Source: Clostridiales bacterium
GTDB taxonomy: Bacteria; Bacillota; Clostridia; Oscillospirales; Acutalibacteraceae
NCBI GenBank assembly: GCA_019418545.1
Contig: DYBQ01000003.1
Coordinates: 1-64,000 of the forward strand
Direction of reading: 5' to 3'
DNA: 64,000 nt
The notes under the pieces: model-generated
Databases searched by the model: none
What the model saw: the letters and a program-made list of their open reading frames with translations, nothing else
What the model was told of the DNA's origin: nothing
Shown here: in pieces, positions 1-64,000 of the stretch
How the letters are laid out: each line of letters starts with the position of its first letter
Numbering within the stretch: position 1 is the first letter of the stretch
Program-made: the position numbers and the translations under genes

Positions 1-3000
1 CGTCGTCCAGAACTGCCTTGGCGGCGGCCACAGCGTCCTCGAAGAACTTCTTGGCGCTGTCGGTCACACCTTCGGTGCTTTGCTTCAGCGCATACTCATA
101 GGTTGCCTGCAGCAGGCTCTTGTCGGGAGCCACATACTCTTCCAGACCTGCAATCGCGGCATTCAGAGCCTCTACAGCTGCATCCACATCATCCTGCGTG
201 GCTTCTGCGTTGTCATTCACTTCGTTAGCCTTAGCCAGTGCGTCGGCAAACACTGCCCAGCTGGCCTTGGTATAGTCGGCTTCGTCATACTGAGCGGCAT
301 CGGCGATTGCTGCTGCCAGTTCAGTCTTGTCAACGGGAGGTACATAGTCTTCCAGACCTGCGATAGCGTCGTTCAGAGCCTTCACAGCTGCATCCACATC
401 TGCCTGAGTGGCTTCTGCGTCTGCGTTCACTTCGTTAGCCTTTGCCAATGCATCGGCAAACACTGCCCAGCTCTCGGCGGTATAGTCAGCTTCTTGATAC
501 TGAGCTGCATCAGCAATAGCTGCTTCCAGCTCGGTCTTATCAACAGGGGTGGGCTCGGGGTTCTTGGCCAGAACACCCATCATGCTCCACTCATAAATAC
601 GGGTGGAAGGCCACTGAGCGGAGGTATCGCCCTTAGTGACGTTCAGACGGAAGTAACGGCCGGTAACAGATTCAGTAAACTCATAGTGAGTACGGTTTTC
701 CTGGTTGTTTTCATAGGAAGCAACCGTCGTCCAGTTTGCATCATTAGTCAGGAAGCTTTCGTCTGCCAACTGCTCAGCGGTGGGATTTGCTACATTGAGA
801 ATCTGCAATTCAAAATCGCGGGTATTGCGGCCGGAGCCATCACTGAGGTTGACACCTGCGTGGGACATATTCCACTCGGTCAGGGTGTAATATGCACCAA
901 CATCAATAATCAGCTGAGACTGTACTGCGTTGCCGCCGGGGCACCACTTGGTTCCTTCGTCCTTATCAAAGGCGAATTCAGGATCTTCCTTGGAGTTGTG
1001 GTCGCTCTGCTCGGTTGCATACAGGATGGTGGGATTGACGGTGATGTCCACAGGCGTGGTAGCCTCGCCGCCGTCGCCAACGATAATGGTCAGGGTGCCA
1101 ACGGTTTCATTCTCTGCATTCTTATAGGTAACAGTATAGGTGATGTCCTCTGCCAGAGACAGAACCGTACCCTCGACGGGTTTGAAGTTCTGGTCTGCAA
1201 CGGAAACAGTAAAGGTTTCGTCGGGCTTGGCATTTACATCTACATCCTCTGCCAGGAAGGACTTGCCGTTAATCAACTGCTCCTTCAGGCCGGCATATTC
1301 GTTGCCGCGGACGGTATAGGCCTTTTCTGCATAGGACATAACGTCCACAGTGCCCTCAGCGGAAACTTCCATGTTGATAGCTTCAGTGGGCAGGAAGTAT
1401 ACGCCGGAATACACGTTGGGATGCTGGTTGTCAAACTTAACAGCCTCTGCGGGTGCGCCGTCACCCTCATAAATCATAGCCTCTACCATAGCGGGCCAAT
1501 CCAGATATCCATCGGGATGGGGCTGCCATTCGGTAACGGTAATCTTTACATAGCGGGCGGTAACTGGGGTTTCCAGCTCGGCAACAGTTTCAGACAAGGT
1601 GTCTGCGGTGTCGGCGGGAACAGTGTTCAGGGTGCTGATGGTGGTATACTCACCGTCTGCAGTGTCGGAAATAGCCAGTTCAGCGGTCTTCACACCGAAG
1701 GGACGGAAAGGTGTATCGGTGTTGGTCTTAATCCAAATGCTCCAGGAGCCGATGGTCTTCTCAGAACCCAAATCCAACGTGACAGATGCAGGTTGGTCCC
1801 GCTTATTGGTAGCGGTTTCTGCGGCGTTGGTGTCAGTGCCTGTATTGCCATCCACAAACAGCGCTGCATTTGCTACGTTTTCGGAAGCGATAATAGTAGC
1901 ACTGGGAGCCAAGTTGACTTTGTCAGCACTCTGTGTTTCAACAGTTGCAGTAGCAGCCAGAGCTGCCTCTACAAATGCGCGCTCGGGAGTTCCTTCGCTC
2001 AAATCCAGCTTGTTGTCGGAAATATCAACGGATTTAATAGCTGCATATTCGCCAGAAGCGTCCAGCTTTTCAAGACCGAGGCCTGCCAGATTAACAGTTT
2101 CCAGAGCGGTACAGCCGCTAATGTTAACTTCCTTCAGTGCTGTGCACTTGTCCAGACCGGAAATGTTGGTGAGGGAGGTGCAGCCACTGAAATCAATACC
2201 TGTCATAGCAGTCAGGCGGTCCAGACCGGTCAAATCGCTGACCTCAGTACCAGACAAATCCAGAGTGCCAGTAAACTCTTCCAGCGTATCCAGAGTCAGA
2301 CCAACTTGCTCTTTCACAGCATTCAGCAGTGCTGCGTCGGGGAATTGCTCTTCGGTAATCAGATTGGTGGGGTCAACAACCTGTCCGCCTTCAATCATCA
2401 CAACCGTAGGCTCAGACTGGTTGCCGGCAAAGTCGCCAGTAACCACGCTCAGCAAACCATCGCCGCTAATACTGAAACGCATGGTTGCAGTAAAGCGAGC
2501 TACGCCGCCACGCTTGAAGCTGGCCACTTGCTTGCCGTTAAAGGTAGCAGTCATGGTGTACCAGTCAACGGAATCCGGGTCAACCAGCCGCACAGAGCTA
2601 CCGCTGACGCGGATATCTTCTTTGGCGATAGGCTCGGAATAGCTGTCGTTAGACCAACCGCGATAGCAGATGGGTTCGCCCTTCTCGCCGTCACGAACAG
2701 CATAAATCTTCAAATCGTACTCATAGCCCTCTTCCACGGGCAGGGGAATCGTTGCAGAAGTCACATCGCCGCTGGTGGTGTGGGTGTACACCTGATTGTC
2801 GGGGTCGTCCTTGGCAATGTTGCGCAGGGTGACTTCATACTCATAGCTGTCGGGAGCACCGGTTTCGGGAGCATCAAAGGAAACATCCAGCTGACCAGGG
2901 GTTGCTGCACGAACCAACAGACCAGTAGAGGTCTTGGCTTCTTCCACCTTGACATTGCTCACCTTGTCGGTATAGGTATAGGTCAGAGTTGCGGGGTCAC

Positions 3001-5152
3001 TCTCGGTGCCGTCGGCGCCAACTGCGCGCAGCTCCAACTCGATGCTGTCGTTCTCATCGAATACAGATTTCACATACAGAATGCTGTCGTACACACCGCC
3101 CAGATAGACGCGGCTGCCGTCAGACAGGGTTCCATATACGTTGTACTGCTTCACGCTGTCATAGTCGGCCATATCCCAGCTGAGGATCATTTCGCCGGAA
3201 TCGTAAGCATAATCAACAGCAAAGCCGGTGGGGGTAGCGGGCTTGTCAGCGCCGTCGGAGATCTTCAGACCGCCCACGTTGATCTGATAGCCTTCTGCCT
3301 CGCCTGCAAATTCCAGGGTAATGGCAGCAATTTGTCTTCCAGCATACTTGGACAGATCCACATCCACAGTGGTCCAGTCACCGGCGGTTTCGGAACCGGC
3401 GATGTCCAGCTTCTCGGTGGTTTCGGGAGCGTCCTTGAAGATCAGGCCCAGCTGCATGGCAACTGCGTCATCAGAGGTCTTCTTGAAAGTAATGGAAGCT
3501 TCGGAGTTTTCGTTGACAGCCAGATCGGTCTTGTACAGATGCAGGCTGTTAGAACCGGTAATGTTGCCATAAACTACCAGAGAGGAACCGCCCTCATAGG
3601 CGCCTACCTGGGTATAGGGCATGGTAATGGGCTTGTCGTTGACATCGTGGTTGACCAGCTTGCTGCCATAGTCAAAGTCCACTTCCAGTTTCTTGTCGTC
3701 GGTGCTTTCCACCCACCACTGCCAAGTCGGCAGGATATCCTGGATGTTGATGTTGGTCCAAGCCTTGTCAGCGGAAACAGCGCCGTCCACAAAGTACTGC
3801 ATGCCGTGACCGGTGTTGAAGTTGGTGTAGAACTTGGTGCCGTCGATGACGGAACGCTCGGCAATAAAGTCAGCCACGCCGACCCAGCCGGAAGCGTTGC
3901 TTACCTGCACATCGGGACGGCTGTAACCAGCCTTCAGGCCGGTATCCGTGGGATCTTCCTTCACGCCGGAGAAGAACATTCTTTCGCGCTCGGCCACCAT
4001 CCACTGGAACTCATCCCGCTGCATGGGAGGTGTGCTCTTTCCATCGTAGAAGGGAACCTCGTCCACGCCGCGCTGATACCAGTCACTGGGGGTGAACAGA
4101 GCCACGCTGGCGCGGGGGTTGCCGGTTTCATCATACAAGTTTGCCATATTCCGGGCACTGGAGTGACCACCGCTGAACTTGTTCTGGTTGCACTCTGCGC
4201 CGAAAAAGATGCTCTCAAAGGGGTCAACGCCGATCTGCTCGGCATAGGTGATGGCACTGTCCACAGTGGATTTGCTCCAGCCATAGTTGACGAATACGGA
4301 GTTGTTGATCTGTCCGTTGACATCATCCTTCAGCCACTGGGCTTTTGCAGAGTTAAAGCTGCTGTTGGTGTCATACCACTGGGTATACAGGCCGGCTTCG
4401 GTCAGCTTGGCCATAAAGGGTTTGAATTCTTCATAATAACCTTCTTCCTGATTCAGGAAGTAACCGTCAAAACCCATATATTCGGCGATTTCGATGAGCT
4501 TGTCTGCAATAGAGAACTCACCATTTTCGTCTTTTTCAATCAGGTCAGCACAGGTCTGGCCAGGACGGAAAGCAGGGTCAAAATAGATGCAGGCGATAGA
4601 CATAACGCCGTTTTTATGAGCAGCATTGGTATAGGCCGGGTTGGGAATGTTCACAATACCAAACTCAAACCCTCTTGCCTGCCAGTCACTGGTAATGGGG
4701 TCATAAATTGCTTCGGGGGTATAGGCAGTTGCTGCGCCATGCCAGGGAGAGAAGTAGTCAGTATACTGCCAGAAATTGAGCACATGCTCGCCAAATTTGT
4801 CGGTATACATGGTGCTGTTGAAGAAGCTGTTGCCATAGTCGCCTTGCATCAGCATAACCTGTGCATCGGACTCCAGATAGGGCTTAGCCTGGGTTGCCTG
4901 AAATGCTTCATTGCGCTCCTGCAGCGGCACCTCTGCTCTCAGGAACTCTGCATAGGGGTCGGTTTCAGGGCTCCAGTTTTCGATGTCCTTCACCCGGTAG
5001 CCTGCAAAGCTGGGCTCAGCAGACGCCTTGTCGTTGGGCCAGGAGTCGGAAGCAAACGCAGTGAAGGAAGTGCTCAAAGTGGTAAACACCAGAGCAGCTG
5101 CCAAAAACGCTGCGCCGACCCGCTTGGTCCTGCTTGTTTTCTTCATTTTCAT
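1..5152 (-). CDS. Secreted multidomain GH85-family endo-beta-N-acetylglucosaminidase-like protein; C-terminus runs off the window start
   Basis: Reverse-complement reading from ATG 5152 (RBS AAAGGGG) gives MKMKKTSRTKRVGAAFLAAALVFTTLSTSFTAFA signal peptide. GFDGYFLNQEEGYYEEF motif checked in frame at 4443-4510 matches the GH85 N-x-E catalytic motif. Downstream by eye: LRR-like repeats, two discoidin-like segments, classic FIVAR repeats (DYTAESWAVFADALAKANEV), then the same C-terminal cassette as the three paralogs at nt 1-130. No minus ORF in the track only because the stop lies outside the window; the listed + ORF 80..5209 is its antisense shadow. Confidence 0.7.
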   Translation of the reverse strand, partial: MKMKKTSRTKRVGAAFLAAALVFTTLSTSFTAFASDSWPNDKASAEPSFAGYRVKDIENWSPETDPYAEFLRAEVPLQERNEAFQATQAKPYLESDAQVMLMQGDYGNSFFNSTMYTDKFGEHVLNFWQYTDYFSPWHGAATAYTPEAIYDPITSDWQARGFEFGIVNIPNPAYTNAAHKNGVMSIACIYFDPAFRPGQTCADLIEKDENGEFSIADKLIEIAEYMGFDGYFLNQEEGYYEEFKPFMAKLTEAGLYTQWYDTNSSFNSAKAQWLKDDVNGQINNSVFVNYGWSKSTVDSAITYAEQIGVDPFESIFFGAECNQNKFSGGHSSARNMANLYDETGNPRASVALFTPSDWYQRGVDEVPFYDGKSTPPMQRDEFQWMVAERERMFFSGVKEDPTDTGLKAGYSRPDVQVSNASGWVGVADFIAERSVIDGTKFYTNFNTGHGMQYFVDGAVSADKAWTNINIQDILPTWQWWVESTDDKKLEVDFDYGSKLVNHDVNDKPITMPYTQVGAYEGGSSLVVYGNITGSNSLHLYKTDLAVNENSEASITFKKTSDDAVAMQLGLIFKDAPETTEKLDIAGSETAGDWTTVDVDLSKYAGRQIAAITLEFAGEAEGYQINVGGLKISDGADKPATPTGFAVDYAYDSGEMILSWDMADYDSVKQYNVYGTLSDGSRVYLGGVYDSILYVKSVFDENDSIELELRAVGADGTESDPATLTYTYTDKVSNVKVEEAKTSTGLLVRAATPGQLDVSFDAPETGAPDSYEYEVTLRNIAKDDPDNQVYTHTTSGDVTSATIPLPVEEGYEYDLKIYAVRDGEKGEPICYRGWSNDSYSEPIAKEDIRVSGSSVRLVDPDSVDWYTMTATFNGKQVASFKRGGVARFTATMRFSISGDGLLSVVTGDFAGNQSEPTVVMIEGGQVVDPTNLITEEQFPDAALLNAVKEQVGLTLDTLEEFTGTLDLSGTEVSDLTGLDRLTAMTGIDFSGCTSLTNISGLDKCTALKEVNISGCTALETVNLAGLGLEKLDASGEYAAIKSVDISDNKLDLSEGTPERAFVEAALAATATVETQSADKVNLAPSATIIASENVANAALFVDGNTGTDTNAAETATNKRDQPASVTLDLGSEKTIGSWSIWIKTNTDTPFRPFGVKTAELAISDTADGEYTTISTLNTVPADTADTLSETVAELETPVTARYVKITVTEWQPHPDGYLDWPAMVEAMIYEGDGAPAEAVKFDNQHPNVYSGVYFLPTEAINMEVSAEGTVDVMSYAEKAYTVRGNEYAGLKEQLINGKSFLAEDVDVNAKPDETFTVSVADQNFKPVEGTVLSLAEDITYTVTYKNAENETVGTLTIIVGDGGEATTPVDITVNPTILYATEQSDHNSKEDPEFAFDKDEGTKWCPGGNAVQSQLIIDVGAYYTLTEWNMSHAGVNLSDGSGRNTRDFELQILNVANPTAEQLADESFLTNDANWTTVASYENNQENRTHYEFTESVTGRYFRLNVTKGDTSAQWPSTRIYEWSMMGVLAKNPEPTPVDKTELEAAIADAAQYQEADYTAESWAVFADALAKANEVNADAEATQADVDAAVKALNDAIAGLEDYVPPVDKTELAAAIADAAQYDEADYTKASWAVFADALAKANEVNDNAEATQDDVDAAVEALNAAIAGLEEYVAPDKSLLQATYEYALKQSTEGVTDSAKKFFEDAVAAAKAVLDD

Positions 5153-5455
5153 TTCCCCTTTCTGAATTGTCTATTTCAACATATCCGCTGTGGACAGGGA
5201 TATGAATGAGACGACTTGCACCAAAGTCTTCAACAACATTTCCAACAATAAATTCTTATAAATCTCCTGCTAACTGTCGTTGTTTATACTATATCACAGG
5301 ATTGCAATACAAAATACACAACAAACTTGAGTTTATATAATAAAAACAAAACATTTTTATATTTTCCTTTTCGATTTTTAAGAGATATCACTGTTGTAAT
5401 GACATTTGAATCTACCACCTGTTAGGTTTTTCTATCCCCAATTTGAGGTTCCCTC

Positions 5456-5484
5456 TTTCCTTCGTTTTGGGATTGTGATATACT
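5456..5484 (+). promoter_or_regulatory. Candidate sigma-A promoter with extended -10 (TGaTATACT) for the NUDIX gene
   Basis: TG-n-TATACT at 5476-5484; weak -35 TTTCCT 17 bp upstream. Confidence 0.4.
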
Positions 5485-5529
5485 TTTTATAAAATATGTC
5501 CTAAGAAATGTATGGTTGGGAGGGTCTTT

Positions 5530-6075
5530 ATGAAATTAACAGAAAAAACCTTGGAACAGGAATATCTATTTCATGGTCGGATTATTCAGGTTCGCTTGGA
5601 CAAAGCAGAATTAGAAAATGGAGCTGTCGTAAACCGAGAGGTTGTAGAGCATCCCGGCGGAGTTAGCGTTGCGGCCCTTACTGACAACAATGAATTACTT
5701 TTTGTTCGCCAATTCCGTTATCCATATGGGGAAATTATGCTGGAATTGCCTGCAGGAAAACTTGAAAAGGGAGAAGACCCTTTTGAAGCACTAAAGCGGG
5801 AACAAAAAGAAGAAACAGGGACAACCGGGAAAAATTATATTTTCATGGGAAATCTCTATCCCACCCCCGGTTACTGCAATGAGATTATCCGTCTGTGGGC
5901 CTGTCGGGTAGATGATTGGGGGGAACAGAACCCAGACGACGACGAATTTATTGAGGTTGAGAAAATCCCGCTGGAAAAAGCCGTCGAAATGGTACTGAAC
6001 AATGAAATCCCTGATGCCAAAACCCAGTTAGGGATTTTGAAAGCTGCTGCATTGGTCCAATCTGGTAAACTTTAA
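5530..6075 (+). CDS. NUDIX hydrolase (ADP-ribose pyrophosphatase-like)
   Basis: NUDIX box GKLEKGEDPFEALKREQKEETG; RBS GGGAGGG 5 nt before ATG 5530. Confidence 0.85.
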   Translation: MKLTEKTLEQEYLFHGRIIQVRLDKAELENGAVVNREVVEHPGGVSVAALTDNNELLFVRQFRYPYGEIMLELPAGKLEKGEDPFEALKREQKEETGTTGKNYIFMGNLYPTPGYCNEIIRLWACRVDDWGEQNPDDDEFIEVEKIPLEKAVEMVLNNEIPDAKTQLGILKAAALVQSGKL

Positions 6076-6093
6076 TTTTTGAATTCATATGTT

Positions 6094-6136
6094 AAAAAAA
6101 GGGGGAGGAACCACAAATCCTCCCTCTTTATTTTGA
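6094..6136 (+). terminator. Rho-independent terminator
   Basis: GGGGGAGGA...TCCTCCCTC stem followed by TTTATTTTG. Confidence 0.7.
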
Positions 6137-6159
6137 AATCAAAAATTGTTACATATTTT

Positions 6160-6189
6160 TTATATTTTGCACAGGTTTTATGGTATAAT
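6160..6189 (+). promoter_or_regulatory. Candidate promoter with extended -10 (TGgTATAAT)
   Basis: TATAAT at 6184-6189 with TG at 6181-6182; poor -35. Confidence 0.4.
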
Positions 6190-6241
6190 GAGTACAGCAT
6201 CTCTCAATATAAAGCGATTATTTGTTGGAGGACTTTAAAAG

Positions 6242-6682
6242 ATGAAACGCCATGTTTTTTTCCGTGTAATCCCCATCCTTTTTGTTATTTCCTTGCTTTT
6301 TTGCAGCTGTTCTGCAAAAAGCACTGCTACTGCAGAGCAATTTCAAAGCGCAGCAGAAGATGTTGAATATACTGTAGAAGAACAGGATGCAGGGGGCCTG
6401 GTTAGTATCCATATGGCAACCAAAAATGATACTTCTGCCATGGTATTCTATGTCTGTAATAGCGAAGAAGAGTCAAAAAGTGCCTTTACCAGTTTAAAAG
6501 CTAATTTGCCAGAGGATGTTAAACCCGACGAAGTTGATTCTTCCTACTACAGCAAATGTACTGCTGAGAATGATGAATCCTATTATTCTATCATCCGTAT
6601 GGGCAGCACCGTGCTGGCCAGTGCTGTGGAACTTTCGGAAAAAGACAATGTATTGTCCGTTGTTAAAGCTCTGGGATATTAA
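6242..6682 (+). CDS. Hypothetical secreted/lipoprotein
   Basis: Signal peptide MKRHVFFRVIPILFVISLLFCSCS with a lipobox-like Cys; GGAGG RBS. Confidence 0.6.
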   Translation: MKRHVFFRVIPILFVISLLFCSCSAKSTATAEQFQSAAEDVEYTVEEQDAGGLVSIHMATKNDTSAMVFYVCNSEEESKSAFTSLKANLPEDVKPDEVDSSYYSKCTAENDESYYSIIRMGSTVLASAVELSEKDNVLSVVKALGY

Positions 6683-6702
6683 GCAAAAAATCTGTATTCA
6701 AT

Positions 6703-6756
6703 TCAAAAAGGGCTCATCACCTGCACAAGTGACAGGTGATGAGCCCTTTTTATTTC
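6703..6756. terminator. Bidirectional rho-independent terminator
   Basis: 16-bp stem AAGGGCTCATCACCTG/CAGGTGATGAGCCCTT with T-tracts on both sides. Confidence 0.8.
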
Positions 6757-6761
6757 AATTC

Positions 6762-7328
6762 TTACACCTTTGCAAAACCCAAAAAAGCCAAAGCCAAAAT
6801 TGCCAAGTATAAGAACACCGCTGGAGTCCCTCGAAAAGCACGTGGGATACTAATATGTGTCAAACGCGGCATCATTTCTGCCAATAGCCATCCTGCTAAC
6901 CAAAAGGAAAGTCCTGTTCCCAAAGCAAATCCCACAGACTCTCCCCAACTCCATTGTGCCATACCACCAAGGAAAGGAATCGCCAGCACTACGGAATTGA
7001 TAGCTGCTGATGGCAGATATTCCGATATCTTTCGATAGATTTTTGGTGCAGCAAACGCTAAAATCAAGCACGCTGCCAAATACCACACCGCTGCCAACAC
7101 TGCCACGGTCAACGGGAACCAAAACGCCGGAAACCATGCTGCCAGCATAGGAGAAAACAACGCGGAAAGAAGGGAAAATATGCAAATCAATCCAGCATAC
7201 AGCCCTATGGCCCATCCTTTTCTCGCAGCTTTTAATACCCGGCTAAAACCTATTCCCCGGGAAAAAAGGATACTTTCAGATGTTAGCGCCGCCAGGAGTG
7301 CCAGCATCATTTTTCCAAACTCCGTCAT
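6762..7328 (-). CDS. rnfA: RnfA/NqrE-like electron transport complex membrane subunit
   Basis: Polytopic membrane protein. ATG 7328 with RBS GGAGGGAG, overlapping the upstream stop as ATGA. Position after rnfC/D/E. Confidence 0.6.
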   Translation of the reverse strand: MTEFGKMMLALLAALTSESILFSRGIGFSRVLKAARKGWAIGLYAGLICIFSLLSALFSPMLAAWFPAFWFPLTVAVLAAVWYLAACLILAFAAPKIYRKISEYLPSAAINSVVLAIPFLGGMAQWSWGESVGFALGTGLSFWLAGWLLAEMMPRLTHISIPRAFRGTPAVFLYLAILALAFLGFAKV

Positions 7329-7945
7329 GACCACTCCCTCCTCTGCTTTTGGGCTCTCCGGTTTTTCAAATATTGCCAAACTGCGCTCAAACCTGCCACA
7401 ATTCCCAAACCAATTACCACAGATGCACGCTGAAAAACTTCCTCGTTAAGGCTCATGAGGATTTCCCATATGCCGCACACTATCATCATCACCACGCCAA
7501 ACCCGACACCGCTTCCAAGAGCTACTGCAAATGCAGTGGTCAAATCTTTTTCACATGCTGTCCGCGTACCAATGGTAACCAGCATCGTATTGGTAATAAT
7601 CAAAACACCGCATAGTCCTAGATTTCCCATATCCATCGAAAAAAGCGGAAGTATAGCCCAGCCAGCAGGCAGATAGAATCCTGCTGCCACCAACAGAACA
7701 AATGGCATCCGCAGCCATGGAAACATCCGCTTTCCTAAAACATTTCCCAAAAAGCAAACTGGAATCAACAAAAAAAGCTGCAACAAAACCAGCACCCACG
7801 CCAGCTGCACCGACTGGATTCCTGTGAGTATAAGACTCAATCCCGCTCCGCCAGCCAATACTGGGTTTTGTATAAACAAACCATCCCAAAATGCGCGCCT
7901 GCGTCTTCTATGAATTCGGTTTTGCTGTTTGTTGGGATTTTCCAT
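7325..7945 (-). CDS. rnfE: RnfE/NqrD-like membrane subunit
   Basis: FWDGLFIQNPVLAGGAGLSL resembles RnfE/NqrD N-termini; strong RBS AAGGAGGGGGAG 8 nt before ATG 7945. Confidence 0.6.
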   Translation of the reverse strand: MENPNKQQNRIHRRRRRAFWDGLFIQNPVLAGGAGLSLILTGIQSVQLAWVLVLLQLFLLIPVCFLGNVLGKRMFPWLRMPFVLLVAAGFYLPAGWAILPLFSMDMGNLGLCGVLIITNTMLVTIGTRTACEKDLTTAFAVALGSGVGFGVVMMIVCGIWEILMSLNEEVFQRASVVIGLGIVAGLSAVWQYLKNRRAQKQRREWS

Positions 7946-9002
7946 ACAGCAGGCTCCCCCTCCTTCTAAAATACAAAACCACTCTGTCGAGCAAAGGGCT
8001 TACCGCGCCAATCAATAAGATTGCAAAACATCCGCCCTGTTCATAGGCGCCAAAATTTCGCAGCAGCATAATCAAAAGCCCGCCTAACACCCCATACAGA
8101 CATTTACCCACAGAAGTGCGAGGGCTGGTGCAGGGGTCGCTTGCCAAATAGCAGGCACAGAAGAGAAGGGAGCCGGACAGCAACTCATATTTTACTGAAA
8201 TTACCGCTCCTCCCAAAAGCCTTGGGAAAACAGCTGCATAAAGTGCCGCTGTTATGACAAAAAACGCTGTTGGACGCCAATCTGCACTTTTGCGGATAAT
8301 TAAAAAAATAGCTCCTGCTATAATAACAGCCGCTGCTGTAGCGCCCATGGGGCCTTCATAACGTCCCCACAGCATTTCAAAAGGCATAATTTCCGGTTGG
8401 ATTCCATTTTTCAGCAACGCTGCAGAACAAGGCTCCACTGGAAGGTTTTGTGCTGTCAGGGTCAGGGACATCCCGCTTTTCATACTATAATAGGAGAATA
8501 CCTGTTCTGGCCAAAGTACTGTTACAAAAGCTACTCCAGCTGCAGCCGGATTAAAGGGGGTTCTTCCTGTTCCACCAAAAGGCTCTTTGGCGGCCAAAAT
8601 TGCAAACAGGTCTGCTGTTATCACAATCCAAAAAGGCACATTGGCTGGCATCAACAAAGCAATTATCGCACCAGTAACCAGCGGGGAGGCATCAGTAATC
8701 CAAATTCTTCTTCCGGTTACGAGCTGGAAAAGAATATAAGCCAGCAAGCAAGTAATCATAGAAACCATGATTACCATTGCTGCCCGCCACCCATGATACA
8801 CTACCGGCAAAACAGACGTTATCAATAAGACTGCCAGCATATCCCACATCATTGCACTGGAGCTGTGCCGGGAATGCAAACCTATTCGATTATCTTCCAA
8901 AAGCTTCACACCAGTCCACCCCTCTTCCGAAGCTCCGCAGCCTGTTTCATACAAGCCGGCAAATTGATTCCAGAGGGACACACCATCTGGCACACTCCGC
9001 AT
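7908..9002 (-). CDS. rnfD: RnfD/NqrB-like membrane subunit; start uncertain (9002 or 8852)
   Basis: LASDPCTSP resembles the RnfD DPxTSP motif; MMWDMLAVLL resembles IMLLVLLA of RsxD; RBS AGAGGA before ATG 9002. Confidence 0.7.
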   Translation of the reverse strand: MRSVPDGVSLWNQFAGLYETGCGASEEGWTGVKLLEDNRIGLHSRHSSSAMMWDMLAVLLITSVLPVVYHGWRAAMVIMVSMITCLLAYILFQLVTGRRIWITDASPLVTGAIIALLMPANVPFWIVITADLFAILAAKEPFGGTGRTPFNPAAAGVAFVTVLWPEQVFSYYSMKSGMSLTLTAQNLPVEPCSAALLKNGIQPEIMPFEMLWGRYEGPMGATAAAVIIAGAIFLIIRKSADWRPTAFFVITAALYAAVFPRLLGGAVISVKYELLSGSLLFCACYLASDPCTSPRTSVGKCLYGVLGGLLIMLLRNFGAYEQGGCFAILLIGAVSPLLDRVVLYFRRRGSLLYGKSQQTAKPNS

Positions 9003-10102
9003 TGACAGCAATCCTCTACCCGCCACAACATTTTTTGCGGGATAGGCTCCTGTCCCAGAGCTTCCTGTACCAGCCATGGCTCCAGCCTCTTAGGGCAGGC
9101 TCTTTGACATTTCCCACATCCAATACAGGGAAAAACCCGGTCATCCAGTTTTTGCTCTTCTGGTTTCCAAGCTGTAAGGCACCGGCTTGCCGCCACTACA
9201 GGCGTATCTCCATCCACTACCGTGTGACCTCCAAGCTTATTTCCCATTACCGCAACGCAGGGACGGGTTCCTGCTCCGCAATATTCCAGTAAATCCTGGA
9301 TACGAGTTCCAATTGGCACCCACAAAATCTGCGGTTTTGAAACCGCATCCCCAGCTATCGTTATGGCTGTGTGAGTTTGTGGTATCCCTTCCTTCACTGC
9401 CTTTGCCAAAGCAGCGGCAGCCTGTGGCCCAATGCGGGCTGTGGATTCCTTTTCCTCCTCCTGATACAGTATCCAGGCAGGATATCTGGTTCCCAGCTCC
9501 AGAGAATATGCTGCCGGCAAATTTTCCATGGCTCTTCCCACTTCTCTGGAATTCCAGGCAATTTTTTGCTGAGAGATTCCCAAAAACTCTGCGAGAATTT
9601 TCAGGCCCAACAATACATCATCCTGATACTTCAGAAAAAAAGGGCCATCAGGATACAGCGGTTCATCTTCTAAAGCATCCACAGCAATGGAAGAAAGCGG
9701 CTGAGCTGCGGCACTCTCCATCCATTTCCATAATGTTTCTCCGCTGCACTCTTCGATAATCCCGCTATATTTTGCGATTTCAAAAATATTTTTTTCAGTA
9801 TGAGGCTTTTTCCGTTTTTCCTCTTGTTTTCCTGGCATCAGCTCCAAAACCACACACAACACTTTTCCTATTATGGGGTGTTGGATTTCCCGATACGCCT
9901 GTACTACACCGTCTTCGGGAGCAAACCCGCCTTCTTCTCCCAGAAGGTCTCCCTTTTTTACGGCAGCACCTACTGGAAACAATCCCACTCCCTTTGGGTA
10001 TAATGGGACCAGAACCTGCCCGGGACACCAGGGAGTTATTTCCTGACAAGGAACTTGTTCTCCCAGAGCCAGTCGTATTCCTCTTGGGAATAAACGCTTC
10101 AT
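8906..10102 (-). CDS. rnfC: RnfC-like subunit with two 4Fe-4S ferredoxin motifs
   Basis: CIGCGKCQRACP and CCQCGVCQMVCP; N-terminal MKRLFPRGI; RBS AGAGGGA before ATG 10102. Confidence 0.8.
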   Translation of the reverse strand: MKRLFPRGIRLALGEQVPCQEITPWCPGQVLVPLYPKGVGLFPVGAAVKKGDLLGEEGGFAPEDGVVQAYREIQHPIIGKVLCVVLELMPGKQEEKRKKPHTEKNIFEIAKYSGIIEECSGETLWKWMESAAAQPLSSIAVDALEDEPLYPDGPFFLKYQDDVLLGLKILAEFLGISQQKIAWNSREVGRAMENLPAAYSLELGTRYPAWILYQEEEKESTARIGPQAAAALAKAVKEGIPQTHTAITIAGDAVSKPQILWVPIGTRIQDLLEYCGAGTRPCVAVMGNKLGGHTVVDGDTPVVAASRCLTAWKPEEQKLDDRVFPCIGCGKCQRACPKRLEPWLVQEALGQEPIPQKMLWRVEDCCQCGVCQMVCPSGINLPACMKQAAELRKRGGLV

Positions 10103-10716
10103 ATCATCCCTCTTTTCTGGAATTTTATTTGCGGAGGTGTTCCCATGAAAATACAAATTTTAGCCCCAACCTGTTTTCTGGCCATTCTTTCGCCAGAAGA
10201 AACTGCCGCCCTGGGGCTTACTTTTGGGGACGCTCCCCCAAACCGATGGGCAAGTCTCCATTGCCGTCTGGCCGCAGTCCGCATTTTTTCACAAATCATC
10301 CGCCAATATTCATTTCCCCCTGTGACGGGGCGTGTTTTTCTGCAAGCTTCCCGCTTGCCTTCGGGAGAAGCGGTTTTGCTCTTTCGGCTTTCTTCTCAAA
10401 AACAAAGCCGATACAGGCTTCCCAAGCAGCATATAGAAGTCGTTTTTCAATTCAGCCAAGCAGAAGATTTATTCCGTGCCTCTCATGCTATGCTCCACAT
10501 CTTCCCCGACATACCTTCTTGTCTCTATCGCTGGCCCTCTAAGAGGACATCATGGAGACTTATCCTGTCTGTCAAGTTAAAACAATACCCATCCATCTGC
10601 TGTATCATGGGAGAATATTCCAATCGCTGCGGCAGCGGCCGCTTATCTTCGGCTTATACAAAAGAGCACGGTATTTTTATCTGCAAAAACGCCATCCAAA
10701 ACCTATGTGGATTTCA

Positions 10717-11343
10717 TCAAAAAGATTGAAGTTTCTTCAAAGCCTGAGCCGGATTAGCAGCCCGGAACACCCCGGTTCCCGCAACACAAATATCTACGCC
10801 TGCCTGCGCACAAGCCACTATCGTTTCAGGATTGATTCCTCCATCAACTTCCACCAAGATATGAGGCGCACGTTCTTTAATGCGGCGGACTTTTTCCAGC
10901 ATGGGCTCCATAAATGTTTGACCGCCAAATCCAGGCTCCACGGTCATTACCAATACCATTTCAACTTTATCCAGCCAAGGCCATAACATTTCTACCGGTG
11001 TTGCCGGTTTTAGTACCAATCCAGCTTTTGCACCACCCTGATGGATGGCATCTATCGTCTGTCCTATGGGGTCATCACATTCTATATGAAAAGTAATATC
11101 ATCTGCGCCTGCTTTAATAAAAGAAGGGATATAGAAAAGGGGATGTTCCATCATCAAATGAACATCAAATGGAACGTTGGACAAAGGCCGAAGAGCCGCA
11201 ACTAATTCATGTCCATAACTAATATTGGGCACAAAATGGCCATCCATAATATCCAAGTGGATATAATCGGCTTCGGATACCTTTTGGATTTCCTCGCCCA
11301 GCTTTGTAAAATCCGCCGCCAACACAGAAGGGGCAATCTTCAT
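10717..11343 (-). CDS. rpe: Ribulose-phosphate 3-epimerase
   Basis: MKIAPSVLAADF...HLDIMDGHFVPN...VDGGIN, the classic Rpe signature. Confidence 0.9.
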   Translation of the reverse strand: MKIAPSVLAADFTKLGEEIQKVSEADYIHLDIMDGHFVPNISYGHELVAALRPLSNVPFDVHLMMEHPLFYIPSFIKAGADDITFHIECDDPIGQTIDAIHQGGAKAGLVLKPATPVEMLWPWLDKVEMVLVMTVEPGFGGQTFMEPMLEKVRRIKERAPHILVEVDGGINPETIVACAQAGVDICVAGTGVFRAANPAQALKKLQSF

Positions 11344-11449
11344 AATGAATTTACCTCGTTTTCCTTTAAAATCGGCATTATCTGCCATATGCAACATCTT
11401 TCCTTTTTATTCTATCGTATTTTCCTCTTCTTTTCAAGATTTCTGTTAA

Positions 11450-11492
11450 TCGAAAGGGCCTTCCGGCAAAACCGGAAGGCCCTTTTTATAGA
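11450..11492. terminator. Strong GC hairpin; U-tract mainly on the + side
   Basis: AAGGGCCTTCCGG/CCGGAAGGCCCTT followed by TTTTTATA. Confidence 0.5.
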
Positions 11493-11577
11493 AAGCGGAA
11501 CAGCGGTTAGGGGGTGCCGCTGCTTTATCCGCTTTTTATTCTATGACAATACGAAAAAAAATGTGATGGTTACAGGC

Positions 11578-11937
11578 TTACCAATCCCCATCGTCAGAAT
11601 TAGAAGAAGAGGATTTCTCCTCCAAAGACTCTGTTGGTTCTTGTTTCTCTGCATTTTCCTGTGAGGTTTTATTTTTTTCAAAGGCTGCTTTATCCTTGCT
11701 ATATGTTTTCCAAAACACCAAGCATAATAAAACCAATGCTATCGCCGTAATAACCCGTAAAGTCCAACCCCACACGCCTTCAAACAAATTTACCTCTGTC
11801 AGCGCGTTCGCAAGCCACCAACCGCCTAAAACAAGGAAAAAAGCTCCAGCAAGATAGAAAACTTTGTTTTCTTTCCCCATCCGAAAAATCAAAATGAGGC
11901 CCACCACAAGCCACATACCTGCATATACATATTCCAC
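11578..11937 (-). CDS. Small membrane protein, hypothetical
   Basis: Two to three hydrophobic helices and an acidic C-terminal tail. Confidence 0.5.
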   Translation of the reverse strand: MEYVYAGMWLVVGLILIFRMGKENKVFYLAGAFFLVLGGWWLANALTEVNLFEGVWGWTLRVITAIALVLLCLVFWKTYSKDKAAFEKNKTSQENAEKQEPTESLEEKSSSSNSDDGDW

Positions 11938-11999
11938 TTTACTTCCCGCCTTTCAACCGAAAAGGATTTTAAATTCCGGTGAAACATCCAATTTTTGGA

Positions 12000-12317
12000 T
12001 TATGCGCAGAATCTGGAAGTTTTTTTCTCTTCCTGCAAATGTACCTGACGGACACGTTCCCTGTGGACAACCTTTCGAATCTTCCGCTGCTTCTTTTCCT
12101 GCCGCAGCTGAAGGAAGCAGGAGCTCAACACAAAAAATTGCATTAGATGCTGTACCACCTGCAGACTGACAATCCCATCATCCATCATGATTGAAAGCAA
12201 AGCCATAAAAATGCCAATTCCACAGATTTTCAAGCTGTCTTTTCTTTTGGGCCTATACCAAAAAAACATTCCAATAATTGCGCATAATAAAAGGATTCCG
12301 CTTATCAGATTTCCCAT
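12000..12317 (-). CDS. Small membrane protein, hypothetical
   Basis: N-terminal TM helices and a basic C-terminal region. Confidence 0.45.
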   Translation of the reverse strand: MGNLISGILLLCAIIGMFFWYRPKRKDSLKICGIGIFMALLSIMMDDGIVSLQVVQHLMQFFVLSSCFLQLRQEKKQRKIRKVVHRERVRQVHLQEEKKTSRFCA

Positions 12318-12515
12318 AACACCCTCTCCATTCGCTCATATGTTCGATTTTCTTTATTTTAGCATGGATATTTTTAAAAATCAAGAGAATCCAAAGAAAA
12401 AATCGAACATTTTTTCGAATCTGGCAGCAATATATGATTTCCAATAAGCTTCACCGGCAACAGCATTATTGTACCCGATGATTTTGGGCTTTTCAAGGCT
12501 TGTTATACAAATTGC

Positions 12516-12568
12516 CATCATATAAAAACAACCGGACAGAACTCTAAAGTTCTTGCCCGGTTGTTTCT
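12516..12568 (-). terminator. Rho-independent terminator of surface-protein gene A
   Basis: AAACAACCGG...CCGGTTGTTT stem followed on the minus strand by TTTTTATAT. Confidence 0.7.
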
Positions 12569-12601
12569 AAATTTTATCAGGATTTTGTCATATTAACAGA
12601 T

Positions 12602-15600
12602 TCAGGCTCTATTTTTTCTTCTAACAATACACACCGCAAAGCCGCAGCCTGCCACAGCAAGAACAGCAACCAACCAAATCACATTGGTGGAATCACCAGT
12701 AACAGGAGATTGAGGTTTGCTGGTTTCGTTCTCCTGACTGCCGTTATTCTTGTCATCATCAGGCTTGGAAGTATCACCATTATCGGAAGCATCTCCGTCA
12801 TCGTTAGTGCTCAAGTTCTGGATAGCAGCTTTCAGTTCTTCCACAGCCTCATCCACTACTCCCTGGTCATCTTCGCTCAGAGTTTCGTCTGCCAGAACTG
12901 CCTTGGCATTCTGGAAGGCTGCCGCAAACACTGCAACACTTTCGGCTGTGTATCCGCTCAAATCCATTCCTTCGGCCTTATTTACCAAATCCTCCAGAAT
13001 CGACTTGTCTGCCTTAAAACGCTGAGCAAGAATCGCGTTCAGCAATGCTTCTGCTGCCGGCTCTATGTCTTCTTCCATGGCATCGCCGTCATTATAAATG
13101 TCCTTAGCTGCTGCCAGTGCGTCGATAAGCTGCTGCCAGTTATCCTGCACATACTTGTCAGATTCAGCCATCATTTCATCTGCCTTGGCAATCAGCTGCT
13201 CCAGCATGGTCTTGTCGCCCTGGGTCAGTCCCAGGCCCCAGATACCTTTCAGCAGGTTGTCCCATGCCGCATTGACTTCTTCCTGGGTTGCCTTTTCATT
13301 GTCCAGAACTGCCTTTGCCTCTGCCAGGGCATCCTCAAAGAACTTCTTTGCGCTGTCCGTCACACCTTCGGTGCTCAAAGCCAACGCATACTCATAGGTC
13401 TTTTGCAGCAGGGTTTTGTTAGCAGAAATCGGCGCAGACAGTTGAATGAATTCAAACTTATCTAAGTTCCATCCACCAGTAAGTACATTCAACCTAATGG
13501 TATACGTACCCGGTTCTGTAAAAGTCACTGTATCAGTAACTCTCTGATAATTCTGCCATCCTCCTGTTGTTGGTAAGTTTGTCACAGCAAGAGATTCTCC
13601 ATTAGCTAGAAATTCGACCTGTCCCATTGCGTTATTAACACTGACTTTATAATTGAGCTTATATTCTCCGGCGTTTTCAATATGAACTTGGTACTCCATC
13701 CAATCTCCATCATCAATATACGCCGCATAAGAACCATCGTTTTCCAGCTGAATACCACTTTGCTGTGTAAAGTCTTCTCCTTCAACGGTAATTACTTTCG
13801 ATTCATCAATCATGGTAAAGCTATAAGTATCACTATAAACCATCGGCTCTGCCATAACACAGGAAGCTACACGCCAGTAATAAGTTTTGCCAAAATCCAA
13901 ATCAGGCAGGGCTATTTCGGAATCTGAAGTCATTTGTGTAAACACAATATCTGTAAACGCAGAATCCGTTGCAACTTCTACCTGATAGGTAGTTGCATTG
14001 CTGCAAGGAGTCCAGGTCAGATAGTCAGGCTGTGAAATATTCTCCGCTTGATTATCAGGTCTTTGCAAAGTAACTCTTTCCACAGAATCGAATAGGGATT
14101 TCCCAGTCATAGCCTCTACTGTATTGATAATGTGAGTTTTCAACTCGTCGTAACCTTCCGGCTTTTCCGGCCAGCTGAACTTATTGTCAACCCAGGTATT
14201 GCTTCCATAGCCTTTATCAATGGTTCCTTGCTCCATAGACCATACCAAGTTGTTTTCTACTGTAATATTGTCAACTCCATCGTCCATATAGAGTGGGAAG
14301 GTCCAGTGCATTCCTTTTTCCGTTTTGATAATAATATTATTGGAGTAGCGGTTGTCATTTCCACAACCCCAAGCGTATAGTCCGCCGCCATCTTCAACGC
14401 CTGTCATATATTCGTCCACAATATTATATTCGATTACATTATTACGGCTATGTGTAAATTCTTTGACTTCTTCTCGTGTATAATCTTTGTGAAGTTCCAA
14501 ATCATCCCAACGGAATCCATATTGACGGTCCATATTTCCAAAGAAATCCCATGCAGCAGAAAATTTATCAGAATTAAAACCTACTGCAACTTCTCCAAGA
14601 ATCGTTACTCCGGCATAAGGAGACTTAGAAATATAGTTATAACTGATGGTATTTGAGCCACTCTGATATAGTGTAATACCAGCTGTATGCGGATAAGGAG
14701 CGAGTCCTAAATCATGGATGTTATTGTACATTACAGTATTATTTTTGTTAACATCCAATGTTCCAGGTCCATAACCAAAGAAATTCACGCCTCCGCTTCC
14801 CAAGTCACCAAGCTCATTTCCAAGAATCTCAATGTTTTGTGCATGATGGCTCAGTGTAATGCCATAGGAGCCAGAATGCTGAATTGTGCAATTGATAATC
14901 TGGCAATTTTCCGCATTTTGAAAATAAACCGAAGCATCAGGATTTTCAGTGTTTCTTATTACATCGTATTGGTCAAACTGACTTTCCGGCAAACGGTCAT
15001 TATATTCAATTACCAAATTACTCAGAGTAATGTGATGGACGAGATTTTCCCAATTTTTATCTTCATCATCGCCCTGGAATCGAACCAATTCATAAGGAAC
15101 AGGTGCGACAACCCTTTTGCTCGTAAAGTTGCTGTCTTTAGGCCAGTAATAGACCTTTCCTTCACGGCTATTTACACACCACTCACCCGGCTGGTCCAGA
15201 TATTTAATGTCATTCAGAATATTATACCAGCCGCCTTCTTTTGTATTAAAACTATTCATGTTATCGCCCAAATTACTGGGATTATAGGAATACAGATAGG
15301 CGGTGTTATCCTCTTCATTGATTTCAGTCAGCAAGGGCAAAGCATTCCAAAACATGACGGTCATACAGTTAACCTCAATGTCGGGATTATCTGTTAAACC
15401 ATCTAATTCTCCTTCGTTAAAACGGACTTTAATGCCTTTTTCAGGATTTAATTCCAAAAACTTACTGTCCTCTTCGCCAATTGCACCTGAAAACTGGGGC
15501 CAGGTACGAAATTGTTTGGTTTCCATTTGTTGAGAAATCTGCTGACATTCTCCGTCCACATACAAGTCGTGGAATCTCCAGCCGGTCTCAATATCAGCTA

Positions 15601-16948
15601 CATACAGGTTTCCTTTTGCTTCCTCTGCCATATAAGGAACTTCTTCTTCCAAGGGAACCCATCCAGTAATGTCCTTTCCTCCGGTAATGACTGCCTGTTC
15701 ACCGGGATACGAGGTATATACAATGGGTTTTCCGGCTTCACCGCTGTCTTCTGGTGTAAAAATGATGGTTTCTTCCTGATAATATTCTCCGCCTCGCAGA
15801 TATACGGTAACACCGCCATCCGGCAGAGTTTCCAACTGACGGATGGTATCACGAGCTTTCTGCAATGTTGCAAAGGGAGCTTCCTCTGTACCCGGATTCT
15901 CATCGGAACCGGTTGTGGAAACATAATAGAAAGTGCTGCATTCTGCTGTCTCATACACTGTAACCTTGCAGGAAGCCATTTTTGTAGGGTCTGCTGTTGA
16001 TGTTGCGGTAATTACGGTTGTTCCTTCTCCTTGTGCAGTAACCATTCCGCTTTCCTTGTCAACAATGGCCACTTCTTCGTTGCCGCTACTCCATATTACA
16101 CTCTTATCCGAAACTGTGGAGGGCGTTACTGTAGCATTCAGAAGTACCTTTTCTCCTTTTTCCAGGCTGACTTCCGTCTTGTCCAGTTCTACTTTTTCTA
16201 CAGGGATAGTAGTTTCAACTCCCACCACTTTCACATTGTCGAAAATTGCCTGAGCGCCGCAAGCAGAAAGTTTGATTCCTCCACAAGTTGTCGGGGCTCC
16301 ATAGTTTCCGCTGTCCTTTCCAGTAAAAATCGCTTCTCCATACTCTTCATCTTTCGGGGCACAGTATGCGCTGACCGTATCCCCCGAAAAGACTAGCTTT
16401 ATTTTATATAGCTTGCCGGGTTCCAGCTCATAGGAAGATTCTTCCACTTTATTTCCACCTGAGCTGTAATGATACTTGTTGAGTTCAAAAGTCTGAGAAG
16501 CCCGGCGATACATAATTTCCCAACGCTGCTCGGGACTGGTATGCGAACGTCCTGCCAAGCCCACATTGTCATATTGTTTCATGCCAGCATCGCCATGGTC
16601 AATCCATTCTTCAATGGCAAAATCGGCTTCCACAGAATAGTCTTGCCATTCGGACTTTCCGGGAAACAAATCTATCGATGTTCCCCACTCTCCATCAACC
16701 GGGCGGAGCCTCATAACATAGTTCCCGGTGCCGTCGTCCACTACATTAACTTCCGCTGATTCGGGAACCTGCCATTCTTCCCGAAGGCTTCCGCTGTCAA
16801 AATTATCCTCAAACAGCACCTCAGGTGTAATGCCGCCTTCAGAGTCGGATTCCTGCGCTGTAACAGATACAGCAGCCATCTGTAATGCAACAACAGCTGC
16901 AAGCGTACCACAAAGTACTTTTTTAAAATACTTTTTTAAGCCATACAC
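12602..16948 (-). CDS. Cell-wall-anchored multidomain beta-helix protein, paralog A (1448 aa)
   Basis: GTG start, RBS AAGGAG. Signal peptide; LamG/DUF1080-like N-domain; Big_2; beta-helix cap YYVSTTGSDENPGTEEAPFATLQKA and PbH1-type repeats; FN3-like; CBM6/35-like (GGWQNY, NLDKFEF); FIVAR-like cassette; D/N/G linker; PVTGD + TM + RRKNRA sorting signal. Confidence 0.9.
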   Translation of the reverse strand: MYGLKKYFKKVLCGTLAAVVALQMAAVSVTAQESDSEGGITPEVLFEDNFDSGSLREEWQVPESAEVNVVDDGTGNYVMRLRPVDGEWGTSIDLFPGKSEWQDYSVEADFAIEEWIDHGDAGMKQYDNVGLAGRSHTSPEQRWEIMYRRASQTFELNKYHYSSGGNKVEESSYELEPGKLYKIKLVFSGDTVSAYCAPKDEEYGEAIFTGKDSGNYGAPTTCGGIKLSACGAQAIFDNVKVVGVETTIPVEKVELDKTEVSLEKGEKVLLNATVTPSTVSDKSVIWSSGNEEVAIVDKESGMVTAQGEGTTVITATSTADPTKMASCKVTVYETAECSTFYYVSTTGSDENPGTEEAPFATLQKARDTIRQLETLPDGGVTVYLRGGEYYQEETIIFTPEDSGEAGKPIVYTSYPGEQAVITGGKDITGWVPLEEEVPYMAEEAKGNLYVADIETGWRFHDLYVDGECQQISQQMETKQFRTWPQFSGAIGEEDSKFLELNPEKGIKVRFNEGELDGLTDNPDIEVNCMTVMFWNALPLLTEINEEDNTAYLYSYNPSNLGDNMNSFNTKEGGWYNILNDIKYLDQPGEWCVNSREGKVYYWPKDSNFTSKRVVAPVPYELVRFQGDDEDKNWENLVHHITLSNLVIEYNDRLPESQFDQYDVIRNTENPDASVYFQNAENCQIINCTIQHSGSYGITLSHHAQNIEILGNELGDLGSGGVNFFGYGPGTLDVNKNNTVMYNNIHDLGLAPYPHTAGITLYQSGSNTISYNYISKSPYAGVTILGEVAVGFNSDKFSAAWDFFGNMDRQYGFRWDDLELHKDYTREEVKEFTHSRNNVIEYNIVDEYMTGVEDGGGLYAWGCGNDNRYSNNIIIKTEKGMHWTFPLYMDDGVDNITVENNLVWSMEQGTIDKGYGSNTWVDNKFSWPEKPEGYDELKTHIINTVEAMTGKSLFDSVERVTLQRPDNQAENISQPDYLTWTPCSNATTYQVEVATDSAFTDIVFTQMTSDSEIALPDLDFGKTYYWRVASCVMAEPMVYSDTYSFTMIDESKVITVEGEDFTQQSGIQLENDGSYAAYIDDGDWMEYQVHIENAGEYKLNYKVSVNNAMGQVEFLANGESLAVTNLPTTGGWQNYQRVTDTVTFTEPGTYTIRLNVLTGGWNLDKFEFIQLSAPISANKTLLQKTYEYALALSTEGVTDSAKKFFEDALAEAKAVLDNEKATQEEVNAAWDNLLKGIWGLGLTQGDKTMLEQLIAKADEMMAESDKYVQDNWQQLIDALAAAKDIYNDGDAMEEDIEPAAEALLNAILAQRFKADKSILEDLVNKAEGMDLSGYTAESVAVFAAAFQNAKAVLADETLSEDDQGVVDEAVEELKAAIQNLSTNDDGDASDNGDTSKPDDDKNNGSQENETSKPQSPVTGDSTNVIWLVAVLAVAGCGFAVCIVRRKNRA

Positions 16949-16985
16949 CTATTACACAACTCCTTTTTTATAACCTATAGAGAAA

Positions 16986-17022
16986 GCAACCGCCCCATTT
17001 TTTGAAATCATGGGGCGGTTGC
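16986..17022 (-). terminator. Hairpin between paralogs B and A, weak U-tract (possible partial terminator)
   Basis: GCAACCGCCCCAT/ATGGGGCGGTTGC 13-bp stem, followed on the minus strand by TTTCTCT. Only 37 bp upstream of the gene A start. Confidence 0.5.
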
Positions 17023-17069
17023 CTCCTTCAAAAAATAATTTTCCCGAAAGTCTGGGTAATAAAAGGCTT

Positions 17070-20000
17070 TTATACCGTTTTTCTGCGCCGTACCAGTGTA
17101 GCTGCTCCCAATACCATAGCAGCAAATATCATGATAATCCACTGCATATTTTGGCTGTTATCTCCAGTAGCGGGGGTTTCAGACTGATTGCCTTCGGCGC
17201 TGTTGTCATCAGTCGGTTTCTGAACGGAACTGTTACCATCATTGTTATCATTCTTGCCATCATCAGGCTTGGAAGTATCACCATTATCGGAAGCATCTCC
17301 GTCATCGTTAGTGCTCAAGTTCTGGATAGCAGCTTTCAGTTCTTCCACAGCCTCATCCACTACTCCCTGGTCATCTTCGCTCAGAGTTTCGTCTGCCAGA
17401 ACTGCCTTGGCATTCTGGAAGGCTGCCGCAAACACTGCAACACTTTCGGCTGTGTATCCGCTCAAATCCATTCCTTCGGCCTTATTTACCAAATCCTCCA
17501 GAATCGACTTGTCTGCCTTAAAACGCTGAGCAAGAATCGCGTTCAGCAATGCTTCTGCTGCCGGCTCTATGTCTTCTTCCATGGCATCGCCGTCATTATA
17601 AATGTCCTTAGCTGCTGCCAGTGCGTCGATAAGCTGCTGCCAGTTATCCTGCACATACTTGTCAGATTCAGCCATCATTTCATCTGCCTTGGCAATCAGC
17701 TGCTCCAGCATGGTCTTGTCGCCCTGGGTCAGTCCCAGGCCCCAGATACCTTTCAGCAGGTTGTCCCATGCCGCATTGACTTCTTCCTGGGTTGCCTTTT
17801 CATTGTCCAGAACTGCCTTTGCCTCTGCCAGGGCATCCTCAAAGAACTTCTTTGCGCTGTCCGTCACACCTTCGGTGCTCAAAGCCAACGCATACTCATA
17901 GGTCTTTTGCAGCAGGGTCTTGTCAACCACATGAACCACCACAGTGGCTTCCAAATTTTGCGGATTACTCAAACCTATTTTTTCGAGCGGGTTCGTGAAT
18001 GTTGCCTTTAAAGTATAGGTTCCAGCTTTATTTGCCTGATAACCGTCATCGTTCCACTGCACAGGCAGAAGATAGGAAGTCCCATCCTCCAAAATAACGG
18101 GAACTCTGCTGGGAAGTTCCAAGGACTCAAATTTTGTTCCGACAGATACAGTTGTTTCTTGTGCTGGAATCTCTGAAACTGTACCTACAGATACTTCTGT
18201 ATCTCCTCCGAACAATTCCAACTCATAAATTCGTGCAATTTTTGTTCCTTGATAAGCTTGTACCGGCTCGGGAATATAAAGTCTAATATATCTTGCTTTA
18301 ATTGTCTGGTCCAATGTACACTCTGTAATAGTTTCCGTATTTCCGGTCACTTCATCAGCCGTTATCCAATCTTCATCATTAGAGCCAGAAGGTGCCTCCA
18401 AATTGGAATACTGCAAAGAGAAATCCATTGTATTTTTGTCCATACCTTCACCGGCAATGTTCGCATGATACACACGCCAGCCAACAATCTCTTTCTCTTC
18501 ACCCAAATCAACAACTGCCCATTGAGGAGTTCCTCTATCCGAACACCATTTGGTTTCAATATTACCATCTGTCAGGCATTCTTTCTGTTCAGTGGGCCAA
18601 TCTGTATGAGAAGATACTTCCACTACTTCTTTATTCAACGCAACATTATTATTGACAGTAATATACCATTTTCCCACTGCCTTACCGTCTACCATAGCTT
18701 TTACCATCGTGCTGCCTTTACTAATAGCAGTCACTGTACCATCCTGGTTTACCATGGCAACAGATGGATTGGAGGATATCCATGTGAGTTCCTCTGGCAA
18801 AGAATCATTATCCAAATCTTTAGTATTTCCCAACACCATGTTGACTTCCTGGATTTCTACAGTAGAATCCGTATCCTCCAGCCAGCCGCCTTCTGCCTCT
18901 GCTACTGCAACAATCTTATCGTACAATTCCTGATATCCATCAGGCGGAGTGCTCATGTTAGAAGAAGAAAGATTATCGGTAAAGGTATTGTCACCCTTGT
19001 TTACCGTACTAGTCTGAGGTGCCCAAATACGGTTCCCTTTCAAAATGGTACCATCCACTTCATCGTCCATATAGAGCGGATAGACCCAACCGTGTCCGGA
19101 TTCAGACTTATAGATAATATTTTCTTCAAACAGGTTTCCAACATCACATCCCCAAGTATACAAGCAACCGCCATCATCGGTTTTCATCATGTATTCTTCG
19201 GTAATATTGTGACGAATTACATTATATCCATCGTGCTTGAATTGTTTTACTTCTTCACGAGTAAAATCGCCGCCATCTGGATGCAGCTGCAATCTAATGG
19301 GGTCTAACTCTTCATAACGGGCGCCATACTGGCCAAAGAAATTACCATAAGAATCCACACCAAAATGACGAGTTCTCTCGGCATCTCCCGGGATAAATCC
19401 GCTCATAACCTGCCAGTTGGTTCCTGCAACAGAAATTGAGGAATAGGGGACATTTTCAATCTTATTGTATTCGATTTCATTGTGGTTACTGCCAAATATA
19501 CTAACAGCACCTGCATGCATATAGGGAGCAAGACCCAAATCAGAAATGTAATTCCGTCTAATTACATTGTGATGGTTAACGTCCAGGGTACCTGCACCAT
19601 ATCCCATCAGTTCAATTCCACCTGCTCCGGTTCCAACAATGCTGTTCCCTACAATTTCGTTATTCTGAGCATAATGGCACAGGGCAATACCATAAGTACC
19701 AGTATTCTTAATTTTGCAGCCTTCAATCACACAGTTTGCAACGCCATCCATATAAATAGCTGCATCGGGATTTTCACTATACCGCTTTACCCAGTCAGAG
19801 GGGAATTCATCTTCCGGAAGACGGTCTGTGTAGGAAAACTCCAAATCTTTGAGGGTAATATACTCAACCTGATTTTCAAAGTTTTCTTCTTCTTTATCTC
19901 CCTGGAATTCCACAATCCGATAGGCCTTAGGAACGATTACCTTTTGTGTTTCCAAGTCCTCGTCTTTGGGCCACAAATAAACTTTGCCATTCTCAGAATC

Positions 20001-21743
20001 TACACACCATTCTCCAGCTTCATCAATATATTTATAAGCATTCATGATGTTATAGGTTCCAGCACTACTGTCAAAAATCGAACCATCCACAAAATAGAGC
20101 GGATTGTACGAATTCATATAGGCAGAATTTTCTTCATAATCAAAGTCTCTCAACACGGGCAATGCATTCCAGAATCCAACTGCCATCAAATTAATCTCAA
20201 TGTCGCCATTGTCGGGCAATCCCTCCAGGCTGTTGTCTCCAAAATAGATTTTATGGCCCTTTTCCGAATCAAATTGGGGATTGACATTATCATTGATAGA
20301 AAGGTCGAATTTAATCCAATTTTTAAAGCTGTCACTATTTACCTGACGAGAAACCTGCTGACGTTCTCCATCAATGTACAAATCATGGAATCTCCAACCT
20401 TTTTCTACATCAGCTACATAAATATGACCTTTGGCTTCTTCGGTAGTATATGGAAGATTTTCATCTGCCTTTTCCCAATTTGTAATCTCCTTACCGCTTG
20501 TAATCACGGCTTCCTCACCAGGATAAGAGGTATATACAATGGGCTTTCCAACTTCACCGCTGTCTTCCGGTGTAAAAGTAATGGATTCATCCTGATAATA
20601 TTCACCGCCGCGCAGATAGACCGTGACACCGCCTTCTGGCAACACTTCCAGCTCACGAATCGTGTCGCGAGCCTTTTGTATCGTGGCAAAAGGTGCTTCC
20701 TCAGTACCGGCATTCTCATCTGAACCGTCAGGAGAGCCATAGTAGAAGGTCTCACACTCTGCAGTTTCATATACCGTTACCGTACAACTATCCGTTTTAG
20801 ATGAATCGGATGCTGATGCTGCTGTAATGGTCGCCGTGCCTGCTGCTACACCAGTTACTGTGCCATTTTCGTCCACAACAGCTACATCCGTATTGTCACT
20901 GCTCCAAATCAAATTTTTGTCCGAAGCAGTGGAGGGGCTTATAGTTGCCAGCAAAAGGATTGTTTCACCTTTTTCTATATTGGCCTCATTTTTGTCCAGT
21001 TCTACTTCTTCTACTGGAATTTTTGTCTCCACACCGATAACTTTTACATTATCCACCGACATATCACATCCGCCGCTCTCAAATCCTATGCCTCCATAGG
21101 AAAGAGCAGGGCCGTTGCTTCCATCATCAACAAAACTAAGTATGGGTTCTCCATACTCTGCTCCCTTTTCCGTAACATAAGCAAAAACGGTCGTTCCAGT
21201 AAAGTCCAGCTTAAGCTGATAAGTTTTCCCGACCTCCAAAGGATACTCCGTTTTGGCAATCGTGTGTCCCGCATTACTATAAAACTTATTCAATTCCAAA
21301 ATCTGGGACTCCCGACGATAATAAAGACCCAGTTTGCTTCCATTTTGAACATGACCCATCAATCCCAGGCAGTCATACTGCTTCATGCCGGCATCTCCAT
21401 GGTCAATCCATTCGTTAATAACAAAGTCAGCTTCTAAAGAATAATCCGTCCATTCAGCCTTGTTTGTATTTAAATAAGCTTTTCCATCCCACGGTACGCC
21501 GCGAATTTGAAACCAGTTATTCCCCTGGTCATCATTTTTAATCGTATATTCTCCTGTTTCAGCAAACTCCCAACCAGAAGGGATTTCTCCGTTCTCAAAA
21601 TCTTCTTCTAATAAAACCGTATTTTCTGTCTGCACACTTTCTTCCGGAACCACTTTGGCTGACCCTATCATTTGCAGTCCGATTACAAGAGCCAGCATTC
21701 CGCTTACAACCTTTTTTACTGTTTTCCCTTTTAACAATGACAA
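17070..21743 (-). CDS. Cell-wall-anchored multidomain beta-helix protein, paralog B (1557 aa)
   Basis: TTG start with RBS AAGGGAGG. Same LamG-Big_2-beta-helix core as A, plus an extra Big_2, an F5/8-type-C discoidin-like domain and an Ig-like domain. FIVAR cassette; PATGD + TM + RRRK sorting signal. Confidence 0.9.
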   Translation of the reverse strand: MSLLKGKTVKKVVSGMLALVIGLQMIGSAKVVPEESVQTENTVLLEEDFENGEIPSGWEFAETGEYTIKNDDQGNNWFQIRGVPWDGKAYLNTNKAEWTDYSLEADFVINEWIDHGDAGMKQYDCLGLMGHVQNGSKLGLYYRRESQILELNKFYSNAGHTIAKTEYPLEVGKTYQLKLDFTGTTVFAYVTEKGAEYGEPILSFVDDGSNGPALSYGGIGFESGGCDMSVDNVKVIGVETKIPVEEVELDKNEANIEKGETILLLATISPSTASDKNLIWSSDNTDVAVVDENGTVTGVAAGTATITAASASDSSKTDSCTVTVYETAECETFYYGSPDGSDENAGTEEAPFATIQKARDTIRELEVLPEGGVTVYLRGGEYYQDESITFTPEDSGEVGKPIVYTSYPGEEAVITSGKEITNWEKADENLPYTTEEAKGHIYVADVEKGWRFHDLYIDGERQQVSRQVNSDSFKNWIKFDLSINDNVNPQFDSEKGHKIYFGDNSLEGLPDNGDIEINLMAVGFWNALPVLRDFDYEENSAYMNSYNPLYFVDGSIFDSSAGTYNIMNAYKYIDEAGEWCVDSENGKVYLWPKDEDLETQKVIVPKAYRIVEFQGDKEEENFENQVEYITLKDLEFSYTDRLPEDEFPSDWVKRYSENPDAAIYMDGVANCVIEGCKIKNTGTYGIALCHYAQNNEIVGNSIVGTGAGGIELMGYGAGTLDVNHHNVIRRNYISDLGLAPYMHAGAVSIFGSNHNEIEYNKIENVPYSSISVAGTNWQVMSGFIPGDAERTRHFGVDSYGNFFGQYGARYEELDPIRLQLHPDGGDFTREEVKQFKHDGYNVIRHNITEEYMMKTDDGGCLYTWGCDVGNLFEENIIYKSESGHGWVYPLYMDDEVDGTILKGNRIWAPQTSTVNKGDNTFTDNLSSSNMSTPPDGYQELYDKIVAVAEAEGGWLEDTDSTVEIQEVNMVLGNTKDLDNDSLPEELTWISSNPSVAMVNQDGTVTAISKGSTMVKAMVDGKAVGKWYITVNNNVALNKEVVEVSSHTDWPTEQKECLTDGNIETKWCSDRGTPQWAVVDLGEEKEIVGWRVYHANIAGEGMDKNTMDFSLQYSNLEAPSGSNDEDWITADEVTGNTETITECTLDQTIKARYIRLYIPEPVQAYQGTKIARIYELELFGGDTEVSVGTVSEIPAQETTVSVGTKFESLELPSRVPVILEDGTSYLLPVQWNDDGYQANKAGTYTLKATFTNPLEKIGLSNPQNLEATVVVHVVDKTLLQKTYEYALALSTEGVTDSAKKFFEDALAEAKAVLDNEKATQEEVNAAWDNLLKGIWGLGLTQGDKTMLEQLIAKADEMMAESDKYVQDNWQQLIDALAAAKDIYNDGDAMEEDIEPAAEALLNAILAQRFKADKSILEDLVNKAEGMDLSGYTAESVAVFAAAFQNAKAVLADETLSEDDQGVVDEAVEELKAAIQNLSTNDDGDASDNGDTSKPDDGKNDNNDGNSSVQKPTDDNSAEGNQSETPATGDNSQNMQWIIMIFAAMVLGAATLVRRRKTV

Positions 21744-21919
21744 TTATAATACCTCCCTTATTTTCAAAATTTGCAGCTGTTGTCCTATTGACAACTACTA
21801 ACACTCTCCTCCTTTCCATAACTAAATTTTAGGACACTCCTAGAATACTATCGAAAAGCAGCATTTTTCAACTGTAAAAAAGGATGATTCTACTGTAATT
21901 TTGTATTATTATGTCTTTT

Positions 21920-21968
21920 GTAGAAAAAAACATAAAAATTGGTGCTGAAAGTACAACTTCCAGCACCA
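21920..21968 (-). terminator. Rho-independent terminator of the SPFH gene
   Basis: GGTGCTG...CAGCACC stem followed on the minus strand by AATTTTTATGTTTTTTTC. Confidence 0.7.
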
Positions 21969-22017
21969 ATTGTCTACACAAAATAACCTTTTGCAATATT
22001 AGTAATGTTTCTTATAA

Positions 22018-23118
22018 TCAGCTGTTTCCTTGTAACAGTCCCGCCAACTGTGCCAGCAAATCACCGCTTCCTGAGACTCGGATACTATCTACTTTTTCAC
22101 AAATTCTTTCCAAATACTCTAATTCCTTCAAGCGGTACAGGGTTTTGTTTTCGTCCATCATTTTCGCTGTGTTTAACAAAGAACGGGTAGAGGCGACTTC
22201 TTCTCTTCGGGCAATTACGTTTGCTTGTGCCTTTTTTTCTGCCATAAGCACCATATTCATAATTTGACGGATTTCTCCTGGCAAAATAATATCGCGAATA
22301 CCGGCTTGCGTAAATTTCACAAACATTTCCGCCTCATTTGCCTGTAGCTTTTCGAGCACGATTTTGGACATTTCCTCCCTTCCTTCCAAAATCTCATCCA
22401 AAGTGTGAGCTCCTACATACTCCCGTAAGGCCATCTGAATCATGACGTGAACATACTCTTCATAATCATTGGTACCCGAAAAAGCCCGAACATAATCTGT
22501 TATCCGATATCCACAAACCACGCTGATACGCAGAGCCACTTTATCCCGAGAAAGGATTTCCTGTCCGGTCACCGTGATTTGCTGCAACCGGGTATCTACC
22601 AAGTCCGCACTGACACGTACTGTGTTTTTCCAGAAAAAATAGACGCCGGCATCCAGCAGCCTTACAAATTTTTGGTCGTAATAAAGCCGCGCTTTTTGAT
22701 ACTCTCCCACTTCTAAGCGGGTAAAATAAGCCGTCGGGATTTTGGAAAAAATATATCGCGGCACTTCCTCCGATACTTCTGGCTGAGAAATTTCCACTTT
22801 TTGAAATTCATGCCGGTCATTTCCACTCCAAAAAGCATACTTTCCGGCTGGGAGGATTTCCTGAAATTGCCCATTGACAAAATGCAAAAGTATTTCTTCG
22901 TTTACTGCTTCTGCTGTAACTGTCTGCGCAGCTATTTGTGCATCCTGAAGCAAAACTTCCAGCGGGCAAAATTCAGACTCCAGTTTTTGCGAAGTGGGGA
23001 CAACTTCAATGTTTTTCCTGCTTCCAAAAGTGCGATACTTTCCGGGAGAAAGGAGCTTACGATATCTCCCGTTTTGAAACAAGAGGCCTCTTTCGTTTTC
23101 GTGAATTACTGTTTTCAT
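22018..23118 (-). CDS. SPFH/band-7 (stomatin/prohibitin-like) protein with no N-terminal TM; N-terminal region has three LLxxGKYxFW repeats
   Basis: Band-7 core DKVALRISVVCGYRITDYVRAFSG...GIRDIILPGEIRQIMN...AEKKAQANVIARREE; RBS AGGAGG before ATG 23118. Confidence 0.8.
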   Translation of the reverse strand: MKTVIHENERGLLFQNGRYRKLLSPGKYRTFGSRKNIEVVPTSQKLESEFCPLEVLLQDAQIAAQTVTAEAVNEEILLHFVNGQFQEILPAGKYAFWSGNDRHEFQKVEISQPEVSEEVPRYIFSKIPTAYFTRLEVGEYQKARLYYDQKFVRLLDAGVYFFWKNTVRVSADLVDTRLQQITVTGQEILSRDKVALRISVVCGYRITDYVRAFSGTNDYEEYVHVMIQMALREYVGAHTLDEILEGREEMSKIVLEKLQANEAEMFVKFTQAGIRDIILPGEIRQIMNMVLMAEKKAQANVIARREEVASTRSLLNTAKMMDENKTLYRLKELEYLERICEKVDSIRVSGSGDLLAQLAGLLQGNS

Positions 23119-23530
23119 CTATGTACAACCTCCTGGTAAAGTAGTCGGCATCCAGCCTCCGATGAGCCCGCTGCGGCCAAAAAATTGAGATTCCTTTCCT
23201 CTCAGCGGAAGCCTTGCTCTGGCCGAGAGAAAACAAAACCGGTATCCTTTTTTGGGCAGGGCAGCAAGCCCATTTCTGCCTAAAAGTATTTTCCGGGGAA
23301 TATTCCCCACAAAACACTATCGGCAGTACGTTGGCTGCTATGCTTAGTAAAAATAAATTTTCCGGAGGGGACTTGAACCCCGTCCCTGCATAGCAGGGAT
23401 TGCCACCTTTTACGGCAAAACCTCTTTAGCATACGCTTTGGCACTCCTTGCGCACTATGGTGTACTCCATATACACACAAACAAGACGATTTGCCATCAC
23501 CATTATACCTGTGAAAAACACCTGCATCAC
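23119..23530 (-). promoter_or_regulatory. ~400-nt structured leader upstream of the SPFH gene (possible regulatory RNA)
   Basis: Perfect TATAAT on the minus strand at about 23495-23500. Multiple hairpins, a tRNA T-arm-like GGGGTTCAAGTCCCC, a 14-nt palindrome GGGGAATATTCCCC and a CCGGAAAAT direct repeat. Confidence 0.35.
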
Positions 23531-23578
23531 GGAAAAAAAGTTGCGAACTATGTTTATAGTCCGCAACTTTTTTGTTGT
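23530..23578 (-). terminator. Rho-independent terminator of the WYL gene pair
   Basis: GTTGCGAACT...AGTCCGCAAC stem spanning the WYL-B stop codon, followed by TTTTTTTCC on the minus strand. Confidence 0.75.
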
Positions 23579-24462
23579 TTCAGCCTTTCCCGTATTAAAT
23601 TTACAAACTTTTCAGGGCCAACCACACGTATCATTGGACCAAAGGATAACACCCTGATTACCAATTCCGTTTCGTCCTCACAATCATACTGTATCGTTAC
23701 CCGATACCGGTTTTCTGATATTTTTTCTGCACGTCTTTCAAAATGAGCAAAATGAAACAGCACCCTTTCCAATGCATTGCGCTGGTTTATCACTTCAAGC
23801 TCTACCCAAGAACGTGGAGATGTCCATTGTAAAGAAATCGCTCTCGGTTTCTCCAAAATCCGGCTGCAGGAAATGATTCTTCCAAGATTGAAAATCTGTC
23901 CATATCGATGTCCAGATGCATACAATCGAAATTTATCATCCTTTTCCGAATATTCCAAACGGACAGGAAAACACACCACATCCCGGGAATTTCTTCCATC
24001 CGGTGCATACTGGATTCGCAAAGCTTCCCCTGACTTGGTTGCCTCCAAAATTACACGAAAAATTTGAATATACTGCTCATCTTCAAATGGGTCGCCATCC
24101 CCATACTTATCAAATACCCGATAGTCTTCCGGCATAAACAATGGCTCCACGTTTTCAAGCCCCGAAAAATCTACTTCAAACAGACGAATTCGGGCATCCA
24201 GGCTAATCGCTTTCAACCATTGTTTTTCCAATGTGGTCAACGGCATCGTCGGGGCATGACGCAGCGGCGTATGATATTCTTCATCCAGCAGCTGCCATTC
24301 CTGGTTTTTCAAAGCAGGCAAAATAGTAAACACGCTTTCTGAAAAAGCATACTTTCTAATAATCCTTTCCATTTCCTCTTTACACAGCCCGCCCTCGACT
24401 GCCCGGCGCAAAATTTGTGCTACCGTATAATAATAAATCCCATAGACTTCGTGGAAAAGCAT
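23554..24462 (-). CDS. WYL-domain transcriptional regulator (HTH-WYL-WCX), second of a tandem pair
   Basis: WYL-like motif DKFRLYASGHRYGQIFNLGRI; C-terminal WCX-like IRVLSFGPMIRVVGPEKFVNLI. RBS AAGAGGAGAGGAA overlaps the upstream stop. Confidence 0.7.
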   Translation of the reverse strand: MLFHEVYGIYYYTVAQILRRAVEGGLCKEEMERIIRKYAFSESVFTILPALKNQEWQLLDEEYHTPLRHAPTMPLTTLEKQWLKAISLDARIRLFEVDFSGLENVEPLFMPEDYRVFDKYGDGDPFEDEQYIQIFRVILEATKSGEALRIQYAPDGRNSRDVVCFPVRLEYSEKDDKFRLYASGHRYGQIFNLGRIISCSRILEKPRAISLQWTSPRSWVELEVINQRNALERVLFHFAHFERRAEKISENRYRVTIQYDCEDETELVIRVLSFGPMIRVVGPEKFVNLIRERLKQQKSCGL

Positions 24463-24477
24463 CCGTTCCTCTCCTCT

Positions 24478-25710
24478 TTATTCTATCCCATAGATTTGGT
24501 ACATTTCCTCTAAGTCCTTACGAAACCGTCCTTCTATGGATGGTTGAGAAATATGCAAGTCTGTTATACGACAAATAAAAGTCCGTATCCAAGGAAGCAT
24601 CTCATTTACATCATACACTTTGGCCGAAAAGCGGCAAGTGTTTCTATCAAGCCTTTCTACTGTGCCACAGCGTTTTTCCCGAAGCAGTCTCTGATAAATA
24701 TATTCTTCTCTGTCGGAAAAGTGCACGAGGAAAGAAACTGACTGTAATTTTTCTTCTGGCCTTCGCCCCTGTACTCCCCACATATGTTTTTGCATTTTTT
24801 CCAGCATCTTTCGATACTCATCAAAATCTGCCGATATTCCCCCTGCTTTCACCTGAGAAATCAAATCCAAACGAAAAGCTCTGATATATTTTTTTGAAAG
24901 GTCATATCCCATCAGATACCGTCTTCCCGTCTGGACACTAACGAAAATCCGCAGGGGCACCGCCTGTACACAAATATTTTTCTTCTGCCGGTGGCTATGA
25001 GAAACAAAAGAAACAATTCTCTTATTTCTCATAGCTTGAAACAGGCTGCATAGAATCTCACTTTCCATAGCATGTGTAATATAATGATGCTTAAAAACAA
25101 AAGGGTCCTCTATGTCTTCCAGTTTATCCAACAGATAACTGCCAATTACGCCATCCATTCCGGCTTCTGAAAAAAAGCAGATAGCATCTTTCCAGGAAGA
25201 TAAATCAAAATCTTCCCCGCGCCGATATATTGTCTGTTTTCCCTTTCGCTGAGAGCAGATAATTCCCAAAGTTTCATATTCCTTCAGCTTTTTACGAATG
25301 GTAGACTCATCAAATATTCTGGGATTATGAAAATGGGACAAATATTCCTTATCCATAATTTCCATAATGCTACCCAGAGATTTTTCTTCGTCAGCTGTAT
25401 TCAAAATATCCAGAAGGATAAAATGCAGGGTAATATCACCGGAGGTAAAACTGCGGGCTTTCAGTGCCTGATACAAAGGGTTATGCCGGACACGTCTGCT
25501 GTCAATGGAAAGGAAAACATTTTTCCCATGATTCCCCTGGCGGAAAAACATGTATTCTCCTACATAACTTTCAATCCTTCTTCGTTCGTTATCATAAGAG
25601 CGCGGGCTTTTTTGATGGTATTCATTTCGGCTTTTAAAGCCATATATATAAAACTCATTCATATAATCCCGAATACGCTCGAAATTTTTAATCAGCTCCG
25701 AATATGCCAT
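24478..25710 (-). CDS. WYL-domain transcriptional regulator (HTH-WYL-WCX), first of a tandem pair
   Basis: WYL motif GRRYLMGYDLSKKYIRAFRLDLI; C-terminal WCX-like segment. ATG 25710 with RBS GAGGTG; the track start 25719 is GTG. Confidence 0.7.
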   Translation of the reverse strand: MAYSELIKNFERIRDYMNEFYIYGFKSRNEYHQKSPRSYDNERRRIESYVGEYMFFRQGNHGKNVFLSIDSRRVRHNPLYQALKARSFTSGDITLHFILLDILNTADEEKSLGSIMEIMDKEYLSHFHNPRIFDESTIRKKLKEYETLGIICSQRKGKQTIYRRGEDFDLSSWKDAICFFSEAGMDGVIGSYLLDKLEDIEDPFVFKHHYITHAMESEILCSLFQAMRNKRIVSFVSHSHRQKKNICVQAVPLRIFVSVQTGRRYLMGYDLSKKYIRAFRLDLISQVKAGGISADFDEYRKMLEKMQKHMWGVQGRRPEEKLQSVSFLVHFSDREEYIYQRLLREKRCGTVERLDRNTCRFSAKVYDVNEMLPWIRTFICRITDLHISQPSIEGRFRKDLEEMYQIYGIE

Positions 25711-25751
25711 TGTGCGCACCTCATATTTTCGTGCCGATAGCCCCTATGGTA

Positions 25752-28076
25752 TCAAGTTTCTTCTTCATCTCTCTTAGAAAATTCGCGCGGTGTACAATGA
25801 TAGGCCTTTTTGAATAATTTATAGAAATAGGTACTGTTTTCAATACCGATTTCCTTGATAATCTGATTAACCGTATAGTCTGTATTCTGCAGCAAGGTAG
25901 CCGCTTTGCTCATTCTCAGGTTTACGATATATTCATTGAGAGAAAGCCCTGTACTTTCTTTAAACTTATGCATAATATACCGAGGCGAAAGTGCAAGAGA
26001 ATCTCCTATCATTTGGGAAGAGAGATTCACATCACTATAATGAGCTTGCACAAAAGCAATTACCGCACTAATCAGACTATCTTTAGCATTTTCTTCCGCT
26101 TCTTTTTCTGTATCCAAAATTGAAGTAATATACTGCTTTAGCTGTTCTATTGCTTCTTCCAGGGTCTCTGATTGGGCAGCTTTTTGATAAATAGCATTAA
26201 AATTAATATTGGATAATATTCTTTGTTCCCGTATCATTTCGTTAAATATCATATTAATTTGCGTAATCAACGCCATCATACAGGTAGTAGCGCTGCGATA
26301 TTGGAAGGTAGAAATGATATTGGAAATTTCTTCAATTGCCACCAAAGTACTATTCAAATTCTTGGTTTGAATTGCTGATTTAAGCTTCACATCCAACTCA
26401 TATGAATAGTGGCTCTGCTGATTATTTAAATTAAACCGACAGGTCTCATGATACAAAATTTCTCCCAACCCGAACAGATACCGATACTGTAAATATTCAC
26501 GGGCTTCTTTCAGTAAGTCTGTCAGGCTATGGCGGTTAACCGAATAGTTGCTCAATGAAACGGTTAGTGTTAAATCCAGATGCTCCAATATTAAATTCTG
26601 ACATTCCTTAATCAGTGGAATGAGGGAATCTTCCAATGCCTCTCCCTCTGTGTATCCTGTGAGCACACACAAAGTATCCGTACTCATAAAAAAGCAGGAG
26701 TAGGCACGCTTTTCTGATATTTTTTCATGAATGATATTTTCAACAGCATAGGTCATTAACTGAATATCAGATTTATCAAAATGCGTGTTGCCTGTAATAT
26801 CTTCGATTTTAAACAGGATAATTCCAACTGGGATATTGCTAATCAACCAGTGTGATGGGTTATGTTTTTTAAACTGCTCCAAACGCTCCGGGGTACTGTC
26901 CATAACCATTTGTGACAATTCATATTTCATAACCATAGGTTCATGTTCCTGCTTGGCTTTTTGAAGCAGCTGATTTTGCCGCCAAGTAGTACGATAGGCC
27001 TCCCGGAGATAATCAAATTCATTCTGATATTTTTCCGACTCCGATTTTGATTCCCCGAGTCCAGAAATAGAGGTAACAAATTCTTGTACAGGAGAATAAA
27101 GCTGTTTCGACACCAACACCAGCATCAGTAATGCAAGGAATCCAAATCCCATACTGATATACAGCATATCGTTTTTCAATTGTATTAAGTCTTCAAAAAT
27201 ATAATCGTATTCCTGTATCAGCACAACCGCATTGCTTTGATTATTTAAATGAATACCAGAGACAATATATGTTTTCCCATCATATTTTGTCTGATAGGTA
27301 AAAATACCATCTTCGTTCTCCGCTTCCAGATGATTCCAATAGTCTTTTACCAAATACTGATGAGCTTTTGAAACAGTATTGGCCTCTGTCTCATAAATTT
27401 CGCCTAACTGATTACTCAAATAAATATTTCCATGAATTTTATCTTTTTCGGTTTGCGCGCTAATATTCTCTATAAACCAGTTTACGTTTTCGTTTACCAC
27501 TACATAGCCTTCTGTCCCTTTTGTTGGGTCATTAAATTCATACATAAAGTAGGAAAATACGTAGTATGATTTTTCTGAGCCATTGATGGTATGCGTCACT
27601 TTTCGAAGAATGGGCTGCAAACAAGGAATAGAATCCTGACTTTCGACAAAATTTGCCAAGTCGTCCGGGTCAAAGGTACTTGCAGATTCCGTCGAAAAAT
27701 ACTGGTCGTTATTTGCATTATAAATGGTAATAGAGTCAATAGACGGATAAACCATAAGGGATGTATCATGAATTTGCTGCATATAGGTAATTGCATCATA
27801 ATAATCCATGATATCCGTATACATAACCGTTTTTGTTTTATTATCCATAAATACTTCCATACATAAATTGGAAGTGACCGAACTGAAGTAAGTCATGTTT
27901 GCCTGTATTTGATTTAAAATACTTGTATTGGAAGAAGTGATACTGGACATAATCTTTTGATTGGACAAATGGTAGAGTAATAGAGAAAAAGGAATTTGCA
28001 ATACAACAACGAAAAGCACCAAAAATATCCAAATTTTTTTATAGTACTCTCTTCCGTGCAGTTTCTTGAATATCAT
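25752..28076 (-). CDS. Membrane-anchored AraC-family one-component regulator (TM, extracytoplasmic sensor domain, TM, cytoplasmic AraC HTH)
   Basis: Two TM segments flank a ~270-aa extracytoplasmic domain. C-terminal AraC HTH signature ...SPRYIMHKFKESTGLSLNEYIVNLRMSKAATLL...YFYKLFKKAYHCTPREF. Confidence 0.8.
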   Translation of the reverse strand: MIFKKLHGREYYKKIWIFLVLFVVVLQIPFSLLLYHLSNQKIMSSITSSNTSILNQIQANMTYFSSVTSNLCMEVFMDNKTKTVMYTDIMDYYDAITYMQQIHDTSLMVYPSIDSITIYNANNDQYFSTESASTFDPDDLANFVESQDSIPCLQPILRKVTHTINGSEKSYYVFSYFMYEFNDPTKGTEGYVVVNENVNWFIENISAQTEKDKIHGNIYLSNQLGEIYETEANTVSKAHQYLVKDYWNHLEAENEDGIFTYQTKYDGKTYIVSGIHLNNQSNAVVLIQEYDYIFEDLIQLKNDMLYISMGFGFLALLMLVLVSKQLYSPVQEFVTSISGLGESKSESEKYQNEFDYLREAYRTTWRQNQLLQKAKQEHEPMVMKYELSQMVMDSTPERLEQFKKHNPSHWLISNIPVGIILFKIEDITGNTHFDKSDIQLMTYAVENIIHEKISEKRAYSCFFMSTDTLCVLTGYTEGEALEDSLIPLIKECQNLILEHLDLTLTVSLSNYSVNRHSLTDLLKEAREYLQYRYLFGLGEILYHETCRFNLNNQQSHYSYELDVKLKSAIQTKNLNSTLVAIEEISNIISTFQYRSATTCMMALITQINMIFNEMIREQRILSNINFNAIYQKAAQSETLEEAIEQLKQYITSILDTEKEAEENAKDSLISAVIAFVQAHYSDVNLSSQMIGDSLALSPRYIMHKFKESTGLSLNEYIVNLRMSKAATLLQNTDYTVNQIIKEIGIENSTYFYKLFKKAYHCTPREFSKRDEEET

Positions 28077-28240
28077 CAATGAATCGCTCCCTTATCTATT
28101 ATCACTTTCTGCGCCGGTATTTCCCTTTCACTGTATATTCAAAATACTTTTCTGCATGGAAAACAGGAATTTTAAACCGAAAAACTCAGAAACAACTTAC
28201 TAATTTTTATTTATTATATCATTTTTTACCTGTTTTCTCA

Positions 28241-28292
28241 ATAGAAAAAACAGGCAGGCTAATAACGAAACCGGTACCAGCCTACCTGTTTT
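28241..28292 (-). terminator. Rho-independent terminator of paralog C
   Basis: AACAGGCAGGCT...AGCCTACCTGTT stem followed on the minus strand by TTTTTTCTAT. Confidence 0.75.
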
Positions 28293-28315
28293 AAAGATTA
28301 CAAAAAGTTAATTAT

Positions 28316-31300
28316 TTAACCCTCAGTATATTTGCGACGAAAAACGAAAACAACTGCAAAACCAAACATTAATCCAGTAAACATTAATAACAAATCTGTA
28401 TTGCTGTCTCCTGTTTCTGGTATCTGGGAATTATTATTTTCATCGGTGGGACTATTCGAAGAAGTTTCATTTCCAGAAGTACCATTGTCCGGCTTGCTGG
28501 CGTTATTATCTCCCTTACCATCATCAGTATCGGGCTTACCAGTATCGGCACTCAGATTTTCAATGGCATTTTTCAGCTCAGTTACGGCCTCATCTACCAC
28601 AGCCTGGTTATTTTCGCTCAGTGTTTCATCTGCCAACACCAGATTTGCATTGTACAGAGCAGCGCGGAATACTGCCACACTTTCTGCTGTATAACCGCTC
28701 AAATCCATTCCTTCTGCCTTGTTAACCAGCTCTTCCAGAATCGATTTGTCCGCCTTAAACCGCTGGGCCAAAATTGCATTCAGCAGAGCTTCTGTTGCCG
28801 GCTGTACATCTTCTTCCATAGCGTCGCCGTCTGCCATCACTTTTTTGGCCTCAGCCAGGGCATCCACCAGCAGCTGCCAATTGTCCTGCACATACTTGTC
28901 CTGGTTAGGAATCATAGCCTCTGCCTTAGCAATCAGCTGTTCAAACAAAGTCTTGTCGCCTTGTACAAGTCCCAGACCCCAAATGCCATCAAGCAGATTG
29001 TCCCATGCAGTATTGACTTCTTCCTGAGTTGCCTTAGCGTCATCCAAAACGGCCTTGGCTTCTGCTACTGCTTTTTCAAAGTATGATTTTGCGCTATCCG
29101 TCACACCTTCTGTGCTCAGGGTCAAGGCATAGTCATAGGTTTTCTGCAGCAGGGTTTTATTGGGAGCCACATACTCTTCCAGACCTGCAATCGCATCATT
29201 CAGAGCCTTTACAGCTGCATCTACTTCTTCCTGGGTAGCTTCTGCATTATCGTTTACTTCATTTGCTTTTTCCAGCGCATCCGCAAATACTGCCCAACTA
29301 GCCTTGGTGTAATCAGCTTCTTCATACTGCGCTGCTTCTGCAATTGCATTTTCCAACGCAGTTTTGTCAGCAGCAGGAACGGCAGCTACTACACGGACAT
29401 TGTCTACTTCTGCATATTCACGGCCAAAACCAATACCGATACCACCTGTGGCACGCATCTGGTCAGTTTCAAACTCATAAATCAGCTCAGAATCAATAAA
29501 GTAACGCACACGATTTCCAAGGTGTTCTACGCGGCAATGATAGGTTTTTCCAGTCTCTACCACAAATGGGCTTCCTGTAGCAAAAGTAGTCCAGTTATTT
29601 CCTTTTCCCATCACAGCTTCCACTATGCCACTTTTTCTCATTGCCAACTGATTAAATTGACGAGGATTCAAACCAGTTCTGGATACCAGACCAATAGCAG
29701 AATACTCTTCAGCCCCATCCTGATAACCTGTGATGGTAATATCAGCTTCAAAGGCGTAGTCAGACCAATCAGCAGTATCATTGTTAACAAAGAATTCCTG
29801 CCAGCTGCCATCGTATTTCATTACACCGTTTTCGGTTTTTACTTCGCCTCCCTGCGGGCTGACCCACAGTTCGCTTGCACCATTATCAAAGTTATCCTCA
29901 AACAGGACTTCTACTTTTCTTGTGGTAACGGCAACAGGCTCACTGGCTTCTCCTTCACCTTTCTGGTTAGATGCGCTTACCTTATATTCATAGGTTTTTT
30001 CCGCAGCTACATTTTCATCGAGATAAGAGGCCGAATCAATATTTTCAGCTATTTTTTCAAAGGTATCTGTGCCTGCTTCCCGGCGATATACGGTATAGGT
30101 ATAATGATATCCTTCTTCCCAGGAAATCATGACTGCATCATAATCGTTTTCCAGCTTGATTTCTGTGGGAGCTTCGGGTACAGTTTCTTCTTTGGTAGTG
30201 ATTACAAAAATTTCGCTCTGGCTGTTTGCACCTGCCTGTCCCAAAGCAGAAACTCTCCAGTAATAAGTTTTGCCATAATCCAGTTCTACATCATCTATCC
30301 GAGTTTTTGTAGTTTCCTGGCTTACCAGAATATCTGTAAATTCAGCATCAGAGGCAATTTCCAATTGATATTTCGCTGCATTTTCAGAAGCATTCCAAGA
30401 AAAGTCTACAACAGGAGCCAAGTCTTTTGCATTATTTTCGGGAGAAGAAAGTACCGGTACGCCCAGAGGAGCGGTTTTAAAACCACCGACTGCTTCTTCT
30501 GCCTGATTCATAATGGACTGATACAACTCGTCATAGCCAGCGGGCTTATCAGGCCAACCATACTGGTTATCAATATAGGGGTTGTCACCCTTATTCAGTT
30601 CTGCCTGGTCAATTGCCCAAATACGGTTTCCTTCTACAGTTGCTCCATCAGTATAGTCGTCCATATACAACGGCCACAGCATATGACGTCCCTTTACTGA
30701 CTTATGCATGACATTAAAGCTGAAGCTGTTGCCCAAGCCAGGATACCAAGCATACAAGCATCCGCCATCATTCATATCCGTCATATACTCTTCGATGATA
30801 TTGTATTCTACTACATTATTGACCGAGTGCTGATATTCCTTGCAGTCCCAGCGGCCAAAGTCTTTTCCGCCCAGCTCGTCCCAACGGATGTTATATTGAC
30901 GGTGTTTATCGCCAAAAGTATCATACGATGCACGGGTATCAGGGGTAGAAGCCGACATACTGTTATGGTCTGTTCCCATAATACTAAACGCTGTATATGG
31001 AACATTGGTAATATAGTTATAGGTCAACGTGTTATAACCACTTCCAAACACACTAACAGCCGGGGAATGAAGATAAGGTGCCCGTCCGGTATCATGGATA
31101 TTGTTATACATAACGGTATTATGGTGGTTTACATCAGTAGTGCCTACACCATATCCATTAATCTGGACGCCGCCGCATCCTAAATCGCCCAATTCGTTTC
31201 CGATAATATTATTATTCTGTGCGTAATGGTCCAGTGTTACCGCATAGGTTCCCGAATGACGCAGAGTACAATCAGTAATTGTACAATTTGCTGTTCCCTG

Positions 31301-33223
31301 GAAATAAACCATAGCATCGGGGTTTTCGGCATTTCTTACCAGCCAGTCATCTCCAAACTGGTTTTCGGGAACACGGTCGGAATATTCAATGGTCAAGCCA
31401 CTGAGAGTAATATATTCTACCTGTTTTTCCCAATTCTGCTCTTCTTCGTCTCCTTGGAAGCGAATCAATTCATACGGTTTTGGAGCAATCATTCGGCTGT
31501 CTTCAGGATTGCCGTTTTCCGGCCAGTAATACACTTTGCCTGCTTTACTGTCGACACACCATTCACCAGGTTCATCGATAAATTTCAGTGCATTCAGGAT
31601 TTGGTAGTAACCATAATCATTATCACCAAAAGTGGCAGGGTTCATAGATTGCAGATAGACTGTATTAGACTCTTCATCAATTTCCGTCACAACCGGCAAA
31701 TAGTTCCAGTAAACTACTGGCATCAGATTAAGTTCAATGTCCTCGCTGCCATTGAGTCCATCCAGCATACCGTCCTGGAAGGTTGCCAAAATTCCCTTTT
31801 CTTTGTCAGGAGCTGCACGGTGAACCATCGTCGGCCACTGTCCCCAGTCATTGGTATTGGTACTGCGGGAAACTTGCAGCCGCTTTCCATCGGCATACAA
31901 ATCGTGGAAACGCCATCCGGCTTCTACATCTGCAACATACAGGTTTCCTTTTGCAGCATCAGAAACATTTTCCAAATTTTCATCTGCAAGCTGCCATCCG
32001 GTAATTTCCTGTCCGCCGGTAATCACTGCTGTCTCTCCAGGATAAGAAGCATACACGATAGGTTTATCCCGTTCGCCGCTGTCTTCTGGCGTAAAGGTTA
32101 GGGTTTCTCCCTGATAATATTCGCCTTCCCGCAGATAAACCGTCACACCACCCTGCGGCAAAACCTCCAGATTGCGGATTGCATTGCGGGCAGCCTGAAT
32201 CGTTTGGAAAGGAGATTCCTCTGTTCCGGGGTTCTCATCATTTCCGTTGGGAGAAACATAGTAGAAGGTAGTACACTCGGGCACTTCATAGACTTCTACC
32301 TGACACTGGGCGCTGACTTCAGGAGCGGATGCAGATGTAACGGTAATCACAGTAGTACCTGCTGCAACAGCCGTTACTATGCCTTCGTCGCTCACTTGTG
32401 CCACATTGGAATCAGCACTTTCCCACACCAAAGATTTATCAGAAGCATTTTCCGGTGTAACAGATGCAGAAAGCGATGCTGTTTTCCCTGCTTCCAAAGA
32501 CATTTCACTTTGGCTGAGGGTGATTGTCTCCACAGGAATCTGATGCTCAATTCCCGTCACCTTAAAGTTATCAACCCAAAAATCTCCATACACACCTTCA
32601 ATGGAAACGCCGCCAAAGGTAAGGCTTGGACTTTCGGTATCTGTGTATGTAATGACAGGTTCTGTAAATTCCTGTCCTTTTTCCGCAAAATATGCCCGGA
32701 TTACATTACCGTCAAAATCCAGCTTCATATGATAGTCTTTCCCAGTATCCAATGTAAAGGGCACTTCCATAATTGGATGACCCCATCCATCATAGAATTT
32801 ATTCAGTTCCAACACTCCACGTTTCCGGTAATACAAACCCCATCGGTCTTTGCTGGCGGAGCAGCGTCCGGAAATGCCAATGCTGTCATATTGTCCGTTA
32901 TATTCCGAAGGCTCAATCCAATGGTTAATCCGAAAATCCATTTCGATTGAGTAATCAGTCCACTCTGCTTTTCCCAAATTCAAATAAGCAGATGGCCAAT
33001 CACCTGTAACATTCCAAACTTTATTTCCTGTACCATCATCTACAATCTGCTCAGACAAATCAATATCCCAACCTTCCTGGACATCACCATCAAAGGTTTC
33101 ATAAAACAGAACATTGTCTTCCTCTGCTTCAGCTGTAGGTTCTGCTAAAACAGGAATCGCTGTCTGCACCAGCAAAACACCTGCGAGCAGCAGGCTTCCC
33201 AGTGCTTTTTTCCAGGATTTCAT
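28316..33223 (-). CDS. Cell-wall-anchored multidomain beta-helix protein, paralog C (1635 aa)
   Basis: Signal peptide; LamG/DUF1080; Big_2; beta-helix; two FN3-like domains; a second LamG/DUF1080-like domain; three FIVAR-like repeats; diverged copy of the C-terminal cassette; PETGD + TM + RRKYTEG sorting signal. Confidence 0.9.
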   Translation of the reverse strand: MKSWKKALGSLLLAGVLLVQTAIPVLAEPTAEAEEDNVLFYETFDGDVQEGWDIDLSEQIVDDGTGNKVWNVTGDWPSAYLNLGKAEWTDYSIEMDFRINHWIEPSEYNGQYDSIGISGRCSASKDRWGLYYRKRGVLELNKFYDGWGHPIMEVPFTLDTGKDYHMKLDFDGNVIRAYFAEKGQEFTEPVITYTDTESPSLTFGGVSIEGVYGDFWVDNFKVTGIEHQIPVETITLSQSEMSLEAGKTASLSASVTPENASDKSLVWESADSNVAQVSDEGIVTAVAAGTTVITVTSASAPEVSAQCQVEVYEVPECTTFYYVSPNGNDENPGTEESPFQTIQAARNAIRNLEVLPQGGVTVYLREGEYYQGETLTFTPEDSGERDKPIVYASYPGETAVITGGQEITGWQLADENLENVSDAAKGNLYVADVEAGWRFHDLYADGKRLQVSRSTNTNDWGQWPTMVHRAAPDKEKGILATFQDGMLDGLNGSEDIELNLMPVVYWNYLPVVTEIDEESNTVYLQSMNPATFGDNDYGYYQILNALKFIDEPGEWCVDSKAGKVYYWPENGNPEDSRMIAPKPYELIRFQGDEEEQNWEKQVEYITLSGLTIEYSDRVPENQFGDDWLVRNAENPDAMVYFQGTANCTITDCTLRHSGTYAVTLDHYAQNNNIIGNELGDLGCGGVQINGYGVGTTDVNHHNTVMYNNIHDTGRAPYLHSPAVSVFGSGYNTLTYNYITNVPYTAFSIMGTDHNSMSASTPDTRASYDTFGDKHRQYNIRWDELGGKDFGRWDCKEYQHSVNNVVEYNIIEEYMTDMNDGGCLYAWYPGLGNSFSFNVMHKSVKGRHMLWPLYMDDYTDGATVEGNRIWAIDQAELNKGDNPYIDNQYGWPDKPAGYDELYQSIMNQAEEAVGGFKTAPLGVPVLSSPENNAKDLAPVVDFSWNASENAAKYQLEIASDAEFTDILVSQETTKTRIDDVELDYGKTYYWRVSALGQAGANSQSEIFVITTKEETVPEAPTEIKLENDYDAVMISWEEGYHYTYTVYRREAGTDTFEKIAENIDSASYLDENVAAEKTYEYKVSASNQKGEGEASEPVAVTTRKVEVLFEDNFDNGASELWVSPQGGEVKTENGVMKYDGSWQEFFVNNDTADWSDYAFEADITITGYQDGAEEYSAIGLVSRTGLNPRQFNQLAMRKSGIVEAVMGKGNNWTTFATGSPFVVETGKTYHCRVEHLGNRVRYFIDSELIYEFETDQMRATGGIGIGFGREYAEVDNVRVVAAVPAADKTALENAIAEAAQYEEADYTKASWAVFADALEKANEVNDNAEATQEEVDAAVKALNDAIAGLEEYVAPNKTLLQKTYDYALTLSTEGVTDSAKSYFEKAVAEAKAVLDDAKATQEEVNTAWDNLLDGIWGLGLVQGDKTLFEQLIAKAEAMIPNQDKYVQDNWQLLVDALAEAKKVMADGDAMEEDVQPATEALLNAILAQRFKADKSILEELVNKAEGMDLSGYTAESVAVFRAALYNANLVLADETLSENNQAVVDEAVTELKNAIENLSADTGKPDTDDGKGDNNASKPDNGTSGNETSSNSPTDENNNSQIPETGDSNTDLLLMFTGLMFGFAVVFVFRRKYTEG

Positions 33224-33264
33224 TTTTCATACACTTCCTCTCTTTTTCATGCATCCGTCAATTC

Positions 33265-34329
33265 CTAGCTGCATTTTTCATTAGCAAATTCAAGAATTTC
33301 TTTGGCCTCCTTCTCTGTATACTCAAAATCAAAATAACAGGACAATCCCTGCGGATGCAGCTGGGTGAATATTTCCTCCACATCCTCTCTCTGCAACCCG
33401 ATATTGATAAGCTTTCCTGCATTTTGAATTTTCTTTAAAACTTCAATCCAATACCGGGCAGACGGCTGCCCTGCTCCATATACCCACTGGATTCCTGCCA
33501 GCTCAGGGATTGCCAGCAAATCATCCAGATGCTTTAGCGCGCCCGGTCCATCCAGATGGAAAATGGTGTTTCCTTTCAGATATCGGATTTCCTCCCGAAG
33601 CTCCGGCAAAATCAGCTCTCGGAACGTATCTTGAGACACCATACAAATGAAATCCGAAGATGTTACATACCATGGCTCTTTTTTATAAAGCCCCATCCAA
33701 TTGGATGTACCTACCTGGTATTTTTGGGTTATACGGTACAGCTCTTCAAATTGCCGCTGAAATGCCGGAAGTAAAACCGTCTTTGCATTTTCAAACACTT
33801 CTGGCTGGTCAATGACATCAAAGCACAGATTTTCCGGACCCCGGATAGACACTAGCCCATCTGCGCCCATATGTAAATCGGTAATCCCCACCAGGTATTC
33901 TCCTCGGCTATCTTCTGTAAAAGCCTCTGTGATTTCCCGGATTTTCTGCCACCATGGGTTTTCCTCATGAAACGTAAAATCTTCTGTCCAATCCTTTACA
34001 AACGGTACGCTATAGCTGGTGGTTTCTTCAAAAATCAAATCTGCTCCTAAAGATGCACCAAAAATATCTGGTCCCAAGTTGGGATTTACCAAGGGGAAAG
34101 CGTCTCCCAAATAAAAAGAGGAATCGAGCACAGCTCTTTCTTTTTGAATCAGATACTCTATATCTGTCCACTTTTCTTTTTGGGTGGAAGGAACTTTTTG
34201 CAGTTGAGGGATTTCTTTTTTCTGTCCCTTTAGTAATAAGACTGGAGTTTGATTGCGGCAGTTCCAGAAATCTTCATATCGTTCTGATAACTGTTCTGTA
34301 TTCATACATTTCTCTCTTTCAAATTTCAT
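33265..34329 (-). CDS. Uroporphyrinogen-decarboxylase (URO-D/MtaA)-family protein; start uncertain (34329 or 34305)
   Basis: Overall similarity to the second URO-D-like gene at 38388..39452; TIM-barrel URO-D-like pattern. Confidence 0.55.
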   Translation of the reverse strand: MKFEREKCMNTEQLSERYEDFWNCRNQTPVLLLKGQKKEIPQLQKVPSTQKEKWTDIEYLIQKERAVLDSSFYLGDAFPLVNPNLGPDIFGASLGADLIFEETTSYSVPFVKDWTEDFTFHEENPWWQKIREITEAFTEDSRGEYLVGITDLHMGADGLVSIRGPENLCFDVIDQPEVFENAKTVLLPAFQRQFEELYRITQKYQVGTSNWMGLYKKEPWYVTSSDFICMVSQDTFRELILPELREEIRYLKGNTIFHLDGPGALKHLDDLLAIPELAGIQWVYGAGQPSARYWIEVLKKIQNAGKLINIGLQREDVEEIFTQLHPQGLSCYFDFEYTEKEAKEILEFANEKCS

Positions 34330-34429
34330 GGTTTCTCATTTTTTCAATAATGAAACCCCTAAACATCCCGTGATTTTTCAGTCAGTTTAGGGGTTTCAAA
34401 CGCTATGCTGTTACGCGGTGGGAATTAAT

Positions 34430-35944
34430 TTACTTAGTCTTTTTCCATTCGTCAACCTGACGCTGCACTTCATCGATAATCTTCTGTGCACCGGCATTTT
34501 CCAGCTTCTCCAGGAATTCAGGCATATACTTATCGGGGTCCATAGAACCGCTGTCCAGAGCCAGTTCATACTCAGCCTTTACTGCGCTGACGCTGGCCAT
34601 TTCGGTCTGTACCTTGGTGGAGTCAAATGCAAAGCCCAGTGCCGGGGATGCTTTTGCAGTATTGTTGATTTCCTGAGTCTGCTCCCAAGTATCCTCGTCC
34701 TGGCCTTCCTTCAAATAAGCCAGATACTGGTTGCCATAAGCCCAGTCCATATTGGGAGTATAGCCGGAATTCTCAATAGGAGCGATATAGTTTTCTTTGC
34801 CTTCAATCTTGTTATAGTGCTTACCTTCGATACCCTGGGTAATCAGGTTGTACAAATAGACATCGCTGTTCACCAAATCCAGGAATTCCACTGCCTTTTC
34901 AGGATTCTTGGAAGTCCGGCTGACAGCAGTCATTGTAGCAGTGATACCACTGGTAGGCAGCCAGGAGTCAGACAACTGGATTTGAACTGCTTCTTTTCCG
35001 CCAAAATCGGCTTCGATGGTTGCCTGTCCGCCGGGTTTCATAGTGCCGTCAAATCTGGCGATATATTTGCCAGCCTTCAAGCCTGCTTTATCGTTATCCA
35101 GTGTTGCAATGTCTTTGCGAATGATGCCCTTCTGGTTCCACTCATACATGAGCTTATAGTGCTCTTGCACCTGCGGCAGCTCGAACTGGTTGATAACTTC
35201 CAAGTTCTCGTCATCCAGCATTACCACGCCAGGGATGTGGCGGCCAGCAAGCTCATCATATCCCATTACAAAGGTCTGGAAGTCCAGAATACCGCCCTTA
35301 TCTGCATACATGGGATAAATCTCGGGATGGTCAGCTTTTACAGCTTCAAAGAAAGATGTCAAATCAGACAAATCATTAACAGTGGAAACATCCAGCTTAT
35401 ATTCATCTACATAATCCTTGACAATATAGATAACATTTGTCATAGCCCAAATCTGCTGATTGGGAACTGCCATAATCTTTCCGTCTACCTTTGCAGCTTC
35501 CCATCCGTTCTCCGGCATATCCTTCATCAGGTTGGGGGCATGCTCTTTCAGCAGGTCATCCAGCTCCAAATAGGCTTTCTTATTTACGTTGGTATAGAAA
35601 TTGTTCAGCCAGTGAGCCGTAAAGGTCAAGTCAAAGGGAGTCTGTCCGGCAATAGTGGTCTGCATCTTGGTATCAAAGTTACCGCCATCAATTTCAATGA
35701 TATTCAGGGTGCAGTTCATCTTTTCTTCCAGATACTTGTTGACCTCTTCCATAACTGCATCATGGTCAGCCTGTGCTGCTACCGGCATATACCAGGTAAG
35801 CTCCACTTTTTCCTCGGAATTACCGCTATCGTTCCCACTGTCTCCTGTAGAGGTATTTGCAGTCTGCTGAGAACATCCAGCAAAAGAGCCGGCTGCCAGC
35901 GCTGCTGCCAGCAAACAAATCAGGATTTTTTTCAACTTCAACAC
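34430..35944 (-). CDS. ABC transporter extracellular solute-binding lipoprotein (family 1, LplA-like)
   Basis: GTG start with RBS AAAGGGG; signal peptide LKLKKILICLLAAALAAGSFAGCS with a lipobox; SBP_bac_1-like length and composition. Confidence 0.85.
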   Translation of the reverse strand: MLKLKKILICLLAAALAAGSFAGCSQQTANTSTGDSGNDSGNSEEKVELTWYMPVAAQADHDAVMEEVNKYLEEKMNCTLNIIEIDGGNFDTKMQTTIAGQTPFDLTFTAHWLNNFYTNVNKKAYLELDDLLKEHAPNLMKDMPENGWEAAKVDGKIMAVPNQQIWAMTNVIYIVKDYVDEYKLDVSTVNDLSDLTSFFEAVKADHPEIYPMYADKGGILDFQTFVMGYDELAGRHIPGVVMLDDENLEVINQFELPQVQEHYKLMYEWNQKGIIRKDIATLDNDKAGLKAGKYIARFDGTMKPGGQATIEADFGGKEAVQIQLSDSWLPTSGITATMTAVSRTSKNPEKAVEFLDLVNSDVYLYNLITQGIEGKHYNKIEGKENYIAPIENSGYTPNMDWAYGNQYLAYLKEGQDEDTWEQTQEINNTAKASPALGFAFDSTKVQTEMASVSAVKAEYELALDSGSMDPDKYMPEFLEKLENAGAQKIIDEVQRQVDEWKKTK

Positions 35945-36038
35945 ATCAATTTCCCCTTTCAAAAATTAATTCTTCATTGTGTGCGCTATATATGAACCCG
36001 TACAAACGGTTTCATTGATAGAATGATATCATAATTGA

Positions 36039-36929
36039 TTAGCCTTTTACAGCTCCTACTGCCAAACCTTTGACAAAATGCTTTTGGAAAAATGGGAAAA
36101 TAAACAACATAGGACCTGCGGCCAATACACACAGCGCCATTCTGGCACTTTCATTTGGCAGGTTGGAAATATCAATACTAACATTACCTGCCTGCATCGT
36201 AGTAATTAAGAACTGAATGTTATTCATGATGCGATACAAATAATACTGCAGGGAATTCAGGGTCGCGTCATTGATATACATCAGGGACAGCCACCAGTCA
36301 TTCCAATAGGTAAAGGCAATAAACAGACCTACTGCTGCAAAAGCCGGTTTAGAAATCGGGATGATAATTCGGAAGAAAATTCCTACCTCACTTGCACCAT
36401 CAATTTTTGCTGCTTCGATTAGTGACATAGGCGTGTCACCAAAGAAGCCTTTCATCAAAAACACATGCCACGGCATAATGATATATGGAAGAATCAGTGC
36501 AAAAATTGTGTCACCCAAATGGTAGTAGTTGTTCAGCAAAATATAGGTGGGCACCATGCCTCCATTAAACAACAATGTGAACAAGGTCAGGAAGGATAAC
36601 AGCCCATGAAATTTAAAATCCTTTCTGGCAATCACATATCCCAGCATACTGGTAAACAACAAACTGAAAAATGTACCGACTACTGTAACACCTATGGTTA
36701 CCATATAAGAATTGATTAACTGCTTCGGGCTTTGGAAAATATATTCATAAGCCCTTACTGAAAATTCTCCCGGAATCAACGAATACCCTTCTGTAGAAAG
36801 AGAAACCTCGCTGGTAAGGGATGCAGATACAATATACAGAAGCGGAACTACGCAGCAAATGGAAACCAGGATAAAAATCAAATTGATGATAAAATTTGAT
36901 AAAAATGCGCTTTTCTTTGAACCTACCAC
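36039..36929 (-). CDS. Carbohydrate ABC transporter permease (LplC/BPD_transp_1)
   Basis: EAA-loop region AAKIDGASEVGIFFRIIIPISKP; six TM segments. Confidence 0.85.
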   Translation of the reverse strand: MVGSKKSAFLSNFIINLIFILVSICCVVPLLYIVSASLTSEVSLSTEGYSLIPGEFSVRAYEYIFQSPKQLINSYMVTIGVTVVGTFFSLLFTSMLGYVIARKDFKFHGLLSFLTLFTLLFNGGMVPTYILLNNYYHLGDTIFALILPYIIMPWHVFLMKGFFGDTPMSLIEAAKIDGASEVGIFFRIIIPISKPAFAAVGLFIAFTYWNDWWLSLMYINDATLNSLQYYLYRIMNNIQFLITTMQAGNVSIDISNLPNESARMALCVLAAGPMLFIFPFFQKHFVKGLAVGAVKG

Positions 36930-36943
36930 AATAATCCCCTCCT

Positions 36944-37879
36944 TTAAAACAGTGCGCTTTCGCGGTCGATTTTGCGAACTACCAGATTGCTTCCCAAAAC
37001 CAGGAGGAAACCGACGATAGACTGATACAAACCTACAGCAGAAGCCATTCCAATATCTCCGGTTACGCGCAAGGCACGGAATACATATGTATCAATAACA
37101 TCCGTTACAGAATACAGCGTTCCGGAATCCTTTGTGAGGAAGTAGAACATACCAAAGTCTGCATAGAAAATTTTGCCGATTTGAAGCAGAGAAAGCAGAA
37201 TAATAGTCGGAACCAAAAACGGAATGGAAATTTTGAGGGTGGTTTGGAAACGATTAGCTCCATCAATGGCTGCTGCTTCAAACTGTGTGGTATCAATACC
37301 CATCAGAGTTGCATAGAAAAGAAGCGTCATATATCCAACATTTTTCCATACATAAGAGAACAATAGAATCCATGGCCAGTATTCGGGAGCGTTATAAAAG
37401 TTCGGAACCTCCATTCCCATCTTTTCCAGCAGGTTGGGCAATACACCCATATCCGGGCTCAAAAAAGCATAGAGAACATAACTGGCTACTACCCATGATA
37501 CAAAATATGGAACAAACATACAAGTCTGATACAACTTTACCTGACGTCTGCCGAGCTCAAACAGCAGCAATGCCAGCAATACCGACAAAATAATTGTTAC
37601 TGCAATAAATAAAAAGTTTAAGCATATGGTGTTGCGTGTAATTCGGAAAGCATCCTGAGAGCCAAAGAAAAACTCAAAGTTGTCAAATCCGCACCAATCA
37701 CTTTGGAAAATACCTTTGGAATAATCGATTCGTTTAAATGGAATAATTAATCCAAAAAGCGGCGCATAATAAAAGGCCAACAAAAAAATCAGCCCTGGTA
37801 CTGCCAGCAAAAACAGCCCCCAATTCATTTTTTTCTTTTTTTGCACAAAAAACCATCCCTTTCTCAAAGTGAAAACCAT
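36944..37879 (-). CDS. Carbohydrate ABC transporter permease (LplB-like); start uncertain
   Basis: AAAIDGANRFQTTLKISIPFLVPT EAA loop; KKKK before the first TM. Confidence 0.8.
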   Translation of the reverse strand: MVFTLRKGWFFVQKKKKMNWGLFLLAVPGLIFLLAFYYAPLFGLIIPFKRIDYSKGIFQSDWCGFDNFEFFFGSQDAFRITRNTICLNFLFIAVTIILSVLLALLLFELGRRQVKLYQTCMFVPYFVSWVVASYVLYAFLSPDMGVLPNLLEKMGMEVPNFYNAPEYWPWILLFSYVWKNVGYMTLLFYATLMGIDTTQFEAAAIDGANRFQTTLKISIPFLVPTIILLSLLQIGKIFYADFGMFYFLTKDSGTLYSVTDVIDTYVFRALRVTGDIGMASAVGLYQSIVGFLLVLGSNLVVRKIDRESALF

Positions 37880-38278
37880 GTCACCAGATTTACACCTACA
37901 AACATTTTCAAAATCATCCTGCAACATTACCAATAGATATTCTCACATATACTTTTTATGAGAATCTATACGGATGTTTCTTTCACTCCCCAATCACTAT
38001 GATTCTGTTTTGTTTGTGTGTTTACAATGTACTGGTATTGCTGGTCAATGTTTTTTCTGTCTGTATGGTAACATGACGGAAATATCAGCTGCAACTCTAA
38101 AATTATCTTTTTAGACTATAACTTCATAACTATTATTTAAATTCTTTTGTGATTTCTCCAAACATGCCGAAATTATATATAAAATTGCACAAGTGTACAG
38201 TGGGTATCATTGTGTGTTATTGACACATTTGCCCAATTTCTGTTTTTATAAAACTTTTATTCAATAAAATCTATAATC

Positions 38279-38330
38279 AAAACAGGCACAGTACAAACGG
38301 AAGAGTCGTTTTGCACTGTGCCTGTTTTAA
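38279..38330. terminator. Hairpin terminator-like element between the URO-D-like gene and the ABC permease
   Basis: AAACAGGCACAGT...ACTGTGCCTGTTT stem; the T-tract is stronger on the + side. Confidence 0.4.
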
Positions 38331-38387
38331 TTTCATTATCCTACTTAGAAAGGATATTTCCAATATCCTGTGCAGCTTTACGATTAC

Positions 38388-39452
38388 TTAGATAATCCCA
38401 TACATTGCCAACACATTTTCAATGGGAGTATCTGGCTGCACTGCATGAGAAGGTGCCATAATATAGCCTCCTCCATTTCCCAAAATTTGGGTATTCTCTG
38501 CTACTTTTGCTTTCACTTCTTCTGGCGTAGCAAATGGCAGGAAAGACTGTACATCCATTGCCCCGTGGAAGGTAAGTTGTTTTCCATATTTCTCTTTCAA
38601 AACCTTGGGGTTCATTCCGGCAGCACTGGTTTGAATTGGGTCCAGGATTGTCACGCCCACTTCAATCAAATCGGGAATGATGGGAGCGATAGCGCCGCAG
38701 GAATGGAAGAAAATCTCCACGTCAAAATTCTTTTTAATTTCCTTATAAAATTTCTGATACAGCGGCTTAAAATACCGGCAAAACATGTCCCGGGAAATTA
38801 ACAAATTATTCTGTGCCCCATAGTCACCGCCGCCATTGAGCTCATGAATTTTTCCTTTTCCTGCTTCCAATGTTTTCAGTGCATGCCACAGCCGGATTTC
38901 ATTGTGTTTTTCAATCATAGCCACTGCCAGGTCTTCATCCAACGCCAGTGTCATCAAAAACTTTTCATCTCCAGCCCACATAGACACATGCTGCAGCCCA
39001 GAGGGGTCGCCATGAGCGGTAATCCAGTAATCCCCTCTTTCTTCCAGCCGCTCTATGCTTTCGGATACATAGGAAAAGTCCCACCATTCCTTCTTGCCGT
39101 CCCAACCCCACCGGCCTTCCAAATCTTCCGGTGTTTCCACATCGGACCATGGAAAATACACTTCGGATTCTACCATAATCCCATTGGTGGAAGGGAACTC
39201 CTTCATTCTAGGGCCTCCAGAAACAATAATCTCATAGGAGCCGTCTTCAAAGGTTTTCAAAGGCGGCCCAATATATTTGGGTCCTACTGTCCTCCGGTCT
39301 ACACCCAGTTTATCTAAAATTTCATCCCGGTCATCAGTTTCAAAATACTCTTCGAGCTTTTTCCAGATGTACGGTTCTGCCGAAAAATCATATGGTATCC
39401 GGTCTGCCGGTTTTTTATCTAATGCTGCACGAAATCTTTCATAATGTGTCAT
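38388..39452 (-). CDS. Uroporphyrinogen-decarboxylase (URO-D/MtaA)-family protein
   Basis: RBS AAGGAGG 10 nt before ATG 39452, coupled as ATGA to the upstream gene; URO-D-like fold signature. Confidence 0.7.
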   Translation of the reverse strand: MTHYERFRAALDKKPADRIPYDFSAEPYIWKKLEEYFETDDRDEILDKLGVDRRTVGPKYIGPPLKTFEDGSYEIIVSGGPRMKEFPSTNGIMVESEVYFPWSDVETPEDLEGRWGWDGKKEWWDFSYVSESIERLEERGDYWITAHGDPSGLQHVSMWAGDEKFLMTLALDEDLAVAMIEKHNEIRLWHALKTLEAGKGKIHELNGGGDYGAQNNLLISRDMFCRYFKPLYQKFYKEIKKNFDVEIFFHSCGAIAPIIPDLIEVGVTILDPIQTSAAGMNPKVLKEKYGKQLTFHGAMDVQSFLPFATPEEVKAKVAENTQILGNGGGYIMAPSHAVQPDTPIENVLAMYGII

Positions 39453-41338
39453 ACAGTTTTTTCCTCCTTTTGTAACAACTCTACTGTTTCAGCCAAAGTA
39501 AGCAGATTGCTGGTCTCACACCAGCAGCTTCCGTTAAACACGCCGCCTATACACCTTGTGCTCTCCCAATCGGACATATTTACCCGCTCGCAAATATAGC
39601 CTTGAGGAAGCTTTTCCGGCTCAGCTCGAATGGAATCATCTTCCAACAGGCTGGCATCTTTTGGTACATCCCAGGAATAAATTGGGCGCTTTTCGGTAGA
39701 CATATACTGGCTAATCGTAAGCGCAATATCCTTTAAAAGCTCCAAATAGGCCGGATTTCCTGTCCACTTATAAATTTTATAGATGCTATCACCAGACAGC
39801 GTACAGATTCCGGGAGCAGAATGTTTATTCTGGACATTAGCAAAAACGCTGCCCACTGTCTTCATATCCAGACGTCCAAATTCGCTGGTTTTTGGGAAAT
39901 GATAGTTATAGCTGACGACCCAGCTGCTGCACTGGTGCAGCATAAACACAGCTCTATCCAGCCAAACCGAATCCTTGGTTACATCATACAGCTCCACCAG
40001 GCTTTCAAGCAGTCCAAATGCACTTTCACTGTCAGGTCCCTGTAAAATTTCTCCCGGACCTCCGGTAGTATATCCACGAATGGCATCTCTTGTGTAATAC
40101 TGTTCTGCACTTTCTAACGCTACCTGCAAATACTTTTCTTCTCCAAAATAACGATAGGCTGCTACAAGACCGGCAGGGGCAATTCCACCACTGGTAGAGC
40201 CGCCTGCAATAATTTCGCCGGTTTCCACATTGACAAACTGACCAAACTGGCCATACTTTTCCCACAGCTTTACAAAGGCATCTGCCAGTTTTCGTGCTCC
40301 TGCCTCAAATTCTACAGGCACTGTTTGATTTCTCTCCTGTATCAGGCGGAAATGCTTGAACAAAAACACCAACATATCTCCCGATTCCCGGATTAAATGC
40401 TGGTCAATTCCTGACGGGTCATGAATTACTTGACCATTCTCATCTGCCATTCCATAAAAGAATCCGCTCTTTCCCTGTGTACGGAAAAGATGCCGCAGAG
40501 TAGCCAGACCCCGTTTCCATTCTACTTCTCCGCCCAGCTTCATCAATGCATAACTGGACATACCTCCGCCAACCCAGCCAGGCTGCCAGGGAGTACAGTG
40601 GTCCCCAAATGGGACTGCGCGATAAAATTCAGCACCAGGCTGCCAGTTCAAATAATTAAACTTATCCCGCTGAATTTCAAACTGTTCTTCAAACGAAAGG
40701 ACTTCCGGACGGGTGTCATCCATTCCCATACATTTCCGGTTTTCAAAAAACACCCGATAAAACTCCTCCATACTGTCGCAGGAAAACTCCAGAAGCCGGA
40801 AGGGGATGTCGATTACCTTTCCCTTTTCTAACGTAATGCCTGTATCCTTTTTATTTTGCATAAAAGGCCATCGATAAATTTTTTCTCTTCTCATATGAGG
40901 CCAGCAAACGCCTATTTTCCCTTTTTCATAGGAAAGCCCTAAATTGATACCGTCAATTTCCTGAATAGTATAAAACAAAATGGCCTGTTTGCGGCTTGCA
41001 GAAAACACACCCACACAAGGGACACTTACATCGCCGGTGGTTACTTCAATTTTCCCGCTGCCATCCTCATTCAGCCGGATAACATCGGTCATGGTAACCG
41101 GCATATCTACGGATGCTTCTTCCATTGCAAACTTAGGCGGATAGTGTTTTTTAAGCGAACGGAAGCGATTTCCATTATAGCAGCAGGCCGGGAACAGAAC
41201 ATATTCCTCTCCATCAGCAGGAAATTCGCTGATAAACTCTACAAAAGCATTTTCCTGTGTTTGAGAAATATTTGCGCTTAACTTTTCTCCGGTTATCTGA
41301 TAATCAGCCCGGGCACTTTCTAATGATGGATAAAACAT
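39449..41338 (-). CDS. Hypothetical 629-aa protein, possibly a six-hairpin (alpha/alpha)6 glycoside hydrolase-like enzyme
   Basis: RBS GGGGAG before ATG 41338; no signal peptide. Segments GGPGEILQGPDSESAFGLLESLVELY and GGSTSGGIAPAGLVAAYRYF suggest a barrel glycosidase-like fold. Family not recognised. Confidence 0.5.
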   Translation of the reverse strand: MFYPSLESARADYQITGEKLSANISQTQENAFVEFISEFPADGEEYVLFPACCYNGNRFRSLKKHYPPKFAMEEASVDMPVTMTDVIRLNEDGSGKIEVTTGDVSVPCVGVFSASRKQAILFYTIQEIDGINLGLSYEKGKIGVCWPHMRREKIYRWPFMQNKKDTGITLEKGKVIDIPFRLLEFSCDSMEEFYRVFFENRKCMGMDDTRPEVLSFEEQFEIQRDKFNYLNWQPGAEFYRAVPFGDHCTPWQPGWVGGGMSSYALMKLGGEVEWKRGLATLRHLFRTQGKSGFFYGMADENGQVIHDPSGIDQHLIRESGDMLVFLFKHFRLIQERNQTVPVEFEAGARKLADAFVKLWEKYGQFGQFVNVETGEIIAGGSTSGGIAPAGLVAAYRYFGEEKYLQVALESAEQYYTRDAIRGYTTGGPGEILQGPDSESAFGLLESLVELYDVTKDSVWLDRAVFMLHQCSSWVVSYNYHFPKTSEFGRLDMKTVGSVFANVQNKHSAPGICTLSGDSIYKIYKWTGNPAYLELLKDIALTISQYMSTEKRPIYSWDVPKDASLLEDDSIRAEPEKLPQGYICERVNMSDWESTRCIGGVFNGSCWCETSNLLTLAETVELLQKEEKTV

Positions 41339-41520
41339 AAAGACTACTCCCCATTATTTTTTATAGACGGCTATACCGCCAAAGGATATCAAATCCTCTA
41401 TTTGTATGGTATCACCGGTTTTTGAAATGCTCAACTGCAAAAAATGCTCTTTTCACTGTAATATGGAATTATTTGAAAAAAGGCTTCCTCCATATCACTT
41501 TTAAAAGCTTAAAATCATCA

Positions 41521-41566
41521 AAAAAAGATAAAAAGTGGGACAGAATAAAAACTATTCTGTCCCACC
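41521..41566 (-). terminator. Rho-independent terminator after the YbjQ-family gene
   Basis: GTGGGACAGAAT...ATTCTGTCCCAC stem followed on the minus strand by TTTTTATCTTTTTT. Confidence 0.75.
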
Positions 41567-41583
41567 TTGTTATGCCAATCAGA

Positions 41584-41904
41584 TTACTCAAAAACAACAG
41601 CTGTTCCGCTGACTGTCACCATCAACATGGCGTTGTTGGCACCCAGTACCTCATAGTCAATGTCTACTCCAACTACAGCATTTGCGCCTCTCTCTTCGGC
41701 CCGCTGTTCCAACTCATCCAACGCCTGCTGTCTGGCAGCCATCAATTCCTCTTCATAAGTTTCGGAACGTCCTCCAAAAAAGTTCCTCATTCCTGCTGCA
41801 ACATCTTTTAGCACATTGATACCGGTAATAACCTCCCCAAAAACAACTCCCCGGTATTCCATAATCTGACGGCCTTCAATACATGGTGTTGTGGTCACAA
41901 TCAT
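41584..41904 (-). CDS. YbjQ/UPF0145-family protein
   Basis: [24 protein letters not shown]...[11 protein letters not shown]...[13 protein letters not shown]; RBS GAAGGAGG. Confidence 0.8.
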
Positions 41905-41981
41905 AACAAAACCTCCTTCTCTGCTGATACAATATAAGGGATTTTCTCCTTTGATTATATCATACAGCAAGAGGTCTGTCA

Positions 41982-43083
41982 TCAATCTAAAATTCCATGC
42001 ACAGGATTATTTTTCATAGCCTCGCCGCGGGTGTATTTGGATTGAATCGGAATCATTTTTCCAGAGCTGCTGCTCTTTTCAAAACTCTGCATCACTTCCA
42101 GCACATGGTATGTTTGCTTCCAGCTTTCCCGAGATGTTCTTCCGGTTTGAATTGCCTTTGCCATATCGGCCAGTCCCAGCGCACGGGAATTTTCCGCATA
42201 GTCAAAGCACAGAGGCATCTCCTTCACCTGGCCATCCTCTGGACGCAAAAGCTTTACAGGGCCTCCAAAGCCATTGGGGTCGGGAACAAACAGCGTGCCT
42301 TTTGTGCCATAGATTTCCAGACGCGCCTGTTCCGGGTAACACACATCGAAGGTGGTAAAAATGGTGCCAGTTGCACCGCTTTCAAAATTCATAATACCGG
42401 TCACATAGGTAGGTACCTTTACTTCCACGGTCTCGCCGCAATGAGGCTGGCTGGTAATGGTGCGGGTTGGGAAAGATGCCTTGGTTACACCCATTACACT
42501 GGAAACCCCTCCCAACAGGTTGACAAGCGCTGTGATATAATAGGGTCCCATATCCATCATGGGGCCGCCGCCATACTGATAATAGAAAGCCGGGTCGGGA
42601 TGCCAGCTTTCATGGCCGCGGCAAATCATAAAGGCGGCCGCGCCAATCGGCTCCCCAATATATCCATCGTCAATCAGCTTGCGGCAGGTCTGAATGCCCG
42701 CTCCCAAAAAGGTGTCCGGTGCGCCTCCCAGCATCAGTCCTTTTTCCTGGGCCAGCTCTACCAGCTCCTTACCTTCCTCCAAAGAAGCTGCCAACGGTTT
42801 TTCAGAATAAACATGTTTTCCGGCCTTCAGTGCTTCAATAGAAACGCCATAATGCTCATATGGGCGGGTCAAATTCAAAACAATGTCAATTTCCGGGTCT
42901 GCAAACAACTCATACATGGTGTCATACAGCTTGGGAATATTATATTTTTCCTGCGCCCTCTCGGCTTTTTCCCGAACAAGGTCACAAACGGCTACCAGCT
43001 CAATTTCCTTAAAGCATCCAGTAATATTTTGCAGATAGATGCCGGAAATATCACCGACTCCCACCATACCGATTTTTACGGTT
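41982..43083 (-). CDS. Gfo/Idh/MocA-family NAD(P)-dependent oxidoreductase
   Basis: [20 protein letters not shown] Rossmann N-terminus; RBS AAGGAGG. Confidence 0.85.
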
Positions 43084-43108
43084 TTCCCCATGAGATTTCC
43101 TCCTTTTC

Positions 43109-43831
43109 TCAATACATCTTTGCTGTATTTTCAAACCGCTCGGTGGTCAGGCCATGGTCAACAGCATATTGCTTGCCCTCACCGGCCCAAACCATACCAC
43201 GTTCCATAAGAATCTGTGCATTGGGAGATTTGTCAAACACATCATCGTGATGGCCCAGCGAGGTATAGAATACCCGTCCGTTGCCCCAGAACTTCGTCCA
43301 GGCTACCGGCATATCCACCGGTTTGTTAGAAATGTGATAATAGGGAACCACGGGGAACCGGGTGGTCGCCAGCACCTCGATAGACGGGTCAATATGAAGA
43401 TAATAATGCTCGCTGCACACAGGGAAATCTTCCAAGCCCTCCACAATAGGGCTGGAGCCATGGCAGATATTTACCATATAGTCAATGCCGTCTCCGCCGG
43501 GATGGCTAACCCACTGGCCTCCTGTAATAAACTGCCATTCGGTATCCTGCCGGAATGAATCACACATGCCGCCGTGGCAGCCTGCCAAGCCTACACCTGA
43601 GCCAACCGCCTTGCAGATATTCACTACATAATCATGGTTAATCTCTCCCATAGTCCAGCAGGCTACAATCAAATCCAGCCCCATCAGCATATCCAAATCT
43701 GCCAGCACATCCAATGTGTCGCTGATAGTGCAGGTATAGCCGTGCTTTTCCAGCAGACCGGCAAATCGTTTTGATGTCAGCTGCGGCTCGTGACCGTCCC
43801 AGCCGCCCTGTAAAATCAATGCTTTTTTCAT
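43109..43831 (-). CDS. ThuA-family (trehalose-utilisation-like) protein
   Basis: MKKALILQGGWDGHEP...; ThuA-like glutamine-amidotransferase-like fold; RBS AAGGAG. Confidence 0.75.
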   Translation of the reverse strand: MKKALILQGGWDGHEPQLTSKRFAGLLEKHGYTCTISDTLDVLADLDMLMGLDLIVACWTMGEINHDYVVNICKAVGSGVGLAGCHGGMCDSFRQDTEWQFITGGQWVSHPGGDGIDYMVNICHGSSPIVEGLEDFPVCSEHYYLHIDPSIEVLATTRFPVVPYYHISNKPVDMPVAWTKFWGNGRVFYTSLGHHDDVFDKSPNAQILMERGMVWAGEGKQYAVDHGLTTERFENTAKMY

Positions 43832-43896
43832 GAAAACTACTCCTTTCAAAGAATAAGATGATTCATATGGGAATTTCATTTCTTTTTTGTTTTGTA

Positions 43897-44958
43897 TTAA
43901 ATATGGCAGGCTATGCCGTGCCCCTGTTTTTCTGACTCAAAAATCAAATCAATTACCTTCATTACCCGCAGGCACTGTTCCGGCTTTACAATTAACTGCG
44001 CGCCATTATCCAATACATCCACAATATTTTTATAGTAGTCTGCCCAGTCCGTTTCCACTTCAGGCAGAGGCTCCTCTTTTGTTGTATAGGCCGGACGCGG
44101 CGCCATAGTACGGGTGGGTCCGGCTTCGGTATAAACAATGTCGTCATCCCAGGCCATTTGTCCAGCGTCTTCCCGCAGCTGGACAGTTTTTCCTTTACAG
44201 GACCAGTCCTCTACTACGGCAGTGCCTCCGGTACAGCTTACATGCCAACGTGGTAGATTGACAAAACAGTTTGTGGACATTTCCAGCAGTGCCGAAACCC
44301 CGTTTTCAAACCGAAGGAACAGCTTGATATTATCGTCGACTTCTTCAGAAAATACCGTTTGCAAATGGGCATCCACCGACACCACCGGGGAATCAATCAT
44401 ATTCATCATCTGGTCCAGCAGATGTACGCCCCAGTCCAGCACCATACCTCCACCGTTTACTTTATATCCTCTCCAGCCATACATGGCTCCTCGGGAGCCC
44501 TGTACCCGGCTCTCAATGAAATAAGGGGCTCCTAATGTTCCATCTTCAATAATTTTTTTAATAATGCGGTAATCCTTGTCCCATCTGCGATTCTGATGTA
44601 CGGAAAACAGCTTTCCTGTTTCCTTAGAAACCGCCATAATTTCTTCCAGCTCGGCAGCATTCATGGTAACAGGCTTTTCGCACACCACATTTTTTCCTGC
44701 CCGCAAGCACTGGATAGCCAGCTCCTTGTGAAAGTTGTTGGGCACAGCAATGGTAACCAAATCGATTTCCTTGTCATGCAGCAGTTCTTCCAATGAGGAA
44801 TAGGGAGACAGCCCCTTTTCTTTGGCTTTGTTTAGTGCCTCTGGGCGAATATCCCAAACTCCTTTTACATGAATTTGAGGAATCTTGTCCATGATATTCT
44901 GGCAATGCCAGCTTCCCATTCCGCCATATCCAATAACCGCCAAATTGTGTTTCCTCAT
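43897..44958 (-). CDS. Gfo/Idh/MocA-family oxidoreductase
   Basis: MRKHNLAVIGYGGMGSWH N-terminus; RBS GGAGG. Confidence 0.85.
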   Translation of the reverse strand: MRKHNLAVIGYGGMGSWHCQNIMDKIPQIHVKGVWDIRPEALNKAKEKGLSPYSSLEELLHDKEIDLVTIAVPNNFHKELAIQCLRAGKNVVCEKPVTMNAAELEEIMAVSKETGKLFSVHQNRRWDKDYRIIKKIIEDGTLGAPYFIESRVQGSRGAMYGWRGYKVNGGGMVLDWGVHLLDQMMNMIDSPVVSVDAHLQTVFSEEVDDNIKLFLRFENGVSALLEMSTNCFVNLPRWHVSCTGGTAVVEDWSCKGKTVQLREDAGQMAWDDDIVYTEAGPTRTMAPRPAYTTKEEPLPEVETDWADYYKNIVDVLDNGAQLIVKPEQCLRVMKVIDLIFESEKQGHGIACHI

Positions 44959-45081
44959 AAAAAAATCCTCCAAACCCGGTAGTTTCTGGTTGCATTATAT
45001 CACCCTTTGCCGTACAATACCTGTCATAAGGGATTTACTTTTAGCCAAATATTGCGCTTTTTCAGAAAGGAAGATTTTCTT

Positions 45082-45948
45082 ATGAAATCGGCAGAATCCC
45101 AAGCCTATTATGAGGACCGGTATGGCCGGATTGCAGACATTCAAGCCGTAGAAGCGGATTCTATCAGCTTTCCGCTTCACCTGCACAATGATTTGGAATT
45201 ATTTCTGGTTCGCAGCGGATGTATCCGAGTCACCGTTGGAAAAGAAGAGGCTGAACTTAAATCGGGGGAATTTACACTCATTTTTCCCAACATGGCCCAC
45301 GCTTATCTTTGCCTTGAAAACGGCAGTCAGTATACCATGGTCGTTTGCAGTCCGTCCCTTGCAGGAGAATACTTATCAAGACTGACACACTACCGTCCTC
45401 AAAATCCATTTTTGCAGGATGTCCCTCTTCATCCAGATATCCCCTATGCTATGCATGGGTTAGTTATGCAGGCGGCCAATCAGCCCGATGAAGAAATTTT
45501 CCGAGCTCTAATACAGCTAATTTTAGCCCGCAGCTTACAAAAAATGGTATTGGAGCCTGCGAGAGAGCCAAAATCTATGGACTTAACAGGCCGGCTCATA
45601 CGGTATTTAGCCGACCATTTTCAAGAGCCTCTTTCGCTCGATAGCGTTGCCCGGGATTTAGCAGTTAGTAAATACCATCTTTCCCATGTTTTTTCCAATC
45701 GCCTTCATACCAGTTTTACAGATTATGTAAACTTTCTCCGGTTAAACCGGGCTCGGGAATTGCTTTTAATGACAGACGATAGTGTTTTGGAAATCGCACT
45801 TTCTTGTGGATTTTCCAGTCAGCGTACCTTCAATCGGACATTCCGGGAATATTTTGGAAAAACTCCCCGGGAGTTTCGCTCAGAAAAAGCGTTTCCCCCT
45901 GCCCAGACATGTCAAAGCGCAGAGGGAAAGCAAAAAGATACTCTATAA
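45082..45948 (+). CDS. AraC-family transcriptional regulator (cupin N-domain plus HTH)
   Basis: C-terminal HTH_18 signature ...LDSVARDLAVSKYHLSHVFSNRLHTSFTDYVNFLRLNRARELL...; RBS GAAAGGAAG. Confidence 0.85.
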   Translation: MKSAESQAYYEDRYGRIADIQAVEADSISFPLHLHNDLELFLVRSGCIRVTVGKEEAELKSGEFTLIFPNMAHAYLCLENGSQYTMVVCSPSLAGEYLSRLTHYRPQNPFLQDVPLHPDIPYAMHGLVMQAANQPDEEIFRALIQLILARSLQKMVLEPAREPKSMDLTGRLIRYLADHFQEPLSLDSVARDLAVSKYHLSHVFSNRLHTSFTDYVNFLRLNRARELLLMTDDSVLEIALSCGFSSQRTFNRTFREYFGKTPREFRSEKAFPPAQTCQSAEGKQKDTL

Positions 45949-45956
45949 AATTTACA

Positions 45957-46754
45957 TTATAAGCTCAAATTCCTACGGCAAAAAACTCCAATGCCTCCAG
46001 CATAAAATATAAAAGAACCGGCAAACAGCACAGCTATCTGCCACACAACACCATCCCCGGCTGCAATGGCTTTGGAATCAAACAGGGTCAGTGGCGTCAG
46101 ATACAGGAGAAATTCCCAGCTTTCGTCCATCTGCCCCAGCATTTGCAGCAGGATAAATACAATACACAGCCCGGCCCCCACGCCGATAGCCCAGCGGCTT
46201 TCCTGAAAACTGCACGCACTGCAAAAGCACAGCCCCGCCAGAAACTCCAACATTCCCAACAGGCAGAAGTTTAGAAATACAAACTGCCCTCCGTCCAGTT
46301 CTCCGGGAAACATGGTTTCGGACAGCACCAGCCCGCACAGCGTCTCATACACAACAGCCGCCAATACACACATAGCCAGCACCACCGCCTGTGTCAAGGC
46401 AATGGAAGCACGCGAATGGGGTGTTGCCAGCAGACAGGCCATGGAACCCCTATCGATATATCGGGCCATCAGCCGACTGGAAAGGAAAAGAATCATCACC
46501 AGCGGCAGGCAAATTAGCAAAAATCCATAGAGGTAATTGGCCAAAAACTCCAACAGTGTGCTGCCCGGCGCATCCATCCCAAAAGCAGAAAACAGTTCGG
46601 GCATACTTTCCATCATGAGCTGCAAGCTTCCGCCCATTTCCGGGTCAAACATGCTGATAATCACGCCTGTGTACAGGGTGAAAATCCCGCAGAAAATCAG
46701 GACGATTTTATAATTGACCCGCCATTCCCGGCGGAAAAGAGTCCATACCATCAT
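45957..46754 (-). CDS. ABC-2-type transporter permease
   Basis: Six hydrophobic segments; adjacent to and overlapping the ATPase gene. Confidence 0.7.
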   Translation of the reverse strand: MMVWTLFRREWRVNYKIVLIFCGIFTLYTGVIISMFDPEMGGSLQLMMESMPELFSAFGMDAPGSTLLEFLANYLYGFLLICLPLVMILFLSSRLMARYIDRGSMACLLATPHSRASIALTQAVVLAMCVLAAVVYETLCGLVLSETMFPGELDGGQFVFLNFCLLGMLEFLAGLCFCSACSFQESRWAIGVGAGLCIVFILLQMLGQMDESWEFLLYLTPLTLFDSKAIAAGDGVVWQIAVLFAGSFIFYAGGIGVFCRRNLSL

Positions 46755-47665
46755 GCTTCCCCCTTCCGGTCAGCGGCTTTTTCTTCTCCGTAATATCCAA
46801 GAAACATATCTTCCAGTGTCTGTGTCCGCAGCTGTAAATCCGTTACCCCACAGCCTGCCATCTTTTGCAGCAGCAGAGAGAGGTTTTCCCTCCCGGAAAC
46901 AGAAATTTCCACCCGGTTTTCATGCCGAACGGCCCCGTCCCACTGATTGGCTGCTTTTTCGGCTTCCTTTTCCCCGGGAAATACAAACTGATAGGTTTTG
47001 ACCTTGCTTTTCCGCAGGGAATCCATTTCCTCTATGGCTGCAATGCGGCCTTTTTTCAAAATTGCCACCCGGCTGCAGGTACGCTCTGCTTCCTCAAAGA
47101 GGTGGCTGGACAGGAACACCGTCGCGCCCCGCTGCCGGCTTTCATGCACCAGCTCCAAAAAACGGTTCTGCATCAGCGGGTCCAGTCCGCTGGTGGGTTC
47201 GTCCAGAATCAAAATTTCCGGTTTTGCCATAAAGGCGTTGAGAATCCCCAGCTTCTGTTTGGTTCCCTTACTCATGCGGCGAATCCGCTGTTTTCCGTCC
47301 AGCTCAAAAAGCTCGGACAGGCGCTTGGCTTCCGCCAAATCAGAAATACCCTTCATTCCAGCCATGAACCGCAGGAACTGCTCGCCGGTCATGTCATCCG
47401 GCAGCGCCAGTTCTCCGGGAAGATAGCCCACATGCGCCTGAATTTTTTTCGCGTCCCGAAAACAGTCCATCCCCAAAATCCGCGCACTGCCTTTCTGGGG
47501 TCGGATAAACCCCATCAGCTGCCGGATGGTGGTGGTTTTTCCTGCACCATTGGGACCTAAAAATCCGAAAACCTCCCCTTTTACAAGGGTAAAGTTCAAA
47601 TCAAACACGCCCCGCCCTGCGCCATATTCTTTTGTCAGGTCGGATACTTCAATGACCGACTCCAT
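46751..47665 (-). CDS. ABC transporter ATP-binding protein
   Basis: Walker A GPNGAGKTTT; signature LSGGQ-like region; RBS AAGGAGG before ATG 47665. Confidence 0.85.
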   Translation of the reverse strand: MESVIEVSDLTKEYGAGRGVFDLNFTLVKGEVFGFLGPNGAGKTTTIRQLMGFIRPQKGSARILGMDCFRDAKKIQAHVGYLPGELALPDDMTGEQFLRFMAGMKGISDLAEAKRLSELFELDGKQRIRRMSKGTKQKLGILNAFMAKPEILILDEPTSGLDPLMQNRFLELVHESRQRGATVFLSSHLFEEAERTCSRVAILKKGRIAAIEEMDSLRKSKVKTYQFVFPGEKEAEKAANQWDGAVRHENRVEISVSGRENLSLLLQKMAGCGVTDLQLRTQTLEDMFLGYYGEEKAADRKGEA

Positions 47666-47900
47666 TACGATATTCCTCCTTGTCTTTTGGCTGCCAAATA
47701 TAGATGCAAAAAAGCACTTGTCTTTAAAATAGTAAACTGGCAAAATCGAAAAAAACGGCTGTGCCATCTAAGCTCCCCATTTTGGGTTGACCTTCCAGTC
47801 AATCTTTGGTTTCATTATAGGGGATTGACTGAGATTTACAAGGGGGATTTCGTTTAAAATGTCTACTGGCTGATTTCCAAGTAAAATGCCATAGTTTTCC

Positions 47901-47929
47901 TTGCAACTATTCCATAAACATGATACACT
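47901..47929 (+). promoter_or_regulatory. Candidate sigma-A promoter for glyQS
   Basis: TTGCAA, 17-bp spacer, TACACT. Confidence 0.45.
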
Positions 47930-48028
47930 GAAAAGGACGCTTTGAGAGAAAGCCGCAGCCAGCGGACGGCTCAAACGCGCAAATCAACACAAGTGCCGCA
48001 GCCAGCGGCGCAGGATGGAGGAAATAAT

Positions 48029-49411
48029 ATGTTAGCAACCGACAAGACCATGGAAACCATCGTCGCCCTTTGCAAAGGCCGTGGATTTATCTTCCCCGGC
48101 TCCGAAATTTACGGAGGTCTCTCCAACAGCTGGGACTACGGCCCTCTGGGTATGGCGTTCAAGGATAACGTAAAGAACGCGTGGAAAAAGAAGTTCATTC
48201 AGGAAAGCCCCTACAACGTGGGTCTGGATTCTGCAATCCTCATGAACCCCGAAGTATGGGTGGCAACCGGCCATGTGGGCGGTTTCTCCGACCCGCTGAT
48301 GGACTGCCGCGACTGTAAGACCCGTCACCGCGCCGACAAGCTCATCGAGGACTTCACCGGCGAATCCGCCGACGGCTGGACCAACGAGCAGATGCAGAGC
48401 TTCATTCAGGAGCACGGCATCACCTGCCCCAACTGCGGCAGCAAAAACTTCACCGATATCCGTCAGTTCAACCTTATGTTCAAGACCTTCCAGGGCGTGA
48501 CTGAGGACGCAAAGAACCAGCTGTATCTCCGTCCCGAGACGGCACAGGGTATCTTTGTTAACTTCCCCGCTATCCAGCGCACCACCCGCAAGAAGGTTCC
48601 CTTCGGTGTGTGCCAAGTGGGCAAAAGCTTCCGCAATGAGATTACCCCCGGTAACTTCACCTTCCGTACCCGCGAGTTCGAGCAGATGGAGTGCGAGTTC
48701 TTCTGCAAGCCCGGCACTGATTTGGACTGGTTCTATTACTGGAAAGACTTCTGCAAAAACTGGCTGCTGTCTCTGGGCATGAAGGAAGAAAACATGCGCC
48801 TGCGTGACCACCGTCCCGAGGAGCTGTCCTTCTACTCCAAGGCTACCACCGATATTGAGTATCTGTTCCCCTTCGGCTGGGGCGAGCTGTGGGGCATTGC
48901 CGACCGTACTGATTATGATTTGGGCCGTCATCAGGAGCATTCTGGAAAAGATTTGTCCTATTTTGACCCAGAAACCAACACCCGCTATATTCCCTATGTA
49001 GTCGAGCCCTCTCTGGGTGCTGACCGTGTGGCACTGGCTTTCCTGTGCGACGCTTATGACGAGGAAGTTGTGGACGCAGAGAAAAACGACACCCGCGTGG
49101 TGCTGCGCCTGCATCCCTATCTGGCTCCCTTCAAGGCTGCCATTCTGCCCCTTTCCAAAAAGCTCAGCGAAAAGGCCCGCGAGGTCTATGCACAGCTGGC
49201 CAAGGAGTTCATGGTGGACTTTGACGACGCTGGCTCCATCGGTAAGCGCTATCGCCGTCAGGACGAAATCGGTACCCCCATGTGCATCACCTATGACTTT
49301 GACAGCGAGAATGATGGCTGCGTGACCATCCGTGACCGTGACACCATGGCACAGGAGCGCGTTTCCATCGATAAGCTGGCAGACTACATTCGCGAGAAAA
49401 TCGCTTTCTAA
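48029..49411 (+). CDS. glyQS: Glycine--tRNA ligase (dimeric class II, GlyQS type)
   Basis: [41 protein letters not shown]; anticodon-binding C-terminus; RBS GGAGG. Confidence 0.9.
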
Positions 49412-49429
49412 GAGAAAATCTTGTTATTG

Positions 49430-49479
49430 ACAGCAGGCTCTATTCCGGGACTCTCCGGCAATAGAGTCTGCTTTTTTTG
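49430..49479 (+). terminator. Rho-independent terminator of glyQS
   Basis: GCAGGCTCTATT...AATAGAGTCTGC stem followed by TTTTTTT. Confidence 0.8.
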
Positions 49480-49627
49480 CATAAATTTCTTTCCAAAAAT
49501 GGGAAAAACATTTTGGGCTCCCTTGTCGCTTTTATGAAAATACTGTATACTTTATTACTATAAATCAGTTATAATAAAAAGGGATATTCCCTGATAATAC
49601 TATCGAAAATCTGGGCAGGTGAACAAA

Positions 49628-50347
49628 ATGAATATGGTAGTCTGTGACGATGACCGTACTTTTGTCAAGATTTTTGAAAATGCCATTAAGGTCATTATGG
49701 AAGAAAAAGGGATTGACTGCACGGTTTTCTGCTATGATAATCCACTTACAATGCTTGAGCAGACAACCGTTCAGCCAAACACGGTATTTTTTCTTGATAT
49801 TGATATGCCGCAATTAACCGGATTTGAAACAGCTGATAAGCTGCGGAAACGTTTGGGAAAGTTTGATGTTGTATTTGTGACAAATCGAGAAGAACTTGTC
49901 TTCCAATCTTTTGAATACTCTCCCATTGCTTTTATCCGAAAAAGATATTTTCGGAAAGAGCTTTCTCAGCTGCTAAACCGCCTTTTCAGCGGATACCGCT
50001 TACAGGATACCGTTATTGAGGTTTTAGAGCAAAGAGGGAAAAATCGGGTTATACGTAATGTGCCGCTGCGCGATATTCTTTATATAGATAACGAGAAAAA
50101 TTATGTGAAGATTATAACGGCCAATGCCGAATACAGCCGTCGTTCAACACTAAATCAAATGGAAAAGGAGCTTTCTCCTTTTGGGTTTATTCGGGTTCAT
50201 GCTGGTTTTTTAGTAAACTATCAGTATATTGAGTCATTTGAACGCGAATATTTGCGCTTGACCAATCGAGCCATGATTCCATTGAGCCGAAGCAAACGGG
50301 AAAAAGCCTGTGAGTCCTGGTATCGTTTGCTTGGAGGGATGATATGA
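49628..50347 (+). CDS. LytTR-family response regulator (AgrA-like)
   Basis: Receiver domain (VVCDDD, FLDIDMP) and a C-terminal LytTR domain (YVKIITANAEYSRRSTLNQMEKEL...FIRVHAGFLVNYQYI). Confidence 0.85.
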   Translation: MNMVVCDDDRTFVKIFENAIKVIMEEKGIDCTVFCYDNPLTMLEQTTVQPNTVFFLDIDMPQLTGFETADKLRKRLGKFDVVFVTNREELVFQSFEYSPIAFIRKRYFRKELSQLLNRLFSGYRLQDTVIEVLEQRGKNRVIRNVPLRDILYIDNEKNYVKIITANAEYSRRSTLNQMEKELSPFGFIRVHAGFLVNYQYIESFEREYLRLTNRAMIPLSRSKREKACESWYRLLGGMI

Positions 50348-51690
50348 CAGAAACATTCTTGTGGACATTATTTGAAATCTTTGTAACAGTTTTGGAAGCC
50401 ACCTGTACTGTTTATTTTTTACATGGAATTTTGAGATTCCGGCTTTCCGGTAAAGCACGAATTATTTGCCCAATCATACTGTGCTTACTGCAAACCATTT
50501 TGATTTGTGCAGTTAATCTTACTCATGTAATTTCTTGGGCTATTGTAGAAATTTTTCTTTTTATTCTTTACTATACCTATGCTTATTTTTGTCTCGATGG
50601 GAATTTTATTCAAAAACTTATTTTTTCCATTGCGGATGTATTGCTGCTGCGTCTCACTACCACAATTCTAGTTTTTTGTATGAGCCTGTTGTCCAATACA
50701 ACCATAGACAATATGATAAATGAAAACAGCTGGATTCGTTTTGGTACAGTGATTTTGATTCGACTCTCTCATTTTTATCTCTGCGCCATAGCGGTAAAGC
50801 TGTTTCAAAAACACCGAAAACCACAAAAAATGGAATGTTATCTGCTGACCATCAACTTTGTTTTGCTGGATGCTGCATTAGCACTGAGTTTTAACCTGTT
50901 GGCCAGTGATACTCTTTCCCAGCAAAACAAAGGGCTTCTTTTGGGAATTGTGTGGATTCTGGCAATCATGGGTATTATTTCTTATTCTTTCCTTTTATAT
51001 GCCGGCCAAAAAAGTGAACGGGAAACCACTGAAGTATTAAATCGACATAAAGAAAAATTCAATCAAAACGAGGTTGAAATCCTCTACGAAAATTATCTCG
51101 AAATGCAGCGGGTTCGCCATGATATGAAAAACCATCTGCTGTGTCTCAGCGAAATGCTTCGTACCGGCCATTACAAAGAGGCAGAAGACTTTTGCAATAG
51201 TATCAATGACGATATTGAATCTGTCCAAAGCTATATATTGTCTGATAACCCAGCAGTAGGCAGCTTGATAAACTGCAAAATTGGCCAAGCTAAAAAGCGA
51301 GGCATTACTGTAAAATGCCTGCTCACCGTCCCCATGAAAGATTTTCCTTATAATTTGGAATTATGCGGGGCACTGGGGAACCTTTTGGATAACGCCATTG
51401 AAGCCAATGAACATCTGCCTTCAGGAGAAAAAAATATGTCTTTGGAAATGAAGTATGTTCATGACATGATGGTCATTAAAGTCAGTAATCCCATTAAGGG
51501 GCCGGTATTAAAAAATGGCACTCTTCCAGAAACCACGAAAACCGATAAAAAATATCATGGTTTTGGCCGAAGCAACACGGAATCCTATGTGCGCCGAATG
51601 AATGGAAAATTGTTGTATTCCGACAGTAACGGCTTGTTTACCGCTGCCATTTTTCTTCCTTATGGGAAAAATCGTACAATTTATCCCTAA
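50344..51690 (+). CDS. AgrC-like sensor histidine kinase (multi-TM sensor plus HATPase)
   Basis: Six to seven N-terminal TM helices; H-box RHDMKNHL; N-box GNLLDNAIEA; start overlaps the regulator stop as ATGA. Confidence 0.85.
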   Translation: MTETFLWTLFEIFVTVLEATCTVYFLHGILRFRLSGKARIICPIILCLLQTILICAVNLTHVISWAIVEIFLFILYYTYAYFCLDGNFIQKLIFSIADVLLLRLTTTILVFCMSLLSNTTIDNMINENSWIRFGTVILIRLSHFYLCAIAVKLFQKHRKPQKMECYLLTINFVLLDAALALSFNLLASDTLSQQNKGLLLGIVWILAIMGIISYSFLLYAGQKSERETTEVLNRHKEKFNQNEVEILYENYLEMQRVRHDMKNHLLCLSEMLRTGHYKEAEDFCNSINDDIESVQSYILSDNPAVGSLINCKIGQAKKRGITVKCLLTVPMKDFPYNLELCGALGNLLDNAIEANEHLPSGEKNMSLEMKYVHDMMVIKVSNPIKGPVLKNGTLPETTKTDKKYHGFGRSNTESYVRRMNGKLLYSDSNGLFTAAIFLPYGKNRTIYP

Positions 51691-51743
51691 ATCATGCAAA
51701 TTATCCCACATGTATTGATTTTTGCTGGTTTCAACGGTATCAT
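51679..51743 (+). promoter_or_regulatory. Candidate agrBD promoter with LytTR-type direct repeats
   Basis: Direct repeats TTATCCC at 51681 and 51701, 20-bp period, abutting -35 TTGATT (51715-51720); 17-bp spacer; TATCAT (51738-51743). Confidence 0.45.
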
Positions 51744-51778
51744 TATGACAGAATCCTTGAGTTTGGAATGATACATAG

Positions 51779-52381
51779 ATGATTGCTTCTGTTTCTGATT
51801 GGATTGCGGATTTCTTTGTATCTCATGGTGTGATTGCGGTTGAGGAAAAAGAGGTATATGCTTACGGCTTTGCGGCCATCATTTCTACTGTTATCAGTTA
51901 TGGGATTATTTTGGCGATTGCGGCTGTTTTGCATTGTATTTGGCTGTGGATAGTCTTTATTCTCTGTTTTTCCCCCTTAAGAAGATACAGTGGTGGATAT
52001 CACGCTTCTTCTTATGTTCGATGTAAGACAATTTATGCCATAACATTTTTGTTGATTGCTCTTGCAGTAATCTTTTTATCCCAATGGGATTTATGGTTTC
52101 TTCCAATACTCCTAGCGATTTTCAGTGTAATTGTTGTTTGTAAATTTGCTCCTGTAATTCCTCGGAACAAAGAGCTTTTGCAGGAAGAAATTGCTGCAAA
52201 CCGTCGAAAAAGCATATGGATTGTTTGCATCGAAGGATTTTGTGTGCTTATATTTTTAAAATGGTATTATGCCATATCTCTTTCCATTTCATTCATCATG
52301 CTGGCTGTGTCCTTTGCACTGTTAGCTGAAATATTCATTACCAAAAGGAGTGTTCACTCATGCAGAAAAAATCTCTGTTAA
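51779..52381 (+). CDS. agrB: AgrB-family autoinducing-peptide maturation protease
   Basis: PLRRYSGGYHASSYVRCK aligns with S. aureus AgrB RRHAHGAHAPSSFWC (catalytic His and Cys); multi-TM. Confidence 0.85.
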   Translation: MIASVSDWIADFFVSHGVIAVEEKEVYAYGFAAIISTVISYGIILAIAAVLHCIWLWIVFILCFSPLRRYSGGYHASSYVRCKTIYAITFLLIALAVIFLSQWDLWFLPILLAIFSVIVVCKFAPVIPRNKELLQEEIAANRRKSIWIVCIEGFCVLIFLKWYYAISLSISFIMLAVSFALLAEIFITKRSVHSCRKNLC

Positions 52382-52503
52382 AAATGGTTTGCAATGCAGC
52401 TAAATCCGTTGCTGTTAAGAGCTGCGGTCAGACTTCCTTCCTGGACTTCTATCAGCCCAAAGAGCCTGCTATGCTGCGCAAAATGAAGGAAGAGAAGAAG
52501 TAA
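52360..52503 (+). CDS. agrD: AgrD-like autoinducing-peptide precursor, 47 aa (not in the ORF track)
   Basis: ATG 52360 with RBS AAGGAG 10 nt upstream, overlapping the agrB 3' end. MQKKSLLKMVCNAAKSVAVKSCGQTSFLDFYQPKEPAMLRKMKEEKK: amphipathic N-terminal helix, Cys-containing core, then a conserved QPKEP charged tail like the clostridial AgrD HQPKVPKEL. Confidence 0.7.
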   Translation: MQKKSLLKMVCNAAKSVAVKSCGQTSFLDFYQPKEPAMLRKMKEEKK

Positions 52504-52605
52504 TTCCCCTTTTTTGATTTTTTCTTAGGCCGTTCTGCCGGTTATGCTCCCGGCAGAAACCGGTCTTTTATGAAAATGCCTACAGAGCATGGATAGTTCG
52601 ATTTC

Positions 52606-52665
52606 CCGCAAAGGCTCAGATAGACGACCTGTCTGTCTGAGCCTTTGCGCTTTTTTATGTTTTTA
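52606..52665 (+). terminator. Rho-independent terminator of the agr operon
   Basis: 18-bp stem GCAAAGGCTCAGATAGAC/GTCTGTCTGAGCCTTTGC followed by GCTTTTTTATGTTTTT. Confidence 0.8.
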
Positions 52666-52674
52666 TCGTAAAGG

Positions 52675-54474
52675 TTATTCTCCAATTTGTGTACGATACA
52701 TCCTTGCATATTTGCCATTGAGAGCCATTAGCTGCTCATGGCTTCCCTTTTCTAAAACCCTGCCGTCCTCAATCAAAATGATGATATCCGAATCCTTAAT
52801 GGTAGACAGACGATGGGCAATAATAAAGGAAGTACGGCCTTGCGTAGCTGTCAGCATAGCACGGCGTATCTTTTGCTCCGTCACAGTATCAACGGAACTG
52901 GTAGCCTCATCCAAAATTAAAATTGGCGCATTGATTAATACAGCCCGGGCAATAGTTAAAAGCTGCCTTTCTCCCTGGCTCAACTCCGCTCCGCTTTGCG
53001 TAAGCACCGTATCATATTTTTGGGGCAGCCTCTGGATGAATGAATCAGCACCTGCCATCCGCGCTGCCTGCTCAATTTTCTCCAGGGAAGCCTCTTCATA
53101 TCCATAACTGATATTCTCTCTTACTGATTTGGCAAAAAGAGCAGTATCCTGTAATACTACTCCAAAACAACGCCGCAAATCCTCCATACGGTATTCCCGC
53201 AAGTCGTGGCCATCCAACAGAATCTTGCCTGCCGTTACATCATAAAATCGGGTAAGCAAATTGATAATCGTCGTCTTTCCCGCTCCGGTTGGGCCAACAA
53301 TCGCTATTCTGGTACCAGCAGCAATTTTGAGCGATACATCCTGTAGAATCGGCTTTTCAGGCTGATAACCAAAATACACATGCTGAAGTTCAAATTCTCC
53401 CCGAGGCATGGTCAGCGAAAGAGCATTGGGAGAATCTTCCGGTTCAGGCGGCTCATCCAAAATATCAAAAATACGTTCCGCACCGGCAACGGCTGTTTGA
53501 AAATTATTATAGATATTGGCAATGTCCACAAAGGGTCTGGAAAACTGCCGGCTATAAAGCAAAAAGCTGGTTATCATTCCAACCTGAATATATCCCATCA
53601 CTGCCATAATGCCGCTGATGATGGAAATCAGCACATAATTTAAATTGTTAATGACATTTGTAATCGGCATCAGATAACCCGACCAAGTGAGGGCTCTGGT
53701 AGAAATCTTCTGCAAGTTTTCATTCAAACTTTCAAACTGCTCGATGGATTCCTGCTCTCTGCAAAATGCCTTCACTACATTTACACCGGAAATAGTTTCT
53801 TCAATTTGCCCATTCAGCTGCCCCAATACTTTTTGCTGCTCTGCAAACATTTTGCGGGTACGGCGAGTAATGATACGGGTTAGCAATAAAATCAGCCCAA
53901 CACTGATGAGTGACACTGCTGTTAGAAGCAGATTTAGGGAAAGCATGATGCAGAAAATACCAACAATTGTAAAAAGGTAAGTCAAGAGCTGCGTTAGAGA
54001 ATTGGAAATGGTGGTGCTGATATTATCCACATCGTTGGTCAACCGGCTCATGAGCTCTCCATGCTGTTTTTTATCAAAAAAAGCCAGAGGCAAATTTTTC
54101 ATAACCGAAAACAGGGTGACACGAATATAGTGAATGATTCTTTGCCCGATAGCGGCCATAAAAAACTGCTGCAAAAATCGAACCAGCCAATCGCACAGGT
54201 ATAGCCCCAAAAGGGTAAGCACCAGTACAATCAATGGATTTCCTCTATCTACCGCAGTTACGGCACTGCCAATCACCAAAGGAGACAGAATGGAAGAAAT
54301 CGAAGTAAAAGCCGACAGCAATAAAATCCATCCCAACCCTTTTCGATGGCCTTTTGTTAAGGACCAAAGTCGGAGTGTCGTCCCCTTTAAATCTTTTGGC
54401 TTTTCTACCGGGCGCCCTCTCATCCTTCCTCTTCCCATTCCGGTGGGCGGCGGCATACCATTCCGTTCAGCCAT
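52675..54474 (-). CDS. ABC exporter, fused permease-ATPase (MsbA/LmrA-like), subunit 2 of a heterodimer
   Basis: Six TM helices plus an NBD (Walker A GPTGAGKTT, LSQGERQ, Walker B ILILDEATS). RBS GGAGGGGG before ATG 54474, which overlaps the upstream stop. Confidence 0.85.
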   Translation of the reverse strand: MAERNGMPPPTGMGRGRMRGRPVEKPKDLKGTTLRLWSLTKGHRKGLGWILLLSAFTSISSILSPLVIGSAVTAVDRGNPLIVLVLTLLGLYLCDWLVRFLQQFFMAAIGQRIIHYIRVTLFSVMKNLPLAFFDKKQHGELMSRLTNDVDNISTTISNSLTQLLTYLFTIVGIFCIMLSLNLLLTAVSLISVGLILLLTRIITRRTRKMFAEQQKVLGQLNGQIEETISGVNVVKAFCREQESIEQFESLNENLQKISTRALTWSGYLMPITNVINNLNYVLISIISGIMAVMGYIQVGMITSFLLYSRQFSRPFVDIANIYNNFQTAVAGAERIFDILDEPPEPEDSPNALSLTMPRGEFELQHVYFGYQPEKPILQDVSLKIAAGTRIAIVGPTGAGKTTIINLLTRFYDVTAGKILLDGHDLREYRMEDLRRCFGVVLQDTALFAKSVRENISYGYEEASLEKIEQAARMAGADSFIQRLPQKYDTVLTQSGAELSQGERQLLTIARAVLINAPILILDEATSSVDTVTEQKIRRAMLTATQGRTSFIIAHRLSTIKDSDIIILIEDGRVLEKGSHEQLMALNGKYARMYRTQIGE

Positions 54475-56182
54475 GATTTCCCCCTCCAATCTGCGAAGCA
54501 TAAATCGCCTGATAGGCAGAGCACTTTGCCATCAGTTCTTCATGGCTCCCGAATCCCCGGACAAAACCGTTATCCATACACAAAATTCTGTCTGCCCGTC
54601 GGACAGTGGAAATTCGCTGACTAATGAGCAATACGGTACAATCTGCCGCCTTTTCTCTCAGCCCATTTAAAACGGCTGCTTCTGTTTCCGCATCCAAGGC
54701 GCTGGTGCAGTCATCCAAAATGAGAATCCGCGGGTTGCGCACCAAGGCCCTCGCCAAGGCCAGACGTTGTTTTTGTCCACCAGACAAGTTTACGCCTCCC
54801 TGTCCCAGCAGCGTTTCGTAGCCATTTTCTGTTTTTTGTATAAAAGAATCGGCTTTGGCAATGGCCGCTGCATTTTGAATCTCTTCATCTGAAGCATCCC
54901 GTCTTCCCCAACGAAGATTTTCCAAAATGGTGCCGGTAAACAACAAGGCCTTTTGCGGGACTACTGACACTACGCTCCTGAGTTCAGTTTCAGAAACTTC
55001 ATTTACGTCTGCTCCATCCACCAAAATTCTTCCTTCGCTTGCATCATAAAAGCGGGGGACCAAATTGACCAGCGTACTTTTTCCAGAGCCGGTTGGCCCA
55101 ATAATTCCAATGGTTTCGCCCGGCTCTGCCTGAAAGCTGATGTGGTGCAGTGCGGGAGTAGCCGAGCCAGCATAGGTAAAGGAAACGTCTTGAAACACGA
55201 CTTTCCCTTTCCAGTTGGGATGTTCGGGATTTTTTGGGGATTCCTGCGCTGGTGTTTCTTCCAAAATCTCGCGGATTCTATTGGAAGAAGCCATGGCTCT
55301 CACGGCTGTATTCAAAATATTGGAGACCATTCCAAGGGCAAAAAGGATTTGTGTCATATAATTGACCGAAGCCATCAGACGCCCGATTTCCGTGCTGTTT
55401 TGTGCATTGGAAACCCATAAAAGCACAACGATTCCCAGATTGACTGTCAGATTAATCAGCGGCGCAAAAATTGCCATAATCCGCATAGCTCCGGTTCCTG
55501 CCATTGCGAGCTCTTTTGATGCCCCTGTAAACCGGGCTTCCTCCTGCTCTTCCCCACGAAATGCCTTTACCACCCGGATGGAGGATAAAAACTCCCGGCT
55601 GACGGTATTCAAACGGTCCAGCTTCTCCTGTACCACTCCAAACCTGGGGTACCCCAGCTTCATATTGGCAATAATCAACACGGCGGCAATCATCAAGATA
55701 ACACCTATCATGGGAAGCTGCTGCGGGGTTTGCATAATTACTAGTATAATTGCCCCAATACAGGTGATGGGAGCCTTGGCCATAATCCGCATACAGCCAT
55801 TGATAAATTCCTGTACCTGGGTAACATCATTGGTAATGCGGGTAATAATCGAGCCAGGCTGCAACCTGTCTATGTTTTCCAGAGACAGGGTTTGTACCTT
55901 TCGGTACATATCAGAGCGAATTTCCCGGGCAATGGTCTGGGATGTGCGGTTTGCCAATATATTTCGCATCACAGCACCAAGGGCTCCCAGTGCCGCTATC
56001 AGCAGCATAATTCCACCATATTGCAAAATTTTTCCCAAATCAGCCTGCTTCACACCGTTATCCACAATTTGTGCCATAAAGGCCGGCTGTAAAAGGTCTG
56101 CCATTGCTTCCAGTGTTAAAAAGGACAGGGCCGCCAGGAAAAGCCCCAAATGTCTTCTAATATAATGCAGGATTTGCCTCAT
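54467..56182 (-). CDS. ABC exporter, fused permease-ATPase, subunit 1 of a heterodimer
   Basis: GPTGSGKST, LSGGQKQR, ILILDDCTSALD. Confidence 0.85.
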   Translation of the reverse strand: MRQILHYIRRHLGLFLAALSFLTLEAMADLLQPAFMAQIVDNGVKQADLGKILQYGGIMLLIAALGALGAVMRNILANRTSQTIAREIRSDMYRKVQTLSLENIDRLQPGSIITRITNDVTQVQEFINGCMRIMAKAPITCIGAIILVIMQTPQQLPMIGVILMIAAVLIIANMKLGYPRFGVVQEKLDRLNTVSREFLSSIRVVKAFRGEEQEEARFTGASKELAMAGTGAMRIMAIFAPLINLTVNLGIVVLLWVSNAQNSTEIGRLMASVNYMTQILFALGMVSNILNTAVRAMASSNRIREILEETPAQESPKNPEHPNWKGKVVFQDVSFTYAGSATPALHHISFQAEPGETIGIIGPTGSGKSTLVNLVPRFYDASEGRILVDGADVNEVSETELRSVVSVVPQKALLFTGTILENLRWGRRDASDEEIQNAAAIAKADSFIQKTENGYETLLGQGGVNLSGGQKQRLALARALVRNPRILILDDCTSALDAETEAAVLNGLREKAADCTVLLISQRISTVRRADRILCMDNGFVRGFGSHEELMAKCSAYQAIYASQIGGGNHG

Positions 56183-56327
56183 ATTTGTGCCCCCTTGCTA
56201 TCTGGGATGACTCCTGTACTTCTTTAAAAATGACTATTTCCATTGTATCACTTTTCTAACCCCCCGACAACGCACCCGCTATTCCGGGGTAATTGACTTT
56301 GGTTTTCCTTATGGTATACTGATATAA

Positions 56328-56906
56328 ATGATATACTCTCGAGAGGATGGGATATCCTTGACACTGGTAACACAACGATTGATTCTCCGTCCTTGGGAAG
56401 AATCCGATGCGCAGTCTCTGTATGAATACGCTAAAAATCCTGCTGTTGGCCCCATTGCCGGTTGGCCGGTGCATACTGACGTGGAAAACAGTCGGGAAAT
56501 CATTCGGAACGTTTTGTCTGCACCGGAAACTTATGCTGTTGTCCCTAAAGAATTTGGAAGACCTGTCGGCAGTATCGGCTTGATGATTGGCGAAAAAAGC
56601 AATTTTCCTCTTCCCGAAAATGAAGGAGAGATTGGATACTGGATTGGAGAGCCGTTCTGGGGACAGGGACTGATTCCAGAGGGAGTAATGGCTTTGCTGA
56701 CTCATGGCTTTGAGGAAATAGGGCTGTGTAAAATCTGGTGCGGTTATTTTGAAGGAAATGAAAAGTCCCGCCGGGTACAGGAAAAATGTGGCTTTTTGTA
56801 TCATCACACCAACTATAACCGGCTGTGGCAAAAAACCGGCGAAATCCGTACCGAACATATTTCCTGTTTGACTCGGGAACAATGGTTAAAAATTAGGAAG
56901 ACATAA
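56328..56906 (+). CDS. GNAT-family N-acetyltransferase (RimJ/RimL-like); start could be TTG 56357
   Basis: LILRPWEESDAQSLYEYAKNP...GYWIGEPFWGQGL, typical Acetyltransf_3. Confidence 0.75.
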   Translation: MIYSREDGISLTLVTQRLILRPWEESDAQSLYEYAKNPAVGPIAGWPVHTDVENSREIIRNVLSAPETYAVVPKEFGRPVGSIGLMIGEKSNFPLPENEGEIGYWIGEPFWGQGLIPEGVMALLTHGFEEIGLCKIWCGYFEGNEKSRRVQEKCGFLYHHTNYNRLWQKTGEIRTEHISCLTREQWLKIRKT

Positions 56907-56950
56907 AAATCCGCTGTGAACCTGTTTGGCTCACAGCGGATTTTATTATG
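56905..56950. terminator. Bidirectional rho-independent terminator
   Basis: AATCCGCTGTGA...TCACAGCGGATT stem flanked by AAAAA and TTTATTAT. Confidence 0.7.
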
Positions 56951-56956
56951 AAACAC

Positions 56957-58609
56957 TTATCCAAATATTGTTTGATACAGCCGATAGCCGCCGGAAAGGT
57001 TATACACGTCATAGCCATTTTGCATCAGAATACGGGCGGCAATATAACCGCGCAGGCCAATCTGGCAGGTTACGTAAATCGTCTTGTCTTTCGGGATTTC
57101 GTCCAGACGGCTGCGCAGGGAGTCCAGCGGGATATTGACGAAACCGGGAATAGTGCCGGCCAAATATTCCATGGGATTACGGGTATCCAGTAGGAAAGCA
57201 TGGGGGTCTTTGCTGATTTTCTCAATGTCGTGCCAATGGAAGGTCTTCACCAGGCCGCTCATCATGTTTTCAATGACATATCCGGCCATGTTCACCGGGT
57301 CTTTGGCGGAGCCAAAAGGCGGCGCATAGCACAGCTCCAGCTCGGTCAAATCTTTGGCGGTCATGCCCGCACGGATAGCCGTGGCGAACACGTCGCAGCG
57401 CTTGTCCACACCGTCATTGCCCACAATCTGCGCTCCCAGAATCTTGCCGGTTTCCTTTTCAAAAATGGTCTTGATGGACATATTGGTAGCGCCGGGATAA
57501 TAGGTGGCGTGGTTTGCGGAGAAGGTGAAGGACTTTTCATAGTTCAAATGCAGAGCCTTGGCGGTCTTTTCGGTGATGCCGGTGGAGGCGACAGCTAAAT
57601 CGAACACTTTTAGGATGGAGGAGCCCTGGGTGCCGGTGTAGCGGCTGGGAATGCCGCAGATATTGTCGGCAGCAATGCGTCCTTGCTTGTTGGCGGGGCC
57701 TGCCAGCGGAATATATCCCTTTTCGCCGGTGACAAAATGGGTAATCTCAATCAGGTCGCCCACGGCATAAATGCCGTCCACACCGGTTTCCATTGCGGAA
57801 TTGACAATCAGCGCGCCTTTGGCGTTGGCGGGCAGCCCGGCCTTGATGGCGATTTCGGAAGCGGGACGCACACCGATGGCCATGACCAACAAATCAGCGT
57901 CGATGGTTTCGCCGTTGACCGTTAGGGAAACGCCGGTTTCGGTGTCCTCAATCTTCTGCAAAGCGCTGCCCAACATCAGATGAAGTCCTTTCTGGCGCAT
58001 ATGGCCATGTACCTGTGCCGCCATGTCCGCGTCGATGGAGGGAATTACCTGGTCAGCCATTTCTACCAGCGTCACGTCCATGCCCAAATCGTGGAGGTTT
58101 TCGGCCACTTCCAAACCGATAAAGCCGCCGCCTGCCACCACCGCTTTTTTGGCCTGATGCTCTTCAATATAGGTCTTGACCGCTACGGTATCGGGGATGT
58201 TGCGGACGGTGAACACCTTTTTGGAATTAATGCCGGGGATGGGGGGCATGGCAGCGTCGGCGCCCATGGAGAGAATCAGGGAATCATAGCTCTCCTCGTA
58301 CTCTTCGCCGGTATTGTGGTTATGGATGGTAATGGTTTTGTTGTCGGGCTGAATGGAAACCGCCTCGCTGAACACGCGGACATCCACGTTGAAACGGGCC
58401 TTAAAGCTCTCGGGGGTCTGAAGGGTCAGTGCAGCACGGTCCTGAATGGTGCCGCCCAGATAGTAGGGCAGGCCGCAGTTGGCAAAGGAGATATAGGGGC
58501 CCCGTTCCACCACGACGATATGGGCGTTCTCGTCAAGACGGCGCAGACGGGCAGCAGCAGAAGCGCCGCCTGCCACGCCGCCGATGATGACAACTTTCTT
58601 CTGTTTCAT
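56957..58609 (-). CDS. CoA-disulfide reductase/NADH oxidase-family flavoprotein with a C-terminal rhodanese domain
   Basis: FAD motif VVIIGGVAGGASAA; redox-active CGLPYY-type Cys; second Rossmann motif VVAGGGFIGLE; C-terminal rhodanese segment with TCQIGLRGY. Confidence 0.8.
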   Translation of the reverse strand: MKQKKVVIIGGVAGGASAAARLRRLDENAHIVVVERGPYISFANCGLPYYLGGTIQDRAALTLQTPESFKARFNVDVRVFSEAVSIQPDNKTITIHNHNTGEEYEESYDSLILSMGADAAMPPIPGINSKKVFTVRNIPDTVAVKTYIEEHQAKKAVVAGGGFIGLEVAENLHDLGMDVTLVEMADQVIPSIDADMAAQVHGHMRQKGLHLMLGSALQKIEDTETGVSLTVNGETIDADLLVMAIGVRPASEIAIKAGLPANAKGALIVNSAMETGVDGIYAVGDLIEITHFVTGEKGYIPLAGPANKQGRIAADNICGIPSRYTGTQGSSILKVFDLAVASTGITEKTAKALHLNYEKSFTFSANHATYYPGATNMSIKTIFEKETGKILGAQIVGNDGVDKRCDVFATAIRAGMTAKDLTELELCYAPPFGSAKDPVNMAGYVIENMMSGLVKTFHWHDIEKISKDPHAFLLDTRNPMEYLAGTIPGFVNIPLDSLRSRLDEIPKDKTIYVTCQIGLRGYIAARILMQNGYDVYNLSGGYRLYQTIFG

Positions 58610-58682
58610 AGAAAATCAATCCTTTCTAAATTTTATTGACAGTATGGATTCTCAATCTTATATCAGTCGTGACGGAGGGAGT

Positions 58683-59270
58683 TCACTCCTGTCCCCGATT
58701 TTTAGCTTTACAGATTAGCTGGGTCATGGTGCCCATGGGGCAGTACACACACCAGGAGCGGGGTTTGAACATGGCCATGGTGAGAATTCCCAGTACCGTA
58801 GAGGTCAGCATCACGCTGTAAAAACCAAAGGCAAACTGTGCCGCCCACGGCGTTACCAGTCCGTCGGTATAAGCCCACTGCCACGGCAGGCGGAAAGTCC
58901 ACAAAAGGGTGACGGTTTGCTGTAAACTGTTGCTTCCGGCGAACACCAGCCAGGTGACATACAGCATATTGAAAAACATAATCATGAAAAAGGTAAGAAA
59001 CCCGTACCGGAACCACTTGGAGCGAATCCAGGCCGGAATGGGCTTATTGCGGGAAAGATGGAGTTTTTCCCCCAGCAGGCTGAACAGCTGCCCGCGGCCG
59101 CAATATTTGTTGCAATAGGCTTTATTGCCGCGGATGACCGAGATTAGCAGCGGGACAATAAAGCAAATTAATCCCAGCCACGCAAACAGGATGTTAACAA
59201 AACCCAAAATCAGATACAGCCCGGATGCAATCCAGAGCCAGTCATACCAGCGTGTTTTTGTTTTCATCAT
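58683..59270 (-). CDS. Membrane 4Fe-4S-binding protein (NapH/MauN-like)
   Basis: Four TM helices; Cys clusters CNKYCGRG and CVYCPMG. Confidence 0.65.
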   Translation of the reverse strand: MMKTKTRWYDWLWIASGLYLILGFVNILFAWLGLICFIVPLLISVIRGNKAYCNKYCGRGQLFSLLGEKLHLSRNKPIPAWIRSKWFRYGFLTFFMIMFFNMLYVTWLVFAGSNSLQQTVTLLWTFRLPWQWAYTDGLVTPWAAQFAFGFYSVMLTSTVLGILTMAMFKPRSWCVYCPMGTMTQLICKAKNRGQE

Positions 59271-59467
59271 ATCACCTCCCGGGCAACAATCGAAATCACG
59301 TCAGCGGGACATTTTTTCGCACACAGCCCGCATCCCACACACAACTCCGGGTCAATCACCGCATACACGCCCCGGGGAATCGAAATTGCCTTTCGCGGGC
59401 ACACCTTCATGCAGCACCCGCAAGCCACGCACTCTTTTTGGGAAACCTGCGCCAGTTTCTTTGCCAT
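59267..59467 (-). CDS. 2x[4Fe-4S] ferredoxin (66 aa)
   Basis: CVACGCCMKVCP and CVGCGLCAKKCP. Confidence 0.85.
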   Translation of the reverse strand: MAKKLAQVSQKECVACGCCMKVCPRKAISIPRGVYAVIDPELCVGCGLCAKKCPADVISIVAREVI

Positions 59468-59595
59468 AAAACGCTCCTCCTGTTTCTTGCTTGTGTGGGT
59501 TTATCATAGCACTTTTTCCCTGGCTCTTCTGTGCGTTGGTCACACAATTAAACAGTTTGTTGTAAATTCAAAAACTAAATATACATATCGTATAA

Positions 59596-59624
59596 TTGAA
59601 AACCGCTCGACAACGTGCTATAAT
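59596..59624 (+). promoter_or_regulatory. Sigma-A promoter of the methyltransferase transcript
   Basis: TTGAAA (59596-59601), 17-bp spacer, TATAAT (59619-59624). Confidence 0.65.
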
Positions 59625-59657
59625 CAAAACCAGAATCAACGAAGGAGGGTGAACGCA

Positions 59658-59693
59658 TATGCGGACACCGCGAATTAACGGCCGGGTGCAGTA
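59658..59693 (+). CDS. Candidate 11-codon leader peptide (uORF) MRTPRINGRVQ
   Basis: RBS GAAGGAGGG 8 nt upstream of ATG 59658; the stop overlaps segment GGGTGCAGT, which can pair with either of two downstream segments. Confidence 0.4.
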
Positions 59694-59787
59694 ACCGCAA
59701 ATCATCGACTGCATTCGGCGAATTAGGATGATTGGGAGACTGCACCCCTTCTATTCTTATCAATCGAAATTGGAAGGAGCAATCTCT

Positions 59788-60561
59788 GTGAATCAACTGA
59801 ACCATCAGGAAAAACAGGCGTTGTATCGCCTTTGGAAAGAAGAAGAAGCCGCAACCTTTACGGGCTGGGATTTTTCCCATCTCGACGGCCGCTGTCAGGA
59901 CGGAAAACTCCCATGGGACTATGAAGCCATGGCTCGCTTGCTGCTGCGTCCGGAAAAAGAGCTGCTGGACATGGGCACCGGTGGTGGAGAATTTTTGCTG
60001 ACACTGGGACACCCCGGGGAACATACCACGGTAACGGAGGGGTATCCGCCCAATGTGCAGCTGTGCCGCCAGCGGCTGGAACCGCTGGGCATCCAGGTGG
60101 TGGAAGCGTGTGGGGAAGACCCGCTTCCGCTGGAAAGTGAACGCTTTGATGTAATTTTGAACCGCCACGAGGATTTTCGAGCGGAAGAAATTTTCCGGCT
60201 GCTGAAGCCCGGCGGAGTCTTCCTCACCCAGCAGGTGGGCGGCCAAAATGACAACGACCTTTCCCGGGTGCTGATTCCCGGCTTTGTGCCCCAGTATCCC
60301 CACCACACGCTGGCAAACAATCGCCGCCTGCTGGAAGAAGCCGGTCTGGTGATACGGGAAGCGAAAGAGCATTTTTCGCCCATCCGGTTTTTTGACGTGG
60401 GGGCACTAATCTATTTTGCGAAGATTCTGCCGTGGGAATTCCCGGGCTTTACGGTAGACGGTTGTCTCGAAACCCTCTTCCAGCTGGAAGAGCAGCGCCG
60501 CCGGGACGGTTTTGTGGAAGGAACAGAGCACCGCTTTTTGCTGCTGGCCGAAAAACGGTGA
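59788..60561 (+). CDS. Class I SAM-dependent methyltransferase
   Basis: GTG start, RBS GGAAGGAG 8 nt upstream; motif I LLDMGTGGGEFLL; FDVILNRHEDF. Confidence 0.8.
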   Translation: MNQLNHQEKQALYRLWKEEEAATFTGWDFSHLDGRCQDGKLPWDYEAMARLLLRPEKELLDMGTGGGEFLLTLGHPGEHTTVTEGYPPNVQLCRQRLEPLGIQVVEACGEDPLPLESERFDVILNRHEDFRAEEIFRLLKPGGVFLTQQVGGQNDNDLSRVLIPGFVPQYPHHTLANNRRLLEEAGLVIREAKEHFSPIRFFDVGALIYFAKILPWEFPGFTVDGCLETLFQLEEQRRRDGFVEGTEHRFLLLAEKR

Positions 60562-60598
60562 CAGATAGGATATTATATATAGAAAGGGAAGTGTAGCA

Positions 60599-60781
60599 AT
60601 GGCTGGAAAAAGCAACTGTGACTGCTGTGCCAGTTATGTGTTTGACGATGAGTATGGCTATTACCGGTGCGATGTGAATTTGGACGAGGACGAGATGGAG
60701 CAGTTCCTGAGGGGAACGCTGGACAACTGCCCGTATTATCAGCCCTATGACGAGTATAAGATTGTACAGAAACAGAACTAA
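60599..60781 (+). CDS. Small acidic Cys-rich protein (60 aa), hypothetical
   Basis: MAGKSNCDCCASY...YRCDV...NCPYY; RBS AAAGGGAAG; followed at once by a strong terminator. Confidence 0.5.
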   Translation: MAGKSNCDCCASYVFDDEYGYYRCDVNLDEDEMEQFLRGTLDNCPYYQPYDEYKIVQKQN

Positions 60782-60789
60782 ATCTTAAG

Positions 60790-60840
60790 AGAAGGTGTGT
60801 TTGGCGAGATGTTATCCGCTAAACACACCTTTTTCTTTAT
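60790..60840 (+). terminator. Rho-independent terminator
   Basis: AGGTGTGTTTGGCG...CGCTAAACACACCT stem followed by TTTTTCTTTAT. Confidence 0.85.
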
Positions 60841-61232
60841 AGCATTTGTTACAACTCAGATAAATTGGTTACAAAAGTTACAAGAATTTCAAAATAAAAA
60901 AGCAAAATACCCGTATTTATATTCATTCTTTTAATTTTCAAAATTGGAATAAAAATAAAATTGCGGCTGTACTATCCGATTTTTTTGAAGTAATTCATTT
61001 TTAAATTTGCAAAATATAGAATAATTATTCACAATTCCTCGCTATACCCAATTGGTAACAAGTTTGTAACCTTTAAATTGTGTCACTTTGCACATGGGAA
61101 AAACCAAGCCGGGTGACATAAAAAAGAAAATAAACCCGTTATTTGCTGTTTTTTCAAATCTATTTTTCTGAATACGATTTTTAAAAATACAATATACAGC
61201 ATAATCACCAAAAATATCGCTTTTTGAAATTT

Positions 61233-61261
61233 GACATTCGGGAAACCAACGCATATAATAC
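61233..61261 (+). promoter_or_regulatory. Strong sigma-A promoter for the G5/3D gene
   Basis: TTGACA, 17-bp spacer, TATAAT. Confidence 0.7.
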
Positions 61262-61341
61262 CCACAGCGTTGCAAATCCAAAAATCTGAATGCTGTCGGC
61301 TCAGTTTTTCTGTCACGACAGCCAAGACAAAGGAGAAGCTT

Positions 61342-62565
61342 ATGCACTTCAAAAAGTTGACAAAGAAAAAACTGAATATGGTGGCCCGTAATGTGGTGGC
61401 CCTCTCTATCATGATGATGGTTTGCGTTGGTTCCGTCATAACGGTTATGGCAAAGACTGTAGAAGTTACGATTGTGGACAACGATGAGACAACCGCCATC
61501 AGTATGATGGACCCCTCCAAGGATGCTGTCCTTGAAACTGCCATTCGTTATCAGCGCATTGATGCCGTCAACGATGATGATTCCGTAGTTTTCGATTCCG
61601 ACTCTAACACCTTAACAATCCGTCGCGGTATTGAGGTAACGGTTACTGCTGATGGTGAAAGCCGTACCGTAGATATGTACTATGGTGATACGGTGGCTCA
61701 GGCAGTTAGCAAGGCCGGTTTTGTTTGCGGAGAAAATGACAAGCTGTCCATGGACAGTGACGAAGTCCTGACGGACGACAGCAAGCTCACCCTGACTCGT
61801 TATTATCATGTCAGTGTGATTTCGGATGGCGAAACCCACAACCTGCTGCTGCAGGAAGGTGATGTACAGTCTGCACTTAATGCCGCTTCTGTAACCCTTG
61901 GAAAAGAAGACTCGGCTGATGCAAAACTGGATGCACCTTTGACCGAAGGCATGGAGATTCACATTTCCCGTGTCACTTATGAAGAAGAAACACAAACTGA
62001 GACTGTAGATTATGCGGTAAAAGAGGTAGACTCTTCTTCTCTCTATGTTGGCGAAACCAAAGTGCAGACCGAAGGTGTGGAAGGTGAACGCACCATTGTG
62101 TATCGCAACAAGCTGGTAAACGGCAATGTAGTAGATACTGAAGAGATTTCTAATGAAATCACCAAAGAACCGGTAGACAAAGTGGTGCTGGTTGGAACCA
62201 AAAAACGTCCTTCTGGATATGCAAGTATTTCTTCTGACGGTACCCTTATTGACCACAACGGCAACCAGGTTTCTTACACTAGAGCACTTACCGGACGCTG
62301 CACCGCTTATACTGGCGGTGGTTGGACTGCTACTGGCCGTCCAGCGCAATATGGTAATATTGCTGTAAATCCTGATGTCATCCCCTATGGCTCCAAGCTG
62401 TATATCTGCTCTCCCGACGGCTCTATTGTTTATGGATATGCCACGGCAGCAGATACCGGTGGATTTGCAAGTATGGGCTATATCATGGCGGATTTATATT
62501 ATGATACCTATCAGGAATGCGCTAATTTTGGTGTCCGAGAGATGACCATTTATGTGTTATCCTAA
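61342..62565 (+). CDS. YabE/RpfB-like cell-wall protein: N-terminal TM, three DUF348 repeats, a G5 domain and a C-terminal 3D (MltA-like) domain
   Basis: RBS AAAGGAGAAG before ATG 61342. G5: VGETKVQTEGVEGERTIVYRNKLVNGNVV. 3D: TGRCTAYTGGGWTATGRPAQYGNIAVNPDVIPYGSKLYI. Confidence 0.85.
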   Translation: MHFKKLTKKKLNMVARNVVALSIMMMVCVGSVITVMAKTVEVTIVDNDETTAISMMDPSKDAVLETAIRYQRIDAVNDDDSVVFDSDSNTLTIRRGIEVTVTADGESRTVDMYYGDTVAQAVSKAGFVCGENDKLSMDSDEVLTDDSKLTLTRYYHVSVISDGETHNLLLQEGDVQSALNAASVTLGKEDSADAKLDAPLTEGMEIHISRVTYEEETQTETVDYAVKEVDSSSLYVGETKVQTEGVEGERTIVYRNKLVNGNVVDTEEISNEITKEPVDKVVLVGTKKRPSGYASISSDGTLIDHNGNQVSYTRALTGRCTAYTGGGWTATGRPAQYGNIAVNPDVIPYGSKLYICSPDGSIVYGYATAADTGGFASMGYIMADLYYDTYQECANFGVREMTIYVLS

Positions 62566-62573
62566 GTAAAATG

Positions 62574-62614
62574 AAAAGGCAAAGCAGATAACTGCTTTGC
62601 CTTTTTTGTTTTAT
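62574..62614 (+). terminator. Rho-independent terminator
   Basis: AAGGCAAAGCAG...CTGCTTTGCCTT stem followed by TTTTTGTTTTAT. Confidence 0.85.
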
Positions 62615-62907
62615 CACAATTCCCCGGCTTCTGCTATTCCAATGTTTTTTGAAACAAAAAACGACCACCCGATTGGGTGGCCGCTTTATGTTGGCATCTT
62701 TCTATCGTCCCGGGCCGTCGCCAGCCAAGTATTTTCGACATCAACGAGCTTAACTTCTGTGTTCGGGATGGGAACAGGTGGACCCTCGTTATCATCGACA
62801 CCAACTATTTTGTTTTCCGTCTTTCCTGACGGTTTTATAATGATAACACGTTTTCCTGTAAAAATCAAGGGGTTTTTGCGAATTTTTTAATTTTTTTTGA
62901 ATCGCCT

Positions 62908-62958
62908 TTATAAAAAATCCCTTCTTCCATTTTGGCCGTTATCTATGGAAGAAGGGAT
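62908..62958 (-). terminator. Rho-independent terminator of the antiterminator gene
   Basis: CCCTTCTTCCAT...ATGGAAGAAGGG stem followed on the minus strand by ATTTTTTATAAA. Confidence 0.75.
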
Positions 62959-62971
62959 TTCCAATTAATCA

Positions 62972-63813
62972 CTATATGTCCTGCCGCTCCATTTCAAGAA
63001 CCCGCTCTATATGCATAGCCAGATACCCCACCTCAATCTCATCCACTGGTTGATGCAGTGTATCTTTTAGCTGCTGGCAAATCTGTCCTGCAATATAGAA
63101 CGCTCGTGGACAGGTTTCCTTCATAATACCATTAACATCTACATAAAGCTTTTCACCTTTCAGGATTCGTGCCGCCATATACTTAATATGTGTCATCAAC
63201 CGATTATAAGACAGCGAAGAAACATCCATGGAAACTCCTGTTTCCTTCTGCACCATTTCTACGCATTCGCGAATGGTGCGTGCAGTTTGCATCGCCTGCG
63301 ACACCTGCATGGATTCCAGCGAGGAATGAATATGAAGGGCTATATACCCCAGTTCATCATCGCTAAAGACAATTCCAGCCTGTTCCCGAATGATTTCTCG
63401 AGCTGTTTCTGCAACTTGAAACTCCTGAGGGAACAACGCCCGTATATCGGTAGTCAGCGGATTGCTGATAGGAGCATTTTTCCGAATTCTTTGGGCTGCA
63501 AAGGCGATATGGTCCGCCATAGGAATCAGAATACTGGTATCAATGCTGCCAAAGACTTTTTGTGCTTGCGCCACAATCTGGTCCGCAATAGATAGATATA
63601 TCGGGTCAATACGGCGCACCAAGTCACGGGGGTTTCCGTGGTCGCTTGTTTGAGCCAATTCATAGGCAGTTACTGTGGTGGGAGAAAACTCCACCCGTTC
63701 ACCTGGCTTCTTTCCGAATCCGGCACCTTTTCCTAAAATCAGGCACTCCTTTTGGTTTTCCATATGGATAGCCAAAACGGAATTGTGATTTAGTACTTTT
63801 GTAATTCGATACA
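62972..63813 (-). CDS. BglG/LicT/SacY-family PRD-containing transcriptional antiterminator
   Basis: GTG start with RBS AAGGGGG. N-terminal CAT RNA-binding domain YRITKVLNHNSVLA and two PRD domains (IALHIHSSL, LAMHIERV). Confidence 0.85.
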
Positions 63814-63848
63814 CGGAAATTCCCCCTTTTGTCATGGAGCAGCCACTC

Positions 63849-64000
63849 AGGACTCGTAGATATCCAAGGCCAGCAAATCTTCACCCGGCTTTATATGACC
63901 GGTTTTCAGCAGACGCAGAGCCTGATTATCCTCCATTGTGGTAAACAGGACTGGAGAAGACGTGGAGGAAGCATTTTCACGGATATAATCCAAATCAAAT
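63849..64000 (-). CDS. C-terminal fragment of a PTS EIIA(Glc)-domain protein; the 5' part lies outside the window
   Basis: Translated tail FDLDYIRENASSTSSPVLFTTMEDN...GEDLLALDIYES aligns with the E. coli Crr C-terminus FDLPLLEEKAKSTLTPVVISNMDE...GETPVIRIKK. Confidence 0.6.

What the first reader, a model, noticed from the sequence alone, without database searches (positions are those of the whole stretch)
49628..52503. Complete agr-type quorum-sensing locus in agrA-agrC-agrB-agrD order, including an unannotated 47-aa AgrD
A LytTR response regulator, an AgrC-like multi-TM histidine kinase, and an AgrB homolog (conserved R-R-x-x-x-G-x-H-A-x-S...C catalytic region) are followed by a small ORF absent from the track (52360..52503). 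Its product has the hallmarks of AgrD: an amphipathic leader, a Cys-containing core and the conserved proline-rich acidic/basic tail (QPKEP). The gene order differs from the staphylococcal agrBDCA. A strong terminator closes the unit.
Basis: partly seen in the sequence, partly recalled or inferred. Interest (0 to 1): 0.6.

Follow-up and report, generated by a model that had tools for sequence, protein, structure and literature searches.

The report
Serine-type agr quorum-sensing locus, Clostridia

Summary
They are a LytTR response regulator (49628-50347), an AgrC-like membrane histidine kinase (50344-51690), AgrB (51779-52381; Pfam 1.4e-36; His75/Cys82 present) and a 47-aa AgrD (52360-52503; TIGR04223 28.8 bits, cutoff 19).

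The small ORF is under purifying selection. Against a related gut MAG, all 8 nucleotide differences are synonymous, while AgrB is only 80% identical.

In 126 family members, the Ser six residues before Q-P is invariant, whereas Cys22 is present in about half. This layout matches the LC-MS-confirmed Ser-lactone pentapeptide of C. thermocellum. The predicted ring is therefore the lactone S-F-L-D-F, not a thiolactone.

The agrC-agrB spacer is 97% conserved. It carries two 19-nt direct repeats 20 nt apart, just upstream of the predicted promoter. Eight relatives have the same layout with different repeat sequences, which fits an AgrA-activated agrBD promoter.

Every full-length relative examined has the A-C-B-D order, and NCBI already names several relatives "AgrD family cyclic lactone autoinducer peptide". 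This is a new member of a known kind, of low interest.

The parts
49523..49551 (+). Promoter-like site for agrA-agrC (TTGTCG, 17 nt, TATACT). It lies downstream of the glyQS terminator hairpin at 49448-49469.
   Evidence: The consensus scan finds it. This block is conserved between the window and L001 in an otherwise diverged spacer. Its function is inferred.
49628..50347 (+). agrA-like response regulator: a receiver domain (Asp59) plus a LytTR DNA-binding domain, 239 aa from the ATG.
   Evidence: Pfam LytTR 7.2e-20 and Response_reg 1.6e-10. The best solved relative is ComE, PDB 4cbv. Other assemblies call a 239-aa product. Asp59 sits in LDIDMP.
50344..51690 (+). agrC-like sensor histidine kinase: about 7 hydrophobic segments in residues 1-216, an H-box RHDMKNH (His259) and a GHKL ATPase domain.
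   Evidence: HATPase_c_5 1.6e-16. The only PDB hit is the S. aureus AgrC kinase module 6e52, with the H-boxes aligned. Hydropathy was computed.
51669..51707 (+). Two tandem 19-nt direct repeats, AAATCGTACAATTTATCCC and AAATCATGCAAATTATCCC, with a 20-nt period. They span the agrC stop codon. This is the putative AgrA (LytTR) binding site.
   Evidence: One search finds the repeats. The TTATCCC-N13-TTATCCC pair is unique in the 64 kb, with none in 100 shuffles (scored scan). The spacer is 97% identical to L001. Eight relatives have the same architecture with different repeat sequences. L015 carries a second copy of the whole module.
51715..51743 (+). Promoter-like site for agrB-agrD (TTGATT, 17 nt, TATCAT), 7 nt downstream of the second repeat.
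   Evidence: The scan finds it. The GTATTGA -35 block recurs at the same position after the repeats in relatives.
51779..52381 (+). agrB: an integral-membrane cysteine peptidase/cyclase with catalytic His75 and Cys82.
   Evidence: PF04647 1.4e-36, covering 2-183 of 185 profile positions. R68, G73, H75, A76, C82, P125 and K131 are invariant in an 11-sequence alignment that includes S. aureus AgrB.
52360..52503 (+). agrD: a 47-aa precursor. Leader residues 1-25, predicted core S26-F-L-D-F30, follower Y31-QPKEP...K47.
   Evidence: TIGR04223 28.8 bits against a cutoff of 19. Identical protein in L001 with 8/8 synonymous changes. 515 profile hits, and the 126 examined all have the invariant Ser. 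The exact sequence occurs on 120 public contigs.
52435..52449 (+). Codons for the predicted macrocycle Ser26-Phe-Leu-Asp-Phe30.
   Evidence: The invariant Ser is followed by the four most variable columns of the family, then [Y/H]-Q-P-x-x-P. The layout equals that of the confirmed C. thermocellum AIP (PMC5322536).
52533..52558 (+). First hairpin after agrD: a 9-bp GC-rich stem followed by a weak U tract.
   Evidence: Sequence and fold. The stem is conserved in L001, with changes only in the loop.
52607..52659 (+). Strong intrinsic terminator: a 20-bp stem followed by CTTTTTTATG.
   Evidence: One search finds it. It is conserved in L001. The whole 52500-52670 stretch folds with z = -7.9.

Best explanation
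The locus is a functional agr-type autoinducing-peptide quorum-sensing cassette of a gut Clostridia bacterium (Ruminococcaceae-like relatives). It is organised as two units.

1. **Sensor module.** agrA-agrC is expressed from its own promoter-like site downstream of the glyQS terminator (inferred).
2. **Signal module.** agrB-agrD is expressed from a promoter in the 88-nt agrC-agrB spacer.
3. **Cleavage and cyclisation (inferred).** AgrB (His75/Cys82) cleaves AgrD after Phe30 and forms an acyl-enzyme. Ser26 attacks it to give a five-residue lactone ring, S-F-L-D-F.
4. **Leader removal (inferred).** An unidentified peptidase removes the leader. Cleavage is probably at or near Thr25|Ser26, giving a tail-less or short-tailed AIP.
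5. **Sensing (inferred).** The peptide is sensed by the multi-TM domain of AgrC, which phosphorylates on His259 and passes the phosphate to Asp59 of AgrA.
6. **Feedback (inferred).** AgrA~P binds the two direct repeats at 51669-51707 and activates the agrBD promoter. This gives positive feedback on signal production.

The gene identities, the residues, the repeats and their conservation are shown. The chemistry, the binding and the density dependence are inferred by homology. The output regulon lies outside this window.
For: - **Families:** family matches for all four genes; AgrC is nearest to S. aureus AgrC, with aligned H-boxes.
- **AgrB:** the catalytic His and Cys are invariant across the alignment.
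- **AgrD is selected:** pN = 0 and 8 synonymous changes against L001.
- **AgrD family pattern:** the Ser at -6 from Q-P is invariant in 126 hits (108 distinct cores), and the next four positions are the most variable.
- **Experimental precedent:** the C. thermocellum AIP is an S25-F29 lactone, with Y30 and P35 placed as here (PMC5322536). Other Ser-lactone AIPs are listed in PMC12312760.
- **Promoter:** the direct-repeat pair is unique in the window. It sits in a spacer 97% identical to L001 while the flanking genes are about 80% identical.
- **Promoter in relatives:** the same repeat-repeat-promoter layout occurs in 8 relatives with lineage-specific repeats, and the module is duplicated in L015.
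- **Gene order:** identical in Ruminococcus, Paludicola and Ruminococcaceae loci.
Against: - There are no expression, peptide or binding data.
- The N-terminal processing site is a guess.
- The profile used to collect the family was built from Ser-containing sequences, so the count of invariant Ser is somewhat circular.
- The repeat period is 20 nt, whereas the classical AgrA sites have about 21.
- No second repeat pair, and so no target gene, is present in the 64 kb.
- No terminator separates agrC from agrB, so read-through transcription is possible.
- The AgrC N-terminus and the middle of AgrB are hypervariable against L001 even though AgrD is identical. This is not what simple signal-receptor co-evolution predicts.
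Confidence: 0.8

Rival explanations
1. The ring is a thiolactone made through Cys22, as the first reader's 'Cys-containing core' implies. That would give a large nine-residue macrocycle, C-G-Q-T-S-F-L-D-F.
For: Cys22 exists, and about half of family members have Cys at that position. Nine-residue AIP macrocycles are known: E. faecalis GBAP, although that is a Ser lactone (PMC12312760).
Against: In the other half of the family, Cys at -10 is replaced by A, N, S, G or I. Some members have no Cys anywhere in the core, for example ANGMTSWFDSY. Ser at -6 is invariant. The spacing of Ser to the Y-Q-P-x-x-P follower equals that of the experimentally solved C. thermocellum lactone. Residues -14 to -7 are conserved like a leader or recognition segment, not like a variable signal.
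Confidence: 0.07
2. AgrB makes the Ser lactone, but the mature signal is tail-less and rearranges by O-to-N acyl shift into an all-amide cyclopentapeptide, cyclo(SFLDF). This would parallel the homodetic cAIPs of Ruminiclostridium.
For: Molloy et al. showed this route for tail-less thiolactone AIPs. They state that the fate of tail-less Ser lactones 'remains to be clarified' (PMC8251862). The conserved A/T just before the Ser and the C. thermocellum A24|S25 cleavage make a tail-less product plausible.
Against: O-to-N shift from an ester is chemically slower than S-to-N. The C. thermocellum product was reported as the lactone. The leader cleavage site here is unknown.
Confidence: 0.12
3. The cassette is an inactive or decaying remnant, for example left by a mobile element, and no longer signals.
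For: Related cassettes sit next to phage-type integrases (L015-L018). AgrB homologues occur on phages and plasmids. No target promoter is seen in the window.
Against: All four ORFs are intact. pN/pS is low for agrA, for most of agrC and for agrD. The promoter spacer is 97% conserved. Synteny with glyQS and the ABC exporters is kept in L001. The exact AgrD is seen on 120 contigs.
Confidence: 0.04

Closest known systems
Clostridium (Acetivibrio) thermocellum AgrD Clo1313_2818 and its cyclic lactone pentapeptide (Verbeke et al. 2017, PMC5322536)
   Same: The precursor layout is the same: a conserved Ala/Thr before an invariant Ser, a five-residue ring ending in Phe, then Tyr and Q-P-x-x-P. There it is S25-F29|Y30...P35; here it is S26-F30|Y31...P36. 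That Ser lactone was confirmed by LC-MS/MS.
   Different: The C. thermocellum gene was reported as an orphan, with no agrB, agrC or agrA alongside. Here all four genes are together. The ring sequence differs.
Staphylococcus aureus agrBDCA
   Same: The same four protein families are present. The AgrB His/Cys pair, the AgrC H-box, AgrA Asp59 with a LytTR domain, and paired direct repeats upstream of the autoinduced promoter are all shared.
   Different: The order here is A-C-B-D. There appear to be two promoters, and only agrBD lies behind the repeats. Ser replaces Cys as the ring residue. No divergent RNAIII gene is present. Identity is low (AgrB 19%), and Pfam's staphylococcal-type AgrD model does not match.
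Uncharacterised Ruminococcus / Ruminococcaceae / Paludicola agr cassettes, which NCBI annotates as 'AgrD family cyclic lactone autoinducer peptide'
   Same: The gene order is identical (LytTR regulator, HATPase_c_5 kinase, AgrB, AgrD). The AgrD motif A-[VI]-K-[AS]-x-G-x-[TA]-S-x4-[YH]-Q-P-x-x-P is shared, as is the repeat-repeat-promoter spacer.
   Different: AgrD is only 40-57% identical and AgrB about 25%. The repeat sequence is lineage-specific. The chromosomal site differs: here it lies between glyQS and ABC exporters, with no integrase adjacent to the cassette.
Clostridioides difficile agr2 (AIP NSA[SSWVA]) and S. pseudintermedius AIP RIPT[STGFF]
   Same: These are Ser-lactone AIPs produced by complete four-gene agr loci (PMC12312760).
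   Different: The primer writes those loci as agrB2D2C2A2 and agrBDCA, a different gene order. The AgrD subfamily and ring sequences also differ.

Membership tests
agr-type AIP quorum-sensing system | AgrB-family integral membrane peptidase with the catalytic His and Cys (S. aureus H77/C84) | tested here: met
   PF04647 at 1.4e-36, 126 bits against a cutoff of 23. H75 and C82 are invariant and align with S. aureus H77/C84.
agr-type AIP quorum-sensing system | Small AgrD precursor encoded next to agrB | tested here: met
   The 47-aa ORF overlaps the agrB 3' end and has a strong RBS. TIGR04223 scores 28.8 bits against a cutoff of 19. The ORF is under purifying selection.
agr-type AIP quorum-sensing system | Ring-forming Cys or Ser five residues before the AgrB cleavage site, followed by a follower peptide with a conserved Pro | tested here: met
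   S26-F-L-D-F30 | Y-Q-P33-K-E-P36. Ser, Q, P and P are invariant in 108 distinct cores. The cleavage site itself is inferred from PMC5322536.
agr-type AIP quorum-sensing system | Multi-TM AgrC-type (HPK10) histidine kinase | tested here: met
   HATPase_c_5 at 1.6e-16. About 7 hydrophobic segments. The only PDB match is S. aureus AgrC, with RHD..N H-boxes aligned.
agr-type AIP quorum-sensing system | LytTR-family response regulator | tested here: met
   LytTR 7.2e-20 and Response_reg 1.6e-10. The NCBIfam AgrA equivalog scores only 37.7 bits against a cutoff of 400, so this is not an AgrA orthologue in the strict sense.
agr-type AIP quorum-sensing system | Paired direct repeats (LytTR sites) upstream of the promoter that drives signal production | tested here: met
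   Repeats at 51669-51687 and 51689-51707, 7 nt upstream of the -35. The architecture is conserved in 8 relatives. Binding itself was not tested.
agr-type AIP quorum-sensing system | Secreted cyclic (thio)lactone peptide that activates the kinase in a density-dependent way | not testable with these tools
   This needs LC-MS and reporter assays.
Staphylococcal-type agr (agrBDCA with RNAIII) | B-D-C-A order in one P2 operon, a divergent RNAIII effector, and an AgrD that matches Pfam PF05931 | tested here: not met
   The order is A-C-B-D. AgrD has no Pfam match at E<=1. No Rfam family is found in 49300-52800.
Thiolactone (Cys) AIPs | A conserved Cys as the ring-forming residue | tested here: not met
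   Cys22 is present in only 62 of 126 family members, whereas Ser26 is present in 126 of 126.

The most novel reading that the evidence does not exclude
The roughly 165-nt stretch after agrD (52504-52670) has two stable hairpins and is 89% identical to L001 on average, with a fully identical ~55-nt core (52574-52629). That is more conserved than synonymous sites of the neighbouring genes. It could be a 3'-UTR-derived regulatory RNA that serves as the effector arm of this agr system, a functional counterpart of staphylococcal RNAIII. The low dS of agrD and the hypervariable AgrC and AgrB segments would then reflect recombination or selection acting on this RNA-plus-signal module.
Probability: 0.06. 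Interest if true: 0.5.

Novelty: new member of a known kind. Interest (0 to 1): 0.2.

Why it matters
It adds one more predicted peptide signal, a lactone S-F-L-D-F, and its likely receptor and promoter to the catalogue of gut Clostridia communication systems. Very few of these have been tested experimentally.

The practical value is modest:
- It gives a specific peptide to synthesise and a defined promoter with its repeat element for a reporter.
- It is a reminder that the ring residue of AgrD should be assigned from family conservation, not from the nearest Cys.
- It illustrates that small AgrD genes of this subfamily are annotated inconsistently. Several relatives are 'hypothetical protein' in NCBI.

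Tried and rejected
- **Pfam on AgrD:** Only the NCBIfam model matches.
- **Single-sequence searches with AgrD:** the indexed database returned one protein. The representative library returned only 9 hits, one of them (P0022) a repetitive 749-aa false positive. A profile was needed to reach the family.
- **Genome-contig scan with AgrB:** only one related genome was found.
- **PDB:** it holds no AgrB relative.
- **Rfam:** nothing in or after the locus; the only hit is a chance snoRNA match at E = 0.85.
- **More AgrA sites in the window:** a search of the 64 kb, including upstream of agrA, found only chance-level candidates.
- **Coding potential of the conserved stretch after agrD:** the reading frames are not shared with L001.
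- **Leader amphipathicity:** not significant.
- **Supplements of PMC11953309:** these might list this AgrD family, but they are not held.
- **Organism identity:** it could not be narrowed beyond a relative of a 'Clostridiales bacterium' human-gut MAG.
Full report
**Observation.** The four ORFs are present as described.

| Gene | Coordinates | Notes |
|---|---|---|
| agrA-like | 49628-50347 | A GTG at 49619 is also open. Other assemblies call the 239-aa ATG form. |
| agrC-like | 50344-51690 | Overlaps agrA by 4 nt. |
| agrB | 51779-52381 | Follows an 88-nt spacer. |
| agrD | 52360-52503 | 47 codons, overlaps the end of agrB by 22 nt, AAAGGAG 7 nt before its ATG. |

**Family matches.**
- The regulator matches Response_reg (1.6e-10) and LytTR (7.2e-20).
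- The kinase matches HATPase_c_5 (1.6e-16).
- AgrB matches PF04647 (1.4e-36, nearly full length).
- The small ORF matches no Pfam family. It does match NCBIfam TIGR04223, 'AgrD family cyclic lactone autoinducer peptide', at 28.8 bits against a curated cutoff of 19.
- The kinase's only solved relative is the S. aureus AgrC kinase module. Its FRHDYVN H-box aligns to RVRHDMKN here, placing the phospho-acceptor at His259.
- The kinase has about seven hydrophobic segments in its first 216 residues.
- The regulator carries Asp59 in LDIDMP.

**Is the small ORF real?** Several lines say yes.
- One related genome was found, a human-gut 'Clostridiales bacterium' MAG (L001). It has the same neighbourhood: glyQS, agrA, agrC, agrB, agrD, then convergent ABC exporters.
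- Between the window and L001, AgrB is 80% identical and agrB DNA 79%. AgrD is 100% identical, and all 8 nucleotide differences in it are synonymous (pN 0 of 113 sites).
- The exact 47-aa sequence is recorded as a called gene on 120 public contigs from four sources.
- Distant homologues found by an exhaustive phmmer search all lie immediately downstream of an AgrB gene wherever the upstream gene could be identified.

**Which residue makes the ring?** A profile of ten AgrD sequences retrieved 515 proteins.
- All 126 retrieved and cluster sequences that carry the Q-P-x-x-P motif have Ser six residues before the Q.
- The position of this window's Cys22 is Cys in only 62. It is A, N, S, G or I in the rest, and some cores contain no Cys at all.
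- Among 108 distinct cores, Ser(-6), Q(+1), P(+2) and P(+5) have zero entropy. The positions after the Ser are the most variable (2.8, 2.6, 1.8 and 2.3 bits). The eight residues before it, A-[VI]-K-[AS]-x-G-x-[TA], are fairly conserved.
- This is the pattern expected if Ser plus the next four residues form the specificity-bearing ring and everything before it is leader.
- The layout S26-F-L-D-F30 | Y31-Q-P33-K-E-P36 is the same, shifted by one residue, as in C. thermocellum Clo1313_2818. There an S25-F29 lactone pentapeptide was confirmed by LC-MS/MS, with Y30 and P35 marking the cleavage site (PMC5322536).
- Ser-lactone AIPs are also known from S. pseudintermedius, C. difficile agr2 and E. 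faecalis (PMC12312760).
The predicted product is a lactone.
- One caveat applies. The profile was built from Ser-containing sequences, which biases the count somewhat.

**AgrB catalytic residues.** An 11-sequence alignment was made of the window protein, nine relatives at 23-80% identity, and S. aureus AgrB. R68, G73, H75, A76, C82, P125 and K131 are invariant, and H75/C82 align with H77/C84.

**Regulatory anatomy.**
- The agrC-agrB spacer is 97% identical between the window and L001, although the flanking genes are about 80% identical and their synonymous sites are near saturation.
- It contains two tandem 19-nt direct repeats, AAATCGTACAATTTATCCC and AAATCATGCAAATTATCCC. They have a 20-nt period and overlap the agrC stop codon.
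- The TTATCCC-N13-TTATCCC pair occurs once in the 64 kb and never in 100 shuffles. A scored two-half-site scan finds nothing else above chance.
- Eight relatives have two direct repeats with a 20-21-nt period in the same spacer. In most of them the repeats are followed by a GTATTGA-like -35 block. The repeat sequence differs in each lineage.
- In one Ruminococcus locus the whole repeat-repeat-promoter module is duplicated 4.9 kb downstream, ahead of another gene.
- Paired direct repeats about two helical turns apart are the known binding mode of LytTR regulators such as AgrA (established knowledge). The inference is an AgrA-activated agrBD promoter.
- agrA-agrC has its own promoter-like site at 49523-49551, after the glyQS terminator. 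That block is conserved in L001, and no copy of the repeat is present.
- Two hairpins follow agrD. The second, at 52607-52649, has a 20-bp stem and a T tract.

**Gene order.** Every full-length relative examined has regulator, kinase, AgrB, AgrD on one strand. The kinase overlaps or nearly abuts the regulator gene, a 70-130-nt spacer precedes AgrB, and AgrD overlaps or abuts AgrB. These relatives include Ruminococcus, R. flavefaciens, Paludicola, a Ruminococcaceae MAG and unnamed metagenome contigs. The A-C-B-D order is therefore the norm for this subfamily. Other arrangements also exist, for example divergent agrCA and agrB-ORF in Monoglobus. The literature already notes that clostridial agr organisation varies (PMC12312760; PMC3901668).

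**Comparison with known systems.**
- The system works like S. aureus agr: the same four families, the same catalytic and phospho-acceptor residues, and a repeat-controlled autoinduction promoter.
- It is not a member of the staphylococcal type. The order differs, there appear to be two transcription units, the ring residue is Ser, there is no RNAIII, and Pfam's AgrD model does not match.
- It belongs to the TIGR04223 'cyclic lactone' AgrD family.
- NCBI already names several close family members in Ruminococcus, Eubacterium and Paludicola with that label. Others are still 'hypothetical protein'.
- AgrB relatives at about 30% identity are annotated on Clostridium phage CDMH1 and on several plasmids.

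**Unexplained.**
- Against L001, nonsynonymous divergence is concentrated in AgrC codons 1-90 (pN 0.20, against 0.03 elsewhere) and AgrB codons 96-170 (pN 0.235, against 0.03-0.06). Yet AgrD is identical.
- agrD has a lower synonymous divergence (dS 0.37) than its neighbours (above 0.9 wherever it could be computed; AgrC codons 1-90 are saturated).
- The 165 nt after agrD are 89% identical to L001 on average, with a fully identical ~55-nt core, and fold strongly (z = -7.9).
- Recent exchange of the agrD end of the cassette, or constraint on a structured 3' UTR, could explain this. Neither could be tested with two lineages.

**Verdict.** This is a new member of a known, already annotated kind. 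Interest is low.

Noticed in passing
window 52504-52670: The stretch after agrD is 89% identical to L001 on average, with a fully identical ~55-nt core (52574-52629). That is more conserved than synonymous sites of the neighbouring genes. It contains two hairpins and folds with z = -7.9. No reading frame is shared with L001 and there is no Rfam match. It could be a structured 3' UTR or a small RNA.
   Followed up: partly
window 50344-50613 (AgrC codons 1-90) and 52064-52288 (AgrB codons 96-170): These are hypervariable segments against L001 (pN 0.20 and 0.235, against about 0.03 elsewhere), although the AgrD precursor is identical. This is unlike the staphylococcal pattern, in which AgrD varies together with its partners.
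   Followed up: partly
L015 9217-9285; L015-L018 about 870-2070: In a Ruminococcus relative the whole repeat-repeat-promoter module of agrBD is duplicated 4.9 kb downstream, ahead of an uncharacterised gene. In several relatives the agr cassette sits directly after a phage-type integrase gene, which suggests carriage on mobile elements.
   Followed up: partly
window 62689-62805 (- strand): A 5S rRNA gene (Rfam 79 bits). An rRNA operon probably runs off the right end of the window.
   Followed up: no
P0012 (public variant of the window's AgrD): An allelic variant has Leu28 changed to Met inside the predicted ring (SFMDF), plus a change in the follower peptide. It is seen on 4 contigs. Other variants differ only in the follower.
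   Followed up: no
window 51737-51744 and 51767-51774: A perfect 8-nt inverted repeat, GTATCATT / AATGATAC, links the -10 region of the agrBD promoter to the sequence just before the agrB start codon. It could occlude the weak agrB ribosome-binding site in the mRNA leader.
   Followed up: no
L022 (Monoglobus pectinilyticus NZ_OY725741.1) 4132-4293: In this RefSeq record the small ORF right after an annotated AgrB is labelled 'hypothetical protein', and the kinase and regulator genes are divergent from agrB. This illustrates inconsistent AgrD annotation and variable locus organisation.
   Followed up: no
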